A stretch of 64,000 bases of DNA from Tortispora ganteri (Eukaryota). The position numbers and the translations under genes are program-made. Below, one piece after another: positions 1 through 64,000 of the stretch. Location of the stretch: NCBI GenBank assembly GCA_003707115.1, contig PPNB01000001.1, positions 620,001-684,000 on the forward strand. Direction: 5' to 3'. The notes beneath the pieces were generated by a model. The model was given only the letters and a program-made list of their open reading frames with translations. It made no database searches and was not told the origin of the DNA. The first letter of the stretch is position 1; every line of letters starts with the position of its first letter.

Positions 1-122
1 TGTACAATTTGTACTATTTAGTAGAGTTGTAGATATTACGTAATTTATGGGTTGCGTTGAGGGTTGTTTTATGTACGATAAGAAGAATGGCGTAAAGTGA
101 GACAATCGGGAGCAATGATAGT

Positions 123-1492
123 TTAGTTCTTTTTTTGTTTAACATTCTCTCTTTCATCAATCGCTGCTATTCTCTCTGCTAATATAGGGTGAGAGTAGTT
201 ATAAGCGCTGTAGAGAGGGTCAACATCCATTGCACTTAAGTTCTCGACATGAAGTTTAATCAAAGCATTCTTAAGGTCTTCACTGTAGTTAGCGTCTACT
301 GCGAAGGCATCAGCTTGATACTCGTATTTCCTAGACAAGTGTTTCATAAAAAACTGGAGTAAAGAATCGACAGGCTGAAGAAGATCACCAAAGAGCAAGA
401 AACCGACAAGTGCTGGCTGAGTATTGAAACCAAACGAAGCGTAGAGAGACTTGTTATGAATGAAAGAGGCAAAGAGTACAAAAATTGAGAATAGGTGTGC
501 CTGTCCTATAAGTAGGAGTTTTGTAGTATGAGAGAGAGACCAATGACCTAATTCATGAGCGAGTACCGCAGTTACTTCAGGGACAGTGCTTTGTGCAATG
601 AGAGTGTCATAGATGACGATCTGCTTACTCCAGGGGAGTCCATAGAAGTAGGCATTTGAATGAGTTGAGCGACGCGAGCCATCAATTTCGTAAAGTTTTT
701 TCAAAGGGAAGCTGAACCTAGAAGCGAGCTGTTCAACACTTGACCTGAGTTCGCCTTCTGGAAGAGGAGTAACTTTGTTAAACAAGGGCTGAATAAGGAC
801 CGGGTAGACAGCGTACATGATAACCTGGACGGCGAGCATGAATAGCCAGAGGTAGAAAAAAAAGGCGTCGCCAAAATTTTCAATAATTTTAAGGAACGCA
901 GCTAGCAATGGTACGCCAATGACGGTCAGAAGAAGCAACTGTTTGAGAAAGTCGGTAAAGAAGAGCCAGGGAGTTTGCTTGTTGAAACCAAACTTTTCTT
1001 CGAGAACAAAAGTTGAATATATGGACAGAGGCAAGGAAATTATTGTTGCAAATAATTGAAATAGAAGCGTGAAAACAATAGAAGTGTATATTTCAGTTTT
1101 GTAAGCAAGAGGCAAGATATTGGAGGCCAAAGACCACATGAATGGCAAGACGTCATATTTTACAATTAACAAATTTTGTACCAATCCATAGAGATCGCTA
1201 AAAAAGCCGAAATTGGATTTTGCAATTGAATATTTCTGACTCTTATCAAAAGTTTCCTGTTTAATGACAGATTTGAGTACTTTTGGTGGCTCTTTGCGTT
1301 TCAATACTTGATGCTGTCTGAAATTCAGGAACGTCTCCAGACCATATTTTGCCAGCGTAAAGCCAACAATAACTCCTTTCCAATTAAATCCGGGCCAATC
1401 AAATAATTCTCCAAATGTCTAATAGTTAGTGTATTGTTTAAATTTTTAGCTATTACTACAAGGCAGAAATTGCTTACCTTTATAATATCCAT
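123..1492 (-). CDS. STE24: CAAX prenyl protease 1 (zinc metalloprotease, M48 family); 2 exons: 1492-1478 and 1418-123
   Basis: HELGH zinc motif, DGSRRSTHSNAYFYG and YSHPILAERI motifs, multiple TM helices. Intron 1477-1419 (GTAAGC...CTAAC..TAG) restores the N-terminus MDIIKTFGELFDWPGFNWKG in frame (436 aa). Confidence 0.95.
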
Positions 1493-1543
1493 ATTGCAAA
1501 TCGTGTCGAAGGATAACTCGTTCCCAAAGAGTGACATACCATT

Positions 1544-3169
1544 ATGAAGAAATTACTAAAACCAAAATATATTACTACGCCTATATATTACGTGAATGCA
1601 GCTCCACATTTAGGACATTTATATTCGACAGTATTGGCTGAAACTGCTAGGAAATGGTACGAATTTAAAGGATTTCCTACAATGCTGTCTACGGGCACAG
1701 ACGAACATGGCACCAAAGTCGCACAGGCTGCACAACTCGCAAGAATGCAACCAAAAGAGTATTGCAATAAGACCTCGCAGCAGTTTCAGGAACTTGCTGA
1801 TTTTGCTCACATTAAGTACACTAATTTTATAAGAACAACTTCTTTAGATCACATACAAACAGTCTCACGTTTGTGGCAGCAGATAGAAGATAACGGATAC
1901 ATATACAAGGGATCTCACGAGGGTTGGTACTGTATTGGTGACGAAGCTTACTACGCTGAACACGAAGTTGAAGAAGTAATGAACCCGAAAACTAACGTAA
2001 AGTTGGTTCAGTCTAAAGTCTCAAAGAAGCCAGTCCAGTGGTACGAGGAGGACAACTATTTCTTCAAATTATCTGCCTTTCGCACTAAGCTTATTGACCT
2101 CATAGAAAAAAACGAACTCAAAATATACCCCGAGACCGTACGACAGTCTATCTTGCGTGAACTCAGTCTTGGAACTGAAGACCTCAGCATCTCCCGTCCT
2201 GTCTCGCGAGTCGACTGGGCTATACCTGTTCCTAACGATCCTTCACAAACAATGTATGTTTGGATCGATGCCTTAGCAAACTATCTCGTACCTGTACATT
2301 ATCCTTGGTCTTCTACTGAAGAAATGACTGCCAACGGATGGCCCCCCGACATGCACGTTATCGGAAAAGATATTCAACGATTCCATTGTATATACTGGCC
2401 GGCGTTCTTGCTGGCCGCAAACATCCCACTGCCTAAATCGATCATCGTGCATTCTCACTGGACTGTTGACGGCGTAAAAATGTCAAAATCTATAGGCAAT
2501 GTCGTCGATCCGTTTTTACTAATACAACGCTTTACACGGCCGCCAGTCAACCTGTTCCTTCTTGGAGACTCTAACCTCGAGAATGACGGCGACTACAGCG
2601 ACGAGAAGTTACTTTTGAGATATGAAATACAACTTAGAAGGAAGTACGGAAACCTGGTGTCTCGACTACAGTCTAAGTCTTTCAATATACCCAATGCTAT
2701 AAACCAGCATTTTAGCGCCAATGAGAAAGACATTCTGTCAAAGCCTGAGTACGCATCAATGTTCAGTAACGGTTTTATCGCAGAAATAGACACATTACGT
2801 GATAGGGTTGAGGATTCAATGGAGATGCTAAATACTGCAAAGGCATTAAGGGAAATTTGGCTTGTAATATCGGCCACTAACAAATACATTGATGACTGCG
2901 CACCCTGGGCGTTCAAAGGCTCAGAAGAGAATAAAATCGTTCAGAATGAAATTATATTCAGAGCGCTAGAAGCCGTAAGAGTGACTACTTTGCTTCTCCA
3001 GGTCTTTATTCCTGAAATTCCAAGCAATGTGCTAGATAGCCTTGGAGTTCATTCTGATAAACGCTCGTTCGAATATGCAGCCTATGGAGCAGACCCTACC
3101 TATGGAACTCATGAAGTTCAAAAATATCAACACCCCGTCCCTCGACTGCAAGAGGCGGACCTATTATAA
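1544..3169 (+). CDS. MSM1: Methionyl-tRNA synthetase, mitochondrial type
   Basis: YITTPIYYVNAAPHLGH (HIGH), GTDEHG, YVWIDAL and KMSKS motifs; short bacterial/mitochondrial-type architecture. Confidence 0.92.
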   Translation: MKKLLKPKYITTPIYYVNAAPHLGHLYSTVLAETARKWYEFKGFPTMLSTGTDEHGTKVAQAAQLARMQPKEYCNKTSQQFQELADFAHIKYTNFIRTTSLDHIQTVSRLWQQIEDNGYIYKGSHEGWYCIGDEAYYAEHEVEEVMNPKTNVKLVQSKVSKKPVQWYEEDNYFFKLSAFRTKLIDLIEKNELKIYPETVRQSILRELSLGTEDLSISRPVSRVDWAIPVPNDPSQTMYVWIDALANYLVPVHYPWSSTEEMTANGWPPDMHVIGKDIQRFHCIYWPAFLLAANIPLPKSIIVHSHWTVDGVKMSKSIGNVVDPFLLIQRFTRPPVNLFLLGDSNLENDGDYSDEKLLLRYEIQLRRKYGNLVSRLQSKSFNIPNAINQHFSANEKDILSKPEYASMFSNGFIAEIDTLRDRVEDSMEMLNTAKALREIWLVISATNKYIDDCAPWAFKGSEENKIVQNEIIFRALEAVRVTTLLLQVFIPEIPSNVLDSLGVHSDKRSFEYAAYGADPTYGTHEVQKYQHPVPRLQEADLL

Positions 3170-3253
3170 TGATTTATTTATTCATAACTATTTAATCTAT
3201 ATCATATCATTTAATTACACTCTACACCCGCGCAAAAAATTGAAGAAAAAATA

Positions 3254-3326
3254 TGCTCCGTGGGAGGATCGAACTCTCGACCTTCAGATTATGAGACTGA
3301 CGCTCTACCAACTGAGCCAACGAAGC
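3254..3326 (-). tRNA. tRNA-Met (CAT), elongator type
   Basis: Reverse strand reads GCTTCGTTGGCTCAGTTGGTAGAGCGTCAGTCTCATAATCTGAAGGTCGAGAGTTCGATCCTCCCACGGAGCA: cloverleaf, anticodon CAT, A and B boxes, followed by a T-run Pol III terminator. Confidence 0.96.
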
Positions 3327-3721
3327 ATTACACACGCAACTTTACAGCGGGGACTTTATTTAGCTTAGTACCATCACTTTTACAAAATAGATTGTGTTAA
3401 CCTATCATCATCCTGACAATTGCTGAAAAAGGAATCAACTTAAATACCAGAAAAACCTATACGTAGGTGTAAACTGCAGCGCTTATATTTACAATTGTTT
3501 TTACTAGAAATGTAACTGCTGCACCGACCGACAGGTAAGTTAGAGTGAGAGGCACTAGGCTCGGACTTATCGGACGCAGATCGACTGATTAAGTTCAGTA
3601 ATTTTACAAATAAATCATCACGATTGGTCGGATGAGTTACGATTTGCGTTTAATAGGACCATTAAACAGCATTATATAAATTCTTTTACAAGGCTTACCT
3701 TTCTTTTCGCAGTATGCGAAA

Positions 3722-5953
3722 ATGACAATCATGAATGAGGTAGAGCCATTCACTTTGAATAATTTGCACGAGTATAGCTATCAATTAGAAGCGATAAGGC
3801 GGAAATGCTATCCGCAGATCAAGAAACAGGTCTACTTGGATCATGCGGGAGTTGCACTACCTAATGCCATTGCAATCGACCTATTTGCTGAGTATATGAA
3901 GGCAAATCTTTTAGGTAATCCTCATTCATACTCTCCTTCTTCGCAGCTGGCATCTATTGAGATTGAGAAAGTTCGACGTCAAGTATTGCAGATGCTCAAT
4001 GCGTCTCCTTCTGAGTTCGTCGTCATATTCACCTCAAACACCACGTCAGCGTTGAAATTAATAATGGAAGCAGTTGGCAGCTCTAATACATCTGCTAGTA
4101 CTTATAGATTCCTAGACGCGTCACATACTTCTGTAGTTGGGTTGAGGGAAGGGTTTAAACAATATCAGTGCATGTCAGAATTAGAAGTGAATAGTTGGCT
4201 GCAGCAATATAGTGACGAAAGTGGCTTGTTCGCTTACCCTAGACAGTCAAATTTTAGCGGGGCAAGATACCCGATAGACTGGATACCGTTAATTGGCAAA
4301 CAACATCCTAACTATTACACTTTACTCGATGCAGCCAGCTACATGTGCTCTGGGTCATTAGACTACTCTGACTACTGTGCTTCGCCGCACTTTACGGTGT
4401 TCTCATTTATGAAAATGTTTGGTTTCCCAGACCTGGCTGCCCTTGTTGTGCGCAGAGACGCTACGATTTTTTTCAGCGCTAAGAAATATTTTGGTGGCGG
4501 CACAGTTGACGCCTATGTTCCTAATTCGGACTTCTCAGCACGCAAAACTGTGCTGTATGAGCAGCTCGAAGATGGTTCGCTGCCCATACATAATTTAATC
4601 GCTTTGAAATGTGCTATAGATTCTCATTTGCAGACATTTGGCTCTCTGAATGCTGTGTACAGTCATATTCATTCCGTCTACAGATACGCTATGTCCAAGC
4701 TCCTACAATTACGGTATTCTAACGGCAATCCATGTATACACGTTTACGGACGAAACTACCTAGACGAGAACGTACAGGGCCCGATTATTGCGCTTAATGT
4801 ACTGAACCGAGATGGTTCGTGGTACGGCTACAAGGACCTTGAGCGTCTTATGTCACTCCATGATGTGAACATACGAACTGGCCGTCATTGCAACGTCGGC
4901 GACGCTATGCAGTGGCTTGGACTAAGCGGCAAGACTCTTAAGCGATACTATGATATGGGCCACATTTGCGGTGATTCAATGGACATAATAGACAACGTTC
5001 CTACAGGTTGTGCGCGAATCAGTGTCGGCGCTGAAACAAGTTCAGAAGACATCGATTTTGTTCTGGATATTATACAAAAATACATAGTTATTCCTCAAGA
5101 TGAAGGCACTATGATGACAGGAAGACCCGAAGAAACCCAGCTATCTATTTCAGTGACCGAACTGAGCATATATCCCATAAAAAGTTGTGGGGCATACAAG
5201 ATCAGCAAAGGAGTTCGATGGCCTATCAGTGTCGGGGGCCTTGCCTGGGATAGACAATTTTGTGTCATAAGTCTTGACTCTGACAAAATCCTAAGCCAGA
5301 AAATGTACTCTAATATGGCATTAATCCAGCCTATTGTTGATCTAAATCATATGGAACTCAGACTGAGGTATGCTAAAGATGAATTGTCAGAGGAACTGAT
5401 TGTGTCACTAATGAAACCCGTAGAATCGCTGATTGTTCCAATCAGGGTGTGTGGAACAACGTACAATGTTGACCGGTTCACAGATAAGACAATTGAAGAG
5501 TTCTTCACTAGGAGTATCGGAGTTGCATGCACATTAGCGCGGTTTCCGAAGGAAGACGTCGGACTGAGTTTTGCCAACGAGTATCCCCTTCTAATTATTA
5601 ACCAGCAAAGCGTTGACTACTTGAACAGGAGTATTGGAGCAGTTGAAGTTACAGCAGGAACGTTTCGAGGCAATATAGTGGTCAATGGAAACATTGATGC
5701 GTATAGCGAGGATAATTGGAAAGGCATATCATTTGGAGATTTTGAGTTGAACGAGATTGGCCCTTGCAAGCGGTGTCTCATGATAACGAATGAACAAGAG
5801 ACGGGGGTGAAAAGAAAAGAACCTTACTCTACACTGTCGAAGACGCGCAAGACATCAAAGGGTATTATGTTTGGAGAACACTATACCTTTCTGTCGGAAA
5901 GCGCCGAGGGCTACATCAAAATCGGCGACAAGGGTGTTGTGAGAGTTAATTGA
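3722..5953 (+). CDS. Molybdenum cofactor sulfurase (MOCOS/HxB/ABA3 family)
   Basis: NifS-like PLP domain (YLDHAG, GNPHS, SFMKMFGFP, RTGRHCNVG) plus a C-terminal MOSC domain (IYPIKSCGA, WDRQF, FRGNIVV, CKRC). Confidence 0.9.
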   Translation: MTIMNEVEPFTLNNLHEYSYQLEAIRRKCYPQIKKQVYLDHAGVALPNAIAIDLFAEYMKANLLGNPHSYSPSSQLASIEIEKVRRQVLQMLNASPSEFVVIFTSNTTSALKLIMEAVGSSNTSASTYRFLDASHTSVVGLREGFKQYQCMSELEVNSWLQQYSDESGLFAYPRQSNFSGARYPIDWIPLIGKQHPNYYTLLDAASYMCSGSLDYSDYCASPHFTVFSFMKMFGFPDLAALVVRRDATIFFSAKKYFGGGTVDAYVPNSDFSARKTVLYEQLEDGSLPIHNLIALKCAIDSHLQTFGSLNAVYSHIHSVYRYAMSKLLQLRYSNGNPCIHVYGRNYLDENVQGPIIALNVLNRDGSWYGYKDLERLMSLHDVNIRTGRHCNVGDAMQWLGLSGKTLKRYYDMGHICGDSMDIIDNVPTGCARISVGAETSSEDIDFVLDIIQKYIVIPQDEGTMMTGRPEETQLSISVTELSIYPIKSCGAYKISKGVRWPISVGGLAWDRQFCVISLDSDKILSQKMYSNMALIQPIVDLNHMELRLRYAKDELSEELIVSLMKPVESLIVPIRVCGTTYNVDRFTDKTIEEFFTRSIGVACTLARFPKEDVGLSFANEYPLLIINQQSVDYLNRSIGAVEVTAGTFRGNIVVNGNIDAYSEDNWKGISFGDFELNEIGPCKRCLMITNEQETGVKRKEPYSTLSKTRKTSKGIMFGEHYTFLSESAEGYIKIGDKGVVRVN

Positions 5954-5996
5954 GGAACAGAAAAGAGAAAGTAATAACAAATAAAAACCCAAATGA

Positions 5997-6623
5997 TCAG
6001 TTTGTAAGATTGAATATGTTTGAAAATTTAGATATAGAGTCGCTTATAGAGTCGTCTATATTCTTTATTTGCTTGTTATAGGATTCGTTTTGGCGCTTTA
6101 ACTGTGTGAATTTTTGTTGCGCAGCTGCCAATTGTTTCTGAATATCAGCTCGTAAATCTCGCTCTTGCTGAAGTCTTTGAACAGTCAACTGGAGATCAGA
6201 GGATTCCTTAAGGTCTGGATTATCTTTTAGGAACTCGTCTAGCGGTTTTAAGTCTAGATCATCGAGTTTAAGTGGGTAGCTGTCTTGGATTTGGATGTTC
6301 TTCTTGAGGTCAGATATCTGGTACTGGCGGTTAATGGCCTCGAGTTCGTTCTTGTCGAGGTTTTCCCTACACTGGCTCACTTTAAATCTGAACTCGTCGT
6401 CAACAAGATACAATTTTCTGTTAAGACTACGCAGTGTAATCACAGAGGCGATGAGTTTGCGTCCGATACGCAAAGATTCTGCTTTACCCTTAGACACCTG
6501 TCGTCTGTACTCGTCAATGTATTGCTCAATTTGATCTAAACATACATTTGCCATCTTTACAAGTTGACAATGTTCCTCATAAATATCTTTAAAGGAATCT
6601 TCGCGAGTTTCAGGTTCTGTCAT
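5997..6623 (-). CDS. THO complex subunit 5 (THOC5/FMIP)-like coiled-coil protein
   Basis: LRSLNR...LDKNELEAINRQYQISDLKKNI...RLQQERDLR pattern resembles the THOC5 N-terminal coiled coil. Confidence 0.6.
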   Translation of the reverse strand: MTEPETREDSFKDIYEEHCQLVKMANVCLDQIEQYIDEYRRQVSKGKAESLRIGRKLIASVITLRSLNRKLYLVDDEFRFKVSQCRENLDKNELEAINRQYQISDLKKNIQIQDSYPLKLDDLDLKPLDEFLKDNPDLKESSDLQLTVQRLQQERDLRADIQKQLAAAQQKFTQLKRQNESYNKQIKNIDDSISDSISKFSNIFNLTN

Positions 6624-7499
6624 TGCTGTTGCGGTCGGAACTTAGACTACCAGCGCATGGCGCGGTGAAACTCATCCTTTGGGCAATTCCTCCCCCTTTC
6701 CTAGTCATTCATTATAATCCCCACCTTCACCACTCCCTGCGACAAATTACGCCATCTTCTAGCTAGCATTACGTATAATAATTATTTCGATCTGTGCTGA
6801 TATAAAATAAAAACTCGTTTCGGCTGCCGCACATAAGATCCAATGACATATAAAACATGTCGCATCTGATCGTTTCTGTCACGTGGAAACCTTATTTGAC
6901 TTTTTTTTTGGTTTTTTGCGCCCAGTAAGAGAGAAAAAAAAAGTATTCTAAAAGACCTCGAGGCGCTCCTAACTTCTTCCGCTACATATAAAAGAGAAGC
7001 GCTTTCAGAAATTCGCTGTTTTCTGATTGATTTTATCTTTGCAATCAATTGCAATTTATTATAGAAAGCGGTCTCTGTTTTTTTTTTCAGGTATCCTAGT
7101 GCCCAGATAACCTGCTGCTGAAAGAACGGCAATTCTGTAGTTTGCTTAAACCAGACAAAAGGAAAAAGTCCATTGTGTGATACTTATCATACAATATTTT
7201 AATTCATTAATTTAAGCATAAATTACTGCTTAAAATAACGCTGTTTTATAGCAATTATACAACTCCTTACCCTTCTTCCCCTTTTTGTTGAACGTCCTCG
7301 TCGCCCTGCAATTTAAATAGAGCGGCGACTCTTTGCACTTTAAAGCTCCTCTGCTTATTTTTTTTTTTTTCGATAGCCTAACTCGGAAAAAAAATAACTT
7401 GAAGCAAGGTTTTTGCGGTTTCTGATTATATCTAGCCCGTACAACACTTTCATCTTCCGCTCTTGACAATCACCGTTGATTGTTGAGCTTTTGAACCAC

Positions 7500-8837
7500 A
7501 TGTCTACCCAAATCGTTTCCGTTAAAGAAATATCTACCCAGAGATTGCCAATGGCCCCTTCTGCGACTACTTCGTTTAGCCCTGGATCTAGTGCGAGCTA
7601 CCTGCCATCCACAGATATTCTCAGCTCCGCCACTACCACTGACCATATCCTTGAGGGACTGCGCAGCTATGTATCGTCCATCGACCCCGACGAGTGTGAT
7701 GCAGGTGGCGAAGACCCATTCTTTGTCGCCGACATCGGGCGCATATACAACCTCCACATGATATGGAAGAAGCTCCTTTCCCGTGTCGAACCCTTCTATG
7801 CCGTTAAATGTAACAATGACCCTGTTGTGTTGCGTCTCATGGCTGCCCTAGGCACCGGCTTTGACTGTGCCTCTAAAGCCGAGATCACGCGCATACTGGA
7901 TCTCGGTGTATCAGCAGACCGTATCATCTATGCTCATCCTTGCAAAGCATCGTCGTTTGTTCGCTTCGCAGCCGAAAATAACGTCAAGAATATGACCATC
8001 GACAACGTTGAAGAACTCTACAAGTGCAAGAGGTTCTTCCCTGACGCCAACTTGTTCCTTAGAATTCACACAGACGATTCTAAGAGTCTCTGTAGGCTTA
8101 GCATCAAATACGGGGCTAAAATGGAAGATGCAGAAGAGATCTTGAAAGTCGCACAAGAACTCGGCCTTAATATGGTCGGTGTAAGCTTTCATGTAGGATC
8201 AGGCGCCTCTGACCCTGCGGCATTTGTTGAAGCCATTGAAAATTCTCGCCATGTCTTTGACATTGCTCTGGAGTATGGTCACATAATGCATACTCTCGAT
8301 ATCGGTGGAGGCTTTGTCGAGGAAACTTTTGTTAATGTCGCTCATATTATCAGTCGTACCCTTGACAAACTGTTCCCGCCTCATATTCGAATCATCGCTG
8401 AACCGGGTCGCTTCTACGTCGCTTCTGCGTTCACTCTTGCTACCCACGTCATTGCCCGCCGCTATATCCCAGAAGAAAACTCACATATGATCTACCTCAA
8501 TGATGGTGTCTATGGTAACATGAATTGTATCATCTTCGACCACCAGGTCCCTGAGCCTCATGTCCTGACGTATCAGCAGGAAATTGTTTATCCTGAACGG
8601 TACACACCCAGTACTAAAGTTAAGACTTCTTTGTGGGGACCTACCTGTGACGGAATCGACTGCGTCAGTGCTGAATGCTATCTTCCTTATTCAGTAGAGG
8701 TCGGCGACTGGATCTATTTTCCTAACTTTGGAGCGTACACTCTCAGCGCCTCTAGTCAGTTTAATGGCTTTAATGAACGATGCCATGTCGAATATATCTG
8801 CTCTGAACCTGCTGCTGCTTCACTGGCGGGAATCTAG
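7500..8837 (+). CDS. SPE1: Ornithine decarboxylase
   Basis: PFYAVKCN (PLP lysine), FDCAS, SFHVGS, LDIGGGF, EPGRF, WGPTCDGID; the first ATG is at 7500 (the ORF track starts at an upstream TTG). Confidence 0.96.
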   Translation: MSTQIVSVKEISTQRLPMAPSATTSFSPGSSASYLPSTDILSSATTTDHILEGLRSYVSSIDPDECDAGGEDPFFVADIGRIYNLHMIWKKLLSRVEPFYAVKCNNDPVVLRLMAALGTGFDCASKAEITRILDLGVSADRIIYAHPCKASSFVRFAAENNVKNMTIDNVEELYKCKRFFPDANLFLRIHTDDSKSLCRLSIKYGAKMEDAEEILKVAQELGLNMVGVSFHVGSGASDPAAFVEAIENSRHVFDIALEYGHIMHTLDIGGGFVEETFVNVAHIISRTLDKLFPPHIRIIAEPGRFYVASAFTLATHVIARRYIPEENSHMIYLNDGVYGNMNCIIFDHQVPEPHVLTYQQEIVYPERYTPSTKVKTSLWGPTCDGIDCVSAECYLPYSVEVGDWIYFPNFGAYTLSASSQFNGFNERCHVEYICSEPAAASLAGI

Positions 8838-9165
8838 ACGACAAAGTGAGACACACATTACTCCATGACACTTATTGTCTGTATACAGACACCCAACAAT
8901 CAAAATTCACCTACTCATACACTCATATACAACTCACACGGAGGTCGGTTACTGTGAGTTACTTTCATTTCAGCCTTCCGCCTTGTTTTCTTACATCTTT
9001 GCGTAATTCTACGTGCTTATTTAATATAATGATCTCGGTTATGGTCTACAGTCTGATCTTTTGCAGTAGTAATTGGCATTATATAGCTAAAAACAAGCCC
9101 ATATACAACTAGACCCTTTTCACAGCCATATTTTAGGATTCGTTACACATTTAGCTGTCCATTTC

Positions 9166-9387
9166 TTAGTTAGAAGCGGGGACAGTCTTGACGCTGAGTC
9201 CAGGAGGAAGAGATTGTGTAAGCTTGGTGGCCTTTTGTTGGTCGTTGACGACAACAGTGTAGAGGTGACGCTTGCAACGGACCTTGAATTTGGTCTGGCT
9301 GCCGTTCTTCTTAATGCGGGCCTCAGTGGCGTCCTTACGAAGGGCGTGCTCTAAAAATTCCTTGATGCTCTTGAGTTCGCGGGCCAT
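9166..9387 (-). CDS. RPL38: 60S ribosomal protein eL38
   Basis: [12 protein letters not shown]...KFKVRC..LYT....KL.QSLPP signature; no intron. Confidence 0.95.
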
Positions 9388-9463
9388 TGCTTAAAAATTA
9401 ACTGCTATCAAATGAAGGTTCATTGAATCGCGAACCTCTCTACGTGCTTGGGAGTACTGAACG

Positions 9464-9496
9464 CAGTCACGCTATCATTTAGGGTTATGTAACCCT
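9464..9496. promoter_or_regulatory. Ribosomal-protein promoter elements: Homol D-like CAGTCAC (9464-9470) and palindromic Tbf1-type AGGGTTA-TG-TAACCCT (9481-9496)
   Basis: Both motifs are directly visible 77-110 bp upstream of the RPL38 ATG. Confidence 0.6.
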
Positions 9497-9787
9497 GCAC
9501 TCCCAGTTGCCCCCACCTACACGCACGTAGATCATTATAGTCCCTTCCTTTAACCATAACAGGGCACTCAATCAAGGGCTCACCACTAGTGCACGCCTTT
9601 GGCACAACGTGCAGGGAACTCGTATATGCTCTAAATTCTACGTCCCTTTGTAGGGAACGAAATGTTCAAGTTTCCCTTGCGCCCTCTTACATCCCCTGTC
9701 ACTCTTGAACGCATGTTTTACCCGGAGACTGCCATTTTATAATTTGATCTAGATCTGTCATGGCTCTTATATCTCTCTCATACACCA

Positions 9788-12679
9788 ATGACTGCTTCTC
9801 GTTCGATAGCCAGAAAGGCCGCTGAAAATCTTGACACTATAGCCAACGATTTGCCTTGCCGCCCGGAATCCGCAGAGACCATAGCAAACATGTCTAGTAT
9901 GGGCATACCTATTATACAGACTGCTACGAACTCCGATGACGAGTACTGTCCCCGTCCTAGTCCGCTCCGCAGTCAGAACATCTACGAAAAAGTTTGTGAT
10001 GACTGCAGCTCGATCTCTGTGTGTTCGGGCAGTGTCATCAACGACTTTGGCTCCGTAGGCTCTCATGAAGCTCGTAAATCTTTCTCAAATTGTCCATCTC
10101 ATCCACTTGGCTCTGGCTCTGGCACTGGCTCTGATTTTGACTCTGGATCTCCCCCTAATTATCGAAGCGACCACGCAGATTCGGTCCGGAGACAGGGATT
10201 TGTTACTCCTCACCACTCTGTAACTGCAAATTCCAGTCTGTCTTCTATTGAGTGGGATCTACATGATGCATCTGGTGACTGTGCTAGTTCGGCTGCTGCT
10301 ACAGCCGGTACTACTCCGTGTCTCGACACCAAACCTGTCTCTCGACTTGCACCTCAGGCATACAATCATTACAACTCTAAGAATCATCGTGGTAACACCA
10401 CTCCTTGTTCCGGAGAATCTCTGTCCTCTCTAAATCAGAACTCAACCCCATTTTCGGTTTTGAATGGCAAAACGACACCAATTCCAGACCTACATACGTA
10501 TGACTCCCGGTTTGCAGATAAGGAACAAAGTCAAGTTAGTGAACCTTTGCGCAGAATGCCAAACGTGGAACAGCCTTTACACGAAGACGTATCCGCCTCA
10601 CAATGCATCTCATCTGTGGCTAAAACTCACTTTAGTAGACCAAGCAATGAAGCTTCGAGTTCCGGGTTCTTGTCCTATTTTGTTGCAAATAGGAGTCCTC
10701 CAAAACTTACAGGGTCTGTGAGCGAGTCGGTAAATTCTGGGTCCCAGAATTACGGTCATGAATCGGTCCACGAGAAATCTGCTAGATTCAGACCGCTTCC
10801 AGAGAGGAGTTTGAACGAACGCGCTACTCTGAATGGATCTGAGAGTACCAATATGTCGCTACTGAAACCGTTAGCTGTTGCCAATATCAGAACTCCTCAC
10901 TACGAAGACCAATCTATCTTAAACACCACTATATCAGCGATACCTACACGAGGACCGCCTCCTGCGTTACCTGCCCGAAATGAAGACTATCATAGGTCTG
11001 TACGAAATTTAGCCAAATATGCTTTTCTATCCTCAGCCATGAACGTCGGCGATTTGGATTCTTGCGCGAAAAGTACGTCTGCTCATGAAGTGAAAGTTAG
11101 CAGCTCAAGTTCGCGTCTCCGGTTGAGTAAACCCGACTATGAGATTTTTAACAGGAGAACTGGACAGAGCGATATCACGTCTACCTCTAATGCTCGAACA
11201 AATCGAAATTCCGAAAATTCAACGTATAGAAGCCCTGACGCATCGCAAGCTGCCTCCTCCTCCACTTACGATCCTTCCGTTTACGGGAAGCTTTCCATGA
11301 AATACTCTAATCAATTGCAGTTACAATCTGGTAAATTCATCCGTGAAACTGAATTAGGCTTATCTAGCTGTCCCTCTCAACAAGTCTCAAGAAATCACGA
11401 GAACCGGTATGAGATAGACATGGAAAGCCCAGGAGAACTTATGAATGGTTTTGAAACTAACACTTTGGATTTGGACTTCTCGATCTCGGAAAGCTCTGTC
11501 GTTAAGAAGCCGCAAAGTTTTGATCAAGTGACATTTCCTGTGCATGATTATATAAACCATTACAAATGGGGACAATTTTTTTATGAAGGAAATTCGGAAG
11601 AAATGGTACTCGCCAAAGATAAGTCCACTAAGCAGAAGTTTATGGTTAAGATTCTTGGAAGAAAGAAAGAACTGTCAAAGCCTCTTTCACGTCAGATACT
11701 GCTTAATGAGCGCCGCATATTGGTGAAACTTCACGAAGAGCAAGCCTCTTGGGCTATAAGTCTTACTAAATGCTTTGCTGCGGGTCTTCTATTCTGCTTT
11801 GTATTTGAACACGAGAACAGCGGGACTCTGTTTGATCTCTATCAGTTATTTGCTGATAGTAAGGCATTTATCTCTGAGCAGGACTTGAAATTCATTGCTA
11901 TCGAAATGATCTTGGCGCTTGAGGAGATTCACAGTCTAGGTATTCTTCACCGAGACGTCAGACTTTCCAACTTTTTCATCTCTCGTCGTGGTCACATTAA
12001 GATTGCGAACTTTGGCTTAGCATATACCACTCGCAATTTCTTTCATAGCAGTTGTGATTTGGAGGGACCTAAAGAAACCGTAACTGGAATTGTTGGTACA
12101 GTAGGGTATCAGGCCCCGGAGATGTTAGTCGGTGGCACTTATGATGGACGAGCTGACTATTGGTCTGCGGCGATTTGTCTTTACATGCTTCGCTATCATA
12201 CCAACCCTATTGTTTCAAGCACCGCAATGAACCACTCAGTTACATTGGTGCCTAGTCACACAGTGATACGAGACACGCTGTGCTTTGCGGCTCAAGCTGA
12301 TAAAGAAAGCTATTTTCATTTTTCTTCTACGCTAGAACGCAGTTTCTTCGAACAGGTTTTTTTGGAAAAGACATCTAGACTGGGTAGCAGCGCGTATAGC
12401 ATGTCCACTAATGGAAAGGATACAGAGACTCGCGGCCCAACTGTGCTAAATGACGCGTCCGAGTTCAAGTTGCATGACTGGTTCTCTGGTATGTCCTGGA
12501 TGCCGTTGCAGGATCAATTTCATGACTCGCCAATGTGCCTGACCATGCTGAAGATTAACGGAATCCCAGAATTCAAAAAGTCCAGTCGCTTACAGAAAGA
12601 GTTAAACAAAGCCTCAAAAAAGACTGACAACGCTTGTTTTGCCTCATATTTGCAAACTCTAACCTGGAGCGCTGTGTAA
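9788..12679 (+). CDS. AGC-like protein kinase-domain protein with a long disordered Ser-rich N-terminus; probable pseudokinase
   Basis: HRDVRLSN, GHIKIANFGLA, GTVGYQAPE, DYWS; DFG is NFG and the Gly-rich loop is degenerate. Confidence 0.75.
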   Translation: MTASRSIARKAAENLDTIANDLPCRPESAETIANMSSMGIPIIQTATNSDDEYCPRPSPLRSQNIYEKVCDDCSSISVCSGSVINDFGSVGSHEARKSFSNCPSHPLGSGSGTGSDFDSGSPPNYRSDHADSVRRQGFVTPHHSVTANSSLSSIEWDLHDASGDCASSAAATAGTTPCLDTKPVSRLAPQAYNHYNSKNHRGNTTPCSGESLSSLNQNSTPFSVLNGKTTPIPDLHTYDSRFADKEQSQVSEPLRRMPNVEQPLHEDVSASQCISSVAKTHFSRPSNEASSSGFLSYFVANRSPPKLTGSVSESVNSGSQNYGHESVHEKSARFRPLPERSLNERATLNGSESTNMSLLKPLAVANIRTPHYEDQSILNTTISAIPTRGPPPALPARNEDYHRSVRNLAKYAFLSSAMNVGDLDSCAKSTSAHEVKVSSSSSRLRLSKPDYEIFNRRTGQSDITSTSNARTNRNSENSTYRSPDASQAASSSTYDPSVYGKLSMKYSNQLQLQSGKFIRETELGLSSCPSQQVSRNHENRYEIDMESPGELMNGFETNTLDLDFSISESSVVKKPQSFDQVTFPVHDYINHYKWGQFFYEGNSEEMVLAKDKSTKQKFMVKILGRKKELSKPLSRQILLNERRILVKLHEEQASWAISLTKCFAAGLLFCFVFEHENSGTLFDLYQLFADSKAFISEQDLKFIAIEMILALEEIHSLGILHRDVRLSNFFISRRGHIKIANFGLAYTTRNFFHSSCDLEGPKETVTGIVGTVGYQAPEMLVGGTYDGRADYWSAAICLYMLRYHTNPIVSSTAMNHSVTLVPSHTVIRDTLCFAAQADKESYFHFSSTLERSFFEQVFLEKTSRLGSSAYSMSTNGKDTETRGPTVLNDASEFKLHDWFSGMSWMPLQDQFHDSPMCLTMLKINGIPEFKKSSRLQKELNKASKKTDNACFASYLQTLTWSAV

Positions 12680-12733
12680 TTATGAAAGTTAAGCTACAAT
12701 GATAATATTAATCATGCAGAAATTCGTACATTA

Positions 12734-14728
12734 TTAGTCCCATTCTCCGCCGCTGTCCTCATCGTCGCTCTTTGAAACCTTTGATTTTCTTTCACTGAGT
12801 GCAGCTGCTAAAGCACTCGCCAAGTTTGGTGCTCCACTTGGTGTATGCAAACCATTCGTCGACGCAGCAGCGGGGGTCGATCCGCTACTTTCAGCAAGAA
12901 TGACTGAAGGTTTATCAAGCTGGCTTTTGTCGATTGTCTTTAATGACTTGAGTCCACCTGCATTCCTAATAGATGCTAAAAGGTTGCTTCTGTCACCATC
13001 AATGGCAGGTAGTGGAGCATCTGGTGTTCCACTACCAGGCGGTGGCGGAGGTGGCGGAGGGGCTCCAGATCCCACACTCATTGGTGGAGGAGGTGGAGGA
13101 GGTGGAACAGAAGAACCCATGCTAGGAGGCGGTGGTGGCGGTGGAACAGAAGAACCCATGCTAGGAGGCGGTGGTGGCGGTGGAACGGTGGAATTTATCA
13201 TAGGAGGAGGTGGAGGAGGCGGAACAACTGAAGTTGCAGAAGTAGAAGAAACTCCTGGTGCAGTAGGGACAGCGTTCTGCGCAGGATATTGAGGAGGCGG
13301 TGGTGGTATGTATGCACTTTGCGTGGGATGAGACGGTGGAGGTGGCGGCACATAGGTATTGTGTACAGGAACAGAAGCAGGCTGCATCGCAGGTGGAGGC
13401 GGAACAGCTCTTTGTTGTAGGGGTTGCATAATATTCGAACGCTGTGGCGGTGGAGGCGGAACAGGCCTTGAGGTGTTGTCGGATCTGGAGGGAGGAGGGG
13501 GAGGAACTTTTCTATTGGGCAACTGAGGTGGTACTCTGCTTGCTGGAGGAGGAGGCACAGTACGTCCTGGTAGTAGAGAGCTTGCAGGCTGAACTGCAGC
13601 GTGTTGAACTTGAGTCCGAGGCGGTAACTGGACTGATGGAGGGGGCGGGTGCATTGCAGCTGTTGCTGGAGGGCTTGTTGTTGGGGGTGCTGCCAACGGA
13701 GGTGGAACATTAAAAGTTCTTTGTTTAGGAGGCTGTATAGAGGGAGATTCACTTGTAGGTGGTGTTGGCGTACCTTTAGAAACATTATTATCAGTGAGAT
13801 CAAGAGAAGAGGAATCTGGAGTTAATTTGACAGGAGACTCAGGATCCTCTGTAGTAGCCGAATGATGTTTTCTGTTTCTGAATAGCTTTATACTAGAAAA
13901 TTTACCCTTATGAGAAGACTCTGAGTCGGAGATGGATGCTGTTTCAGCGTCGTGCGAGTGATGAGATGGAGGTGCGGCGGGAGGAGCTGGTGGGGCAGGT
14001 GGAGGAGGTTTCGCCTTACGCAGAGAATCTGAGTATTGTCTAGTAAAAGAGTTCCCTATGGAGTGCGCCCTTGATGGAATTGGAACTTCCTGGCCCGCAA
14101 GTGGGCTGCCTGACTGCTGGAGATAATCTTTTATGAAATCGACATTGTCAGCGATCATATCTTGAGATATTCCCATTTCCTCGAGCTGAGTAAATAAACG
14201 GCGCCATTCTGGATCTATTTCGCCAGAATCGACGGATTTCACTTTCTGTTGACGGTCTCTGATAGAGCCTAATCCTCTTGGGCCGATTTGAGGCTCGTCC
14301 GATGAGGGCAAAGGTATAGCATTCTTGTTAAATAAAGTAGCTTTTGACGCGTACTTCGCGCGATTAGTTACACGCTTGTAAAAATGTGCTGCATCTGATT
14401 CATCAGTAAACGATAAACCGGCGTAGCAGTTCTCTAGCTCGAATGAGTGGAAAAATGAGCGGTCCTGGTTGTACTGGAAGTCGATGTAAAGCTCCTGGTC
14501 CCAAAGAACACCTCTGTTTCCGGAGATGTCTACTAGTTTGAGGAAGAAAGTGTGGCCGACGATGTCGTCGACAATCGCAACAGCGCCTGACAGACCTGTG
14601 TAGGTCCATTTGTCTGGCTCTGGGTATGCGATATAGAGGCGAGCGACGGCAACATCCAGGATCTTGTTGGACGATTTAGGGACGGCTCGCTTCACCTTGT
14701 CTTTGTCCTGGCTAGGTAAAGAGGGCAT
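12734..14728 (-). CDS. LAS17: WASP homologue (WH1, polyproline, WH2, acidic tail)
   Basis: WH1 domain (AVARLYIAYP...WDQELY), Pro-rich middle, WH2 (RSNLLASIRNAGGLKSLK), C-terminal DDEDSGGEWD. Confidence 0.93.
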   Translation of the reverse strand: MPSLPSQDKDKVKRAVPKSSNKILDVAVARLYIAYPEPDKWTYTGLSGAVAIVDDIVGHTFFLKLVDISGNRGVLWDQELYIDFQYNQDRSFFHSFELENCYAGLSFTDESDAAHFYKRVTNRAKYASKATLFNKNAIPLPSSDEPQIGPRGLGSIRDRQQKVKSVDSGEIDPEWRRLFTQLEEMGISQDMIADNVDFIKDYLQQSGSPLAGQEVPIPSRAHSIGNSFTRQYSDSLRKAKPPPPAPPAPPAAPPSHHSHDAETASISDSESSHKGKFSSIKLFRNRKHHSATTEDPESPVKLTPDSSSLDLTDNNVSKGTPTPPTSESPSIQPPKQRTFNVPPPLAAPPTTSPPATAAMHPPPPSVQLPPRTQVQHAAVQPASSLLPGRTVPPPPASRVPPQLPNRKVPPPPPSRSDNTSRPVPPPPPQRSNIMQPLQQRAVPPPPAMQPASVPVHNTYVPPPPPSHPTQSAYIPPPPPQYPAQNAVPTAPGVSSTSATSVVPPPPPPPMINSTVPPPPPPPSMGSSVPPPPPPPSMGSSVPPPPPPPPMSVGSGAPPPPPPPPGSGTPDAPLPAIDGDRSNLLASIRNAGGLKSLKTIDKSQLDKPSVILAESSGSTPAAASTNGLHTPSGAPNLASALAAALSERKSKVSKSDDEDSGGEWD
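13101..13186. repeat. Perfect 39-bp tandem duplication inside the LAS17 polyproline region
   Basis: GGTGGAACAGAAGAACCCATGCTAGGAGGCGGTGGTGGC occurs at 13101-13139 and 13140-13178, plus a partial third copy. Confidence 0.9.
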
Positions 14729-15016
14729 GAGTGTCTGAGCAGCAAAAATAGTTGAGCAAGATCAGTAAAAACAATGCAAAAGTAAGAAAGGTCAATGGCC
14801 AAAAAGGCAAAAGAATAAGTCAATTGTGGAGGATAATACTGCCCTCAGCCTCGGGGGTGACGAATGTGAATATAAGAAATCCCGTCCTTAGGTGCAGAAG
14901 ATGGGGGAGTTTAAGGGTTAAGGGTTTAAGACAATGCTGTTTCCTAATATAGCAGAACTATTGATTTCTGCATCTGCTTTCCATCTGTTACTAGAAGTAG
15001 TCAACCAGTAGAAACT

Positions 15017-15688
15017 ATGAGCCTTTCAAGTGTGAAGATTGCATCACGTTCCACGCATAAGTACACAGTTATATTCCTGCATGGGCTTGGCGATTCAGGC
15101 GCGGGTTGGTCCTTCCTTGCAGATGAATGCAAGCGACTTAACGAATTCAACAACGTGAAGTTCGTGTTTCCTAACGCGCCTGTTATACCCATCACATGTA
15201 ATGGAGGCATTCCTATGCCTGGCTGGTATGATATTTATGATTTCGGAAGTCTGTCGCAGCGATTGGATGCGTCGGGCATGGAATCGAGCGTGAAAAAGAT
15301 TGAACAACTGCTCGAAGACGAAGCGAAAGAGGTTGGATCGTCGAGCATCATTCTTGGAGGTTTTTCACAAGGTTGTGCTGTATCGCTTTTGACTGCATTG
15401 ACAACGAAACATAAACTGGCCGGAATTGTAGGTCTGTCCGGATACTTACCACCCTTAAAGTACCTAGATGATAACGTTAAGGACGTGAACAAGGACACGC
15501 CTGTGTTTATCGGGCACGGTACCAGTGACCCAGTTGTTCCATTTGAACAGAGTAAAGTCACAGAGACGAAGCTAAAGGGGCTTGGGTTCCAGTGCGATCG
15601 TCACGAATACCCCGGTGTAGTTCATAGCTGCAGTCCAGATGAGTTCCAGGACTTGCTGGGATTCATGAGACGGGTATTAGGACTGTAA
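15017..15688 (+). CDS. Acyl-protein thioesterase / lysophospholipase (APT1 family)
   Basis: FLHGLGDSG, MPGWYDI, GGFSQG nucleophile elbow, HGTSDPVV, catalytic His. Confidence 0.92.
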   Translation: MSLSSVKIASRSTHKYTVIFLHGLGDSGAGWSFLADECKRLNEFNNVKFVFPNAPVIPITCNGGIPMPGWYDIYDFGSLSQRLDASGMESSVKKIEQLLEDEAKEVGSSSIILGGFSQGCAVSLLTALTTKHKLAGIVGLSGYLPPLKYLDDNVKDVNKDTPVFIGHGTSDPVVPFEQSKVTETKLKGLGFQCDRHEYPGVVHSCSPDEFQDLLGFMRRVLGL

Positions 15689-15758
15689 AAGATATGTATT
15701 GCTAAGATTATATGCTTACTATGGTGCTCGTAGAAATGCTGTTAGATCGAAATGCGCA

Positions 15759-16073
15759 TCAATCGCTGTCGCTCTCCTTGAACGACTGCGTTTTCCTTCT
15801 GCGCTTCAGACAACGCTCTAAGTGTGAAGCAAATCGTGAGCCTGCAACACTCCTCCCGCAATTCGCACAGTCAAAGTAAGGCGATTCGGTCTGCTTTTTG
15901 TTTCCGTAGATGTCCACACCTGGTTTGTTAAGGAATACGACTTCGGTATCGTCTTGAATCAGCTGACAGATAGATTCATCTCTGCTGAAACTCAACTCTT
16001 CAAGAATAATTCGATGACTTATATTGTTTATCAGTTCCTTAGCAATGTCCGCGCTTAGTTCTTGGATATTCAT
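15759..16073 (-). CDS. SGF11: SAGA deubiquitination module zinc-finger subunit
   Basis: DIYG...YFDCANCGRSVAGSRFASHLERCL Sgf11-type zinc finger. Confidence 0.88.
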   Translation of the reverse strand: MNIQELSADIAKELINNISHRIILEELSFSRDESICQLIQDDTEVVFLNKPGVDIYGNKKQTESPYFDCANCGRSVAGSRFASHLERCLKRRRKTQSFKESDSD

Positions 16074-16220
16074 TCGTTAGTTTTGGCAGCCTTGCACAAC
16101 GTGTTTGGCGCAGTCTCGGTATTTCGAGTATATTACAAACTTACGTTACCCGGCTTTGTACTGAATCTTACAAACCTGGATTAATAGTTCCAATCACAAC
16201 TTCAACCTCCCCCATTTGCT

Positions 16221-17780
16221 ATGGAAGAATACGACGTAATCATATACGGAACCGACCTGGTCCAATCAATAGTCGGTGCCGCTCTATCATGGCAAGGCGT
16301 TTCGGTTTTGCATGTTGATAAATCTCCCTACTATGGTGGAGCGTCCGCCACATTGTCTCTGACCGAAATCAAACAGTGGGTAGAGTCCAACAACAGCGAT
16401 CCTTCTTCGCCCTTCGACGATGTAAAGCTATATGTGTCCCGGAATATCGATACCTCAAAATATTCCATCGATATATCTCCTCGCATAATTTTTTCTGCTT
16501 CCGACTTTATTGACCTGCTCCGCGCTTCGAGGGTATATAGGTACCTCACTATCAAGCCGCTGACTATGTTCCACACTTACAAGGAAGATTTCTTCGACAA
16601 ATTAGCCTCCAGCAAGGAAGACATTTTCACCGATCAGTCCATCACCGTTCAAACAAAACGTGCGCTACTCAAGTTCATGCGATTTGTACTGAACTACCAA
16701 TCGGAATCGTCGCTCCCTATATGGACAGACTTTAAGAATCGACCCATCGCCGAATTTCTTCAAACGAAATTCAAAATAGATCCTATATACTCCAACGAGC
16801 TCGTCTACACGCTAGGTCTTTGCCCTTCATTGTCCACCCCGACTTCTGTCGGCCTTCACCGCATCCAGAAGTATCTCACTAGCATGGGCGTATTCGGCTC
16901 TTTCCCCGCAATGTTTTCACTTCACGGCGGCCCGGGCGAAATTGCCCAGGGTTTCTGCCGCTCAGGCGCTGTAGGTGGGGCCGTGTACCGCTTACATTCG
17001 GATGTATCTTCTGTAGATCCTGATACGCAGTCGATCGTCTTAGACGATGGCACGTCTGTCAAATACCGCGAGAAGCTGGTCATTCCTTCTCAGCAGCAAG
17101 GATCCCGAGAAGTGCGGCGACTAGTCGCCATTGTTTCTAACGATTGCAAGCCCTGGTTTGGCGAAGGCGAGTCTGCAGCAGTGGTGGTGTTCCCACCCGG
17201 TACTCTTGAAGGTAACGAGATCGCCGTGCAGTGCTTAATTTTTGGTGCCGAGTCACAACAGTGTCAACGTGGGCAGTCTGTTTGGTACTTGTCTACCACG
17301 GAAAAGGGCGCAAAAGGAAAGAAAGAACTGGAGCTCGCGTTAGAAAAGCTGGAAAACGCTATACTGCGGGAGTCTACGGAAGACTTCGATATTGCGGTAA
17401 GCGAAGAAGATGTTATTATAAGAAACGGTACGCCTCTGATTTCGTCTATCAAACTGGGCCAGAGCTTGAAGGACTTCGTTCCGAGAGAGAAATTGCAATA
17501 TTTGGCCAAACTGCAATATGTGCAGCACGAGACTATTGCGAACCCAGTTGCCGATAATGTTATACCAATTGGAAGTTCTGCATTTGACATTACCTACGAC
17601 GGCATTGTTGAGCAAGCCAAGAAGATATTTTCGCAGATCACTGGGTCCGATGACGATTTCTTCAATGTCGATTTCGAAGACGAGGACGAAGAAGACATTG
17701 GCGAAATGAAACAGTCAGGTTCCAATAGTAACAGCAATTCTGAGCCGGAACTCACATTTGGAGATGCTATGGAAGTTTAA
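16221..17780 (+). CDS. MRS6: Rab escort protein (Rab geranylgeranyltransferase component A)
   Basis: GDI/REP fold motifs (YDVIIYGT, LHVDKSPYYGG, GEIAQGFCRSGAVGGAVYRL); acidic C-terminus ending FGDAMEV. Confidence 0.9.
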   Translation: MEEYDVIIYGTDLVQSIVGAALSWQGVSVLHVDKSPYYGGASATLSLTEIKQWVESNNSDPSSPFDDVKLYVSRNIDTSKYSIDISPRIIFSASDFIDLLRASRVYRYLTIKPLTMFHTYKEDFFDKLASSKEDIFTDQSITVQTKRALLKFMRFVLNYQSESSLPIWTDFKNRPIAEFLQTKFKIDPIYSNELVYTLGLCPSLSTPTSVGLHRIQKYLTSMGVFGSFPAMFSLHGGPGEIAQGFCRSGAVGGAVYRLHSDVSSVDPDTQSIVLDDGTSVKYREKLVIPSQQQGSREVRRLVAIVSNDCKPWFGEGESAAVVVFPPGTLEGNEIAVQCLIFGAESQQCQRGQSVWYLSTTEKGAKGKKELELALEKLENAILRESTEDFDIAVSEEDVIIRNGTPLISSIKLGQSLKDFVPREKLQYLAKLQYVQHETIANPVADNVIPIGSSAFDITYDGIVEQAKKIFSQITGSDDDFFNVDFEDEDEEDIGEMKQSGSNSNSNSEPELTFGDAMEV

Positions 17781-17872
17781 GAATGAGACGTTTAGAAAAA
17801 ACTGAGTTGACGGGGGGTATGTAGCGTAGATATTAACTGTGTCTCTGTGGATGCAGTTATTTAGAGAAGAAA

Positions 17873-18796
17873 TTAGGTCAGTTCTTTTATCCACTTATCA
17901 ACTTGGTCGAGATTATCCTTGGATATTGCTATATTCCTTTCGAGAAGGGCTTTGAGGTCATTGAATTGTTGCTGCCACTGGGCTATGTCATCTAAGACAG
18001 CGGAAGTTCTTGTATCAATTGCCGTAACTATGTTCATAGAATTCAACGCTTCAGTTTGCAGTAATTGTATAGACTGCAGTCTGTCAACGATCACCGGAAG
18101 TAGAGCGTCCATCGACTTCAAGGAAGGAAGATATTTGTACAATTCATTAATTTGGTGATCAAATGAAGGGCGATCTTCATCAACTGAGTTCATCAATGAT
18201 ATGAACTTCTTAACTTCTTGAGCTTTTGAGGCCCATTCTGTGTCTGATATATTAAGAAGATCGAGTTTCTTTTCAAGATCGTGCGTTATAGATAGGATGG
18301 GCAACTCTGTGTTGTTGACAACACCAATTTTGGCTTCCAGTTCTGATATCTTTGCATCCAATGACTCGATCACTTTTGCATCAAATAGTACCGACGGAAT
18401 ATTAATTTTAATAGATTCACTGTCTTCAGGTTTTAACTCCTCCAGCTGTAGTCTAAGATTGGCAGTCTGCTTCTCAACGTGCAATACTTTCATGGGATTC
18501 AGTAACCCGTTGATCTCATCAATATCCCCTCTTATATCTTCTATATCATAGTCATTATCTTCAATTGAAGCTTTTATTTCGTACATCTCTTCCTTTATTC
18601 TTTTGACGCGTTCTTTGAGCGTCTCCGACCGCGCTTCGAAGATATCCTGCGCGGCATTTATTCCCACAACGCTCTCGGCATGGATGTCCTTGCTGGTATG
18701 CACATCCGTAGCCTCTTTCGCATAGCTAATTTCAACGTTAGGTGTCTCGTACACGCTCGGAGAATCATCAAGATCCAGCCAACTCGGTGCACTCAT
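17873..18796 (-). CDS. Dynactin subunit 2 (dynamitin/p50)-like
   Basis: N-terminal LDDSPSVYETP motif, ETLKERVKRIKEEM, coiled coils, LPVIVDRLQSI; ATG at 18796. Confidence 0.8.
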   Translation of the reverse strand: MSAPSWLDLDDSPSVYETPNVEISYAKEATDVHTSKDIHAESVVGINAAQDIFEARSETLKERVKRIKEEMYEIKASIEDNDYDIEDIRGDIDEINGLLNPMKVLHVEKQTANLRLQLEELKPEDSESIKINIPSVLFDAKVIESLDAKISELEAKIGVVNNTELPILSITHDLEKKLDLLNISDTEWASKAQEVKKFISLMNSVDEDRPSFDHQINELYKYLPSLKSMDALLPVIVDRLQSIQLLQTEALNSMNIVTAIDTRTSAVLDDIAQWQQQFNDLKALLERNIAISKDNLDQVDKWIKELT

Positions 18797-18929
18797 TTTA
18801 TTCGAAATTATAACACGCCCTAAAGGGTCTTCTTGACTAAGGTCCTGGGATGAAAAAACGTTGGTCCTCCCAATACGCATTTTCCACCTTCTGCACCTTT
18901 TACCTTCATTGTTTACTTTCACCTACACC

Positions 18930-21900
18930 ATGATCTCTGCAGATGTATTGCTCCGCATAATACAGTCATCTACGCCCATAGACTCTAAAGTGAAGGCTAT
19001 TGACACATTTAAAGGAAACGTTAAGAAAGAAGTTGTAAACTTGCCGGACGTACCCACTTACTTCGAAGCCCTTTTCGCTGCACTACAACTTGACGTTCTC
19101 CAGCTTAATAGCCTCACTTTCTCCGCACTTTGTCATCTCATCAGGCGCGTTAGCATCCAAGACTCCTCGTATCTCTCTGAGTATACAGACGCGGTTGTAC
19201 CTATTCTTCTCGACAGACTTGGCTCTTCAAAGGAATCCATCGTCAAGGCCGCTCACAAAGCCCTGCACGATTACTGGCTCTCTTGCCCTGGACCGGTAGA
19301 GAACATCGTCAGACTAAAAGGCCTTTCAGGTTCGCTTCAAACTCAGTATAGATGTCTCAAGTGGCTTTCAGAAATAATCACATTGCGCCCCGGTTTTGCT
19401 TTTCGTCCTTATACCTCCATCGTCGCAGCCCAGCTTAATCAACCTCAACCCGTATCTGAAGCAGCCGCTTCCCTGTTAGTCTCTTTCTTCAGAAATGCAT
19501 CCCATCCGGCTAAGCTGGACCTTCAAAAGAACATGGTGAAAGCTGGCGTTAACCCTGCTGTCTCTTTCCCCATCCTCCAGGAAATCGGCGTAGGCACCCG
19601 ATCAGTATCCGGCTCTAGCAGCCACGCGACCGCTAGAACTGTGTCTAATCCTCCGAAACAAATGTCTTATTCTCTCTCAGAATTTCTTTCAGATATACCT
19701 AATACAAACATAGATAATGACTCCATTGCACCTATATATATATCCTCTGAAGAGCAACTGGACACTATCTTCACGGATCATATCGCAATTTTTAATAGCA
19801 AAGAATCAGAGGCAAATTGGAACGCTCGTGAACGATTCATAATACAATTAAGAGGAATACTGAAAGCCAACTCTACACCAGATGACCCCGTAATCTTTGG
19901 TGTGTTTTTCAGAAACTTACTAGATGCTATCACGAAAGCAATTCATTCCCTAAGAACAACGCTAAGCAATAACGCAGTACAGCTGGTCAAAGAGGCTGCA
20001 GTCACTCTAACGGTCTACCTTGATCCTGTAGCTGATGCTCTTCTTCATAACTTGCTCAAGATTACCTCTACTACGAAAAAAATTTCTGTGCAACAAGCAC
20101 AAGGTGCCATAGCTGTTCTTCTCACTCGCTGCTCTTACAGCCAAAAGATCATAAATACACTGGCTGCTGCCGTCAACGAAAAAATACACACCACTCGTTT
20201 AACTGTCTGCAGTTGCATTTCTTTAATTGTTCTTACTAAAGGTCAAGACACATCATCTTTGTCCAATGCCAATGGTCTTGGAACAATCTCTACTATGTTG
20301 GGCAAATTGCTTGCTGATCCGAACTCCTCAGTTAGAGAATCCGCCAGATCTTCTTTCTGGATATTCCGCTCCTTTTTCACTCCACAAGCTGACCAGCTAT
20401 TTGATTCTTTAGACCCAAATACCAAGAAAGCTCTTGATAAATCCCGTCCAACAACTGATGAAGTGTCGGATAACTTTCCCGAGTTTAAAGTTAACAGCTC
20501 TCCAGGAAGTAGGCGCGCAGTGTCTTTGCATGTCAATTCTCATGGTCAGTACCGCTCAGTTTATGCTCCTTCTCGCACTGAAACAAGGATGCGCACCGAG
20601 TTTCCCAAGCAAGGAAGCACTTCAACTGCTCATGCTGATGCTACATCTGCAATGCCTGGTCTTTCTATACATTCTGAGAACATTAATGCTCCGTCAACTC
20701 CTTCTCGAAGTTATGTTCAAAATGACTCTCAAGAAGAGAGTAGACTCGCTAAATCTGCGCTAACTACTGAGCCTTTATCCGAACAATCCATTTTTTCTGA
20801 TATTTTTGCTAAAGTTTCCTCTCCTGAAGTATCATTAAGAATGCAAGGCATATCGATGCTGACAAAGTATGTTGATGAACTTCCCGAGGATTTTATTCTA
20901 TCTATAAGACCTCTGTTAGTGTCATCTTTCATAGATTCTTTCAATGACGGCAAGTTTTCAGAATTCATGCTCACAAGAAACATTATGCGTGTATTGGCTG
21001 CTGTTTTACAACCGGATGTGTTGTTATGTTGTTTGTTCCTTTATCAGGCCAAGAGCGGTAGTGACGCTCTCAGTTCTGAAGCGTTGACACACTTTCACCA
21101 AATTGCACCTGATGAAAGTTTTATTTGTGACATTTCCCTTAAGATAATAACAAAATCTTCTGCATTCATGGAACGAACATATATTGAAGACCCTGATTAC
21201 CAGCACTTAATAATATCAGAAGCTTTGTCATACCTCAAGACTGTTTTAGAGTCACCTGGAATTCACTCGAGGTGGGTAGCCGCTCACACCACTGGGAATA
21301 TGTTTGAGCCAACTTTGCTTGACCTTTTTGAATCTTCTAAGCGCGGCTCTGCACTTGCTCAAGTTGGTATTCAAGCGTTATTGGAAGTGCTGAAGTCGAA
21401 GAATCCTCATGGATATGCGGAAATGTATGACAATTTTGTAAGGGAGGATTCCTTAGTGGAAGTGCAAAAGGAAATATGCGAACTAAAACTCGATCCTTCT
21501 ATAAATTACAATATATCTGATTTGAAACCTATCAACTTGAATTTCGCCTCTCCTCATATGAAATCAGAAAATTTAGGTCCAGTGTTGCAAGAGTCTGAAC
21601 GTACAGTTTGGGCTGAGACAGAAACGGCTCGTGTTGATCCTTATGACATAGGAAATCGGACTGCTGAGGCTTTTTCGCATACTGTCGAATCACTCATTGA
21701 AGATATTGAAGAAAGGCGTGCCAATTATAAGACCTTTTGGACTTTAACTTCACTGATTCGAGCTTTATCAGTTCCAAAGGCAACTCATGAAGCGACAGAT
21801 AAAGAGAATGGGATAAGAGAAGATCAAGAAATTATTTTGGAGAAAGGTGTTACCTGGAATAGAGTGTATTATGCGCTTACGGATTTTCTTTTGCACACCA

Positions 21901-22442
21901 GCGTGGATAGTGAAACGTTAAACGGTGCGTTGGTCTCGCTTAATCATGTTCTAGTTAAACTACCCGATGATAATACTGCTTCAATTGCTGATCGTTTACT
22001 TGAAGTTTTAATGAAATACGTTGGAGATGATTCTGAAGAGATCACAGTGATGTCTTGTGAAGAACTTCTTGATGGGTATATTGAGAGAATAACCGGAAGT
22101 AAGAAAATCGAGCTGTTAGTAATTTGCGCTGAGCGAGCCGAGCTAGAACGAAGACAACAGGGATTTATATTGTCTGCACTTGCAAGGTGTTTAGAACGAT
22201 GCAAGAAAACAGACAGTATGATATTATCCATGGATCTACAAATGAGGATTGGAGTTATCGCAGGGGCTAGTCTAGGACATCCGTCAGCGAAGATTCGACG
22301 AGCAGCTACTATGGTAAGCGTTGGTCTTTACATGTTTGCACAAAATCAGCACATGGTTTTCGATCTGCTTGGAGGAAATCTTGGTGCAGGACAGCGAGAT
22401 TTGCTGCAGTTTTATTTTTCTAGAAGCGAAGCCTCAATCTAA
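18930..22442 (+). CDS. STU1: CLASP-family microtubule-associated protein
   Basis: HEAT/TOG-like repeats, KESEANWNARE, SLRTTLS, TTKKIS, DPNSSVRESAR; first ATG at 18930. Confidence 0.88.
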   Translation: MISADVLLRIIQSSTPIDSKVKAIDTFKGNVKKEVVNLPDVPTYFEALFAALQLDVLQLNSLTFSALCHLIRRVSIQDSSYLSEYTDAVVPILLDRLGSSKESIVKAAHKALHDYWLSCPGPVENIVRLKGLSGSLQTQYRCLKWLSEIITLRPGFAFRPYTSIVAAQLNQPQPVSEAAASLLVSFFRNASHPAKLDLQKNMVKAGVNPAVSFPILQEIGVGTRSVSGSSSHATARTVSNPPKQMSYSLSEFLSDIPNTNIDNDSIAPIYISSEEQLDTIFTDHIAIFNSKESEANWNARERFIIQLRGILKANSTPDDPVIFGVFFRNLLDAITKAIHSLRTTLSNNAVQLVKEAAVTLTVYLDPVADALLHNLLKITSTTKKISVQQAQGAIAVLLTRCSYSQKIINTLAAAVNEKIHTTRLTVCSCISLIVLTKGQDTSSLSNANGLGTISTMLGKLLADPNSSVRESARSSFWIFRSFFTPQADQLFDSLDPNTKKALDKSRPTTDEVSDNFPEFKVNSSPGSRRAVSLHVNSHGQYRSVYAPSRTETRMRTEFPKQGSTSTAHADATSAMPGLSIHSENINAPSTPSRSYVQNDSQEESRLAKSALTTEPLSEQSIFSDIFAKVSSPEVSLRMQGISMLTKYVDELPEDFILSIRPLLVSSFIDSFNDGKFSEFMLTRNIMRVLAAVLQPDVLLCCLFLYQAKSGSDALSSEALTHFHQIAPDESFICDISLKIITKSSAFMERTYIEDPDYQHLIISEALSYLKTVLESPGIHSRWVAAHTTGNMFEPTLLDLFESSKRGSALAQVGIQALLEVLKSKNPHGYAEMYDNFVREDSLVEVQKEICELKLDPSINYNISDLKPINLNFASPHMKSENLGPVLQESERTVWAETETARVDPYDIGNRTAEAFSHTVESLIEDIEERRANYKTFWTLTSLIRALSVPKATHEATDKENGIREDQEIILEKGVTWNRVYYALTDFLLHTSVDSETLNGALVSLNHVLVKLPDDNTASIADRLLEVLMKYVGDDSEEITVMSCEELLDGYIERITGSKKIELLVICAERAELERRQQGFILSALARCLERCKKTDSMILSMDLQMRIGVIAGASLGHPSAKIRRAATMVSVGLYMFAQNQHMVFDLLGGNLGAGQRDLLQFYFSRSEASI

Positions 22443-22484
22443 GAGGATGTTATAAAAAAATGTAGATAATATGGTCATTCATAT

Positions 22485-22783
22485 CTAATATTTAGGTGAT
22501 TTAGCAGCCAGATCATTCAGTTTGGTAAATGCATCAGGGCTATAATCTTTGTGAACTCTCACAGCTTTCTTGCTTTCGATGAACATTAAGCCAACACAGA
22601 AGGCAGCAATGCCGACACCGACAAAGCCAGTATTAGCTTTCCAGTTCTTAGGGTTAGGCCACCATTCACCAGTGGTACTCCACGTGTATTTAGGATATGG
22701 AAACTGACCGCCTCCGCTCTATAGAAAAGTTAGCTTAACTCCTATGCTTTACTACCATGCAGCATAATCCATGTACTTACCAT
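22485..22783 (-). CDS. Small (78 aa) single-TM protein of an uncharacterised family; exon 1 is the ATG alone (22783-22781), exon 2 is 22718-22485
   Basis: ATG|GTAAGT...GCTAAC...TAG intron (62 nt) gives MSGGGQFPYPKYTWSTTGEWWPNPKNWKANTGFVGVGIAAFCVGLMFIESKK...; resembles the GGG..PYPK.VWS..GGW..P.NWK.NT family of fungi and plants; absent from the ORF track. Confidence 0.8.
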
Positions 22784-23034
22784 TTGTTACTTGCAGTCGA
22801 AGAATACGCTTTGATCCCTATTGGATGGTGGAGTTGTTGCTGTTGGCATAGTAACAAACCCAACTCCCGACCAATTCGTAAGCCAAAAAATATCCCAGGA
22901 CCGACCAGACAACCAGACTTTTTTCTCAAGTGCCAATAGCGACCTTTTATTGCGTATATTCGCTGTTAAATCTAGCATATTGCTTACGGAGTGGCCTTCT
23001 TAGTATTCAGTACTTGCTGTTATTTGTTTGAGAA

Positions 23035-24033
23035 ATGATTACAAGCATATTAAGGCCGTGCAGGAGCGCCAGTACTGGTTCCGTCAGAGCACTACGAAGT
23101 CGGACGTTAGGGACTCGAAATTACTCGATTGTCAGTGAACAACCCAGCGTATCTGAAGAGATGGCTAGTAAAAATGCAGAACTTCGTGTACTGAGAGCTC
23201 GTTTGGAACTGAGCGAAAGTTTTCCTCTTTCGCTGCTATCTACGGCCCTTAACACGCCTACGTCGAGAAACGAGTACATGAAGAATAGGGATCTGCAACG
23301 GGCTGGCAGAAGATTGTTGGACTATCGTATTTCCGAATACATCACCTGTAAATATCCGCGACTTCCCACAGAAGCCTTTAAGTCTGCTAGTCTAGCGTTT
23401 GGGGGCGAAGACACTTTGACGAACATTGGCACTATGTGGGGCATTGAAGCCGAACGGAGTTCCGGGCCGATACCATATGTCGAGCCCGGAGTGGAGAACC
23501 TAGGTAAGCTGAGATATGTTCCTAGGGAGATTAAAGTAACTCCGCGAGTTGTGAAGATTCAGCCAGATACTAGCAAAGGCAGTTCCTTTAAGGAAGCTAT
23601 GTCGTCTGCAGTGGAAGCGGTATTTGGTGCAGTCCTGATGACAGAAGGACCTAAATATGCTATTGATCTTGTTGACGGACATGTATTGTCGAGACGAGTG
23701 GACTTTAGCGCTTTGTTTCAATTCTCGTCGCCGAGTCGAGAGCTACACCGGCTGTGCGTCAGAGAAGGGTTTGTTGAGCCCGAGTACCGACTTCTGGCTG
23801 AGTCAGGGAGACACACAGTTGCGCCTTCTTTTGTTGTTGGTGCTTATAGTGGGCCAGACAAAATTGGTGAAGGATATGGTACAAGTAAGCAAGAAGCGAG
23901 AAGCCGCGCTGCCGTAAATGCGCTCAAGGCGTGGTACTTATACTCGCCAAAACCTGTGACCTACCCTTCGGATGCATACAAAGGAGAGGAGTATAAGGGG
24001 GTATATATAGATGTGGGACAAATAGTGGTATAG
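23035..24033 (+). CDS. MRPL3: Mitochondrial large-subunit ribosomal protein mL44 (RNase III-like plus dsRBD)
   Basis: Arg/Ser-rich presequence, KYPRLP, P.REL..LC.REG...P..RLLAESGR, ALKAWYLYSP. Confidence 0.88.
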   Translation: MITSILRPCRSASTGSVRALRSRTLGTRNYSIVSEQPSVSEEMASKNAELRVLRARLELSESFPLSLLSTALNTPTSRNEYMKNRDLQRAGRRLLDYRISEYITCKYPRLPTEAFKSASLAFGGEDTLTNIGTMWGIEAERSSGPIPYVEPGVENLGKLRYVPREIKVTPRVVKIQPDTSKGSSFKEAMSSAVEAVFGAVLMTEGPKYAIDLVDGHVLSRRVDFSALFQFSSPSRELHRLCVREGFVEPEYRLLAESGRHTVAPSFVVGAYSGPDKIGEGYGTSKQEARSRAAVNALKAWYLYSPKPVTYPSDAYKGEEYKGVYIDVGQIVV

Positions 24034-24044
24034 AGAAGGCTAAA

Positions 24045-24977
24045 CTACTGTTCCCAATGAAGTCTTATGGAAGAGACTAAAGGAGTGCCACGATGTAACG
24101 AACCATTTATACCATCTAAAAAATTCCACGATATGACAAGAGGGGACGATTCGAAGGAAATGTTAAACCAGCATGAAGCTTGCACGGTAGTGGATGACCC
24201 ATGACGGATGCCTAAATAGATATCGTCCTTTATAGGCAATGATTTTATGTTTATAGTTATTTGGCCGCCTGATTTAGCTGAAAGCTGTGCTAGATGAGAT
24301 ATATCATGATCCTTATATGTTCCGATGATTAGAGACATTCCTTCTTTGACAACGTCGAAGATGTCTATCCTAGTAAGCTTGTACGACGCTGTGGAAGAGT
24401 AGATCAGCGAGTCTTTGAGGTAGGATTCGAAGTAGCGAAGGTATCTTGCCTGGCTCTGTACGGTGATTCCAGCGCCATACCCCGCACTCATGCGTTTCTC
24501 TGTGTACAGTTTCATGGCAGACTTTGCGCTCATATTGTAGAATTTCATGAGTACGGCTACAGCTGCGAGACCTGAGCGACCCTTGCCGGCTTTGCAATGG
24601 AGGAGAGCTACATTTGACGGATCTTGTGACAGATAGTGGACAATGGAGTCAACGATTTCTAGCAATGTTGCAAATGGCGGAGGCTGATGGTCGGGAAATG
24701 GATAATGATTGACTGTCACGGGTATCTCCGAGTCTTTGTAAGAGTTTCCTTCGCCTCTGAACTCCCATATCTGCCAGTTGTGGTCGTGGTGCGTGAGCAT
24801 GTAGGAGACCACATCGGAGGTTCTGTTACGGAAGTACGCCTCAAGCGGATTGGACGACAGAAGCGACGACACTATAATCTGTGGAGTTATATAAGAAAGA
24901 TCCAGGTATTTACCGGTAGATTTGTCTATTATTGATGCCCTGGACGAAGCCACTAGAGATCTAAGCAGGTTATCCAT
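24045..24977 (-). CDS. TEP1: PTEN-like phosphoinositide phosphatase
   Basis: LDLSYIT, FPDHQPP, HCKAGKGRSG P-loop, SQARYLRY; ATG at 24977. Confidence 0.88.
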   Translation of the reverse strand: MDNLLRSLVASSRASIIDKSTGKYLDLSYITPQIIVSSLLSSNPLEAYFRNRTSDVVSYMLTHHDHNWQIWEFRGEGNSYKDSEIPVTVNHYPFPDHQPPPFATLLEIVDSIVHYLSQDPSNVALLHCKAGKGRSGLAAVAVLMKFYNMSAKSAMKLYTEKRMSAGYGAGITVQSQARYLRYFESYLKDSLIYSSTASYKLTRIDIFDVVKEGMSLIIGTYKDHDISHLAQLSAKSGGQITINIKSLPIKDDIYLGIRHGSSTTVQASCWFNISFESSPLVISWNFLDGINGSLHRGTPLVSSIRLHWEQ

Positions 24978-25092
24978 AGCTAGAACAGAAAGTGTAAATG
25001 ATCCCAAAGCGGTAATATTGGGACGAATAAAGTTTTCTTTTTTTTTTAGTTCTTCCATCAGACAGCACGAAAAAATAGCGAAGCTAGTGAGA

Positions 25093-25779
25093 ATGGAAGA
25101 GGAGAGAGTTTCTAAGGCTGTTACGGCCTTATTAAAGCATTTAAACGACAAGACGGAGGGTAAGAAGCGGTCATTGTTGGGCGGAGAGGAGAGAGTGCAT
25201 GTAGTGATTACGACGAACAAGTTTCTGACCGACAAGAAGGAGTTCAAGCCGAAGAAGATTGATTTGAAACATCCTATAAGCGAAGAGCCTGAAATATGTA
25301 TTTTTGTTAAAGATCCACAAAGAGAATACAAGAACAAAATAGGCGACAAAGTGAATCGGGTTGTTGGTGTGTCGAAGCTGAAAGGGAAATTTAAAAGCTA
25401 TGAAGCACGTCGACTTCTGCGAAACTCGTTTGATTTATTCCTTGCAGACGATAGAATAGTTAGAATGTTGCCAAAACTACTTGGACGATCTTTTTACGGC
25501 ACTGGAGCGGTACCTGTGCCTGTAAGCATTGATGGCGACTTTGAGAAGAAAGTCGAGAAATTGAAAAGCTGTGCATTTGTCACATTAGCACCAGGAACAT
25601 GTCTTGATCTCAGAGTTGGAACAACCGAACAGAACCCGGACTGGATTGTTGATAACATAATCAGTGCTGTGAATGAATCTGTGGAGAAATTGGTACCTGG
25701 AAAGTGGGAGGGCGTCAAGAGCATAAACATAAAGAGTGACAAAAGTGTTAGCTTGCCTATCTATATTCAGGATGCCTAG
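25093..25779 (+). CDS. Ribosomal L1 domain protein (RSL1D1/Utp30/Cic1-like)
   Basis: ICIFVKDPQREYK, YEARRLL..FDLFLADDRI..LPKLLG, SVSLPIY; ATG at 25093. Confidence 0.85.
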   Translation: MEEERVSKAVTALLKHLNDKTEGKKRSLLGGEERVHVVITTNKFLTDKKEFKPKKIDLKHPISEEPEICIFVKDPQREYKNKIGDKVNRVVGVSKLKGKFKSYEARRLLRNSFDLFLADDRIVRMLPKLLGRSFYGTGAVPVPVSIDGDFEKKVEKLKSCAFVTLAPGTCLDLRVGTTEQNPDWIVDNIISAVNESVEKLVPGKWEGVKSINIKSDKSVSLPIYIQDA

Positions 25780-25797
25780 GTGCATGAGATTTGTTTA

Positions 25798-26664
25798 CTA
25801 ATCAAAGGCTTCTGCGACTAGATTCAGGAACTGTGTATCGGTGAAGCGCATATGTTGGCCTTCTAATGAATTTAAGATGATTTTCCCTTGCTGGTGTAGT
25901 TCCTGCAATCCCAGCCAGTTATTCGTGTACATGACAGACTGGTTGAATGGCGTGTTCTCTTCCGAGAACCACGCCGACTCCTTTGGGGTCACCATTTGGT
26001 CGTTGTCAAATATGACCAGACTCAGTTTGTCCAAGGACTGGACTTGTAGCTTGTAGGTATTATTCTTGATGTCACGTTCGTTGTTGATATCGGCGAGGAA
26101 GCGAGAGTGGTTTAAGTAAAGATCGAGCTGGTTCGGGTCGCGGAAGTATTGTGCAGGTACAATATTATGCTGCGTCCAGTCGGACCACATCTGCTTTTTC
26201 AGCAGGTTGTTGCGCGCTTTGCACAACAGTGTATCGCACGCCGGCAGATCGGAGATGCCCATATGCGGAGATCCGAACGTGAGTAACCGTTTCATTTGGG
26301 GCCCAGTGTTGCATCGTTCCAGCACGCCACGCAAGAACAGGCCTCCCTGAGACATTCCAATAGCGTAATACGTGTCGGTAATGTCCGTAATGTTTGCGAT
26401 AAAATCGCAAGCCTTTTGAACCTGCTTGTTCATGTCGCCGACCAGCGACTCCTGTTTATCTTTATCCGGATCTTCATCCATCCTAATACTATGAACGGAC
26501 GAAAGTGGGTACTTGAGCGCGAGCAAGTCCTCACATTTCTCTATAAAATCGGAATCATAATGGTCACCTAGTCCATGCCATATAATAATCGATGGCGTAG
26601 TTTTAATAGCATATTGTACTGCAGCTGCAGAACAGCAAGCAATTAGAGCTAATAATCTCCGCAT
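25798..26664 (-). CDS. Palmitoyl-protein thioesterase 1 (secreted/vacuolar PPT1 family)
   Basis: Signal peptide, IWHGLGD, GMSQGG, TFGSPHMG, QYFRDP, FLADINNE, PKESAWF; ATG at 26664. Confidence 0.88.
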   Translation of the reverse strand: MRRLLALIACCSAAAVQYAIKTTPSIIIWHGLGDHYDSDFIEKCEDLLALKYPLSSVHSIRMDEDPDKDKQESLVGDMNKQVQKACDFIANITDITDTYYAIGMSQGGLFLRGVLERCNTGPQMKRLLTFGSPHMGISDLPACDTLLCKARNNLLKKQMWSDWTQHNIVPAQYFRDPNQLDLYLNHSRFLADINNERDIKNNTYKLQVQSLDKLSLVIFDNDQMVTPKESAWFSEENTPFNQSVMYTNNWLGLQELHQQGKIILNSLEGQHMRFTDTQFLNLVAEAFD

Positions 26665-26752
26665 AGTAGTCAAAAAATACGTGTAAAGTCCCAATTTGGT
26701 ATGAATTACTTGTTGTTCACATTACCTATCCTTTTTACTAGCACATTGTGCA

Positions 26753-27694
26753 ATGTCAAATATATATATAGCAAGACCATATTTGAACGATAGTCAGCTA
26801 AAATACATAGAGAATGAGTTACATACTAATATATCTATTATACCGATGCAGTTTCATCAAATTTCGTACGGGTTCATGACACAACTTGCAGAAAAACTGA
26901 AGCTTCCGCGACGAACTATAGAAACCTCAATGAAACTCTACTGGAGATACTACATATTCAGTACCGAACCCGTGAACGATCAGAAAAACTACCAAATTGT
27001 CTCTGCATGTCTCTTTCTAGCCTCTAAAACAGAAGATACCGTCAAGAGATCAAAAGAAATTGCTGAAATAGCAACTGATCTTCTGGCTAAACAGAAGTCT
27101 TTCGACCAGTCGGCCGACTCTTTCAGGAAAGCTATGCTCCAATACGAGTCTGTTCTATTACAGCTGAATAGCTTTGACTTCAGAGTAGCCCATGCTGGCA
27201 CGTTGGTTGTGTCTCTAGGTAAGCATTTACAGCTATCAAAGGATATTTGTCTAAACGCCTACATTATCACGTTTGAAATCATTCGCTCGCTGGTAATAGT
27301 CCAACACACTCCACAGACAATCGCGCTTTCTGCGCTTGATATTTCACAGCGACTTATGGTCTCTTCACTCAGTGATCTAAAATCGTTCGAACCCGAGACT
27401 TTGTGCACTACCCCTGCTCTTCTCGACGACTGCCGATCTAAGATCCTCAACTTCTACACGGACAATGTATCGAACCAGGACTTACAGGGCCTCAAATCTG
27501 AGGATCAAGTGATGCAAGTGGGACTCAGCTATTCTAACAAAGAGACATGGACAGTATCGAGTCCATTGCAACGAGACCAACATCCTCCGCCCACTAAGTT
27601 TCCATTGCTGAAATGTATTACGCAGGAACCCCTCACGAGTCAGCAGCAGCTGAGGTTCGCCCTAGAAACTCAGGTAACTGAAAATTGTCAATAA
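26753..27694 (+). CDS. Transcriptional cyclin (cyclin K / Ctk2-like)
   Basis: ARPYL N-terminus; cyclin box LKLPRRTIE...ACLFLASKTEDTVKR...E..LL....FDF. Confidence 0.75.
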   Translation: MSNIYIARPYLNDSQLKYIENELHTNISIIPMQFHQISYGFMTQLAEKLKLPRRTIETSMKLYWRYYIFSTEPVNDQKNYQIVSACLFLASKTEDTVKRSKEIAEIATDLLAKQKSFDQSADSFRKAMLQYESVLLQLNSFDFRVAHAGTLVVSLGKHLQLSKDICLNAYIITFEIIRSLVIVQHTPQTIALSALDISQRLMVSSLSDLKSFEPETLCTTPALLDDCRSKILNFYTDNVSNQDLQGLKSEDQVMQVGLSYSNKETWTVSSPLQRDQHPPPTKFPLLKCITQEPLTSQQQLRFALETQVTENCQ

Positions 27695-28019
27695 CTGTTA
27701 TTTTGAGTTAAAAATACAGCAAATATCGCTATATTGCAATATTTTGCTGCTCTTTCTCGTCTTAGATTGCGCCGGATCTTCGATAGATGAGTAAAACTTT
27801 ATTTTCATTTCAGCGGCGCCAATACACACCAGTATTCGAACCATGACCCAATCTTTAATCTCCCTTCCCTTTACTATTTTCGTCCTTTCCGCTGGTGTAT
27901 AATTTCTCCCTTTTTACGTTCTTTAACGCTGCAACACTGCCTTTTTCATTCTTTCTTCGAAATACCGTGAACTGGAATTTTCTTTACAAATACTGTGCTA
28001 GATACTTGAAGCTGTAGAT

Positions 28020-29111
28020 ATGGGTTCTTGCATGTCTTCCCCTAAGGAGGACCAGCCGCGTACCGCTCCTAATGCCCCGATAGCTACTCAACCAAAAGAT
28101 TCTGGCGCTGCCAGCGAACCAGACACCTCAAATGTCACAAAGAAGCTTCCAGAGTACAAAGTACTTCTTCTAGGTACTGGTGAGTCGGGCAAGAGCACTA
28201 TTCTAAAGCAAATGAAAATCCTTCACCAACACGGATACTCTCAAGAGGAACGAGCGCTCTATCGTCCTTCGATATTTAAGAATGTCCTCGATTGCGCCAA
28301 GACGCTGGCAACTGCTATGAAAACCTTTGAAATTGAACCGCAACAACAAGAAGTGGACCTCGATTTTATTTTCGACGCGCAAATCGACGCAGATCCGAAC
28401 ATCCCGCTTGATTCTATACTCGCTAATAAAATAAAACTAATGTGGAATGACCCAGCAATGGCTACGGTTCTCGACCGCAGGAATGAATTCTATCTAATGG
28501 ACTCGGCTGCATATTTCATGGATGCCATAGACAGAATCGCAGATCCGCACTATCTCCCGACGACTGACGATGTTTTGCGTGCAAGAATCAAAACAACAGG
28601 TATTTACGAGTCTAGTTTCGTTACGGGAGACATGATTTTGAAGATGGTTGATGTAGGCGGTCAACGATCTGAGCGTAAAAAGTGGATATCATCTTTCGAA
28701 AATGTCACTTCAGTCATTTTCTGTGTGGCTTTATCGGAATACGATCAGGTCCTGCTAGAAGAGTCTAACCAGAACAGGATGTTTGAGTCATTTGTCCTCT
28801 TCGATTCAGTGATAAACTCTCAATGGTTCACACGTTCTTCCGTTATTCTTTTCCTGAATAAAATCGATGTTTTTACCGAAAAGCTCAAGCGATCTCCGCT
28901 CGAGCACTATTTCCCCGATTACACTGGCGGCGATGATCCAAACCGTGCTGCCAAATACATCCTTTGGCGGTTCACCAGGCTCAACCGATCTAACGTGAGC
29001 ATCTATCCTCATATCACACAGGCGACTGACACAAACAACTTTAGAGTCGTCTTTGCTACCGTTCGTGAAACAATTCTACAAAATGCTCTTAAGGATTCCG
29101 GAATTATATAA
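28020..29111 (+). CDS. GPA2: Heterotrimeric G-protein alpha subunit, fungal class III (cAMP pathway)
   Basis: MGSCMS lipidation start, GTGESGKST, DVGGQRSERKKW, FLNKID, C-terminal ILQNALKDSGII typical of class III. Confidence 0.85.
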   Translation: MGSCMSSPKEDQPRTAPNAPIATQPKDSGAASEPDTSNVTKKLPEYKVLLLGTGESGKSTILKQMKILHQHGYSQEERALYRPSIFKNVLDCAKTLATAMKTFEIEPQQQEVDLDFIFDAQIDADPNIPLDSILANKIKLMWNDPAMATVLDRRNEFYLMDSAAYFMDAIDRIADPHYLPTTDDVLRARIKTTGIYESSFVTGDMILKMVDVGGQRSERKKWISSFENVTSVIFCVALSEYDQVLLEESNQNRMFESFVLFDSVINSQWFTRSSVILFLNKIDVFTEKLKRSPLEHYFPDYTGGDDPNRAAKYILWRFTRLNRSNVSIYPHITQATDTNNFRVVFATVRETILQNALKDSGII

Positions 29112-29453
29112 TTCGTTCAAATCTTATTCTACTCCATCTGCATCTCAACCCTCCAACCAGAACGAGGGACCCTTGCCCATATTCCTCGCATAGAGAATGT
29201 CTATGACGAAATCCAATTGTAACTTTATATATTTTTTTTTCTTTCTTTCTGCATATGGCTTCTCTCTATGGATTTCTTGTACATGACTGTTCTCTATAAT
29301 CGGAATATCGCAGCAACCAGCCGCTTTTCCCTAACGCTTTTTTTAGGTTTACTGCTGTATGCACCCTTATTGGATCATCTATTGATGATATCCCAACACC
29401 TAGTCATCCTTTTATCTTGGACTTCATCCTTCCCTAATCCTTAGCTTTCATCA

Positions 29454-32241
29454 ATGTCGACTGACTACTCAGTATCTTCACTGAGACATAAGGTACGTAC
29501 ATCTTTTACTCTACAAATGCTTTTTCCTGCGCATTGTCACATTCAGTTATCTCCAATTGTTTCTACTGCCGAAGAATGCGCTTTGATCAGTCCATCTAAA
29601 GCCTTGAACCGTTGCTCGGCTACAATCTGCAATTGAGCTGCTAAAACATATGCGATGCAAGGAAAATAACACTCCTACAAGAAATCTAACATAATAGCGA
29701 ACATTCACTGGGTTTACTCAGAAGGAAATTCGTGCTGTAGAAGCACAGATTCCTCCTAAAGCGAGAAACGTATGGAAACAGTTTGCAACTAAAGAGTTTC
29801 AAACAAAGGAAGAATTCGAATCCCATTTTGTGAAAAATGTTGAAACTAGGTTGGCTAGATCAATTTATAACTGTGATGTGCTAGCCGCATATCAAGCAAG
29901 TGCGCTTGCTACTCGCGACAGACTCATTATTGCTTGGAATCACACCCAATCTCAAATGGCATTACAAGATCCTAAAAGAGTATACTATCTGTCTCTCGAA
30001 TTCCTTATGGGTAGAGCTATGGATAATGCAATTTTGAACTTGAATGTCAAGCCTATGATAACCGAAGCTGTTCACGAGCTTGGCTTTCGCATGGAAGATA
30101 TCCTTGAGGAAGAGCCAGATGCTGCCCTCGGTAATGGTGGCTTAGGCCGTCTTGCAGCTTGTTATATGGACTCAATTGCTACTCTAGAGTATCCAGGATG
30201 GGGTTATGGGATTCGTTACCAATACGGTATTTTCAAGCAACGTATCATCGATGGCTATCAGGTGGAAGCTCCCGATTACTGGCTCGCTTTTGCCAACCCC
30301 TGGGAACTCCCGCGCTATGAGATTCAGGTTGACGTCATGTTTTACGGACGTGTAATTCAATACACCGATGATGATGGAAAACTGCGATTTTCCTGGGAAG
30401 ATGGTGAACTTGTTCAGGCAGTAGCCTACGATGTACCAATTCCCGGATATGGCACTGAGAACACCAATAATCTTCGTTTGTGGGCTGCTAAACCGACTCG
30501 TGAGTTCGATTTCCAAAAGTTCAACGAAGGTGACTACCAGTCTGCTGTAAGGAATCAACAGGAAGCTGAAACTATCTCTGCTGTTCTATACCCTAACGAC
30601 AATTTTGATTCGGGCAAGGAACTTCGTCTCAAACAGCAATACTTCTGGGTTGCTGCTTCTTTGAATGATATAATTCGTCGATTTAAGAAGTCACGCCGCC
30701 CTTGGCGTGATCTTCCCGAACAGGTCGCTATTCAGCTCAATGATACGCATCCAACCCTAGCTGTGGTAGAACTTCAGCGTATATTAGTTGATATGGAAAA
30801 TCTAGACTGGGATTTTTCATGGAATTTGGTCACTAAATGCTTTGGTTACACAAACCATACGGTCATGCAGGAAGCCCTTGAGAAATGGCCTGTACCTCTT
30901 CTAGAGAATTTGTTGCCCCGCCATCTTGCTATCATTTATGATATAAACCTATTCTTTTTGCAACATGTCGAGAGGCGTTTTCCCAAGGATATCAAACTTC
31001 TTCAAGATGTATCTATTATTCAAGAAGGAGCGCCTAAGCAAGTAAGAATGGCACATTTGGCTGTTATTGGCTCGCACAAAGTTAACGGTGTTGCTGAATT
31101 GCACTCTGATTTGATTCAAAAGACAATATTCAAAGACTTTGTTAAGATATTTGGCAAAGACAAATTTACCAATGTCACCAATGGCATTACTCCTAGACGC
31201 TGGCTCCACCAAGCTAATCCTGGCTTGAGCGCTCTCATTGCTGAAAAGTTAGGAGGCTATGGTTTCCTGACTGACCTGAGCAAGCTTTCTGGGCTTGAGA
31301 AGTTTGTTACAGATCCAGACTTTCGTACCAAATGGAAAGATATCAAGAAAGCCAACAAAGCTAAACTTGGTGACTATATTAAGGAACATAATGGAGTGGA
31401 ACTTGACACTTCATACATTTGGGATATACAGGTGAAACGAATTCACGAATACAAGCGTCAGCAGCTTAATATTTTTGGTATAATCTACAGGTATTTGCAG
31501 TTAAAGAAAAAGTCTAAAGAGGAAATAGCTGCGACACTTGGTCATGTTTCTCTTATTGGAGGAAAGAGTGCCCCAGGATATTATGCTGCAAAGACTATCA
31601 TAAAGTTGGCTAACTCGATTAGTGAAGTCATTAACAAGGATGAGGAAATCCAAGGAAAGCTGAAGGTTGTGTTTATCGAGGACTACAATGTTTCCAAAGC
31701 GGAAATGATTTGCCCAGCCTCAGATATTAGTCAGCACATTTCTACCGCTGGAACTGAGGCTTCAGGAACTTCTAATATGAAATTTGTGCTTAACGGCGGT
31801 CTCATCCTCGGTACCGTCGATGGTGCCAATGTTGAAATCACTCGAGAAATTGGTGATGAGAATATATTTCTTTTCGGCCACCTGGCAGATTCTGTTGACG
31901 ACCTTCGTTTTAAGCACCAATACCAAAAAGTTGAAATCCCATCTCAGCTTACTGAGGTGTTTGATGCTATTAGCAGCGGAATGTTTGGCGATCCAAATAT
32001 TTTCCAGACTTTAATACAATCAATTACTACTCACGGAGATTACTATTTGGTATCTGATGATTTTGAGTCTTACCTTGAGGCGCATTCTCTAATCACTGAA
32101 GCGTATTCTGATTACGAAAGCTGGACCACGAAGTCTATCCTTTCCGTGGCGCGAATGGGATTCTTCTCTTCCGATAGAGCTGTTCAAGAATACGCCGACG
32201 AGATCTGGAATATAGAACCTCTTGGAGTTGCGGAAGAGTAA
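29454..32241 (+). CDS. GPH1: Glycogen phosphorylase; 2 exons: 29454-29492 and 29698-32241
   Basis: LGNGGLGRLAAC, QLNDTHP, KRIHEYKRQ, EASGTSNMKF; the 205-nt intron GTACGT...CTAAC..TAG restores the regulatory phosphosite region HK|RTFTGF. Confidence 0.96.
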
Positions 32242-32328
32242 ATATCTACGTACATCTACACACGCACACACATATATATATATTCATAATTTTTTAATAA
32301 AGTTTATATCTTATCCAACTCATGCATA

Positions 32329-34824
32329 TTACGCTAGGTACTGATACCGCTCGGCATCCACACGCGCAATATATTCTTTGTCTATCAGCAAATCAATACA
32401 TTTCTTGATCTCGCCGATAGAAGGAGAAAACCTGGATGATATCTGTGTTATAGTTTCCTGAACTAGCTGAACATGCTTCAACTGCTTGCGAGCTTTCATG
32501 ACACGAACAATTGCAGACTGTATCAAAACCTTGCGATCCTCTTCAATGTTCTTCTGAGTGGCTGCGGCCTCTTTTTGCTGTTCGAACTTAAGAGGCTGGT
32601 TAAGATTCACACGAAGCCTTTTTCCACGGAATCCAGTATTGTATATAAAGCGCGTTTCGGGATCTTCGATTGCCGCGTCATGAGGCTCTTTAAGTAGCAC
32701 TTTGGCCTTGATTAAAATACTCAAAGATCCAGCTAAGAAATCCTTGCTTAGTTCAGTCATAGACTCCAGTTCACGGTAAGTGAGTGTATCTTTATCATTG
32801 TAGCTTAGTAGAATAGCCATTTGAAACGCAGAAACCTGAAATGTGTACGTGACAGTGCCATCTCCGCTTGGCGAATTATAAGTGGCTCGCATTTCTCCTT
32901 TGCAATGATTATAAAGCCATTCAAGTTTCCTACCGGAATGTTTAGAGTGGTAAAATTTTTCGAATCGTTCCAACGCTTCTCGCAATAGTGAAGGAAGCTG
33001 AAAACTAGTCTTGGCAGGTTGCATAGTCCAGAAGTTAGAACCTAATACTAGCATTTCCATATCCAACGGAAGATCTTCTTTTTCAGCAGAGGTCTTAAAG
33101 GCTTGAGTAAGGTCAGAGGAAATGTTAATATCCTGGAACATACGTTGAAGAACTGAAATATAATCAAAACCACAAGCATCCTTGAGCTTTGAAATCATGC
33201 TTGCCTCTGCGGCATCACTAATACTTATACCGTTTACTAAGCGACGAGCAAGAGCACGAGCATAAGATTTCTGAAAAACATCCTTGTCATCAATGTAAAA
33301 GAATATAGTCATCACGTCGTTGAGTGCAGCTTCCAAATCATCTTCCGAAGAGATATTTGTAGCATTGGTGGAAGGATCGACTGCGGTAGAAGAAGAAGAA
33401 GCGGATATAGCATTAGAAGTAGCGGCAACAGCAGCAGCAACAGCACGAGAAGAAGCAGAAGATTTTCGTAACAAAGTATCGCAATAACGCGCAATTATAT
33501 CAGGGGCGCGAACTGCTTTAGAGAATGTTTTAGTGTCATTAATGAAGTCACGGCACGCATTGTCTAGCGCTTTAACAAATTCAGGGTTATTACCGTAGGC
33601 TTCCTGAACAAGAGAAGCATATGTACTATGGAGTCTAAGAAGTGTTGAAACGTAGGCTTGAGGGTCGACAGCTGCGGCGGGGCGAGAAGGAGCTTTAATA
33701 TCTTGATTTGTGTTTGAAGCGGATGATTCGAGAAGTTGCTGAATAGCCAGTGTTCCTTGTTTGCGAACGTATATTTCAAATTCCGCCATGAGAGGCTTTA
33801 GACCATCAGGTATGAGGGATAAAAGTCGGTAGATACAAGATAGGTCCAGGATTGAGTGAGAATCGAGGAGTGCACGATGTTCAGCAACCAACATTTCAGA
33901 ATAATCGGCAATGAGAACATTATGCACAATATTTAGAAGTTTAGGAGTAGTAGATACAGCTAAGTATTCATCGAGACGTTTTGCTTCTTCGGCGATTCGT
34001 GATTCAGCTTTGCGCATGTACTGCACGACGGAATGAGAGGCGATGAATCTTTGCGACTCTTCCTTATAGTATTGTGCGGTAGCTTCCAGGAAGCGGCCTT
34101 CAAAGCATTCTTCATAAACGGACAAGCCAGGTTGGTGGCTGGACAGAGAATAGTCAGAACCGTCTATGCCTAATGCGACGAGAGACTGGATGAGACCGCT
34201 TAGGAGCGGAGTAGTTATCGATTCACCGTCGCGATCGCGTCTGATCATTGACAATGCAGCATCTGTGAGTGATTTTGAGCAGGAAAAGAGCATTGAGTTT
34301 TTCCATTTCATGAGGCAAAGGGTGTAAACATCGTAGACGTTGGTGTGGCCATCGTCGCGTTGGCGAGGAACCCAGTGTCTGTTTATGTAAGCGAAGACAT
34401 TAGTCAGATACTTTGCACCAATAGAGTAGCGTGTAAAACGGATCATATACTCTTTAATGAGTTCTTCATCTTGGTAATGGCTGACTTCCGATCTAAGTGT
34501 AGAGAGACGACGGTTGAGATAGGAAGAGAGTCTTTGGTATATTTCAACGCCCCTAAACTCAGAAGACGAAGATGAATCGCTGCCCCAAAACGGAGTGTTG
34601 GACACAGGGACATTTGTGCAGTAATTATGGATGATTGAGTACATGCCCATGTACATTTGTGGAGATAGGGCGACCTCATCTAGAGGTTTCACTAGGAGGA
34701 TGTCTAGGCCTTTCTCGACGTAGGCCCAGCTTCGAGGTTAGTACATACAGTGGACTAGAATTTAAAGTAATACGTACACATCTTCAAGATTGTTGGGATT
34801 CGGCAAATCAATTGCAGAAGACAT
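32329..34824 (-). CDS. CDC53: Cullin-1; 2 exons: 34824-34778 and 34729-32329
   Basis: YM..YS.IHNYC, YINRHWV, ALDNACR.FIN, DKDVF, HSGRKL.W, IVRVMKARK neddylation site; the 48-nt intron GTACGT...CTAAC...AAG restores MSSAIDLPNPNNLEDVWAYVEKG. Confidence 0.92.
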
Positions 34825-35161
34825 TATAATAAATAGTGTCTACGAGTGATGAAATGGTAAAAAGGAAAAGACGCAATTGTGAAATGTGGGTAGGGTAGTC
34901 AGTTGTTTGGTGGGACCTTGAGGGCGGGGTGGGGTCCCTGCGTGCGAATGCTGTGAATGGGGAAGGAGGCATAAAGCGCAGTAACAATGGTTCTTGATTT
35001 CCAGGCCGACGTTGACGGATGCAATCTTTTCCGATGCGGTTTTGCAATCTCTTCCGAGGTGCGTGCTAGACCTATTTGCAGAGGTGTGTGTGGTCGAATG
35101 GTGCGTTGAGTGTTCGCGGATTAGGGAGGAGCGAGGTGGAGGACAAGATCAATGCGGTCGA

Positions 35162-36064
35162 TTATCTGCTTACACGCTCTACCAGGCGAAACACAGATAC
35201 AGTAAACGTCAGGACCCATAGAATCAGCACAACGCATAACATGGCAGATAATCCGCGTTGCCGTTGGCATATCGCGAAGTCATAGCTTGCAGCGAGACCG
35301 GGGATCTCAAGCGACGAGCTGCATACCCAGTCGATATCCAGCATGTTCTCCATCGCCAGCGATAAACTTGCTGCAATAAATATAATAAATAAAAGGTCTA
35401 GCATAATGAGTCTCATCTTAGCTTTCGCTTCTCGCAAACCCAGTGGTTTGCTGGTATACTCATCGTAAGTTATGTATACGAGGTAAAGAACGGCGACAGA
35501 TTGTACAGCTATGCTCATTATCGTAGAAGGCAATTGGTAAACCTGTGGAGTAATGGCTTCGGATCTGCGGAAGATACTGACAGCCAATGCTAGACATGCA
35601 ATCGAGAAGATGAATATCGTCGTTCGTAGCGTCAGTGGTATGAACGGGTTGTTTAGCATTATATGTAGTATTTGCGACTTCGAGAAGAACGTAAATATAA
35701 ACCATTTCTTCTTCTTTCCTGTATCGCTGTTCTCGTAGCCGAATATAGAATTATTTAGGCCGATCCACTCTTTGTCCAGGTCAGGCTGCTGGTGGTCTAG
35801 TTCTTCTTTGGATACGGGATGAATCATGCTTGAAGGTATTTGCGGCCTCGAACGCTGCAGGTACTCATGCCACCGGCTTTTAGCAAGACGCTGACCGGAT
35901 AGTGGTGATAATACATCGTCGTTCATAGGGTATGAGTAGTCTGATTGCGATTGTAGCACATTCACAGGAATAACATTCGCCTTGAAATAGTTCTCTCCTT
36001 CGAGCAGAAACCGTTCATGATGAGCTCGTCGCCGCTCAGACTCTGTTATATCTATAGAGACCAT
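35162..36064 (-). CDS. SRF1: Four-TM regulator of phospholipase D, Srf1-like
   Basis: C-terminal 4-TM block with YITYDEYTSKPLGLR..KMRLIMLDLLFIIF and FRLVERV. Confidence 0.75.
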   Translation of the reverse strand: MVSIDITESERRRAHHERFLLEGENYFKANVIPVNVLQSQSDYSYPMNDDVLSPLSGQRLAKSRWHEYLQRSRPQIPSSMIHPVSKEELDHQQPDLDKEWIGLNNSIFGYENSDTGKKKKWFIFTFFSKSQILHIMLNNPFIPLTLRTTIFIFSIACLALAVSIFRRSEAITPQVYQLPSTIMSIAVQSVAVLYLVYITYDEYTSKPLGLREAKAKMRLIMLDLLFIIFIAASLSLAMENMLDIDWVCSSSLEIPGLAASYDFAICQRQRGLSAMLCVVLILWVLTFTVSVFRLVERVSR

Positions 36065-36522
36065 TCTTTAAGTAATCAGGATAGATATCAGTATCAGAGA
36101 ATAGGTTTGTTTTGCGCACAAAACTGACAGTTTGCTGCACAATAAATGCTGCCTTGCCTTTAAAGCTCGATGGTGTTGTATGCAGCCAAAAAAGGAAATC
36201 CCAAATCTCTCAATATCCGGGTAACGGTTGTCAAAGGAGTATTATACGGCAGTTGCCTGGCCCGGTTTGCTGCTTATCTGGCTAAAAAAAGTTATAGCTT
36301 AGTGTTAGTACAAGCGTTCAATTAGGTGAAATGCCATTTTAGGGCACTAAAAGCAGGCGTAGCAGCGTGCAGGCGGCTGTGTTGGTCTGCAAAGCGAATT
36401 GGTCCCGCAATGACGTTTGGGTTGGAACTTTGAACTCTAATGGCCAATCAGAACCCCCTCGTTGGCACGCCTTCGAAAGTGTTAAAAAAGAGCACTGTTG
36501 AAAATACTTCTATGTGTGGATA

Positions 36523-37359
36523 ATGAGACTTTGGTACTTGCCGATAACGACACGACGGGCGCTGATATATTGTGAGCCCATTAGATATGGGATCAATGGT
36601 GTGAAACCGTCAATTGAGCAACGCATCACTACCAAGATTGCAGATACCTGGAAGACCTGGGAAAAGGCGGAACAGAAGTGGAAACGAACGCTGGTGACCT
36701 ATATAAACAAAGCATTGGACCGAATACCATACGAGGAATGGGGCCTGCGGTCTATTGCTGCTGGGGTGAAGTCAGGCGGGCAGTCTGAGCCGTTAGAGAA
36801 GTCGACGCTTATATACCCTAAGGACGCCGTACTGGAAGAAAACATTTCGAAGTATATGGCTGATCTAATTCGTAGAAGATCGCCATACCACCGTAAATGG
36901 ATGGTGATTTGCGCAGCGGTTGCACCACTGACACTACCGCTGGCAGCTGTCCCTATTGTACCGAATATTCCAGGATTTTTCCTGCTTTACCGCGTGTGGT
37001 GCCATTCCAAAGCTCTAAGCGGTGCGCGCAAACTGGATGCTTCGCGGTCATCGAAGATGCTGGAGATGTCAGCGAGTGAGGATCTCGCAGATGCATACGA
37101 TGTGCCACATTTTCCCGGTATTGCACCTGCCGCGTCTGATACCAGACCGCACGTACCGCACACACTCAGCATAGATCCGAGAGAAGTACTAGGCCGCGAA
37201 GAGGTCCTATTGCAGTCGGACCGCATACCGCACATATCGGCGCTGTTCGGTGACGATCACTCCGAATTGATCGCGAGCGAGCTTGCTCGTGCGCATAGAC
37301 AAATAATTGCATCGATGAACGTTCCTTCTGGCGCTAAACAACTAACTGAAAAAAAATAG
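36523..37359 (+). CDS. Mitochondrial K+/H+ exchange-related protein (Mit_KHE1 / YDL183C-like)
   Basis: RIPYEEWGLRSI and PLTLPLAAVPIVPNIPGFFLLYR..H.KA..GA motifs; ATG at 36523. Confidence 0.78.
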   Translation: MRLWYLPITTRRALIYCEPIRYGINGVKPSIEQRITTKIADTWKTWEKAEQKWKRTLVTYINKALDRIPYEEWGLRSIAAGVKSGGQSEPLEKSTLIYPKDAVLEENISKYMADLIRRRSPYHRKWMVICAAVAPLTLPLAAVPIVPNIPGFFLLYRVWCHSKALSGARKLDASRSSKMLEMSASEDLADAYDVPHFPGIAPAASDTRPHVPHTLSIDPREVLGREEVLLQSDRIPHISALFGDDHSELIASELARAHRQIIASMNVPSGAKQLTEKK

Positions 37360-37750
37360 TCAATTTATATTTCTATTATCCTATTCTGATCGCATCATAG
37401 TAGAATTCCTCAGCGAACGCTCGATCAACAATAAAGTTTTTCCGTTAATCGGTCCCACGCGACAAAAGTGAGGCTTTTACTTACGCCAAAAAACCTGCTC
37501 GCTATTAACACCCCTTTGCCTTAATATAGCCTTTTTCCACACCCTACTTTTCCCCCTTGCTAGCCCTAGGTTACCAATCCAGTTCATATACAGAAAATAG
37601 AATAACGCGTACTTGAGTCTTAGGTACACCTTCCAATTATCTTCTTATTCTGCTACCCGTACTCTCTCGCTTCTTCTCGCTGCTCCTCGATCCCCCCTGT
37701 CTTCCACTGCACACTGCTGCTACAACGCTTTGCACTAGTCTCGCGCAACT

Positions 37751-39631
37751 ATGCACAGACCTGTGAAATTCTCACATAAAGACACGGGCTCTTCTCAGAG
37801 CTCGATTTCGCACGAGGATTTCATGGAGGTGCATGCTATCACTTCCAATACGCCCTCAGAGCCAACAACTAGTCGTTCTGCCAAACCCTACATACCGATA
37901 TCCTCCAACTCTAGACACTCGGTTATCAGACACGCAAACACCTCTCGCAACTCAAACCAGCCACTAAACTCATCACCCCCAAATGGTTCAGAGTTCGACC
38001 GATATCCACAGCGGGTCTCATCGTCCACCTCCGTGAACGCCCCACTCCTTCGCTCCGACCGCAGTACCCTGAGCGAAGATCCCCCAGAGAATCCTTTCGT
38101 CACAGACGCCGACTTCTCTCCCTTCGGCGGCTATCCTGCATCTTCATTTCCCCTGCATATTGATGATAAGGAGGTAGACGATTATCTTCACAACCCAGAC
38201 CCTATTCAGGACGCAAAATACGATCGCACATGCCATAAACTCGACAAGCGTGGCGCATCAAACCTCGCTGGCCTCACTCTCCTCGTGCTAGGCGCGATCG
38301 GTATCTTCATCATCTTGCCGGCATTCACATTCTCAGGCATAACGAGTCGCCGCCCTACACATTACGAAATCCTTTCGGACTACACCTTCCCAATGCTCAG
38401 TGCTATTCGCACCTCCCTAGTCGACCCTGACACTCCCGACCAGTTTAGGTATAAGTACTCTTCAGTCTCTGGAAAAAACTACACCTTAGTCTTCTCAGAC
38501 GAGTTCAACCTTAACGGTCGAACCTTTTACCCTAACGAAGACCAATTCTGGGAAGGCGTCGATCTTAATTACGCCGCAACTAACGACGTCGAATGGTACG
38601 ACCCAGCCGCTCTTTCGACATCTGACGGAACTCTTAACATTCGTCTGGACGCCATAAAGAACCACGATCTCTTCTACAGAAGTGGCATGTTGCAGTCATG
38701 GAATAAACTCTGTTTCAAATCTGGATTCGTGGAAATATCGGCATCTTTGGCTGGTCCTGCCGGTAAAGCGGGCTTGTGGCCTGGTGCATGGACAATGGGA
38801 AACCTTGGACGCCCTGGCTTTTTGGCTACAACTGAAGGCGTATGGCCGTACGGTTACGACGAGTGTGATGCCGGTATCACTTATAATCAGTCACAATCAG
38901 ATGGCCTCTCGTATCTACCTGGCCAAAAGCTGAACAAATGCACATGCCCAGGTGAAGACCATCCTAATCCAGGAACGGGACGCGGCGCTCCAGAAATTGA
39001 TATTTTGGAGGGATCTGCTGATGGTGATGCTGAATTAGGGGTTGTAACGCAGTCTTACCAGATTGCACCTTTTGATATTTGGTGGAGACCAAATTACGAT
39101 TTCTTAGCGATCAATAATTACTCCGTTACCCAAATGAACTCTTACTGTGGAGGTCCTTTTCAGGAAGCTATATCTGGTGTTACTTTTTTGAATAATTCCT
39201 GGTATGATGGCGATGTATACCAAATGTATGGTTTCGAATATGAACCAGGTACGGCAAGCGGTTTTATTCAGTGGTACGTTGCAGATGAGCCAACTCTTTA
39301 TATGGACGGCCGCAGCTTGAACGCAAATGGAAATGTTGGCCGTCGCCAGATTTCTTTCGAACCGATGACTATAATTCTGAATTTGGGTATGTCGAATTCG
39401 TGGTCCTATATTGACTGGCCGTCGCTTGTCTTTCCTACTATTATGCGAGTAGACTACGTACGCATATATCAGGATACTTCTGATCCTAATTCTCAAATTA
39501 CATGTGACCCTCCTGGATATCCTACAGTGGACTATATTGCAAACCATCCCGCTGCATATCAAAACGTGAACGCTACTACTTGGTCTATGGCTGGTTATTC
39601 ATTCCCTAAGAACAGGCTCACAGGATGCTAA
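37751..39631 (+). CDS. KRE6: Beta-1,6-glucan synthesis-associated GH16 protein (Kre6/Skn1)
   Basis: EVDDYLHNPD, one TM helix, LVFSDEF, SGMLQSWNKLCF, GRGAPEIDILE, FPKNRL. Confidence 0.92.
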   Translation: MHRPVKFSHKDTGSSQSSISHEDFMEVHAITSNTPSEPTTSRSAKPYIPISSNSRHSVIRHANTSRNSNQPLNSSPPNGSEFDRYPQRVSSSTSVNAPLLRSDRSTLSEDPPENPFVTDADFSPFGGYPASSFPLHIDDKEVDDYLHNPDPIQDAKYDRTCHKLDKRGASNLAGLTLLVLGAIGIFIILPAFTFSGITSRRPTHYEILSDYTFPMLSAIRTSLVDPDTPDQFRYKYSSVSGKNYTLVFSDEFNLNGRTFYPNEDQFWEGVDLNYAATNDVEWYDPAALSTSDGTLNIRLDAIKNHDLFYRSGMLQSWNKLCFKSGFVEISASLAGPAGKAGLWPGAWTMGNLGRPGFLATTEGVWPYGYDECDAGITYNQSQSDGLSYLPGQKLNKCTCPGEDHPNPGTGRGAPEIDILEGSADGDAELGVVTQSYQIAPFDIWWRPNYDFLAINNYSVTQMNSYCGGPFQEAISGVTFLNNSWYDGDVYQMYGFEYEPGTASGFIQWYVADEPTLYMDGRSLNANGNVGRRQISFEPMTIILNLGMSNSWSYIDWPSLVFPTIMRVDYVRIYQDTSDPNSQITCDPPGYPTVDYIANHPAAYQNVNATTWSMAGYSFPKNRLTGC

Positions 39632-39707
39632 ACTATTCGTTTCACCAAAAGACAGTGAATATATCTATATAAAGAAATATATATCATGCATTATTTATTT
39701 ATCGCCA

Positions 39708-41084
39708 TTACCTCGTAAGTGTCATAAATTCATAAACGTCAGGCTCAATTTCTGGAATATACACATCAACTGGGCTATTAGTTCTTCCTAAGTGGTTCCA
39801 AATATTTGCTTCTTCCTGTAGAGACATTTGTGCATCTAGCTGTTCTAAAAATTCACATTCTTGATTATGCAAGTAATGCGCCGCGCTTTCATCGTCGTCA
39901 TACTCGTCGATAGAATCGTCAGTGTCGGCGTCTTCATCGGATTGACTTGCATCAATATTGTCAGAGTTTATGACCAAGTCATCAGGGTCATTAATATTGA
40001 AATCTCGATCAAAGATATAATTTCCAGTATGCGGATCGTACCACATGCATAACGGTTTTATATTGTCGTCCATCTCCTTAGAAAAACGCGTACGCTTCAT
40101 GTTATCAGCGATATGCCAAGGTCTTTCACGTCGCAAATAAGTTTTACAAACATCAGGAAAAGCCTTACCAGAAAGAGAGTCATCGAGCTCTTTAATATAA
40201 ATTCCTCTGTCTTTCACTGCATTGTGTGCGCGCCACGAGAGGTGTGGTATATTGGGGAGCTGCTTCATCACTTGTTTTACAGATCTAGGGATGCCGACTC
40301 GGGCGAGAGCCAGAGCAACAGCATATTCCGACACGTATCCATCTCCTATAGATTCTGCTGATTTCAAAGACTCGATAACCAAGTCACGCGTGAATCGCAG
40401 AACCAACTTACGGATATATTTCACAGCATCAGCACTAATACCTATCAAATCGTCTTTAGGCTCCTCATACTGTTTTTCTTCAAACACATCAGATGCAATA
40501 ATGCTGGAGTAATCAAAATAAATTAGGGTCGCTATACGGATCAGGTAAGACACGTCGATTAGATCGTTAACTTGAAAGCGTGCTTTCCACAGCCGTAACT
40601 GCTCAAGCTCCGACATTGAGTTTGCCTGTGCCTGCATCTCTTCCAACATAGCGACATGTTTGTATTGTAAATATGTCAATTCATTAGATAAAGTGTCATT
40701 GACAGGACTTTGTGCGTCACCACGTGCAGTAAGATCTTCATTGTCACTCAATGTCGCGCTGATTCGTTCGATTTCCATCACGATCTCCGGCGACATCTCT
40801 GCTGCCGCGGGAATATCCTTGTACGTGATAGAACAATCGGTCAGGCTAAGTGCCTCTTCAAGTATCTCCATATACTCGGATACTTCTTCTACAACCTTTC
40901 CCACCTTCTTAGCCAGTAGGTCAACTCGTCGAGTGCGGCCGAGGTACTTGAAAAACTTGTACTTCTCTTCAGCAGTCCATAGTACTCCATTGATCAATGA
41001 CGTCTCTAGACCCTCTACAGAGTTAGGATCAATTACTTTATCATTAACATCGTCTATCATATCCTGTAACAGATCGTCGTACAT
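39708..41084 (-). CDS. RNA polymerase I upstream activation factor subunit Rrn5-like (Myb-like N-terminus)
   Basis: WTAEEKYKFFKYLGR Myb-like helix, IPAAAEMS, histone-fold-like central region, C-terminal LD...S..EE..IW. Confidence 0.6.
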   Translation of the reverse strand: MYDDLLQDMIDDVNDKVIDPNSVEGLETSLINGVLWTAEEKYKFFKYLGRTRRVDLLAKKVGKVVEEVSEYMEILEEALSLTDCSITYKDIPAAAEMSPEIVMEIERISATLSDNEDLTARGDAQSPVNDTLSNELTYLQYKHVAMLEEMQAQANSMSELEQLRLWKARFQVNDLIDVSYLIRIATLIYFDYSSIIASDVFEEKQYEEPKDDLIGISADAVKYIRKLVLRFTRDLVIESLKSAESIGDGYVSEYAVALALARVGIPRSVKQVMKQLPNIPHLSWRAHNAVKDRGIYIKELDDSLSGKAFPDVCKTYLRRERPWHIADNMKRTRFSKEMDDNIKPLCMWYDPHTGNYIFDRDFNINDPDDLVINSDNIDASQSDEDADTDDSIDEYDDDESAAHYLHNQECEFLEQLDAQMSLQEEANIWNHLGRTNSPVDVYIPEIEPDVYEFMTLTR

Positions 41085-41244
41085 TGTAGGCGAAATGGTG
41101 CAAGTAGAAGTTGGTAGTCGTTTGGGAGTCCTTTCTGTCCATAGTTTATTAAAAAAAATGTATTAAAACGATTTAATTACACAAAATTTCTTCAGCATGA
41201 ATCACTGAGAGTACACAAAAGAATATATGTCAAATTCAAAACTT

Positions 41245-43257
41245 CTAAGCATTCCAAACTGTAACATTTTCCGGCTCTTCACTGCCTTCAGCAGTTCCAG
41301 ATTCTGCGCTTCCATCATTATACACTGCAGCAAACGGCGAGTCTTCATGGGCCAGGTCAACGGCATCCTTGGCGGCCTCAAGCGCTTCCGCAGGCGGCAA
41401 TGTCTGTGCCTTCTCTATACGTTCAAGAACTTCGTCCGCTTTCTTCCTTAAAGCAAGCCGGTCTAGAAATAGTTGCTGGCGATTTCGTTCAAGCTCTCTT
41501 CGCTCCAGTTCCAGCACTCTTTCCAACTGATTAAACTTAGACATCTTCAAATCAAGCTTTTTCAGTTGTGTGCTCACTAAATCATTCACTAGCTTAGTCA
41601 TGAGTCGTTCTTGGTCCGTAGCAAACACCTGAGCACGAGCAGCAATGGCTCCTAATGTTACAGATGCCATCTTCTGAATATCTTCTGTGCCGTTGCCTTT
41701 ACCTTCATCAACTTCCATCTTATCATCATTAGAATCTTTACCGTTCTTCTCTCCTTCAAGCTTCTCCAGAGCAGCCTTAGCAGCTTTGGAAGCTGCATCA
41801 GCTACTTTAGGATCGACCAGCGACGCCAAAAATGATACCACAGAAACAACTGGATTGTCAGCGTGTGAAAATGGAACCTTGTTATATTTTAATGGTCCAA
41901 GTGAGTCCGGATCTTTCTCAAGATAAGGGTCTTCAATAGGCAATTGCAAAAAACGCGCAACACATTGCTCTCGAGTACGGCTGCCAACATGCTCAGCAAT
42001 CTTACCCCAATCATCTTCAAACATTTCAAGACCCTCCAGGAGCAACAAAGTTTCCTGATCTGTCCAAGGTCGGTCCCTTTCGGTAGAGTTAGCATCTATT
42101 TCCTCCATCTTGACATAGTCTGCGCTCTGAGTATTCGACGGGAATCTCGCTTCGACAAAGCAAGAAGGACACAGGTCGTGTGTTTTGGTTTTCAGGTTAT
42201 GATAACGAACTCGAGTTGTATCAATTCCGCATGTGAAACAGTATATGCGCTTAATAGTAGGAGCAACAGGAGGGCCTATAGGTGAACCATCTGTGCGCAA
42301 AGGGTTACCCTTCTCATCGTATATGTTTTTGCGAATTTCGAGATTCACATGAGGAAGAGTGCCTGAAGTAGTGAGCAAATGTCCAGCGCTTTTCTCTGAA
42401 CTGCCGGAAGCCGCTGCGTTCATACCTTCTTTGGACAATTGGGAACCTAATGCTGGTTGGAATGGGATGAGACCTCGAGGGGTGTCAGCCGTGATGGTAA
42501 AATGACCAGTGTAGGGAGGAGTAATTGAAGAAGGCCTAGTATCTGAGTCCACCTGATAGTTAATCAATCCCCATTGTTCCAAAAAGGAATGGACACGCAT
42601 TATAGCACAGACATCACCCGCTAAGTTTCGACGGCAGGCAGTGACTGTGAGATATTCAGAGGGGTTTAGTCGATATGTATTAATCATAAAATCGCGGTAG
42701 TCTTGATAAACAGCCGGAGTTTTAGAGCGATTGCGATTGTTAAAGAACTCTGGTAAAGATTTCTTTTCGATGGAGTGAATTTGAGTCATGTCGAACCATA
42801 AAGCATAAGAAGGGACAACAATTTGATGAGTTTGCTCAGCCAAGAACTTGCGAGCTTTTTCAGCCAACGCAGCGGTCTGAGAAGGCTGTGAATCGGCGGA
42901 TACGGAAGCTCCGTTAACTTCTGGAGGCTGCTCTTCACTGGTGGCAGTGCCATTAAGTGTGGTTGAGCTATTTTGTTCATTAGTTTCTGAAGCAATATCG
43001 ACTTCAGTTTTAACGGTGGCATTTTCCTCAGCAGCTTTTTTATGAGGATCATCTAGAGGAAATTCACTAGATTTATCGGCAGAATCAACTTTGGCCGCGG
43101 AGGGTTCAGAGTCAGCATTCGCAGTTTCGCCAGATTCATTAGCCATAGATTCTTCAGCTTGCACATCGTCCATCGCAGCATCTTCTAGAGGAGCCGGAGT
43201 TTCCGAATTTCTTTCAGCAGTAGCAGCATTATCGCCATTTTCCGATGCTGATGACAT
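41245..43257 (-). CDS. RSC8: SWI/SNF-RSC core subunit (SWIRM, ZZ finger, SANT, coiled coil); Rsc8/Swi3/Ssr2 type
   Basis: [33 protein letters not shown] finger, [23 protein letters not shown]. Confidence 0.85.
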
Positions 43258-43889
43258 GTTTCAGTGAATAATAACTCGATCTTGTACGAAGGTTTAGATT
43301 CAATATGGTTAGACACAACAGACGACAACAAGATATGCAGAAGCTTAGTAAATATTGAAGCCTCTAAATTCTAGGGACAATCAAGCGTTTTCAATATATT
43401 AACAATCAACAAAGCAAATCAAAGTTCACTTGGTCAAATTGCCAGATCGATGGGGTACTTAAACGCGCCGAAAACGTTCAAATTATCGAACAAAAGGTAT
43501 TCCCTTGGTGTTAGCGTGAAATAAGGGGAGAAGGGAAGCTTTTTGATGCGTAAAGGTGGCATTGCGGGTTCTAAATACCAGGGTCAAGGGTTAAAGATGT
43601 TTTGTTGCTATAGCTACCACTTGATTTATTCGGGAAACGGTTGTTATGCAAACAACGACCCCGATCAGTTTACCCCGGACGGAGCCCGAAGAGCTCTTTC
43701 TCTTATATACGACGAAAGGATAGTCACTAAGAGGCCACTTTTTCGCATTTCCTGAACTGTAAAGCCTCTATTAAATTTAAAAAGTTTGACAGAATTGGAA
43801 ACAAAGGCACCCTACCGGAGAAACATAGTTCTATTTGCTGTTAAATCTGTATAGACCGTCCATTTCATATCGGCTAATTCATTTGCACA

Positions 43890-44894
43890 ATGTTGTCCCG
43901 TACTGTTTTCTCACGATTCGCTACTTTCCAGAAGACTAGACTTGCGTCTACTCTTGCATTTCTTGAGCATTCTTCTTCTCAACTTACACCCGGTTCACTA
44001 AATACCGTGACTGCTGCCTCTAAGCTTGGCGGAGTTACCGCTCTTCTTGCGGGTACTGGAGCCAGGGAAGCTGCAGCGGCCGCTGCGCAGCTAGCTGGCG
44101 TCGAGAAAGTGCTCGTTGCGGAAGACGCCGCTTACGACCATGGATTTGCCGAAAAAATCACGCCTTTGGTAGCCGCTAATGTGTCGAAGCACGGGTTTAC
44201 TCATGTTGTCGCTCCTGCCTCCAGTGTCGGCCGCGGATTCATTCCCAGACTCGGAGCCTCCTTAGACGTCCAGCCTCTGTCCGATATCATTGGCATAGAG
44301 TCTGAAAACACATTTGTTCGCCCTATTTATGCTGGAAATATCATCACCACCGTAAAAACTTCAGACAAAATTGTGCTGCTTACTGCCCGTGGAACCGCCT
44401 TCCCGCCTGCACAAAAAGGCGAGTCCACTGCACCCATAGAGGATGCCGAGGCCGCTGATTTATCGGGCACTCCTACTGTCAAGTTTATTTCCGAACATCT
44501 TGCTAAGAGCGAGCGTCCCGACCTTGGATCCGCTACCCGTGTTGTCTCAGGCGGCCGAGCTCTAAAGGACAAGGAAAGCTTTGACTCGCTCGTTTTCCCT
44601 CTTGCTGACGCTCTTGGTGCTGCAGTTGGTGCTTCCAGAGCTGCAGTTGATGCCGGATATGCTGACAACTCTCTGCAGGTTGGACAGACTGGTAAGGTCG
44701 TTGCACCTGAGCTCTATATTGCTTTAGGTATCTCTGGTGCTATTCAGCATCTCGCCGGTATGAAAGACGCCAAGACTATCGTCTGCATCAACAAGGACCC
44801 CGAGTGTCCGCTCTTTGGCCTTGCAGATTTCAGCTTAGAGGGCGACATTTTCCAGATCGTTCCTGAGCTCACTGAAAAGGTCAAGAATGCTTAG
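43890..44894 (+). CDS. AIM45: Electron transfer flavoprotein alpha subunit
   Basis: RPIYAGN, VSGGR, GASRAAVDAG, QVGQTGKVVAPELYIALGISGAIQHLAGMKD. Confidence 0.95.
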   Translation: MLSRTVFSRFATFQKTRLASTLAFLEHSSSQLTPGSLNTVTAASKLGGVTALLAGTGAREAAAAAAQLAGVEKVLVAEDAAYDHGFAEKITPLVAANVSKHGFTHVVAPASSVGRGFIPRLGASLDVQPLSDIIGIESENTFVRPIYAGNIITTVKTSDKIVLLTARGTAFPPAQKGESTAPIEDAEAADLSGTPTVKFISEHLAKSERPDLGSATRVVSGGRALKDKESFDSLVFPLADALGAAVGASRAAVDAGYADNSLQVGQTGKVVAPELYIALGISGAIQHLAGMKDAKTIVCINKDPECPLFGLADFSLEGDIFQIVPELTEKVKNA

Positions 44895-45022
44895 AAAATC
44901 GTAAAATATAAATACACGAAACTCGAAGACTAATAATTTCAGGCGCGTAGCCGCCTATCCCATACCCTGCTTTGCTCACACCCAGTGCGCGACGACGCGA
45001 ATTATTTACTTATTTCAGATCC

Positions 45023-46972
45023 ATGTCCTCGTCCCCGTCTTCTGTAAATACTCCGCCGACGCCTGTTGACACGTCACCGTTATCAAACGAAAAACTCAAA
45101 CGGCTGAACTTCTTGGTGGAGCGGTCAAAGATATACACGTCTGTTCTCGCCGACAGACTTGCTGAGTCCAATGAGGAACCGCCGGCGAAGAAACACAAAC
45201 CAGACCCCACGTCGCCTAAAAAGCCCAAACCTGCGCTTTCAGCACTTGAATTCACTCAATCTGAGACCACAGCCTCTAAAACAAAGCAGTCAAAATACGT
45301 AAAAGCCGAACTGCGTCCTTACCAGAGCGAAGGCGTCGACTGGCTCGTCAGTTTGTACGAGAACGGTCTTAACGGTATTTTGGCCGATGAGATGGGACTC
45401 GGAAAGACGTTGCAAACTATTGCATTCATTGCGTATCTGATAGATCAAGGTGTTTCTGGCCCCTATTTGGTTGTGTGTCCGCTATCGGTCGTGGAGAATT
45501 GGATTTCAGAAATCCAGAGGTTCGCGCCTGATCTGATGCCCGTTGTGAAGTATCATGGCGCCAAAACTACTAGAACCAAGCTACTCAGAAAACTCAGGAC
45601 CGCGAATATCGTTATTACCTCTTACGAAATGATTATCAAAGACGCGCCCCAACTGAGACGCATTCCCTGGAGGTTTGTTATAGTCGACGAGGGTCATCGT
45701 ATCAAAAACCTCAATTGCAAATTAATCCAGGATTTGAAATCTTTCGATACCGCGAACAGACTGCTACTCACTGGAACACCACTACAAAATAACCTCGCTG
45801 AGCTTTGGTCTCTTCTGAATTTTCTTCTCCCCGATATATTCCCTGATCTAGCTTTGTTCCAGTCCTGGTTCGATTTTAGCGGTTCTGATTCATCTATCGC
45901 TATAGACGCGTCGTCTGATTTAGTTCAGTCATTGCACTCAATATTAAAGCCTTTTGTGTTAAGACGAGTTAAATCTGCAGTTGAGAGAGACGTTCCTGCC
46001 AAACGGGAATATGTCCTCTATGCTCCGCTAACCGACCTGCAAAGAAACCTATATAACGCCATTTTGGACGGAACAATACGCGAAGTATTGAAAGTGAAAC
46101 TGGAACAAATGGTAACAGAATATGTGGAAGACGGAAAAGACGCTACTATCACCGATATTAATGCCACAGTTAAAGCTGAAATGGCCCAAAAACGGCTTCA
46201 AAACCGTGTCATGCAGTTACGACTAGCATGCAACTCACCGCATTTATTCATTAGTCCCTGGCTTGAAAAAGATCCAGCTGGTGCCATCATGAAGCAGTCC
46301 GGAAAAATCCAGGTCCTGGATTCTTTGGTGACGAAGCTGCTTGACGATAATCACAAGGTATTGGTTTTCTCGCAGTTCTCGAAAATGCTCGACATTATTG
46401 AAATATGGTCTGAACATAAAGGCTTAGAAACTTGCAGAATAGATGGTTCTGTTTCTCAGGAAGACCGTGTGACCGCTATAAATGTATTCAACGAATCAGA
46501 TGAGCATAAACTGTTCTTATTATCCACAAGAGCAGGGGGGCTCGGGTTGAATTTGGTTGCCGCCGATACTGTTATTTTAATGGATTCAGATTGGAACCCA
46601 CAAGTCGATAAACAAGCAATTGATCGCGTTCATAGAATTGGACAGACCAAACCAGTGCTCGTCTTCAGGCTCGCAACAGTTGGAACAGTAGAACATTTGA
46701 TATTGGATAAAGCCAACGCTAAATATTATTTGGAGAAATTGGTTATTCAGCCTAATGCATTTTGGATCCCTTCACAAGAAAAGCTGAAGAAACAGCAAGA
46801 CAACCAGCAGACTGAGTATATCCTGGCAGATGATCTACGAGATAGGGTATGTTCTCCTTTAACAGAAGACGATTATATGGTACTTCTTGACCGGTCGCCA
46901 AAATCTTATAAGGAACCGATACTGGCGAATGAGGACCAGGATAAATACATCAAGTTTATATTAATGAGATGA
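45023..46972 (+). CDS. IRC5: SNF2-family helicase, LSH/HELLS/DDM1 subfamily
   Basis: LVERSKIY N-terminal motif, SLYENGLNGILADEMGLGKTLQ, DEGHRIKN, STRAGGLG, DSDWNPQ; first ATG at 45023. Confidence 0.88.
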   Translation: MSSSPSSVNTPPTPVDTSPLSNEKLKRLNFLVERSKIYTSVLADRLAESNEEPPAKKHKPDPTSPKKPKPALSALEFTQSETTASKTKQSKYVKAELRPYQSEGVDWLVSLYENGLNGILADEMGLGKTLQTIAFIAYLIDQGVSGPYLVVCPLSVVENWISEIQRFAPDLMPVVKYHGAKTTRTKLLRKLRTANIVITSYEMIIKDAPQLRRIPWRFVIVDEGHRIKNLNCKLIQDLKSFDTANRLLLTGTPLQNNLAELWSLLNFLLPDIFPDLALFQSWFDFSGSDSSIAIDASSDLVQSLHSILKPFVLRRVKSAVERDVPAKREYVLYAPLTDLQRNLYNAILDGTIREVLKVKLEQMVTEYVEDGKDATITDINATVKAEMAQKRLQNRVMQLRLACNSPHLFISPWLEKDPAGAIMKQSGKIQVLDSLVTKLLDDNHKVLVFSQFSKMLDIIEIWSEHKGLETCRIDGSVSQEDRVTAINVFNESDEHKLFLLSTRAGGLGLNLVAADTVILMDSDWNPQVDKQAIDRVHRIGQTKPVLVFRLATVGTVEHLILDKANAKYYLEKLVIQPNAFWIPSQEKLKKQQDNQQTEYILADDLRDRVCSPLTEDDYMVLLDRSPKSYKEPILANEDQDKYIKFILMR

Positions 46973-46983
46973 GACCTTGACGT

Positions 46984-48178
46984 TCACGATCGTCCTCGGA
47001 GAAATCTTTGAACAAATGTGTATAAAGACTCGAAAGTCTTATATGAAGAACCCCTTTGCCAGTCGATTATCACATTATAGTTTGTGCAAGTAATTGAAGC
47101 CTCGAAATTTTCTGGCACTTGTAAATTTTTGTTCCTTCTATAAGCTCTATTCCATACTGGGCCAGGCGCAGAAACAAATACAGTATCTTTATTGATTGAC
47201 AATTGGAGGTTGCGAACGTTATGAAAGCAATCTTTCACCAAATCCTCTGGTGATATGACTTTGTATATGCATAATTGGTTTCTCGGCAGTAATCTAGATA
47301 GCGAGGCCTCAACGTTGTGCGATAGGTGAACAGGAGGCCGTTTATCGCGGAATGACCAACCTATAATCCATCGTCTTGTTTTGTATCGATGTGAAGGAAA
47401 ATACATGGTTGTAATTATTATATTATCCAGTCCGATTGACTTCAAATTTTCAATTAAAGAGCGGGCAGTTGATTTGTGCCCACATAACGTTGTGTACCAA
47501 GAAATCTCTGTGGTCCATTTGAGACTTTCTGACACCAAGCGGTTGATAAATTCCAATTCACCCCCTGCTGTTATCAGTTCATTTTCAGAGGCAAACAGTG
47601 GATCATGGGGAGTTTGAAGCTTCCGATTTGATTGAAGTTCTAAGGAGGCAAGAGAATCATAGAAAGGAGGATTGCACATTACTGCGTCGACCTTGTCGGG
47701 AATCAAAGGATCGCTGTCAAGAGTCAATTTCAAATGAATTCTGTCTTGAAGAGAGTTCTGTGCAATGTTTTTAGCTGCTATTTCGATGGATTCCGGATCA
47801 ATATCAGTGCCGATGAACTTCATTGAAGAATTGACCTTGCATCCTAGAAGAGGATAAATGGCAGAAGCACCAGTTCCGCTATAGTTAGCAATCGTTCATT
47901 GAAGTCAAGTTAAATATACTTACATATCTAGAACAGTTGAGTTGCCATCTAATATATGATTTAGCCATATGATATAGTATAGTCGGTTCGGTATCTAATG
48001 TTAGCTAGATTGTTGATGTATGTAAGTGCTCACTTACCCTTGGACATAGCCGATTGGTAGGTAGATCAACTATTAATTGAAAGTCTTTCTGAAGTGCATA
48101 TTTCGCATTATCATATGCAGATAATTTGGCGTTATATGGTGACAATCTATCAAGCACTTGTTGTAGTACTAACGTCAT
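46984..48178 (-). CDS. METTL16/RlmF-family m6A methyltransferase; exons 48178-48038, 47994-47924 and 47878-46984 (5' end uncertain)
   Basis: Removing two GTAAGT...CTAAC..TAG introns (43 and 45 nt) gives LPTNRLCPR|IPNRLYYIIW...LDI|GTGASAIYPLLG...MCNPPFY...GGELEF...TRRWIIGWSF. Confidence 0.88.
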
Positions 48179-49553
48179 ATCTAAAGTCAAAATTAGTTAA
48201 TGTAGAAATAATCGTTGCAACGGTCCAAAACCTAGGCATCAATTAGGTTTTTTGCGTGCATGGTATGCAGTCGGCTTTATAAGCTGCTGAAAGGATAGGT
48301 GCTTCTTTATAAACAAACTCACAGAATTTATAACGATAACTAGATGAGTACTTGTAATATCCGTCGCATCTACAATACAATTTAACCTCTATGCCGTTTT
48401 GCGCGCCGTTATCGAAATGGTACGCGAGCTATTCTAGCTGCAATCAACCATACAGTGACTAAAAGAAAACTGCAAACGCGTTATATTATGAAAATAGACT
48501 AAAATAGCAAGCCGAAAAGGTATATTAGCATTGTTTTCTATTAGGAAGGAACGAGCCTTGGCTGGGCGGAATGACAGAAAGAATTAGCAGGGATGGAAAA
48601 CGCGAACAAATTAGACTTTTAGTTTCTTATAATCATAGAAGACGCGTTTGGGCAATACTGGGAAGTTCCACTAACATTTAGGCCGTAAACTTGAGCAAAA
48701 ATACCGCGATTGAAAACTATTACTGATAGATTGGCATACTCTGATTCATTTCGAGTAATTTTTAAACTTGTAGCAGTATACTACGGTAAATGCAGTGGTA
48801 CCTAACTGTGAACATATCTGAATGCAGTCTACCGGAAGGTGCACATTCCTCCGTCAAAGATAAACAGCTAATAAGAGATTGGTGATTTCATTTCTCTTTA
48901 TTATTGCCTGCTTATTGGCATAATTGGTCAAGTTTTAAGTTTTAATTTTCATATACCCATGTGTTTTTGTTTTATCTGTTTTGGCTCTGAGTCTATTGTA
49001 AGGTGAGGTAATGTTTTTTTTTTTGTTTACGTGCTCTACAAGGCACAACAGCCCCATCGCTATTCCACCTAACGCAAGTTAGATAACCCACAATTGTCCA
49101 CTGCGCAAGTCTAAAACTACATGATATTAATAATCTTGCAATTACTTTTATTCGATCACATTATGCCAATTTTTCCTACTCATAACTGGTATATACGAAC
49201 AAACCTGGCATCGCAAAGAATTCAGGTCTGGTTCAAACTTTATTTGTTTCCTAATTTGGCTGAAAAATGAAGGGAGGCTGCCAAAACTGAAACTTTATTA
49301 GTCTAATACCAAGAATTTACAAATTTTTGAACTTAATCTATAAACGATAGCCAATAAACGCGTCTTAAATTACAGGCAAAATTAAATTTAAACTACTTTG
49401 ACCAGGTTTCTCATCCCATTGGAATGCTTCATAAACTCCATCCGCGACAATATAAAAAGCCCACTTTTGGCCATTCTCCCTCCTTTACTTTAGTCATTAT
49501 CAGTAAATTTTACTCCTAACTTTTTACATTCGTTTAAATACATTCCTTTGAAA

Positions 49554-50192
49554 ATGAGAACTTCCACTGTCCTTGCTCTTGCTGCTGGCGCTTCTGCCCA
49601 GTTCACCAACGGTACTGCTAGCGTTTTGCCCATTGACCAGTCCACCACTGCCGCTGCGACTACCACTCCTGCTGTTGCTCCCGTAGTTAATGTTAATGTT
49701 GATGTTGACGTAAACGTCGATGTCGACATTGCTGTTACCTTCTTTGGAACTGTCCCTGCTACTATCACTAAGACTGGTGTTTGCACTGATTCTGACATTG
49801 CTACTGTCACTGCTACCACCACCGAAGTTGTATGCTGCGAGACTGACGACACTTGCTCCACCACTGTTGTTCCTTGTGAGACCGTCTACTGCACCGAGTC
49901 TTGCGAGACTGTCACCCCTACCGTTTGGCCTTGTGAAAGCTGCGTTATTGTCACTGTCACTCCCTCATGCTCTACCGTTGTCGTTACTCCTACCGTCACA
50001 TCTACAACCACACTCTGCACCACTGAGGTTCCTGTCACTGTCGTCCCCACCCCTAAGACCAACGATACCACCACTACCCTCTACTACACCACCCACGTTG
50101 AGGTTCCCACTTACACTGCTTTCGCTGGTGCATCCACCGTCTCTTTCAGCGCTGGAATTATCGCTGTCGCTTTTGCTGCTTTCTTCCTTTAA
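49554..50192 (+). CDS. Secreted, probably GPI-anchored Thr/Val/Cys-rich cell-wall protein
   Basis: Signal peptide MRTSTVLALAAGASA, Thr-rich body with spaced Cys, hydrophobic C-terminus GIIAVAFAAFFL; strongly biased codons; TATAAAAA at about 49451. Confidence 0.85.
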   Translation: MRTSTVLALAAGASAQFTNGTASVLPIDQSTTAAATTTPAVAPVVNVNVDVDVNVDVDIAVTFFGTVPATITKTGVCTDSDIATVTATTTEVVCCETDDTCSTTVVPCETVYCTESCETVTPTVWPCESCVIVTVTPSCSTVVVTPTVTSTTTLCTTEVPVTVVPTPKTNDTTTTLYYTTHVEVPTYTAFAGASTVSFSAGIIAVAFAAFFL

Positions 50193-51207
50193 GCTGCTTA
50201 ACGAGATAGATTTTATCTTTTATGTTCGTCCTTATTAGCGCATATTCTTTAAAAGGAATTCTGGTCGCTAATAAACCTCTTTTTATTCATGTAAAATTAC
50301 TTTATCCTTTGATAACGTACAGTCTTTTAGTTTTACGCTATATATCACTGGTTTTTGCTCTGTTATTCTATGTAACCGCTTTGTATTGTGTTTGATCATG
50401 TTTATTGTAATTTTTTGGTTTGTTACTTTAAAGGTGTGCACGTGTAGTGTTATTTTGCTTTTTTACTAAGTGGAGTTCGCTAGCAAGCTTTAGTGAATGA
50501 ACCTCATTGGCCAACCACAACTCTTCCAGCTGGTGAACCAGCCCTGTCACAAATAGTGTTTGAGTTCGACAAAGCCAGTCGACCAAACCCAGATGTAAAC
50601 TGCTGTATAATGTAATCGACCACTATCCTTTTTTGTAAGTTTAGGTACAGTTGCGATATTTGCTCATTGCTTACAGATTGACAGGCTTGCATTTCCTTTA
50701 GTTTACCATTTGGCACAACCTTATTGCACTTAAGAAAGAGTCACTGATGTCGAGCGGCTCCGATGTGATTTACTCCTTCGGAGATTATTTGCTCATTAAT
50801 AGTTTTTAATGAGTAACGTCAGTTGTTTATATGCGTGCAATTGTCTAAACATGGGCTATGCACCGCCTTTAAGATATCTGCCATGGTCTGCGATCGCTGT
50901 GGTGATGCTCAAATCTTGAATTTCTCGAATCTCTATCATTCGCGTCTGTATTAAAGATCACTGTATTTTTGTATCAAGAGAAGTTTCTGAGCAAATATCT
51001 CGAATTAAATCTAATGTGACATTCAAGTTGGTCTTTATCTTCTAGGAAATATGTGACATGCGGCCGTTCACGCTATATTTGTTTGTTCTTATTGAGCTAT
51101 TTACTCTCTTTGATTATAGCCTAGAATGCTTTTTAGTTTGTTGAAAAAATTTCGCATACTTATTTGATTATAAATAGGTGACATCTTTCCTGTTAATCTT
51201 TATTCTA

Positions 51208-51888
51208 ATGATGTTGTTGTTGGCTTTCTTTGCACTATGTGTACTGGCGCTCGGTAAAGTTCCTTCTAATGTTGATATAACAAATTATCCTCATTTGCAA
51301 ATAATGTCTTTCAATAAGGACATTGATGGCAAAGGACTCACTGTGAACCTGGATACCAATAGAATTCAGCCTGTATTGGATCCGCAGCAAAAACCTATCA
51401 GTCTCACTGTTGTTGAGAATATAGGATATTCTAACACAGGATTCTGGTATTTGGATAATGACTTTCTAACCTTGAGCTATGATGAGACCTCTGATGTTTA
51501 TGTGGATTTCTTATATGAGATTTTGCATATAGACGATAGTTCTGGTTTGTATTATTGTCCTTCAACGCACGATATCAGTGCCGCTGAGTCTGATATTTGC
51601 TCAGATGCTATGATTATTACCACAGTTATACCAGATATGAGTGTAACAGATTTGGAAAAGCGTGCAGATAGCGGATGTGAAGATTGTGGTGAATCTGATA
51701 TACAGTCTGCTGTTGGCAATAAGACGTCATATGCTGCAGTTGTTATTGGATCTCTTGCTAAATGTAATCAACATAGTTCAGCAATTGAAATGACTACGAC
51801 ATCTAGTGCGACTGTTTCTAGAGACGTGTCTGGAACTTTGCTGGTTATTGTATCTATATGGGCGGTATTCAGCTGTGTTTTTTTCTAA
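51208..51888 (+). CDS. Secreted/GPI-anchored protein of unknown function
   Basis: Signal peptide MMLLLAFFALCVLALG, internal LEKR dibasic site, Ser/Thr stretch and hydrophobic C-terminus. Confidence 0.7.
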   Translation: MMLLLAFFALCVLALGKVPSNVDITNYPHLQIMSFNKDIDGKGLTVNLDTNRIQPVLDPQQKPISLTVVENIGYSNTGFWYLDNDFLTLSYDETSDVYVDFLYEILHIDDSSGLYYCPSTHDISAAESDICSDAMIITTVIPDMSVTDLEKRADSGCEDCGESDIQSAVGNKTSYAAVVIGSLAKCNQHSSAIEMTTTSSATVSRDVSGTLLVIVSIWAVFSCVFF

Positions 51889-52062
51889 CATAGTACATAC
51901 CGTAACTATCTGGCGAAGTTCGAACCTCGTTCGGATGGTCTAGTGCTTGTTTATTATAAACTTAACAATTAAATAAGTATTAGCTTTCGAATTATTTTAT
52001 TTTTTAGACTGTAAATACAAAGATACTGTTTGTATTTCATATGTATGTGCATGATACTTAGA

Positions 52063-52944
52063 CTACAAATTAGTAACCAATTCAGTAACTAGTCTTTGCA
52101 GATCAAGAGCAGCTTGGCGACCAACTTCCAGGACTTCCTGATGATTAGCCTTGCCTTCAGACATGTCGTATGATTTAATATTTTTAGCGCTCACCCGTTC
52201 AGTAACTGCAACATTAGTGATGAGCGACATTGCTAATACTTTCATATTAGCATGGCGTGCTACGAGGACTTCAGGGACAGTTGACATTCCAACGGCATCT
52301 GCACCCACGGCAAGGAGCATTCTGCATTCCGCGCGAGACTCGTATGTAGGCCCAGACACAAAAGCATAGACTCCTTCTTGTATTGTGCGGTTGGTCAAGT
52401 TCGCGGACAGGTCGAAGATACGTCGACGAAGATCAAAGTCGTAAGCGTCGCTTAAAGCGGTGAATCGAGGACCCAATTCTTCATCGTTTGGGCCCTGGAG
52501 AGGGTTGTTTCCAGTCAAACCAAGAAAGTTAATGTGATCTTCCAGGACCATAATATCTCCAACGCTATAGTTGGGATTGAGACCGCCGGCTGCGTTAGTA
52601 GTGATGAGGGTACTAATTTTGAGGGCTGCGAACACGCGTACAGGGAACGTTGTTGTTTGAATAGCGTGACCTTCATAGAAATGCATTCTTCCGACCATGC
52701 ATAAGACTGTGTGTGATCCGAGTTTTCCGCAGACCAAGATACCAGCGTGACCTGTAGCTGTAGTTGTCGCAAATCCAGGAATATCGCCATAAGGGATCGA
52801 TATTTTAGGTTCCTGTAAGGAGTCAGCGAGGCCACCCAAGCCTGAACCGCATATTATAGCAATTTCTGGGTCTCTTAGCTCGTCAGTGAGCCTAGATTGA
52901 ATGTATTTAGCGGCAACACGTGCAGATTCCTTGATGCTAGCCAT
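52063..52944 (-). CDS. PNP1: Purine nucleoside phosphorylase
   Basis: ICGSGLGG, GRMHFYEG, TNAAGG, GPTYES.AE, GADAVGMSTVPE. Confidence 0.95.
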   Translation of the reverse strand: MASIKESARVAAKYIQSRLTDELRDPEIAIICGSGLGGLADSLQEPKISIPYGDIPGFATTTATGHAGILVCGKLGSHTVLCMVGRMHFYEGHAIQTTTFPVRVFAALKISTLITTNAAGGLNPNYSVGDIMVLEDHINFLGLTGNNPLQGPNDEELGPRFTALSDAYDFDLRRRIFDLSANLTNRTIQEGVYAFVSGPTYESRAECRMLLAVGADAVGMSTVPEVLVARHANMKVLAMSLITNVAVTERVSAKNIKSYDMSEGKANHQEVLEVGRQAALDLQRLVTELVTNL

Positions 52945-53241
52945 AAAGAGTGAGAAGAAACAGAAGACATACTTAGTGCCTCAGCTATTTTATAGTTTGT
53001 GATTACCAAATAAGGTTTTCACACATCAACAAGGTACTGGAGACAGTAGCGCCATGTATTGGCTTCAACAGCTGCTGCAGAAGATAAAAATGCACCGAAA
53101 TATGAAGTAAATGCTTTTAATAAAAGATAAGCTTACCTGCACTTGTATGTTTCGAAAGAGCCAAGTGCAGAACGTATAGAAAGATATATTAAGGTTTGTA
53201 TATAAACTTTTTCACCTTCGCATTTCATTCATAGCTATAGA

Positions 53242-54651
53242 ATGAGAGTGCAGAGGGCTGTGAAGCGTTTTACTGGTGTGCGATGGCATTCGGTTGCAAT
53301 TGTTGGATCAGGACCATCTGGATTTTATTTAGCGACGCGTTTACTGGAAAAAAACCCTGAAGTGACTGTGGACATGTACGAGAAGCTGCCGGTTCCTTTT
53401 GGTCTCGCACGATTTGGTGTAGCGCCAGACCACGAAGACGTGAAGAACTGTAACGACAGGTTTCAAAGTGCCGCTAGAACACATAATTCTCGATTCAGGT
53501 TTATTGGAAACACAGAAGTGGGTGCAGATGTAAGCCTCAAGCAGCTCAAAGATAACTACAACAGTCTAGTTCTCAGCTATGGGTCTTCGGAAGACAATCT
53601 GCTCAATATTCCGGGTGAAGATCTGAAGGGCGTCATCTCGGCTAAAAGTTTTATTATGTGGTATAATGGATATCCTGATCTTGAGCCGCCTACAGGGATA
53701 GAACAGCTTATGAATGCCAATCGTGTGGCCATCATAGGTGCCGGCAATGTGGCGCTAGATGTGGCACGCATGTTGCTCTGCGACCACGAAAAGCGCCTCA
53801 AAAATACAGATATATCTTCTGAAGCACTAGAATTACTCAAAAAGCTTCAAGTGAAGAATGTCAACGTGTATGCTCGCCGGGGACTTTTTAATTCTGCTTT
53901 TACTACGTCAGAACTTAGACCAATGATGAAGCTACCAGGAGTGCAGTTTAGAGAACTCGATAGAGACATGATTCTGCACGAACTGCATCGGCGAGACTCA
54001 TTGTCTAGGAAAGATAGGCGTCTGCTTGAAGTTGTTATGAGAGGATCTAGCGTCAAAAATGGAAGAGCTTCTTGGGCTCTAAACTATTTCAGATCACCAA
54101 AGGAGTTCCTCGGAGACGAACACCAGCATCTGAAGAGTATGACTTTTGAACTGAATAAACCTGCAGGCGATTCTGACTATAAAAACGTTGTACCTACAGG
54201 AAAAATACGTGAACATAAAATACAAACTGCATTTAGATCAATCGGCTACAAGACGATACCTTTGCCTGGTATGGAAGAAATCGGAGTTGAGTTCCAACCT
54301 GGGAAGCCTTATGTTCCAAACAAACTAGGAAGAGTCATGAATTCGAATGGTATTGTCATATCTGGATTGTACACGGCAGGATGGGCTGCTTCAGGGCCAA
54401 CGGGAACTATAGCAACTACCATGATGACATCTTACTCTGTCGCGGAGGAGATGTTAAAAGACATGTCAGCTGACCCCCATAAGAAGCCAGGATATGAGGC
54501 TGTCAAGCCATTGCTTAAGAATACACCGGTCAACTGGCAAGACTGGAATAGACTGAAGACTTATGAGGAGAAGGAAGGGCGAAAGAAGAACAAGCCTCGA
54601 GAGAAAGTGACATCAACGCGCAAAATGCTAGAGATTATGAAACTTAGTTAG
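53242..54651 (+). CDS. ARH1: NADPH:adrenodoxin oxidoreductase (mitochondrial ferredoxin reductase)
   Basis: IVGSGPSGFY, PVPFGLARFGVAPDH, IIGAGNVALDVAR, GW...GPTG.I, KPREK. Confidence 0.93.
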   Translation: MRVQRAVKRFTGVRWHSVAIVGSGPSGFYLATRLLEKNPEVTVDMYEKLPVPFGLARFGVAPDHEDVKNCNDRFQSAARTHNSRFRFIGNTEVGADVSLKQLKDNYNSLVLSYGSSEDNLLNIPGEDLKGVISAKSFIMWYNGYPDLEPPTGIEQLMNANRVAIIGAGNVALDVARMLLCDHEKRLKNTDISSEALELLKKLQVKNVNVYARRGLFNSAFTTSELRPMMKLPGVQFRELDRDMILHELHRRDSLSRKDRRLLEVVMRGSSVKNGRASWALNYFRSPKEFLGDEHQHLKSMTFELNKPAGDSDYKNVVPTGKIREHKIQTAFRSIGYKTIPLPGMEEIGVEFQPGKPYVPNKLGRVMNSNGIVISGLYTAGWAASGPTGTIATTMMTSYSVAEEMLKDMSADPHKKPGYEAVKPLLKNTPVNWQDWNRLKTYEEKEGRKKNKPREKVTSTRKMLEIMKLS

Positions 54652-55757
54652 TCAAGAAGGGCTTCCACATATTCTGCTATGGCAAGTGAAGATGTCAAAC
54701 CAGGCGATTCGATACCGAGAAGGTTTACAAATCCTGGGAATCCCTGTTCCTGCTGTATGATGAAATCTTGGAAGCCACTACCTGCGGGAACGAGTTTAGG
54801 TCGGATTCCCGTGTAGGATGGATGCAATTGGCTCAGTTTTACCTGTGGTAAGTATCTATTTATTTCCTTGAGAGTTTCTTTGAGGTGCTGCGGGTCGTTG
54901 TGTAAAGTGAAGTCCTGATCAGAGTCGACCCATTCTACGTCTGGCCCGAACTTTGCCTGACCACCTAAATCCAGCGTCAAATGGGTACCTAGACCAGCAT
55001 GTCCTGAAGGTACAGGGTATATCAACCTCTTTGTAGGGGCCGGGCCCGAGTAGGAGTAGTAGTTGCCCTTAGCGTAGTACTGTTTTACATGTCTATCGGG
55101 AGGCAGGAGAGAATTGGACACTGAAGGTGCACCATGACCAGCAGCGTTTATGAGATATGTAGTTGTTATATCGATAGTTTCATTGTATGATGTCTCTGCG
55201 AAGACACGGTACCCGCCTGATTCCTTTTCGACTTTTGTGACGGTGGTGCCTAGAGCGATATCGGCGTTTGCGTCAGCTATACGGCTCTGGAGGAAGTCCA
55301 TCAGACCATGCGCAGATATGATTCCAGTGCTCGGAGAATAGAGAGCGGCAATCGCGTGGACATTTGGCTCAATGTTTTTAAGTTGAGAGCGCGAAACCAT
55401 TGATGCTGGAATACCAAGATCTTTTGTTTGGATCAGAAGATCATTAAGTTTTGATTCTTCGAGTGCTGTTTGGGCGACGACAAGTTTGCCACAATTTTTG
55501 TAGTCTATTCCGTTCACAGGGCAGGTCTCATATAGCAATTGTTTCCCTTTAATGCATAGTTTCGATTTGAGTGAGGACGGCGGGTAGTAGAGACCCGCGT
55601 GAATGACTTCGGAGTTGCGCGCTGAGGTCTGAGTGCCTGTCGAAGCAAATTTCTCAATAAGTAGGACTCTGGAACCGTGCAGCGCCGATATTCGCGCGCC
55701 GATAGCGAGACCGACTACACCAGCACCGATAATTACATGCGAAAAGTCTTTGGACAT
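54648..55757 (-). CDS. L-2-hydroxyglutarate dehydrogenase family FAD oxidoreductase
   Basis: IIGAGVVGLA, TSARNSEVIHAGLYY, GLGTHLTLD, GPDVEW, GIESPGLTSSLAIA. Confidence 0.88.
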   Translation of the reverse strand: MSKDFSHVIIGAGVVGLAIGARISALHGSRVLLIEKFASTGTQTSARNSEVIHAGLYYPPSSLKSKLCIKGKQLLYETCPVNGIDYKNCGKLVVAQTALEESKLNDLLIQTKDLGIPASMVSRSQLKNIEPNVHAIAALYSPSTGIISAHGLMDFLQSRIADANADIALGTTVTKVEKESGGYRVFAETSYNETIDITTTYLINAAGHGAPSVSNSLLPPDRHVKQYYAKGNYYSYSGPAPTKRLIYPVPSGHAGLGTHLTLDLGGQAKFGPDVEWVDSDQDFTLHNDPQHLKETLKEINRYLPQVKLSQLHPSYTGIRPKLVPAGSGFQDFIIQQEQGFPGFVNLLGIESPGLTSSLAIAEYVEALLD

Positions 55758-55924
55758 TAGTGAATGAGAGAGCAGGACAAGTACGGTGAGTGGAGAGGGA
55801 GATGTGTGTGGGAGATGGAGTTAGTATATTCGTATGTAACAGTGTACAGGAAATCGCACAAAGTGGGCAGTATCCCTGCAGGTGGCAGTGAGTATCGTAA
55901 GTTCAGCAGTTATGAGTAGCCGTC

Positions 55925-56641
55925 TTAGTCGGATTTGTGGTGGCGTTTCTCTTTGGTGGGTTTGGCGTCATCGATCTGATAAAAGGGCACAAAGGAGGCA
56001 AAGAAGCCTACATCTGCAAAGAGGTTTGGCAGGAGCCAGAAGCGCTTACCTGCAATGAGGTAGATCATCGAGAAGAGCACTAGTCTGATAATTGCAAGCG
56101 CGAAAAGGAAAACTAGGAATGCCATTGCACCCATGGACAGGAACCAAGCGCCTCGTCGCATGAATTGTGGCCATAGTGGGAACAAACAGAGGGCGAGAAT
56201 GCCGATGATGACTAGACTCGCATAAAGGTAGCTCGTAGCTTGAACAGGTTCATAAAGCCATATGTAGTATTCGTTATCAGCTATGAGCTGTTGTGCAGGA
56301 GAGACCATCATGACAGGAGATCCATTTTTGGGTACTTTTGACGCCGGTATGACCATCGAATGAGGTTTCATTTTCTCGACGCGCATGGACAGTCTATGTG
56401 TAGGAAGCAATGCAAACACTTTCAGTGCATCTTGTGGCGAATTTACTGGCGGTAGTAGATTATTCTTTGATCGTGCGGCTTTATAGTCTTCACTAACTAG
56501 CGCACGCACAGCTCTCTTTACCCTGTAAATTTCTGATATTTTGTCATTGTAGTTGATAGCTATCCCTGGCCGCTGTTTTAGTTCCGGTCGGCGTCTCAGG
56601 AAATTAGCCACGGCAAGTGCTTGTGGTTTCGTGTCTGCCAT
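55925..56641 (-). CDS. SEC62: Translocon-associated protein Sec62
   Basis: RVKRAVRAL, YYIWLYE, CLFPLWP, two TM helices, FWLLPNLFADVGFFASFVP; ATG at 56641. Confidence 0.9.
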   Translation of the reverse strand: MADTKPQALAVANFLRRRPELKQRPGIAINYNDKISEIYRVKRAVRALVSEDYKAARSKNNLLPPVNSPQDALKVFALLPTHRLSMRVEKMKPHSMVIPASKVPKNGSPVMMVSPAQQLIADNEYYIWLYEPVQATSYLYASLVIIGILALCLFPLWPQFMRRGAWFLSMGAMAFLVFLFALAIIRLVLFSMIYLIAGKRFWLLPNLFADVGFFASFVPFYQIDDAKPTKEKRHHKSD

Positions 56642-56801
56642 TGTTGCCGGGGTTATTTCGTTCCTTTTTATTTGAGCTGATTGTGTTTGTCTCAGTGTGC
56701 GTGTTGTTTTTAAAGGTGTTTGCAAATCTGTGATTGTGAATACCCGCGACCCTCCAAACATTTCGGTGCGCCGCTTTTCCAACCACCTCACATTAACCAG
56801 C

Positions 56802-58415
56802 ATGATCTGGCTCCTACTGGCAGCTATAGTCCTCGCAGAGAGCTTGCTAGACGTTTATTTTGCTAATCCGTTTGATGCTGCTATACAAGCGCAGAGAGAC
56901 GCAGGAATAGGTATCCAAATATCATACGTTTCGTACCCTGGCGTCTCAATGGCCTCCTCCGTGTTTTTCTCAAACGCCGCATCTGCTGACCTCGACGGCC
57001 TTTATACCGTCCAAAACATCAACAACGTATCACGAATAGTTGCTGCTGGATTCACACGCTACGCCATAGATGTTTATTACAACCAGCGTCTCAGTGTATG
57101 GCAACTCTGTCCCATGGACATACCCTCGATAATGCACGAGAATGTCGACCCGAACGATATTCACGATATAAGTCCGCTGTTCCAACTATATCAAGTCTCT
57201 ACTGAAGACGCAGTATACCAATGTCAGCCCTCGGCTACGCTTGCTGCACTCTTTGCTGCCTTGTCTAGAGAAATCACCACACGCGACAACTACGAATCCT
57301 CCGTCATGTTCCACATCGTTCTCAACCTGCACTATGCGCAAACACCTACTAATTACTTCAACGTATCTACCCCGGAGGTTACTGGCACAGTGAATCTGCA
57401 TGATTTCCAGAGAACGATAGGCACACTTGTCACGCGATCTTTCAGGACTACTATCCTTGACGCCTCACTGTACCCAGCATATCCTCAATATCCTACGATG
57501 TATGACATCGTGTTCAACCTCCAGACACCACTTATAGTCTCTTTGAACTCCTCAGATGTTTCTACGGACGCATTTGACCCAAACGACACCTCTAATGCCT
57601 GCATTTTCACTTCTTCTCAGCTCCCACTTACGAACGCCTACGATCTTGCAAACTCGTGTCTCAACGACAACGCAACATATATTTCCCGTCTCAGAGATTC
57701 AACTAATTACGACGCATACAGCTGGCTGTATTTCTCAGACACCAAGGATATTGCCTTAAACGAAACCACCATATCTGCATTAACCGCATGTGGCATATCG
57801 CCGATGCTTACACAGCCTCAGAATGACCTCTACGATATACTCAAATATAACAACAGTATTTTTTGGTCCTGGAAACCCAGAAATGCAACGCTATACACTG
57901 CAAGTGATAATGCACGCTGCGCCGCTGCAACACCTGAAGGATGGGTTGTTTTGCCGTGTGACACGCCTCTCCCGGTCTGCTGTCGCACAAGCACAGATAA
58001 TAGTCGCTTGGTTGCAAGTGAATGGTTGTTATCCACCACTAATTATGACTATGAGAATGCTTACTGCTCTACAGGTTCTTTTAGCGCGCCAGTAACATCA
58101 TATGACTATATGTACTTGCGAAGTGTTCTGAAGGAGGCTGGCCTTAACACACGGGCATGGATCATGTTGAACGCTGTTGACGAAAAAAACTGCTGGGTAA
58201 TCGGTTCCATAGATAAGCCCTGTCCCTATGTTGATATCTCAAGCCTGTCCATCACACTCACATACCTCATTCTCAGCATTATATTCATATGCTTTGTGCT
58301 ATATTGGATCCTCTACTCCCGCTGCGTTAGCTATCGGGCGCTGCGTGCTCACCGATCTAGATACAGACTGATAAAAGATTTTCACAAGACCGATTTCGAC
58401 GGCGTGCCAATCTAA
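56802..58415 (+). CDS. MTC6: Mtc6-like type I membrane protein (PLC-like domain plus lectin-like Cys domain)
   Basis: Signal peptide, QRD...., WQLCP, CGISP, WSW, C-terminal TM helix and terminal DGVPI; ATG at 56802. Confidence 0.72.
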   Translation: MIWLLLAAIVLAESLLDVYFANPFDAAIQAQRDAGIGIQISYVSYPGVSMASSVFFSNAASADLDGLYTVQNINNVSRIVAAGFTRYAIDVYYNQRLSVWQLCPMDIPSIMHENVDPNDIHDISPLFQLYQVSTEDAVYQCQPSATLAALFAALSREITTRDNYESSVMFHIVLNLHYAQTPTNYFNVSTPEVTGTVNLHDFQRTIGTLVTRSFRTTILDASLYPAYPQYPTMYDIVFNLQTPLIVSLNSSDVSTDAFDPNDTSNACIFTSSQLPLTNAYDLANSCLNDNATYISRLRDSTNYDAYSWLYFSDTKDIALNETTISALTACGISPMLTQPQNDLYDILKYNNSIFWSWKPRNATLYTASDNARCAAATPEGWVVLPCDTPLPVCCRTSTDNSRLVASEWLLSTTNYDYENAYCSTGSFSAPVTSYDYMYLRSVLKEAGLNTRAWIMLNAVDEKNCWVIGSIDKPCPYVDISSLSITLTYLILSIIFICFVLYWILYSRCVSYRALRAHRSRYRLIKDFHKTDFDGVPI

Positions 58416-58540
58416 CTGTATCCTCTTAACTCTTAATAGAGCGCCAACGCATGCAAGTTTGGCCAATGGATATTCGGTGCCGAAGCCGAATATGGTCGCG
58501 AATTACGCTTCTCGGACAAATACAGATCCAACCTTGCATA

Positions 58541-58987
58541 GTCATTGACGTATCATTGTCCTCGCTTTCTCTATGTACAAACTTCTTTGAAACGTGGAAA
58601 CTATGACCCCCCTATTTGCATTCGACTGTATTCTTTAAACCTTATTAAAGTTTCTCTCGACTCCGCTTTCTTTGAAATCTCGTTGTGAACCAAAGTGTCA
58701 TTGTTCAGGTGTCATTGTTCGTTCTTTATTCCAGCCAATTAGACTGTTGAACTAATCGGAGCTGCAGCTGAAAGTTCATTATCTTGAACTATAATATTTT
58801 TATTCTTTTATTAGATTAAGAGTGTCATTGTCAGTTTCCTTATGTGTCAATTTTTCTATTGAACCTTCTCAACAATGACCCTTCTTGGTGTGCTGATTGG
58901 TCTGGTGAGCTTCAAAGAAACCACCCCGAGCGAGCAGTTTTCATTGACCGAAAATAATATAAATAGATGTCGATATCCCATGTTTCA
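58541..58987 (+). promoter_or_regulatory. Promoter of pheromone gene copy 1: clustered TCATTGT (HMG-box) sites, PRE-like sites and TATA
   Basis: GTATCATTGTC 58550, GTGTCATTGTTC at 58695 and 58709, GTGTCATTGTC 58822, AACAATGAC 58871; TGAAACG 58588; TATAAATA 58958. Confidence 0.75.
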
Positions 58988-59028
58988 AATCATCAATCAA
59001 CATCGAACAATCAACTCATCAACTAACA

Positions 59029-59133
59029 ATGGAATCAATCACTTTCAACATCAAGCCCACCACCACTTCTGCTGCCCCTGCTGAGGTCTCTGCCCCCAAG
59101 AACGAGGGGTATGCCTATTGCAACATCATGTAA
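59029..59133 (+). CDS. a-factor-class lipopeptide pheromone precursor, copy 1 (34 aa, CAAX = CNIM)
   Basis: MESITFNIKPTTTSAAPAEVSAPKNEGYAYCNIM*; good start context (AACAATGG), upstream TATA box, duplicated with only synonymous changes. Confidence 0.88.
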   Translation: MESITFNIKPTTTSAAPAEVSAPKNEGYAYCNIM

Positions 59134-59959
59134 GCTATGCTTATATACAGTCTTTTCTTTATTTAGAGGCTCTGACTGCTCCTTTGATGCGTGAGATGAA
59201 TCAGTTATTTCTTTTTCACTGCAATCTTACCTTGGTTACATGTTCATCATAAGCTACAGTCATACTCGTTATTTATACAATATTTGCCGGCAAAAATGTA
59301 AAAATGTGTAGTCGTTAGTTTGTAGAGTTAATCATACTATAGAAAAGAATACGTAAGTCCAGGCTGCGCCCATTTATCCTGAAAACAGTCGGAGAAAGCA
59401 CGTACTGCATGCGAGATACATAAAAACATTTAGCACAGGGCGAACTAGTGAAGAAAATAATAAATGAACTTATCTTAAACACAAATATCGTGCCAATCGC
59501 GTGTGTACAGATAAATTGTGTAATTTCTGTAGCAAAAAATTTAGTCAGGCCAATGTGAAACACACCACAAACACATGTTTGGTGCATTTGTTTTCATTCG
59601 ATTCCTAGCAAGCAACTTTTAGCTTTTAAAATTATATAATAACCGTATAAAAACCTCATCGGTTCATATAGATGTTATCAGTGAGATGCAAAATTACCTT
59701 ATGGTCAGTGCAACCATCCACCTAGCGCTAACAAAATTCGTCATCGAAGACGACGAAAAGCCTTTAACTTAAAACCACCTGCATCAATCCGAATATTAAC
59801 AAAAGTCTGCCAAAAAGTGTATCCAATAGCATCGAAAATAAAATAAACGTGATATAATCACATCAGGTTCAGAGCATGCACTATCTTTCGTTCAAACTTG
59901 GCGATGGAGGAATGTGATCAGCGAATAGTTAAGTATCCCTCGACAACTCTTTGGAAAAG

Positions 59960-60213
59960 AAACAATAGACTGTGATACTATGAGGAGGTATCATTGTTTC
60001 CATCAAATAATTTATATTGAAAGGAACCACCAAATCATTAGACTTTCTAAAGGATCATTGTCAGCTTCCTATTCAGGTTAATGTAGCTGATAAGCTTCCA
60101 CACAATGACACTTTAGAGCAACATGATTGGAGTAGCATTTCAAAAGAACTACGCTAGAATCGTTGAAACGAGAAACCAGACGAATATAAATACATGTCAT
60201 TTTCTCCGTTTCA
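59960..60213 (+). promoter_or_regulatory. Promoter of pheromone gene copy 2: TCATTGT sites, Mcm1-like box, PRE-like sites and TATA
   Basis: AAACAATAG 59960, GTATCATTGTTTCC 59988, TCATTGTC 60055 followed by CCTATTCAGG 60068-60077, ACAATGACAC 60102, TGAAACG 60164, TATAAATA 60185. Confidence 0.75.
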
Positions 60214-60258
60214 TAATCATCAAACAATTAACTCGATCAATCAACTCATCAACTAGCA

Positions 60259-60363
60259 ATGGAATCAATCACTTTCAACATCAAGCCCACCACCACCTCT
60301 GCTGCTCCTGCTGAAGTTTCGGCTCCCAAGAATGAGGGATACGCCTATTGCAACATCATGTAA
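60259..60363 (+). CDS. a-factor-class lipopeptide pheromone precursor, copy 2 (identical 34-aa product)
   Basis: Same peptide as 59029-59133; 9 nucleotide differences, all synonymous third-position changes. Confidence 0.88.
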   Translation: MESITFNIKPTTTSAAPAEVSAPKNEGYAYCNIM

Positions 60364-60581
60364 GTTGCATTCAAATTCTCTTTCTCAATCTTTCCTGTAT
60401 CATGGTTGCGACTCCTGTCATGTAAGGTTCATCAAACATTCGGATGTATGTTTTGATTCATTTTCTATGGTAGGTTCTCACAAAATCAGGTGCAGTTGAG
60501 ACAAATATTTATACTCTTGCCGGCAAAAAAACCGTTAATTCGTAACACTCGTAAGCCATATAATTAGTAAAGTAGAAGGCA

Positions 60582-62246
60582 TTAGGCGGAGACAGAATTA
60601 CCCAATTGCATTTTTAACTTTGATATTTCATTATCTAATTCTGCTCCATTTTGTTCTAGCGCTGCAATCGCATCAAACTGCCTGCTTTTGCGAGCATTGT
60701 CAATCATTTCTTTTACCATGAATTTCTGCTCTTCTAGAACAATTAGCTTCTGACGAAGTGAAACGACATCCTCTTCTGACAGACCTGGTTCTGGAGAGGC
60801 AGTTGATGATGCACGCTGAGATGAGAAAGTTTTGGGAAGGTTCTGCAGAGGAAGCATATGAGTTTGCAAGAATGAGACAGATTGAGTGTAGATAGATTTC
60901 TGGAGTTTTTTTTGTGCTTCTGATTGGGTAGGAAAGTTCAGAATTCGTTTAGCTGCAATATCGTATTGAGTGAAGGAATCCAAAAGCTTTTGCCGGATTT
61001 TCTTTGCTTCATATAACTGTTCTTTATTAGGCGGTGCTGACTCATCAGACAAAGCTTCTAATAACTTTTCAAATCGTGGAAGGGTATCTGTGATGCCCAC
61101 TTGAAATTGCGTAAGAACCATATATGCACGAAGAAATGGAGAGTCTGTAGTAGATTTTTTTCGAGAAGAGGCACGGGAATTGAGGACCATGCGACATCTT
61201 TTGCACATGCGCACTGATACCGTTTTTGGATCATTTTTTTCAGTTGCAGCTTCAGGAACTATTTGTATATCTATATCAATGGAACAATTTGTTGCTGGGT
61301 CTGAGCAGACAACTTGCCCACACAGGCGACAATGATGCTTTCGCAAAGATATGGAGAAGTTCCTTGAGCAGTATCTGCAAACAGTTATATCTTGATCTTT
61401 TTCCCAAGGCACAACAGATTGTTCAATTTCATGGACCTTATTGCTATAAGTCAGTCGGGCATAGAATGGCGGTTTGGAAGGTAGTACCGACATACTTTCG
61501 ACATATCGAGTCAGTCTATTTTCCAACCTATTTGCTTCTAAACGTTTTGAAGCAATAACGGTTGCCCGTAGCTTGGAGAATGCAGAAGTAAGAGATTTCT
61601 GTGCGCCTGTAGTGTCCATGTATCCAGGACGAGAAGTGTAACAAAGTTCGCATACTGTAGACCATATTCCGTTTTCTGGGTCATGTGTGGCATCCTGTGC
61701 AAGCCTCATGCTAAACTGGAGATGGTTTGTACAGTAAAAATTACCGCAACAGGCACAGTTCCCGAAGGGGGAGCGAATTGACATTTTCTTATTACATGAA
61801 GGTTGAGAGCATTTCTCTTTATCAGAGGGCAATTTCCAATGGGCACGAGTAACTTCAGGGGCAGGTGAAGGAGTTCGCGTGTCATCGGTGCTACTGGCCG
61901 GACTGTCGTCGAAGATATCAAGTTTACTTAGACGATTGAGGGCAGCAACAGTTGGTAGCTGGCGGGCTTTAGCCACACTCTTTTTGAGCCAGTTAGGTTT
62001 TGCACTGGAAGGTACGTCAGTATGGGCATCGTCCAGGTGTCTGTTGAGTTGTGCAAGAGAGACCATCTCTTTATTACATATGGGACATATGAATCGTTCA
62101 ATTTCGTTAATTGTGGATGTTTCGGAGGATAACAGCGATTCCGACGATGGTGACACAGCATCCACAAGATGAGAATTAGCTGTCAAAGTATCCTTATACG
62201 GATTTTCAGGCTTGCCGAGCACCCGCCGAGGTTTTGGGCGGTCCAT
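60582..62246 (-). CDS. PEP7: Rabenosyn-5/Vac1 endosomal effector (C2H2 plus two FYVE-type fingers)
   Basis: CPICNKEMVSLAQLNRHLDDAH, RKHHCRLCG FYVE, LIVLEEQKFMV Rab-binding helix; ATG at 62246. Confidence 0.88.
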   Translation of the reverse strand: MDRPKPRRVLGKPENPYKDTLTANSHLVDAVSPSSESLLSSETSTINEIERFICPICNKEMVSLAQLNRHLDDAHTDVPSSAKPNWLKKSVAKARQLPTVAALNRLSKLDIFDDSPASSTDDTRTPSPAPEVTRAHWKLPSDKEKCSQPSCNKKMSIRSPFGNCACCGNFYCTNHLQFSMRLAQDATHDPENGIWSTVCELCYTSRPGYMDTTGAQKSLTSAFSKLRATVIASKRLEANRLENRLTRYVESMSVLPSKPPFYARLTYSNKVHEIEQSVVPWEKDQDITVCRYCSRNFSISLRKHHCRLCGQVVCSDPATNCSIDIDIQIVPEAATEKNDPKTVSVRMCKRCRMVLNSRASSRKKSTTDSPFLRAYMVLTQFQVGITDTLPRFEKLLEALSDESAPPNKEQLYEAKKIRQKLLDSFTQYDIAAKRILNFPTQSEAQKKLQKSIYTQSVSFLQTHMLPLQNLPKTFSSQRASSTASPEPGLSEEDVVSLRQKLIVLEEQKFMVKEMIDNARKSRQFDAIAALEQNGAELDNEISKLKMQLGNSVSA

Positions 62247-62728
62247 TGTCGGTAAAGGCTCAATTATAAGAGAGAAGTGTAATGTGAGGGTATGGCGACA
62301 CAACCTGCGGATGTAAAGAAGCCGAGAAATCGAGTAAATCAAGCGCGGTACGTACAAATACAAAACGTCCGGCTATATATGGACCGCCTCCTCCCCGATA
62401 TACGGTATTTTGGGCTATTGGTGGGTTGCAGCCCCTTTAGCAGTGGGGTTGACTACTTCTAGGTGTACACAGACGGTGCAACGTCCCAGAGCCAGAACTA
62501 GTATATGGAGCCATTATAATCCAAAGTGCCAGTTCTTGATCGAAAACGAAGCCTGTAAGAGCTCAATTTTGAATCTAAAGACACTAATAGACGTTGTTAA
62601 ATTTCGACGTTTTATAAGAAAACGTTGTAAAATAAACAACTTCGTTTGAATTTTAGTATCCAATTGTTCACAAAGCCGTACATTCCCTCTGTGGAAGCTA
62701 AACTTTTGTCTTACAACTACAACATCCC

Positions 62729-63121
62729 ATGAAGGTCAATACGGCATCACGGAATGACATAGATGTGTCAGTTGTATCATTTATAGATAAAATTGTTATT
62801 ACTATATCAAAAAATGGTAAATTAGGACAATTCTATTCTGTGGATTTGCTGCCAGGACTGGGTCGCGCTTCTGATGAAGACGATCTACTTTTGACGCATT
62901 TAACACCTAAACCGCTGTTTGGCCAATCACCGCTGGGTGAACTCTATGCCTGCAGAATAGCCTCGCATATTTCGAGAATGGCCCCTGAAGAGTCCAGAAC
63001 ATTGCTTATAGCTATAGGCGGTCTTATTCCGCCGCCTTCTGCCGGGGTCAACTACTCGACCGAGAACGAAACCCTGAACACCTGCATAGACCTACTCGAC
63101 AAGTGCTCGGTATGGTCTTAA
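62729..63121 (+). CDS. Proteasome assembly chaperone 3 (PAC3)-like
   Basis: F.DKIVITIS.NGKLG, HLTP..L.G, LYA..IAS.I...P.E.R.LL..IG pattern; the start may lie further upstream. Confidence 0.65.
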   Translation: MKVNTASRNDIDVSVVSFIDKIVITISKNGKLGQFYSVDLLPGLGRASDEDDLLLTHLTPKPLFGQSPLGELYACRIASHISRMAPEESRTLLIAIGGLIPPPSAGVNYSTENETLNTCIDLLDKCSVWS

Positions 63122-63484
63122 AATTACCTACAAAAGGATAATTACTCTGTTCTCAATCTGCTCTATTTGTACCCTTAGTAAATTATGAGCAACATACATT
63201 TTATCTGCTGGTTGTCTTTCATTTTCCCTATTAGGTAACAGCCTCTATCGTATGGACCCTATCACATACATCCTTCTGGATCTCTAACAGAATTGGCTTG
63301 TCCCTGCCAGCTAATCTTCTCCAAATAAGGACGCTATACGCTCACAGGCATGCGTGTTATTTTCTCATATATCCCATACCGGTGAGAATAACCGATTTGC
63401 AACAGGCCACGCAATACTTCGAAATGAATATAAATACATGTCTCTTTTCGCTTTTTGTATCATCATCACCACTCCTATTCGACA

Positions 63485-64000
63485 ATGCAAAAATTCGCTA
63501 TCGCAGCTGCCGCTCTTTCTTCCATTGCTTCTGCCTCTGCTGCCGCTTCTGCTGAAGCCAAGGCCACCGCTTTCACACCCTCTTCCGAGGTCATCTTCCA
63601 TCCTCCTAACGTGAAGGCTAGCTACTGCTCTTTAGTCCGTGATGCTGGAAACGGTCGCTTCGAACCCGTACAGTCCTACGCTGTTGGAAATGCCCAGGCT
63701 GCAGCTGACATTGCTTTCCGCATTGCTCCTTCCATTGCTGCCGGAAAGTATTTCTTCGCTGTCGGTAACGACCGCGATGTCTATTTTTCCAATGCTTTTA
63801 CCATCGAAAGCTGCCAAAATGTCAATGCTGTTGGATTCTGCCCCCCTGTCACTCCTTGCAGAGATGGCTGCGGAATTTCATTCGCCGCCCCTCAACCGGT
63901 CTCTGCTACCGGTGGACTACCCTCTCTGGTTTGCCTCGAGGGCGACTGCGTTGCTATTTCTAACGCAGTCGTAAAGGCAGAAGCATCTGCCGAAGCTGCT
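63485..64000 (+). CDS. Secreted Ala-rich, Cys-containing cell-surface protein (partial; runs off the window)
   Basis: Open from ATG 63485 to the window end: MQKFAIAAAALSSIASASAAA...GKYFFAVGNDRDVYFSNAFTIESC...; signal peptide, biased codons, TATAAATA at about 63429; absent from the ORF track. Confidence 0.8.
   Translation, partial: MQKFAIAAAALSSIASASAAASAEAKATAFTPSSEVIFHPPNVKASYCSLVRDAGNGRFEPVQSYAVGNAQAAADIAFRIAPSIAAGKYFFAVGNDRDVYFSNAFTIESCQNVNAVGFCPPVTPCRDGCGISFAAPQPVSATGGLPSLVCLEGDCVAISNAVVKAEASAEAA

Follow-up and report, generated by a model that had tools for sequence, protein, structure and literature searches.

The described systems closest to the locus reported here are the a-factor genes MFA1 and MFA2 of Saccharomyces cerevisiae, the mfm1-3 genes of Schizosaccharomyces pombe, whose M-factor is a nonamer, the MFA1-4 genes of Yarrowia lipolytica, an early-branching budding yeast, and the genes for the basidiomycete lipopeptide pheromones of Pfam family PF08015. 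The a-specific genes of S. cerevisiae use the alpha2-Mcm1 operator, and the MATa2 word of Candida is CATTGTC beside an Mcm1 half-site. The two S. cerevisiae genes are redundant and encode short precursors that lack a signal peptide and end in a CaaX box. According to the accessible part of one account (PMC2148179), Mfa1 consists of a 21-residue N-terminal extension, a 12-residue mature part and the CAAX motif. The same pages state that the CaaX box is farnesylated, trimmed of AAX and methylated, that Ste24 cuts between T7 and A8 and Axl1/Ste23 between N21 and Y22, and that mature a-factor is a dodecamer. In S. pombe, mfm1-3 and further M-specific genes are preceded, at about -150 to -190, by the M-box ACAATG/A, to which the HMG protein Mat1-Mc binds (PMC1693924, excerpted text). 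The ancestral mode of a-specific control in budding yeasts is positive: the HMG protein MATa2 binds to and activates every gene of this set (10.1101/565234, excerpted text).

Genes for lipopeptide pheromones are so short, and change so quickly, that homology searches miss them, and they are missing from most yeast annotations. In the available portion of their report, Srikant, Gaudet and Murray (10.1101/2021.09.28.462209; Srikant et al. below) put the limit of detectable homology for the class at about 100 My and describe a screen of 332 Saccharomycotina genomes for such genes, which gave 792 candidates in 238 species. Their candidates have an Asn 5-20 residues ahead of the Cys, with an aromatic or uncharged residue directly after this Asn, and an identical peptide encoded by several copies was a curation criterion. 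The same portion reports that MFA1-4 of Y. lipolytica were validated by quadruple deletion, and that pheromone genes of S. pombe can contain introns.

The locus lies in a 64-kb stretch of Tortispora ganteri DNA, which we refer to as the window. Two small ORFs were located there (Table 1), and their translation gave the same 34-aa peptide, MESITFNIKPTTTSAAPAEVSAPKNEGYAYCNIM*, in agreement with the original prediction. Neither ORF has an earlier ATG in its frame, and an in-frame stop lies upstream at a distance of 22 codons in copy 1 and 9 codons in copy 2. The pair lies between genes that had been named MTC6 and PEP7, and both assignments held, the first through PF25506 and the second through FYVE and Rabenosyn domains. 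The best database match of the nearby Sec62 is from Tortispora caseinolytica NRRL Y-17796 (226/238 residues identical), and the next ones, from Yarrowia, are 45% identical; this places the window in a Tortispora species near to, yet distinct from, that strain. A gene for a Ste24-type protease and a G-alpha gene are found in the same window, and this linkage was given no weight.

Table 1. Positions of the two small genes, their presumed control elements and the surrounding genes in the window
Feature	Position	Strand	Remarks
Ste24-type M48 CaaX protease gene	123-1418	-	same window
G-alpha gene	28020-29111	+	same window
Sec62	55925-56803		nearby gene
MTC6-family gene (PF25506)	56802-58415	+	upstream neighbour
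HMG/M-box-type site cluster, copy 1	58553-58878	+	TCATTGT at 58553, 58698, 58712, 58825 (+); ACAATGA at 58872
CCAAT-like box, copy 1	58894-58900	-	TGATTGG on + strand, -135
TATA box TATAAATA, copy 1	58958-58965	+	71 bp before ATG
TGAAACA (Ste12 PRE-like), copy 1	58981	-	-47
18-nt leader block, copy 1	59008-59025	+	presumed 5' leader, -21 to -4, identical in copies
Copy 1 ORF	59029-59133	+	34 aa plus stop, C-terminal CNIM (translation)
Downstream block TATTTATAC...TTGCCGGCAAAAA, copy 1	59270-59296	+	kept, 137-163 nt past stop
HMG/M-box-type site cluster, copy 2	59991-60108	+	TCATTGT at 59991, 60055 (+); ACAATGA at 60102
CCAAT-like box, copy 2	60124-60130	-	-135, same distance as copy 1
TGAAAC cores, copy 2	60164; 60208	+; -	-95 and -51
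TATA box TATAAATA, copy 2	60185-60192	+	74 bp before ATG
18-nt leader block, copy 2	60238-60255	+	identical to copy 1 block
Copy 2 ORF	60259-60363	+	same 34-aa peptide, 9 synonymous differences vs copy 1 (translation, codon comparison)
Downstream block TATTTATAC...TTGCCGGCAAAAA, copy 2	60506-60529	+	kept, 143-166 nt past stop
PEP7/VAC1-type gene, FYVE + Rabenosyn domains	60582-62246	-	downstream neighbour

A C-terminal C-x-x-x is not rare by itself, as 16 of the window's 437 ORFs that run from Met to stop over 20-100 aa have Cys at position -4. What goes beyond chance is the duplicated, identical and synonymously diverged pair. It had been claimed that the copies differ at nine positions, all synonymous, while the flanks have diverged, and that this reflects selection on the peptide. 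The codon comparison reproduced the listed codons exactly (13, 16, 19, 20, 21, 22, 25, 27 and 28), and all nine base differences are at codon position 3, for which the chance probability is P = 5e-5. With 23.0 synonymous and 79.0 non-synonymous sites in the ORF pair, nine synonymous differences out of nine would arise by chance with P ~1.5e-6, and in 200,000 simulations of nine random substitutions the peptide never stayed intact. Between the copies, pS was 0.39, the Jukes-Cantor dS was ~0.55 and dN was 0 over 79 sites. With a synonymous divergence this large, the duplication is old, and the decayed flanks agree with that.

The claimed divergence of the flanks was also borne out. A repeat finder returned a 132-nt repeat (59003-59134 and 60233-60364) with 92% identity and a spacing of 1230 bp. 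When identity was counted in ungapped 20-bp bins anchored on the ATG, it was 0.85-1.0 within the ORF and just before it (-20 to -1), compared to 0.2-0.55 upstream (-120 to -21) and 0.05-0.4 downstream (15 to 135 bp past the stop codon). Flank similarity was taken from these ungapped bins, and the 74% mean column identity of a full MAFFT alignment is inflated by gap placement. The synonymous-only differences at third positions, together with the decayed flanks, show on comparative grounds that the 34-codon frame is a translated one, with strong purifying selection acting on it.

The nine differences are clustered. They affect nine of the 16 degenerate codons in codons 13-28 and none of the 16 in codons 1-12 and 29-34 (Fisher p = 0.0008), and the copies are identical over 38 nt from the ATG and over the 21 nt preceding the stop. 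Together with the identical leader block, this clustering points either to short conversion tracts at both ends or to constraint at the nucleotide level, which might act on mRNA structure, on the choice of codons or on the context of the translation start, for example. The same pattern could be read as conversion tracts in a non-coding duplicated element, such as a promoter, an ncRNA or a relic of a segmental duplication, in which the ORF is accidental. Conversion would leave the nine third-position synonymous differences unexplained, however, at the two chance probabilities given above. In addition, the tRNA scan of the region found none, and the best Rfam match there (E = 0.74, 15.7 bits against a gathering score of 127) was at chance level. 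A non-coding origin is therefore extremely improbable in our judgment. Clustering does not weaken the inference that the frame is coding, because conversion cannot turn the surviving differences synonymous.

DNA read contigs from two runs were compared with the sequence over positions 56800-62300, all of which they cover; two other read sets gave nothing there. Six single-letter differences were found in these 5.5 kb, none of them within either ORF. A 40-letter contig over 59027-59066 had a depth of 175.5, compared to 77.6-88.3 in the flanking contigs; depth is no copy number, and the doubling suggests that this word is present in two copies in the genome.

The similarity between the copies extends to a small set of elements around the ORFs. 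Each has its own ATG/stop frame, a kept TATA box, a leader block, a CCAAT-like box and a downstream block, and by these elements the two are complete small gene units of ~0.6 kb each. The downstream block, TATTTATAC...TTGCCGGCAAAAA, is 27 nt long and AT-rich/palindromic, and it is presumed to be a signal for 3'-end formation. The 5' part of each ORF is overlapped by a longer ORF of the +2 frame (58875-59084 for copy 1, 60123-60314 for copy 2), which likewise ends in C-x-x-x. These were rejected as by-products, since their residues differ between the copies (HHHFCCPC vs HHHLCCSC) and they are unrelated upstream of the overlap.

The stop codon of both copies is overlaid by GTAAG[C/T], at 59130 and 60360, so the possibility was considered that a longer spliced gene begins with these 34 codons as its first exon, with GTAAGC/GTAAGT as the 5' splice site and CNIM not at the C-terminus. 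Introns occur in yeasts of the same region of the tree, and one Y. lipolytica pheromone copy has an intron (10.1101/2021.09.28.462209, available portion). The GTAAG word, however, is forced by ATG-TAA plus one base, and a branch-point-like word follows copy 1 only. Identity between the copies also collapses past the stop, where there is no conserved second exon and the 27-nt block is the sole shared element. We consider the spliced gene very improbable and discuss the peptide below as one that ends in CNIM.

The peptide has a pI of 4.8. With a GRAVY of -0.18 and a top 9-residue Kyte-Doolittle mean of 0.52, it is without a hydrophobic leader. Members of the pheromone class have short precursors (<100 aa, typically 30-45) with no signal peptide and several copies encoding the same peptide; here, a leaderless 34-aa peptide is encoded twice, 1230 bp apart. 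For the CNIM box, the predictions in the accessible supplement of Berger et al. 2022 (PMC9231725) were consulted; these predictors were trained on S. cerevisiae, and the host in our case is Tortispora. CNIM was called prenylated by three of the four predictors (SVM-ESM-1b, PrePS and a frequency model), with FlexPepBind negative, and both cleavage models called it AAX-cleaved. Together with the negative FlexPepBind call, the Asn at position a1 of the box, a polar residue, counts against the pheromone reading.

Another Asn, Asn25, lies upstream of the Cys. A cut after it would leave EGYAYC, and the six residues from Asn to Cys are inside the 5-20 range given in the available text of Srikant et al. 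The residue that follows Asn25 is a charged Glu, which is off the aromatic or uncharged residue of the same criterion. Should cleavage take its usual place after Asn, the hexapeptide EGYAYC, S-farnesylated and O-methylated, may be the mature product, a proposal that we make tentatively; a product longer than EGYAYC is equally possible. The hexapeptide would, to our knowledge, be shorter than any characterised fungal lipopeptide pheromone, and we know of no Axl1/Ste23-type preference into which an Asn-Glu cut would fall. The entire precursor is identical between the copies, the extension as well as the C-terminal part, whereas the extension varies in Yarrowia; this counts against the pheromone class and, like the atypical Asn-Glu junction, against the hexapeptide. 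All of these peculiarities could be joined in one scheme, in which farnesyl-EGYAYC-OMe is released by an atypical Asn-Glu cut and has an acidic N-terminus, and the conserved 25-residue extension has a function of its own, for example in stabilisation or targeting, instead of being a disposable spacer. We regard this combination as rather unlikely.

The promoters of the two genes were examined for known control words. TCATTGT/ACAATGA occurs 19 times in the window; 10 of these occurrences are intergenic, and 8 of the 10 precede the two ORFs. Three or more such words within 329 bp are found nowhere in the window except upstream of the two genes (Poisson P ~1.4e-4 per stretch). One site at -204 (+) and one at -157 (-) from the ATG keep exactly the same position in the two copies. 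A conserved 16-mer, TCATTGTCAG[T/C]TTCCT, contains the former, whose TCATTGT word runs on as TCATTGTCAGTTTCCT in copy 1 (58825) and as TCATTGTCAGCTTCCT in copy 2 (60055). The word is a putative a2/Mcm1-type site. TGAAACA is the Ste12 PRE (Srikant et al., 10.1101/2021.09.28.462209, available portion), and TGAAAC(A) words are present before both ORFs, although they are common (0.8 per kb) and carry little weight. A conserved stretch at about -118 (TTCAAAGAAAC in copy 1) has, by eye, just the CAAAG core of the Ste11 box AACAAAG.

Selection on the frame, the small size, the absence of a leader, the predicted prenylation and cleavage of CNIM, the Asn near the Cys, the two copies and the HMG/M-box-type sites all point in the same direction. 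From these sequence features, the product of the two tandem genes is likely to be a pheromone precursor, one that yields a farnesylated mating lipopeptide of the a-factor/M-factor class. The original prediction of an a-factor-class locus is thus upheld at the level of the class, as the best explanation and one with which all the indirect tests that were run agreed. Its Asn-Glu junction did not fare as well, being off the residue rule described above.

Database searches with the peptide were negative. No Pfam family, pheromone families such as PF08015 included, was matched at E up to 0.01 or at E up to 10, and phmmer found no match at E up to 0.001 among 1,835,955,588 representative proteins. 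The peptide itself is absent from these representative sets, so apparently no gene prediction there has ever included it. An absence of homology is expected for the class beyond about 100 My (10.1101/2021.09.28.462209) but adds no support to the pheromone assignment. A metagenome scan with a degenerate pattern for EGYAYCNIM-stop gave no matches, and in a second scan, which started from the MTC6 neighbour, tblastn confirmed none of the 106 pattern matches. The sole language-model neighbour listed was a 34-aa Atlas cluster, with the fungal pheromone family PF08015 in 22% of its 134 members; the score of 0.80 is one that shuffled proteins attain in a third of cases, which is within the chance range and makes the match a weak lead.

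The lack of homology to known pheromones in Pfam and in the 1.84 billion proteins would also suit a small prenylated peptide or protein with a non-mating role, for example a membrane-anchored regulatory micropeptide that was duplicated by chance. Selection on the frame and the predicted prenylation motif are silent on function and so would fit such a peptide as well. The clustered M-box/HMG-type promoter words, in contrast, fit mating-type control. Moreover, among fungal CaaX precursors of 30-45 aa that are encoded in several copies and have an Asn shortly before the Cys, we know of essentially none other than pheromone precursors. A non-mating role is therefore improbable, and the pheromone precursor remains the preferred reading.

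As a pheromone locus, the pair could function as follows. The two tandem small genes would be transcribed independently and specifically in a cells, driven by an HMG-domain MATa2 activator acting through the clustered ACAATGA sites. By analogy with established a-factor biology, the Cys of CNIM would be farnesylated, NIM would be removed by a Ste24/Rce1-type protease and the new C-terminus would then be methylated. After trimming of the N-terminal extension, the lipopeptide would be exported through a Ste6-type ABC exporter and would be sensed by the opposite mating type through a Ste3-type receptor. Tortispora species are classed as heterothallic, with MATa or MATalpha genes (PMC6692504, excerpted text), and a two-pheromone system is accordingly expected in the genus.

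The resemblance to S. cerevisiae Mfa1/Mfa2 lies in the general plan, with a short precursor lacking a signal peptide, two genes and a C-terminal CaaX box. The Tortispora peptide also has a short, low-complexity stretch rich in Thr/Ser/Ala/Pro (Thr/Ser-Ala-Ala-Pro) that had been likened to the Ste24 site. In contrast, there is no detectable sequence homology, the box is CNIM instead of CVIA, and the product from Asn to Cys would have 6 residues and begin with Glu, compared to 12 residues beginning with Tyr. The Tortispora genes also differ in being arranged in tandem between MTC6 and PEP7 and in having HMG-type words in their promoters. The S. pombe mfm1-3 genes are similar in that they are multi-copy genes for a farnesylated pheromone, and their M-box at about -150 to -190 (PMC1693924, excerpted text) compares with -157 and -204 in Tortispora, although the peptides are unrelated in sequence. 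Y. lipolytica MFA1-4, which were discovered along the same lines, share the short ORF, the CaaX box, the Asn and the presence of several copies, and show synonymous-only variation in the mature part (10.1101/2021.09.28.462209, available portion). According to the same portion, the copies in Yarrowia number 4 to 14, are dispersed and vary in their N-terminal extensions, whereas the two Tortispora copies are adjacent and their predicted precursors fully identical. Basidiomycete pheromones of PF08015 also have short CaaX precursors, but the peptide had no Pfam match at E up to 10 and its Atlas score is in the chance range.

The original suggestion was that the pheromone may be undescribed. In favor of this, it is absent from the searchable text as well as from the protein sets: no words of the peptide were found in the searchable literature, and a search for Tortispora with pheromone returned MAT loci only (PMC6692504). 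Against it stands the published screen of 332 genomes for genes of this kind. Neither Tortispora, Trigonops- nor Lipomyc- occurs in the available main text of Srikant et al. (10.1101/2021.09.28.462209), the candidate table aside. The pair passes the filters for length, Asn position and copy number in the available text of that study and, therefore, may already figure among its candidates.

Both the kind of gene and the route to its discovery are already well established, and the gain is incremental; the Tortispora pair is probably a fresh example of known a-factor-type precursors. The Trigonopsidaceae are one of the earliest branches of the budding yeasts, and a candidate from this family would add data on the co-evolution of pheromone, Ste6 exporter and Ste3 receptor. 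It would bear on the minimum size of a functional lipopeptide signal and on whether the ancestral a-specific control by an HMG protein (MATa2/Mc-type) reaches back to this branch. The candidate would also offer a handle for laboratory crosses of Tortispora strains.

The two copies of the pheromone-like gene, which are probably a-factor-class mating pheromone precursors, were compared codon by codon (copy 1, 59029-59133; copy 2, 60259-60363). Nine of the 16 degenerate codons within codons 13-28 were changed, versus none of the 16 in codons 1-12 and 29-34, a significant clustering of the synonymous differences (Fisher p = 0.0008). Since the synonymous differences are found only in codons 13-28, the pattern suggests conversion tracts or constraint at the nucleotide level at both ends of the ORFs. 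Two ORFs in the +2 frame, which overlap the 5' parts of the copies, were also considered as CaaX genes and rejected for their lack of conservation from one copy to the other. Judging from their C-x-x-x ends, these ORFs would be picked up as false positives by any screen for CaaX ORFs.

The window was also compared with contigs from two DNA sequencing runs, X1 and X2. Single-letter differences from both were found at 56912, 57230, 59144 (11 nt past the stop codon of copy 1), 61385 and 61541, and one at 61296 was seen with the X2 contigs only. The contigs of the two runs agree in length and depth, and X1 and X2 may represent a single data set deposited under two entries.

The other features of the window are listed with these elements in the table. 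Because reading the Ste24-type gene from its first ATG leaves only 338 aa of an open frame of 431 codons, with no match to the first 60 profile positions, the gene may begin in an exon further upstream, or its start may have been placed wrongly. Some 58 kb separate this gene from the pheromone-like pair, and their sharing of the window is probably a coincidence. The Sec62 ORF begins 54 codons upstream of the annotated Tortispora caseinolytica start, and 226 of 238 residues (95%) are identical to that annotated protein; the substitutions are real, which assigns the window to a sister species of T. caseinolytica or to a divergent strain. A Pfam search with four ORFs of 212-458 aa found no family at E values up to 0.1.

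Features of the window
Feature	Position	Strand	Remarks
Ste24-type CaaX prenyl protease gene	123-1418	-	Peptidase_M48_N + Peptidase_M48, HELGH motif
G-protein alpha subunit gene	28020-29111	+	PF00503, E = 3.6e-120
ORF without Pfam family	35162-36064	-	
ORF without Pfam family	39708-41084	-	
ORF without Pfam family	49554-50192	+	
ORF without Pfam family	51208-51888	+	
Sec62 gene	55925-56803	-	
+2-frame ORF, 69 aa	58875-59084	+	C-x-x-x end CCPC
13-mer, copy 1	59284-59296		kept in both copies
+2-frame ORF, 63 aa	60123-60314	+	C-x-x-x end CCSC
13-mer, copy 2	60517-60529		kept in both copies

Downstream of each copy, about 140-165 nt past the stop codon, TATTTATAC is followed by the 13-mer TTGCCGGCAAAAA, which contains the palindrome TTGCCGGCAA. 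The 13-mer might serve as a 3'-end signal or as a site bound by a factor.
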